The translations under genes were made by a program, and so were the position numbers. A stretch of 64,000 nucleotides of DNA, from positions 45,446,001 to 45,510,000 of the forward strand of contig OZ024753.1 of the NCBI GenBank assembly GCA_964016885.1, written 5' to 3'. The notes below the pieces were generated by a model that saw only the letters and a list, made by a program, of their open reading frames with translations, did not search any database and had not been told where the DNA came from. Below are positions 1 through 64,000 of the stretch, piece by piece (position 1 is the first letter of the stretch; every line of letters begins with the position of its first letter). The stretch is from Eledone cirrhosa. Lineage: Eukaryota.

Positions 1-27741: not shown

Positions 27742-28340
27742 AGAAATGAAACATTGATTACAGGTTAAAATATAGTTTAGATAGATAAGAAACAAAACGA
27801 GGATGTAGTGTATGGAACACCCAAATGATTTAGAAGTCGACCTTAAGTAGGAGCAATAAAGAAAGACATGAACGACACCAACTCGGCCACCGAGACAGCT
27901 ACAAAAGTATAATGAAAATGAATAATTATAAACCTACTTTCAAGATCAAAGTATTGAACATTTTGAAAGTAAGTTTATAAGTATGAATTTTCAATAAATT
28001 TTCGTAGCTGTCTCAGTGGCCTAGTGGTAGGTATTAGAGACAGTGAAGATCCTGGTCTTGGGTTCGATCCTGATCGAGAAGTTTGGGTAATCTTTTTTAG
28101 TTTTTATTTTACATCCCATATAAAAAAAAACCTGATTAGGTTTACCGGGAACCCTACTCCCGACCAGGATCGAACTTCAGACCAGCATCGTCTATGATTC
28201 CTCCGACTAGGCCACCGAGACAACTACAAAAGTGTAATGAAAATTAATAATTATAAACTTACTTTCAAAATGAAAGTTTAAAAGATGTGGTGTCGTTCAT
28301 GGCTTTCCTAGAGATATTAGTCATATTTAGGGTCGACTTG
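27742..28340. mobile_element. Foldback repeat with two convergent tRNA-like (A/B box) units, copy 1
   Basis: Plus unit: TGGCCTAGTGG 28017-28027 and GGTTCGATCC 28061-28070. Minus unit: TGGCCTAGTCGG (28203-28214) and AGTTCGATCC (28167-28176). Long imperfect inverted arms. Homologous to 52242-52653. Confidence 0.75.
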
Positions 28341-28447
28341 TCAATCTTCTGGCTTTTGGTAACAACCTTATTTCTATGTCTGTTTAACTGTTGAAATAAT
28401 TTAATTTGATTATTTTAACAAACAAATAATATATATATATATAATAC

Positions 28448-28485
<38 letters not shown>

Positions 28486-28689
28486 CACCAACTCAGTCTT
28501 GAGTGTATACTACACACCGTCGACAGATCAGCATAAGTAATGTAAAGATCACTTTCAAGATCTTTAACTTACTTCACATTATATTTATCATCATTGCTTC
28601 ACTTAGAAATCGTAGCTCAAAGCATTTTAGAAAAAAATGTCTCTTCGTTTATACACGAAGAAGCATAATTTGCATATTATCGAGTTAAT

Positions 28690-28992
28690 AGCGTTAATCT
28701 ACATTTCGCTAAGCACAGCATGCGATCAAGAATCTCTCTCTCTCTTATATATAAGAAGTTCAGTTTGGTGAGTCAACTCGTACTACACTAAGCTAACCAT
28801 GTCATCATTCATATTCCAAATATAGTCCAACGATATCCTAACGTGCTATCAAAGTACCACCTACATACTAACTATAGTTACCACATACAAACTAAGCAAA
28901 CATTTCTATATGAAGAAACATTTCTCGAAGCTATAGTTAAACAGAACCTACCGAATATCAACAACTTTAAAACTCAAAGCATTCTGTTATTT
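28690..28992 (+). pseudogene. Decayed GIY-YIG endonuclease domain of a Penelope-like element
   Basis: Frameshifted pieces in the correct order: (V)IYISLSTACDQE, QFGESTRT (cf. YIGExxRxL), FLEAIVKQNLPNINN...ILLF (cf. LEAxxIxxxxPxLN). Confidence 0.55.
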
Positions 28993-30046
28993 GTTTCATG
29001 GCTATGTAGGGCTATATTTTTGAATGTATCTTTTTCCTAATTAAGCGGTATTTTGGTAGTGATTTGAGAAAACGTCGCTCCCTATACCTGCACATCACGG
29101 TTCCCATCACCGCACTTTCTTGGGATTTATTCCCTATAATACAAAGATTCTTCAATAATTTGATTGAGCTTAAATATGTTTTAAAAAGTTAATAGAATGG
29201 AAAAATAACTGTTATCAATATATTAGTATAAAAGATATGAGTCATTGCATTTTGTACTACATAAATAATTTCAAGGGAGATCACCAACTCTGTTGTTTAC
29301 CCCGCCGCTTACAAACTCCAACCCTTCCCCAATTTAGGGAATAAAATCATTTTCAACAACAGATAAATTGGAATATTTTATACGACGTGAACGTAATGCA
29401 ATACTTCAAGATATAATTTTTTTCTATCTTTCTCATTATCTTTAGATTTATAAAAAAGTGCATTCATGCAATAACTATGTATTCCTATATATAATGTTCT
29501 CCTCCACATATATTATTGCTTGCATTTTCTTTTTCTAATTAATTGAATTTGTATTATATGTTTCCAGCTCAAGTACTTCCAGTAATTTCATCTTACCCCC
29601 TTCACTCTTGTAATACAACTCCATCGGTTAAGTTTTCTGTAAATATTTGTATATGATTGTATATCAGAGGTGCGCATCTCTGTAAAAAGATATGTGTATC
29701 TCTTAAGAGGGGACCACTGCGTCAGGTATACAAATTCTTCGGAACGGCGATGAAGTTCCTCAGATAGGAACTATCCAGATGCGCGTCAATCAGATTTGGG
29801 CTGCTTATAAGAGTTATATGACATTATGTTGCGTAGATGCAAATGTGAATCCATATATATATATATATGGATTCACACGAATATATATATATATATATAT
29901 ACACACACACGCATACCTACATATGTATGTCGACGTATGTCTCATTATATTCCTTCCATATACTGTACCGATTGTATTGCTATTTCTGATTACATTTTAC
30001 ACACACATATATATTTAATTCATATATATATATATATATATAATTC

Positions 30047-30078
<32 letters not shown>

Positions 30079-30255
30079 TATATACATATATACATAATTC
30101 ATATATATATATAATTCATATATATATATATATACATATATACATAATTCATATATATATATATACATATATATATAATTCATATATATACATATATACA
30201 TAATTCATATATATATATATATACATATATACATAATTCATATATATATATATAA

Positions 30256-30295
<40 letters not shown>

Positions 30296-30321
30296 TACAT
30301 AATTCATATATATATATATAA

Positions 30322-30363
<42 letters not shown>

Positions 30364-30398
30364 TACATAATTCATATATATATAATTCCTATAAGCAG

Positions 30399-30670
30399 AA
30401 GAGATATTCAATTTCTTGGTAATTCAACAAATATAAATGTTTATAACTGATTCAGAGCACTCAACAGCTTTTCTGGAGTATAAAATACAATGATATTAAA
30501 TAAATGGAAACTATATTTATAAAACCATATTTATTCTATTATATATATTTCAAGGGTACCAAAAATGTTGGTACGCACTCATCAGATAAAATACGAAGTG
30601 TGTTTGATATATTTTGACATAACCAAGGATAATATACCTTAACGGTTCAAGTTATCCCTGAATAATTGCT
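30399..30670 (-). mobile_element. Hammerhead-bearing PLE mini-element, family B copy 2 (uninverted)
   Basis: Colinear with 13895-14055, then continues as the reverse complement of 14056-14160. TA-rich flanks. Confidence 0.8.
30532..30593 (-). ncRNA. Type I hammerhead ribozyme (family B copy 2)
   Basis: Minus strand: TATTTTAT-CTGATGA-GTGC-GTACCAA cattt TTGGTAC-CCTT-GAAA-TATATA-TA-ATAGAATA. Confidence 0.72.
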
Positions 30671-30947
30671 ATATATATATATTCATAAAGTTAGTGAAAT
30701 AAATACTGCACTTATTGTACTTTGTCCATTTCCTCCTCGCAATTCTGATTGACGACAAAATATTATCATTAAAATTATCATGAACATCATCTATAATATT
30801 ATTATTATTATTAATATTATTTGAATTCATTATTTATTTATTGACTTATATATTCATAACTTGAATATATTAGCATCTCATAGGTTATTTCTATCTCTTA
30901 CTAATTTCCCCACAGACGCATTTTTTTCTGCTTTAAATAATAGCAGA

Positions 30948-30998
<51 letters not shown>

Positions 30999-31001
<3 letters not shown>

Positions 31002-31302
31002 TTTCTGAATTTGTTTAGTAAGATTCTTTATCTGAAATCGTGTGTTGAAACCGATATTGTTATGCTTTGGGAGGGTCATGTTGCCAATAAGAAACACACG
31101 CATCAGTTGCTTTCACTCTCAGAATGTGTGACGAAAGAACTTTGACAATATATGAACAACCGTCCGGTTATGGAACCAACCAACCAATCGGAAATTTATA
31201 ATTTCTTAAATTTGTAAATTTAATTTATAATAAATTGGAGTGAATGCAACTGGTGCGTGTGCTTCTTATTGGAAACATGACCCTCCCAAAGCATAACAAT
31301 AT
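30999..31302. mobile_element. Family A copy 2 (tail plus inverted copy)
   Basis: Tail 30999-31053 and 65-bp inverted arms 31054-31118/31238-31302. The inverted part starts inside hammerhead loop II (~31123). (TA)n on both sides. Confidence 0.82.
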
Positions 31303-31637
31303 ATATATATATATATATGTGTGTGTAAATGACTATATCCCTAGAAAAAGTGAAAGGAAGTCGATTGCTTTGTCAAACATTGTAAACGGCAGAGAGAATG
31401 TTTCAGACACCACTGCTGGAATAAATTGGATCGGAGATCGAGACTGGTAGATGTACCCCCCCCCCCCCCCCACACACACACATACACATACACACACATA
31501 CACATGCACGCACACACTAGAGAATTGTGCGTCTTAATGGGATCAGGAACTTCGAATCCTGTTGTAACCATATGCTGCAAGAGGGAAGGGAAATTAAAAT
31601 TAGTGAACAGACCCCCCCCCCCTCGCTCTCTCTCTCT

Positions 31638-31713
<76 letters not shown>

Positions 31714-32566
31714 ACGGATGGATAGATAAACTGACAGAAAGATATCAGTTTCAGTTAAGTTGTTATAACATTTTCAGGGATGAATGGACTCGTGAAAGGT
31801 TTTGTATTTTCCAGGAGCATTAACCAATATTGATAAACTTGTGTCATGCAGATATCGAACATATAGTGGTGAATCTACTGAACTCCCCAGGATTTCTAGA
31901 TTTCATACTTTGCCTCTCATATCGATCCCGCCGAAAATATTAATCGGAGATGAAGCCGTGATATTTATCCGTAGTGATAATAATCCCACGAAACTAGTAG
32001 TATTAAAAGTTCCGCTGTGTAAGTAAATTGTTTTGAACTTAAGCAAACTTATATCTTCCTAAAAGATCTTTTTCTGGAAATGTGAAAATAAATGGGGTAG
32101 CCATACTAGATTCACACTGACAAAAAGAACCATTTCTTTTACCATTTAGAAATTTTGCTATGAGATAATGTATGGTTCAAAGAAAATCGTTGAAAATATC
32201 AAATGGTAGGCCGATAAGTAATTTTCAACGTCACGCAACAGATCTAGACATTTTCATTAGATTATACAATAATAATATATCCTAAATGTGATCAACCACA
32301 TTACTGATAACAGGGGCTTAGAATGAAAAAGAAAAAAAGAGCTTTTGAAATCAGGTATGTATGTTATGGAAAAGTACACACACACTGAGACACATACACA
32401 TATACATACATATATATATATATATTATATATGTGTGTATATATATATATATATCATATATGCATATATATGTATATATTTATATATCATATATGTATGT
32501 ATATATATATATATGTATGTATATATTTATATATCATATATGTATGAATATATATATATATATATT

Positions 32567-32603
<37 letters not shown>

Positions 32604-33042
32604 GTATATATATATATTTGTATATATATATATATATTTGTATATATATATATATATTTGTATATATATATATATATTTGTATATATATATATATATATA
32701 TATAAATATATATAAACATATATATATATAATGTAGAAGTACATATAGAGAGAAGGATGAATTGAGTGGCCCCTGTTTCACGTAAGTACAAAATAAGCAC
32801 ACACACATAATCATATATACATATATGTAAGGTTACATATATCTGTACGTGTGTATGATTGTCCGTATATTTAACACACACACCCACATATATATATATA
32901 CACACATACACACACACATATATATATATATGTGTGTGTGTGTACATATATATATAATAAAAAATATATATACACATACACACACATATATATATATATA
33001 TGTGTGTGTATATATATGTATGTACATATATATATACACATG

Positions 33043-33128
<86 letters not shown>

Positions 33129-33333
33129 AGCTCACACATCGAGATAAAAATAGATGCATTAATAGATTTATAAAACATAGTTACCGACGTTCACTAATAT
33201 CCATTTATCAACGATTTTTCAGTTAACAACCAGCCAAAAGTTATTCTATATATGAGATTTGAAATATCAATTCGAAACACTACACATTCTTTACACTCTA
33301 TCTTCTATAGTAAATCTACTCACGTAACTTATG

Positions 33334-33367
<34 letters not shown>

Positions 33368-33429
33368 TATATACATACAACATATACATGTATCTACATA
33401 CATACACACATATATATATATATATGTAT

Positions 33430-33508
<79 letters not shown>

Positions 33509-33691
33509 ATTATCAAATATTATCTACGTACGTTTGTAAAATATGTTCAGTAAGGATTTCTTTGAAGTAACAAACGAAAATCTTTGATATTGATATTACA
33601 GAATTATAGAAACTCCTACCCTCCCATCATTCCCCCATTCTCCCCCCAGACTCTACCCCTCCTCAGTTTCTCTGTCTCCCCTCTCTCTCTC

Positions 33692-33747
33692 TATATATAT
33701 ATTTATATATATGTATATATGTATATATATATATTTATATATATGTT

Positions 33748-33778
<31 letters not shown>

Positions 33779-33917
33779 TCATATATATATATTTATATAT
33801 ATATATTTATATATATATATTTATATATATATATTTATATATATATATTTATATATATATATTTATATATTTATATATATATATTTATATATATATGTGT
33901 ATATATATATATTTATA

Positions 33918-33964
<47 letters not shown>

Positions 33965-34299
33965 GTATATATATATATTTATATATATGTATATATATAT
34001 ATATATTTATATATATGTATATATATATTTATATATATGTATATATATATATTTATATTTATATATATGTATATATATATATATATTTATATATATGTAT
34101 ATATTTATATTTATATATATGTATATATATATATTTATTTATATATATGTATATATATATATTTATTTATATATATGTATATATATATATTTATTTATAT
34201 ATATATATTTATATATATATATTTATGTATATATATTTATGTATATATATATATATTTATATTTATATATGTATATATATATATGTATATATATATATG

Positions 34300-34346
<47 letters not shown>

Positions 34347-34377
34347 GTATATATATATATATGTATATATATATATG

Positions 34378-34410
<33 letters not shown>

Positions 34411-34435
34411 GTATATATATATGTATATATATATG

Positions 34436-34502
<67 letters not shown>

Positions 34503-34535
34503 GTGTATATATATATATGTATATATATATATATG

Positions 34536-34578
<43 letters not shown>

Positions 34579-34579
34579 G

Positions 34580-34610
<31 letters not shown>

Positions 34611-34755
34611 GTATATATTTATATATATATGTATGTATATATATATATATATTTATATATCTCCTGTGATTTTTCATGTTTATATTTATTTATATATATG
34701 TTGATCAATATAGATATATATATATTCATATGTACATACACACATATATATATAC

Positions 34756-34802
<47 letters not shown>

Positions 34803-35345
34803 CACATATTTATGTATATACATATGTATATATATACATATATATATATATACACATATTTATGTATATACATATGTATATACACACATATATATGTATA
34901 TATATATGTGTGTATATACATATGCATATACATAAATGTGTGTGTTTATATATATACATATATAGATATATATACACACATATTTATGTATATACATATT
35001 TATATACATATATATACATATATATATAAATACACACATATTTATGTATATCCATATATATATATACATATATATATATATACACACACATATTTATGTA
35101 TATACATATATATATACATATATATATAAATACACACATATTTATGTATATCCATATATATACATATATATATATACACACACATATTTATGTATATACA
35201 TATGTATATACACACATATTTATGTATATACATATGTATATACACACACGTATATATAAATATATATACACACATGTATATAAACATATATATATATGTA
35301 AATACATATGTATATATTTTTATATATATATAAATGTATGTATAT
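33692..35345. repeat. Large (TA)n-derived array with TTTATA, TATGTA and TACACA zones
   Basis: Directly visible. Confidence 0.97.
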
Positions 35346-36203
35346 GCGAAATATAAAGGGAGACACAAAAGTAAACATTACAGTATAATAAAGAAATATA
35401 TAAATATATTACTTTAAAGCTTGATATAGTGAGAAAATAGTGCCACCGTTTCAGACACTACACCTTCATCAAAACAAACAAACAAAATAAAAGATTGGTG
35501 CTGCAATATTTAGTGAAGTGTCTACAAACCACAAACATTGTCGTCCAGTAAAGGAAATTACTAAGATATTCAACAACACAGACATCTACCACTTGTCTTT
35601 CAACGATTTCTCATTTTAGCTAATTTGGCCCCCTTTCTACTCGTTCTCTTCATTTATCTCTTTGTCTGTATGCATATCTCTCACCCTGTCTTTAGCTTTT
35701 GTTTGGTTATTATAAGGGGTATTAGATATCTTTCCAAGCCTGCTATGATTTACCACCTATTTATAGTTGTTTAATATGATTAAATTTTTGAATAAATATT
35801 AAATATTTGCCACTGCGATAAAATCTCGCCATTTTCTTTCCGACAATGTGTCTTCTTCTAGTGATACCAATCAGTTTTAATGCTACAATTGTGTTTTACC
35901 CAACACCCTGGTATGATGTTATACTACAAGACTCCAACGCAACGAAAGGGAGTGGAGCTGCAATCACCCAACTCTTATTTCTATTCGTATTTGTAGAGGA
36001 TTCACGTTTCATCCTCTTTCTTGTCTTATAGAGTGAGATACGTGTAATAACGTGACATAGTATATATTTTAAATCTTTCTATTTATCTATCTATATGTCT
36101 GTACCCCTCTCATGCTTTCTCTCTCAAACACATACACATACATACACACACACACACACACATATATATATGTATGTGAGTACTCGTGTGTTTGTGTACG
36201 GGT

Positions 36204-36251
<48 letters not shown>

Positions 36252-39061
36252 AAATGAATGTATGCAGTTTGTATGCATGCATGTATGTATGTATGTATAT
36301 GTGTCTGCACGCGCGGGCGTGTGTGTGTATGCACTAATAGATGTATGTATAAAAGTTAAACCGCTAACATTCATTCGTTATTGATGAAGGAAAGGTAAAA
36401 TTTTCTTCGCAAACAATTAATTTTCAGGCGGCTGTTTGTCTAGCCATATTTTGGAAGCAATTCCTCACCAAATTCTAGGAGATGAACAAACAAATTTTCT
36501 GTTTCGGAAATGGAGAGATATTTGGCGCCGACTCGGAAATATTCTTCTGTGTTCATTGTTCTGATAGACCAGAAATAGAAGTTGGAGTGAGTTTTGAAAT
36601 GTCTTTCCTGTAAATATAAACGACATACGTATTCCACTCAGATAAATAAAGAGACTGGCAACGTGTTTTCAAAGAGACAGACGCGCCTCAATATTTGATT
36701 TTTGCATACAAACAAACACACATAATATATGTATATATATTTATATTTGCACACATGTATATACATCTGTGTGTATGCAAAAAGTAAAAATATATATATG
36801 TATATACGTATGTATATGTGCATAAAAGTATATGAATATATGTTTATGTACATATATGTATATGCATATATGTAAATATATATATATATATATTTACATA
36901 TATGCATATCCATAAATATATGCATATCCATATATATATATATATACATATATATTTACATATATGCATATACATACATATATTCATATACATATATGCA
37001 TATTCATATACATATATGGATATTTATATATATATATATATATTGGCAAGGAACAAAACAAAAACAAGTAGTGCAGTACGAACAGTGTTGGTATTAGTTT
37101 CACGCTTGATAGTGTGTATGGGGGGGGGGGGTATAAACTTATGTATATATGTGTGGCTGTGTGTATAAATGGCAGTTTGACGGACAAACGCATCAATCTT
37201 TATATCAATTAGGAAATTTTGGAAGAAATCAGGAACTACCAACATTGTTAGCGTTTCTATGCCACTTGTATAATTGAAGATGTAGATCTCAGCCGCAATG
37301 CCGAGTCCCTATACACATCTAGAAGATCACCATCAAAGACCTACGTATAAAACCTACCATTAATTAATTCTAACAAATGTCATCTTATTTTTAAGAAGTA
37401 CAGATATTCTTCTGGATATTGAAGAATATTTTCACAAGAATGAGCGTTACCATTTATTCCTTTTTATTGAGAGATTATAATAAAATTTATCTCCTCAATA
37501 AATTCTAATGTCGATAATAACATTGGATACAAAATAATTTGCTCTGTGTTGTAGTTTATAAATAATTCAATATATACATATGTGTATGTGTGTGTGTGTT
37601 TGTGTGTGTCTGTGTGTGTGTCTGTATGTGTGTGTGTGTCTCTGTCTATGTGTGTGTGCTTGAAGAAAAAAACAAAAAGTACGTTACACAAAAATTGCTG
37701 TATATTTCGGTTATATAAATGGAATGTTTTTTTTTTTTGTAATTTATTGGAAATTCTACTTATGCAAGCAACTTTTTTAGATTCGAAATATGTTATTCAA
37801 AATATCGACTAGTTTTCGAAATACAATTTCTTTAGATAATTTTTAATCTCATAACTGAATGGTTTGTGCCCTACACGTTACACTTTCACGAAATATAAGG
37901 TTCTGTTGAGGATATTCATGGATGCGGTGTGATAAGATCATTTGAATAGATTATAGAACGACCTATGCAGAATAAATGAAATATTATTCTATCTACGCTT
38001 CATGCTTATATATAAACCTAGCGAACGCTGACGTGTAGCCAGCCTTTACAGAAGAAAGCTTTGCGAAAAGTTTTGATGGGAAGTTGTTTATGTAACACGC
38101 TGGTATATACACACAAGTATACGCACATGCAAACACAGACCCACCTCACTATTTTCTCTCTCTCACTTTCTCTATTTCTCTCTCCGTATATATACTGTGT
38201 GTGTGTGTGTTGATGCGTTATGATGCAGTTTATATACTATCACGCAATCAAGTGTGTGTATGTAAATATGTGTGTTTGAACGACTACATATAAATAACGA
38301 AACAAAAGAAGGGAGGCAATTATACTTTCTTTTATGTATTATTTTAAAATGTCAAACATCTTTGTACTTCTCTCCTGATGTATTTTTCCCTCTCATATAG
38401 TAATAAATATTTCATTGAAATAAACGATATCGGGTCAACCTATCATTATTTACCAGTGAATGATTTACATTTTCAGTGAGATTTTTTTTCCGTTTCTTAT
38501 TATCAAGCTAGTATTTCTGTAAAACGCATATTTTATGGTGTGTTGTCATAGACTAATTCAAGCTGAATTCCCAGAATGGGAACCATTTTGATATGGCATT
38601 ACGCAACCCTTTCCATTTCTGCATCAGTTCAGAATCCAATCCGCAATCCGCAAAGTCTTTAAATACGAAATGAAAACAACCCATTGTATATATATGAGAA
38701 TATAGCTTGTTAAATAAAACATAAAGAATAGGAGAGTTTAATGTAGCGAATATATTGCTGCAGAATAGAAGTTTGAGAAGGATAAGAAAGGATTTGGAGA
38801 GAGGGTGTGAGAAATACATTGAGAAAGATAGGTGGATATATAGATAGATAGTGTATATATATACATATATATGTGGAGAGAGAGATAGAGGGGAGGGGCT
38901 TAGATAGAATAAGAGTTGTGGAAAGGAGAAAATAATTGAAAAATAATATTTTGGTTTCTTCTAAAGAATATAAAAGATATAATATGCAAGATATTTCCAA
39001 ATGATATGATGCATAAGTGAACAGGTTTAGGATATACAATTACTACGGTAACCAATGTACT

Positions 39062-39126
<65 letters not shown>

Positions 39127-39745
39127 GCATATATATAAATAAAAGATGAGACTTGAGCATCACAGGGTATAATGTACTATTGGTAACAGGTTCAAATCTC
39201 TACGGTCAACGGTCGACGGAATGGATTTACACCTACACAGTTTCGACCACTACCGATAGTACTGCTGCGCCATCCGGGAGTCACTCTAGAGACAGTGTTT
39301 CACTATTTTGTCAGTCACTGTAACCCGGTATTTGATTTGCAGAATTTTCTATGTCTTCTAAACTTGCTTTCATATTAACCAGTGTGATTTTGTCGGTTTT
39401 CTCTGACCTTCCATACGTTTGGCCAGAATTCTCTCATTTTTTTTTACTCAAAACCCTCTCTTCTTTCTTTGGTTGTGGAAGAAGTTTTCAGGCCATAAAA
39501 CCACTTGTTATTTACTTCTTCATTTATATCTCGTCCTCCTTTCTCTAGTTAATTCAAGAAAGTTTCTATGCTTGAGGTAACATTCAATTTTCTTTTCTTT
39601 TCCTAGTAGTTATCTCAAGTTATTTAATGGTTACGATTTGGCTTATTATTCGTCTCTGAGTGGTGACTATCCTTCATCTTGTCTGATATAGTGCATGCCA
39701 CGCAAGATAATAGCAGGCGAGGAACACCAGCATCAACAATTATCC

Positions 39746-39787
<42 letters not shown>

Positions 39788-40054
39788 ACGTGAATATAAT
39801 TGTTTGATAAGATATAATTATTTGACGAAACAAAGGCCCGACATAAGAAGCAATAAATTAAAACACATGATGTTACATACTCCGTATTCAATATAAAACT
39901 TAATAGTCCCAAAGAGAAGGTTTACGAATATCGTGTTTGATTTCATGGAATATTTACAGAGAAACCGAAATCATTTGTAATAAAATAATTTTCTCTTGAT
40001 GAAGCGCAGTGGCATTGACATTCCGTCAGGTTTCACTCTTGGACATTCACATAG

Positions 40055-40460
40055 ATATATATACACACATATACTGACACATATATATACACACACATAC
40101 TGATACATATATATACACACACATACTGATACATGCATATACACACACATACTGATACATACATATACACACACACATACTGATACATACATATACACAC
40201 ACATATACTGACACATATATATACACACACATACTGATACATACATATACACACACATACTGATACATATATATACATACATATACTGACACATATATAT
40301 ACACACATATACTGACACATATATATACACACACATACTGACACATATATATACACACATATACTGACACATATATATACACACACATACTGATACATAC
40401 ATATACACACACATACTGATACATACATATACACACACATACTGATACATATATATACAT
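40055..40460. repeat. ~24-bp minisatellite (ATACACACACATACTGATACAT..)
   Basis: Directly visible. Confidence 0.93.
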
Positions 40461-40530
40461 ACATGTATGAATGCCTGCATTTGTACAGACGTGCATGCAT
40501 CGACACACACACACTCATATATATATATAT

Positions 40531-40576
40531 TTCGTTTCTGAATTTATTGGCAACATGACCCTCCCAAAGTATAACA

Positions 40577-40580
<4 letters not shown>
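40531..40580. mobile_element. Family A copy 3: 50-bp remnant made of two opposed element ends
   Basis: TTCGTTTCTGAATTT (tail terminus) fused to TTATTGGCAACATGACCCTCCCAAAGTATAACAATAT (inverted arm end), inside (TA)n. Confidence 0.8.
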
Positions 40581-40637
<57 letters not shown>

Positions 40638-41167
40638 TCGATATCAACACACGTATGTGAATAACAGCATGGCGAGGGCGTATGTTTGAGAGGTGTGTTA
40701 GTGTGTTTACTTATATTTATTAGTGACTGGAGGCATATTTTAATATGAGGAAAAGAAAAAAAACCAGTTAGGAGCACTGTAGAGTTTCAAAAGCTGTCTA
40801 TTTATGATGAAGTGAAAAGATAAACCTGATCCTATAGAGTGAACCCCAGGGACCCACTTGTGTCAATATAGTAAAAAACTACTTTGTAACTCATATCAAA
40901 GAGTATTTAGTAAATGAATGCTCAACAGAATGTTGTATTTCGTTATCACTCCTTCCAAATATTTATGTATATATATTACACTCTCTTGCACTCTCTTTCT
41001 CTCTCTATGTATATAAATATGCATACATAACTACACACATATATATCACTCATATACATACACGCACACCCATGGGTATATATGTATATATACATATGTA
41101 TATACATACCTATATACCTTCAATACTCACATATAAATATATATATATATATCCTCATATAAATATT

Positions 41168-41242
41168 AATACACCATGTATAAGTATAATACACCATGTA
41201 TAAGTATAATACACCATGTATAAGTATAATACACCATGTATA
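41168..41242. repeat. 20-bp perfect tandem repeat x3.7 (AATACACCATGTATAAGTAT)
   Basis: Directly visible. Confidence 0.95.

Positions 41243-64000: not shown

What the first reader, a model, noticed from the sequence alone, without database searches (positions are those of the whole stretch)
30999..40580. Family A trio records the insertion mechanism: two fixed ends with a variable junction
Seen: all three copies start at the same terminus, TCGTTT(C/T)TGAATTT. Copy 1 (3778) continues uninverted. Copy 2 switches strand after 120 nt and copy 3 after only 15 nt. Both inverted segments end at exactly the same internal ...ATAACAATAT. Copy 3 (50 bp) has no palindrome at all, just two opposed ends joined at a TT microhomology. 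Inference: two independent cDNA priming events occur on opposite target strands, one at the RNA 3' end and one at an internal ATAT that can pair with (TA)n. The two cDNAs are then joined. This is twin-priming-like integration, not MITE-type TIRs.
Basis: partly seen in the sequence, partly recalled or inferred. Interest (0 to 1): 0.75.

Follow-up and report, generated by a model that had tools for sequence, protein, structure and literature searches.

The report
Penelope retrotransposon primed at two sites
These three repeats are broken-off ends of a very abundant Penelope-type jumping gene whose mirrored insertions nearly always carry one long and one short end, likely because both cut DNA strands start copying the element's RNA at two fixed sites; the layout is already known, but this family makes the likely mechanism testable.

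Summary
Observation confirmed. The trio are 5'-truncated copies of a (TA)n-targeting Penelope-like retroelement (PLE). [quoted passage not shown] An inverted arm plus a one-sided 'tail' is the textbook PLE layout, and two internal RT start sites were shown in vitro (PMC11167929).

Both ends (A, B) are internal AATAT|CG sites 60 nt apart at the ORF start; neither is simply the RNA 3' end. Two-ended insertions pair A with B in 72 of 73 cases. The arms share source haplotype (252 of 254 sites) and usually overlap (57 of 63), so this is not L1 twin priming. A subfamily with an internal 12-28-nt TA run never ends there (0 of 37 arms), so TA pairing does not choose the site. Junctions: 27 of 61 microhomology, 28 insertions, 6 blunt.

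The RT has a conserved ~65-aa fingers insertion that the described C-terminal-nuclease clades lack. The scan noted the same end rule before in other PLE families of this genome. Empty alleles and expression are untested.

The parts
3775..4149 (-). Copy 1: single-arm 5'-truncated PLE end (pLTR + tail); long end B at about 3774/3775, site A at 3834; 5' end runs into a TA array
3990..4032 (-). Minimal type-I hammerhead motif: 4-bp stem I, CUGAAGA core, extra G, 6-7-bp stem II, GAAA, 1-bp stem III; predicted cut after 3994; activity untested
   Evidence: matches the min-HHR description in PMC4209133; no Rfam hammerhead hit
3775..3833 (-). 'Tail' between start sites A and B; in intact copies it encodes about ORF residues 9-28
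30995..31118 (-). Copy 2, B arm (+60 to about -63), TATA-register variant of the long end (13 of 112 such ends)
31120..31302 (+). Copy 2, A arm (about -183 to 0), starts inside hammerhead stem II; overlaps the B arm by about 64 nt
40527..40545 (-). Copy 3, B arm (+60 to +42)
40544..40580 (+). Copy 3, A arm (-36 to 0); TT at 40544-40545 shared with the B arm
30948..30998 (.). (TA)n target run left of copy 2 (a shorter run follows 31302)
40577..40634 (.). (TA)n target run right of copy 3
4148..5095 (.). TA-rich array at the 5' end of copy 1

Best explanation
The three repeats are 5'-truncated copies of an endonuclease-bearing Penelope-like retroelement whose inverted insertions have one end at site A and one at site B, likely because its protein nicks both strands of a (TA)n run and starts one cDNA at each of two fixed internal RNA sites in a coupled reaction. 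Shown: element identity, intact ORFs, the two ends (AATAT|CG, 60 nt apart, in the first 28 codons), strict A/B pairing, arm overlap, shared haplotype of the arms, and non-use of a better TA match. Inferred: both target 3'-OH ends prime; site choice is set by the protein-RNA complex (a dimer, by analogy with PAc), with the 4-5-nt ATAT only permissive; both cDNAs usually come from one RNA or from two RNAs of one source locus, and a single RNA would need strand displacement. The cDNAs stop at variable points, often at a likely RNA 5' end near -260, and host end-joining fuses them head to head (short microhomology or templated insertions). If one priming fails, a single-arm copy such as copy 1 results.
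For: Family loci run into RT + GIY-YIG ORFs; intact ORFs in L253 (two, head-to-tail) and L261. Model pLDDT 91.5; top Foldseek hits are TERTs; VIA Z 14.7, rmsd 3.4, 274 aligned to TERT, and Z 10.0, rmsd 2.2, 90 aligned to I-TevI GIY-YIG on residues 691-790. A ends 16,071 and B ends 16,603, near 1:1. First 100 A ends on C1: 72 A..B, 1 A..A (binomial p 8e-21 against free choice). The A arm reaches further upstream than the B arm in 33 of 63, so it cannot be a fold-back copy of the B cDNA. Arms agree at 252 of 254 diagnostic sites against 59% between insertions. 0 of 106 arms end at the ATATAT at -152, and 38 of 38 arms in 20 loci picked for a long TA run there read through it. Microhomology of 2 nt or more in 18 of 33 insertion-free junctions against 16% null; 5 of 13 longer inserts have a template within 40 nt. 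PAc cleaves and extends both strands and starts at two internal sites that delimit the tail (PMC11167929).
Against: All mechanism steps are read from dead copies; no biochemistry or RNA data here. About a quarter to a third of anchored copies have one arm only (21 of 100 A ends, 29 of 100 B anchors). One of 23 informative insertions has arms of different haplotype, which one RNA cannot give. Arm identity could partly come from gene conversion between inverted arms. No fixed TSD was found (3 of 59 informative duplications). In PAc the start site is not homologous to the cut DNA and both strands use the same sites without preference, so the in vitro data do not show the A/B coupling. The samples are the first matches on one contig and overlap each other.
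Confidence: 0.72

Rival explanations
1. Dual priming: two RNA molecules from the same source locus, each primed on one target strand by an asymmetric complex (a variant of the best explanation that needs no strand displacement).
For: Arms overlap in 57 of 63; one insertion has arms of two haplotypes, differing at 2-4 sites; dual priming is proposed for L1 (PMC2837659).
Against: 22 of 23 informative insertions are concordant although many subfamilies exist; two free RNAs each carrying both sites should give A/A and B/B unless the complex is asymmetric (1 of 73).
Confidence: 0.3
2. Self-priming or fold-back: one cDNA (or an antisense RNA) snaps back and is copied, making the inverted arm (proposed in PMC3846280).
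For: Some junctions sit on natural palindromes at -83 and -109 with 18-28-nt self-complementary centres; equal 5' ends in 9 of 51 simple inversions against 2.9 shuffled; shared haplotype of arms is expected.
Against: The A arm is longer than the B arm in 33 of 63 and the B arm carries tail that an A cDNA lacks, so neither arm can be the template of the other; copy 3 has no overlap at all; 52 of 63 have unequal ends.
Confidence: 0.08
3. Classical L1-type twin priming: first primer at the RNA 3' end, second at a chance internal match to the target, non-overlapping fragments.
For: Copy 3 and about 15 of 72 A..B insertions have a B arm that stops before site A; junction microhomology is enriched.
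Against: The inner site is fixed, not chance; the outer site is internal in ORF-bearing copies; arms overlap in 57 of 63; a better TA match is ignored; the protein is a PLE, not a LINE.
Confidence: 0.05
4. MITE or foldback DNA transposon with TIRs.
For: Palindromic look and TA flanks.
Against: Asymmetric ends, variable 5' truncation into an RT-GIY-YIG ORF, hammerhead motif; symmetric ends in 1 of 73 A-anchored insertions and one real B/B insertion among 100 B anchors.
Confidence: 0.01

Closest known systems
EN+ Penelope-like elements with inverted 5'-truncated pLTR and one-sided tail (PMC3846280: passages and Discussion read; PMC8557442: passages, Fig. 2 legend, supplement parts 1, 54, 55, 58 read)
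   Same: Single RT + C-terminal GIY-YIG ORF whose first codons lie in the pLTR and tail; partial tandems; head-to-head inverted arm; tail on one side; (TA)n targets; N-rich insert in the ORF; min-HHR in the pLTR.
   Different: Tail is 60 nt, not 30-40. Strict one-A-one-B pairing, arm haplotype identity and the TA read-through control were not found in the passages read or in searches.
Poseidon_Ac (PAc) in vitro, Frangieh et al. 2024 (PMC11167929: main text parts 1-2 of 4 read)
   Same: Two internal RT start sites in the 5' part of the ORF delimit the tail; both strands cut and extended; AT-rich targets; hammerhead upstream.
   Different: Here both start sites are AATAT and match the target over 4-5 nt, whereas PAc's are not homologous; different clade features; PAc work does not explain inverted copies.
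Nematis clade of C-terminal EN+ PLEs (Craig et al. 2021, Figs S1, S2, S7 text)
   Same: Short linker C-x4-C-x2-C-x7-C before VVY...YIGET, and KIVERPG resembling Nematis_Pp RIVEKPG.
   Different: RT motif A-to-B' spacing is 128-134 aa in 75 of 80 homologues, against about 62-65 counted by eye for Nematis, Neptune and Penelope rows; homologues named from octopus, coral and sea cucumber.
L1 twin priming and dual priming (PMC2837659: passages read)
   Same: Two primings on opposite target strands, inverted fragments, junction microhomology.
   Different: L1 primes at poly(A) and a variable inner site, and leaves an internal deletion inside TSDs; here both sites are fixed and the arms overlap.

Membership tests
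EN+ Penelope-like elements | Telomerase-related RT | tested here: met
   DKSG, DVVSLYP, YVDD motifs; TERTs fill the top 14 VIA rows, Z 13.2-14.7. Pfam finds nothing in this protein. No tree was built.
EN+ Penelope-like elements | GIY-YIG nuclease in the same ORF with two Cys inside the motif (CCHH) | tested here: met
   VVYSIRCTEGQC...YIGET...EH...QH; I-TevI Z 10.0, rmsd 2.2, 90 aligned
EN+ Penelope-like elements | pLTRs from partial tandems, inverted 5' copy, one-sided tail | tested here: met
   L168, L253, L248-L267
EN+ Penelope-like elements | Minimal hammerhead in the pLTR | tested here: met
   122 motif copies in the C1 stretches fit the descriptor of PMC4209133; Rfam gives no hit; cleavage untested
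Nematis clade | Short CX2-5CxxC linker before a C-terminal EN | tested here: met
   against Figs S2 and S7 text, by eye
Nematis clade | No insertion in fingers (stated for canonical C-terminal EN+ PLEs) | tested here: not met
   spacing 128-134 aa in 75 of 80 rows; conserved insert shown; statement
Nematis clade | RT phylogeny groups with Nematis | not testable with these tools
   no named reference proteins were available in the script box
Neptune clade | Long (about 30-aa) spacer in the linker zinc finger | tested here: not met
   7-aa spacer here against Neptune rows
Hydra clade | CCHH absent, CxCX5C linker, DKT | tested here: not met
   Cys pair present, C-x4-C-x2-C, DKS (definitions)
Naiad/Chlamys | N-terminal EN | tested here: not met
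   EN is C-terminal
L1-type twin priming | Two inverted fragments with an internal deletion | tested here: not met
   overlap in 57 of 63
L1-type twin priming | Flanking TSD | tested here: inconclusive
   pure TA flanks hide it; 3 of 59 informative duplications (14, 14, 32 nt), most interrupted flanks unmatched
MITE | Symmetric TIRs, fixed length, no RT link | tested here: not met

The most novel reading that the evidence does not exclude
This family represents an unnamed, widespread lineage of C-terminal-nuclease PLEs with a telomerase-sized insertion in the RT fingers, and it integrates by an obligatorily coupled two-site reaction in which one RNA is copied twice over the same bases, one start site per target strand. 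That would explain the inverted pLTR and the one-sided tail of PLEs in a single step.
Probability: 0.3. Interest if true: 0.72.

Novelty: new variant of a known kind. Interest (0 to 1): 0.5.

Why it matters
How PLEs, the sister group of telomerase, build their inverted ends is stated as open in PMC8557442 and PMC11167929. This family gives exact start sites, an intact ORF, thousands of recorded products and a natural control. These argue against fold-back and simple TA annealing, and they define a direct in vitro test. The fingers insertion bears on whether that telomerase-like feature is confined to N-terminal-nuclease PLEs.

Tried and rejected
The repeat finder was swamped by microsatellites. 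Rfam found no hammerhead. Pfam found nothing useful in the family's own proteins; two homologues gave weak, sub-cutoff RVT_1 hits and one a weak GIY-YIG hit. Sequence searches of the PDB gave only weak RT and I-TevI hits. My first label 'Neptune' was dropped after reading the linker alignment.

The 257 apparent ends at -150 looked like a symmetric subfamily but were an internal TA expansion. Twin near-identical hairpins behind both ends, a lead from earlier scan notes, were not seen: only a weak stem at A and a different 5-bp hairpin 4 nt past B. The hammerhead cut site (about -161) is not a clear 5'-end peak (5 of 162 arm ends in -170..-150).

Empty alleles: the three RAD-seq runs do not cover the unique flanks, so no test. 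No RNA run was laid, so expression and the RNA 5' end remain open. No homodimer prediction was obtained. GGAIG, GGPIG, GAAIG and GETARS were absent from the text of the Craig supplement, but aligned rows carry gaps and reference ORFs are only partly included, so this is weak. Repbase and the supplements of PMC11167929, PMC3846280 and the bioRxiv preprint were not seen and may hold this lineage or the A/B rule.
Full report
Observation. The long-end motif is at 3779, 30999 and 40532, and both inverted arms end in ATAACAATAT at 31302 and 40580. Copy 2 switches strand at 31117-31120; copy 3 switches after 14-15 nt with TT at 40544-40545 shared and no palindrome; copy 1 is uninverted. The window lies in a 3.0-Gb, microsatellite-rich animal genome. 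The best named protein homologue is from Octopus vulgaris at 66-67%, so a cephalopod host is likely (inference). The motif has 20,728 exact matches against 81 for the reversed control.

What it is. Copy 1 carries a hammerhead core on the minus strand at 4028-4000. It has a 4-bp stem I, a long stem II, an unpaired base before stem II and a 1-bp stem III, as described for minimal hammerheads in PLE pLTRs (PMC4209133, part 1 of 4 read); 122 such motifs occur in the C1 stretches. Longer copies run on into a GIY-YIG nuclease and an RT. L253 holds two head-to-tail copies, each with an intact ORF of 1,318 aa from the Met, and L261 holds another. The RT-EN model has pLDDT 91.5; telomerases are its top matches and residues 691-790 match I-TevI. 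This is an endonuclease-bearing Penelope-like element. An inverted 5'-truncated copy plus a one-sided 30-40-bp tail is its described layout (PMC3846280; PMC8557442).

The two ends. I number from site A, the last T of TAACAATAT; the long end B is +60. In L168 and other ORF-bearing copies both sites read AATAT|CG and lie in the first 28 codons. B reads on into the ORF in 491 exact matches, so it is an internal site and not merely an RNA end; in RNA from B-ended copies it would be followed by genomic UA repeats. A ends running into TA number 16,071 and B ends 16,603; 13,719 copies read through A. In three RAD-seq runs, 1,920-2,296 reads each leave the element at A into (TA)n. PAc starts reverse transcription in vitro at two internal sites that delimit the tail, and cuts and extends both strands (PMC11167929).

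Pairing. I classified the first 100 A ends and the first 100 B motifs on contig C1; the two sets overlap and are not a random genome sample. A-anchored: 72 end in B (63 long, 9 short; 6 of the 63 stop at +48 to +56), 1 in A, 21 single-arm by script (three of these show a short B arm by eye), 3 with an inverted piece and no end, 2 cut by an edge or gap, 1 unresolved. B-anchored: 57 end in A, 29 single, 3 rows B..B (one insertion counted twice, one via an internal junction), 4 edge, 4 inverted piece, 2 internal junctions, 1 chance match. 72 of 73 is far from free choice (p 8e-21). 84 of 100 ends in each set have four or more TA units outside.

Geometry. The B arm passes site A in 57 of 63, so both arms copy the same bases. 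L1 twin priming instead leaves an internal deletion (PMC2837659). The A arm reaches further upstream in 33, the B arm in 19, and they are within 15 nt in 11. Neither arm can therefore be a fold-back copy of the other, which counts against self-priming (PMC3846280 Discussion) as the general route. Arms of one insertion agree at 252 of 254 subfamily-diagnostic calls (23 informative of 45 pairs) against 59% between insertions; one insertion is discordant (107 of 110 in the first set). At a looser threshold 18 of 362 calls differ, mostly single sites such as a CpG. Both cDNAs thus usually come from one source; one RNA against two RNAs of one locus cannot be told apart, and gene conversion is not excluded.

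Site choice. An ATATAT at -152 is never an end (0 of 106). A subfamily has this run expanded: in 20 loci that I picked from the 257 matches, 38 of 38 arms read through it, 37 of them with 12-28 nt of TA; 16,618 ordinary copies read on. Pairing with the target therefore does not pick the start. The twin hairpins that earlier scan notes report for Hydra-type families are not evident here; what the two sites share is AAC(A/GAA)ATATCG.

Junctions. Of 84 head-to-head junctions 81 were resolved; I set aside 20 in the indel-prone AT palindrome block. Of the other 61, 25 have 1-4 nt microhomology, 2 have 5 nt, 6 are blunt and 28 carry 1-31 inserted bases; some inserts may be subfamily variation. Among the 33 without inserts, 18 have 2 nt or more against 16% expected (p 5e-7). 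Five of 13 inserts of 6 nt or more match sequence within 40 nt (one longer insert skipped), as in polymerase-theta end joining (recalled). Arm 5' ends are dispersed but pile up at -271 to -251 (19 of 162, about 2.9 expected). In the TA-expanded subfamily 12 of 24 listed pairs are spaced 194-248 nt, and the 8 of these I fetched stop there on both arms. A transcript 5' end there is likely but untested. TSDs are hidden by pure TA; 3 of 59 show an informative duplication.

Clade. The linker (C-x4-C-x2-C-x7-C) resembles Nematis, not Neptune or Hydra, by eye against Figs S2 and S7 of PMC8557442. But RT motifs A and B' are 128-134 aa apart in 75 of 80 homologues, about 65 more than in canonical rows, and the insert is conserved. 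That paper states that canonical C-terminal EN+ PLEs have no insertion in fingers. I therefore file it as an EN+ PLE but in no named clade. Searches found no description of such a lineage; an octopus repeat annotation lists Penelope families without detail (PMC13282606, passages); Repbase was not available. The retrozyme preprint (10.64898/2026.07.22.740005, passages) added nothing on this.

Verdict. The layout is known for PLEs, and the scan has noted the same end rule in other families of this genome. New variant of a known kind; interest 0.5.

Noticed in passing
window 13901-14240 and 30406-30664: A second hammerhead-bearing family (CTGATGA..GTACC/GGTAC..TGAAA cores at 14134 + and 30585 -), itself arranged as inverted arms; likely another PLE family.
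   Followed up: no
window 16612-17033, 20314-20638, 26236-26351, 27881-28272: Further imperfect palindromes; 27742-28352 has relatives at 52242-52652. Possibly more head-to-head PLE ends.
   Followed up: no
window 5872-6077, 17795-17928, 22512-22671, 50853-51058, 60621-60753, 62259-62350: A dispersed repeat of 100-200 nt with at least six copies at 74-91% identity, SINE-like.
   Followed up: no
L253:420-8829: Two identical-length intact ORFs in a head-to-tail array with a 4,423-bp unit; a candidate recent source locus.
   Followed up: partly
P0114 residues about 250-520: Asn/Thr-rich low-complexity insert, absent from homologues, like the N-rich inserts of Adineta PLEs.
   Followed up: no
G000:C1:132947049-132947575: At least 12 tandem copies, 46 bp apart, of the site-B read-through motif: a satellite built from the tail.
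   Followed up: no
L024:1440-1900: An A/B insertion in (ATT)n instead of (TA)n; both ends use only AAT of the start motif.
   Followed up: no
G000:C1:13257032-13257580: The one insertion whose arms differ at 2-4 diagnostic sites, suggesting two source RNAs.
   Followed up: partly
L271, L276: Both arms stop near -912 to -925 in two insertions of one subfamily: a possible second template 5' end.
   Followed up: no
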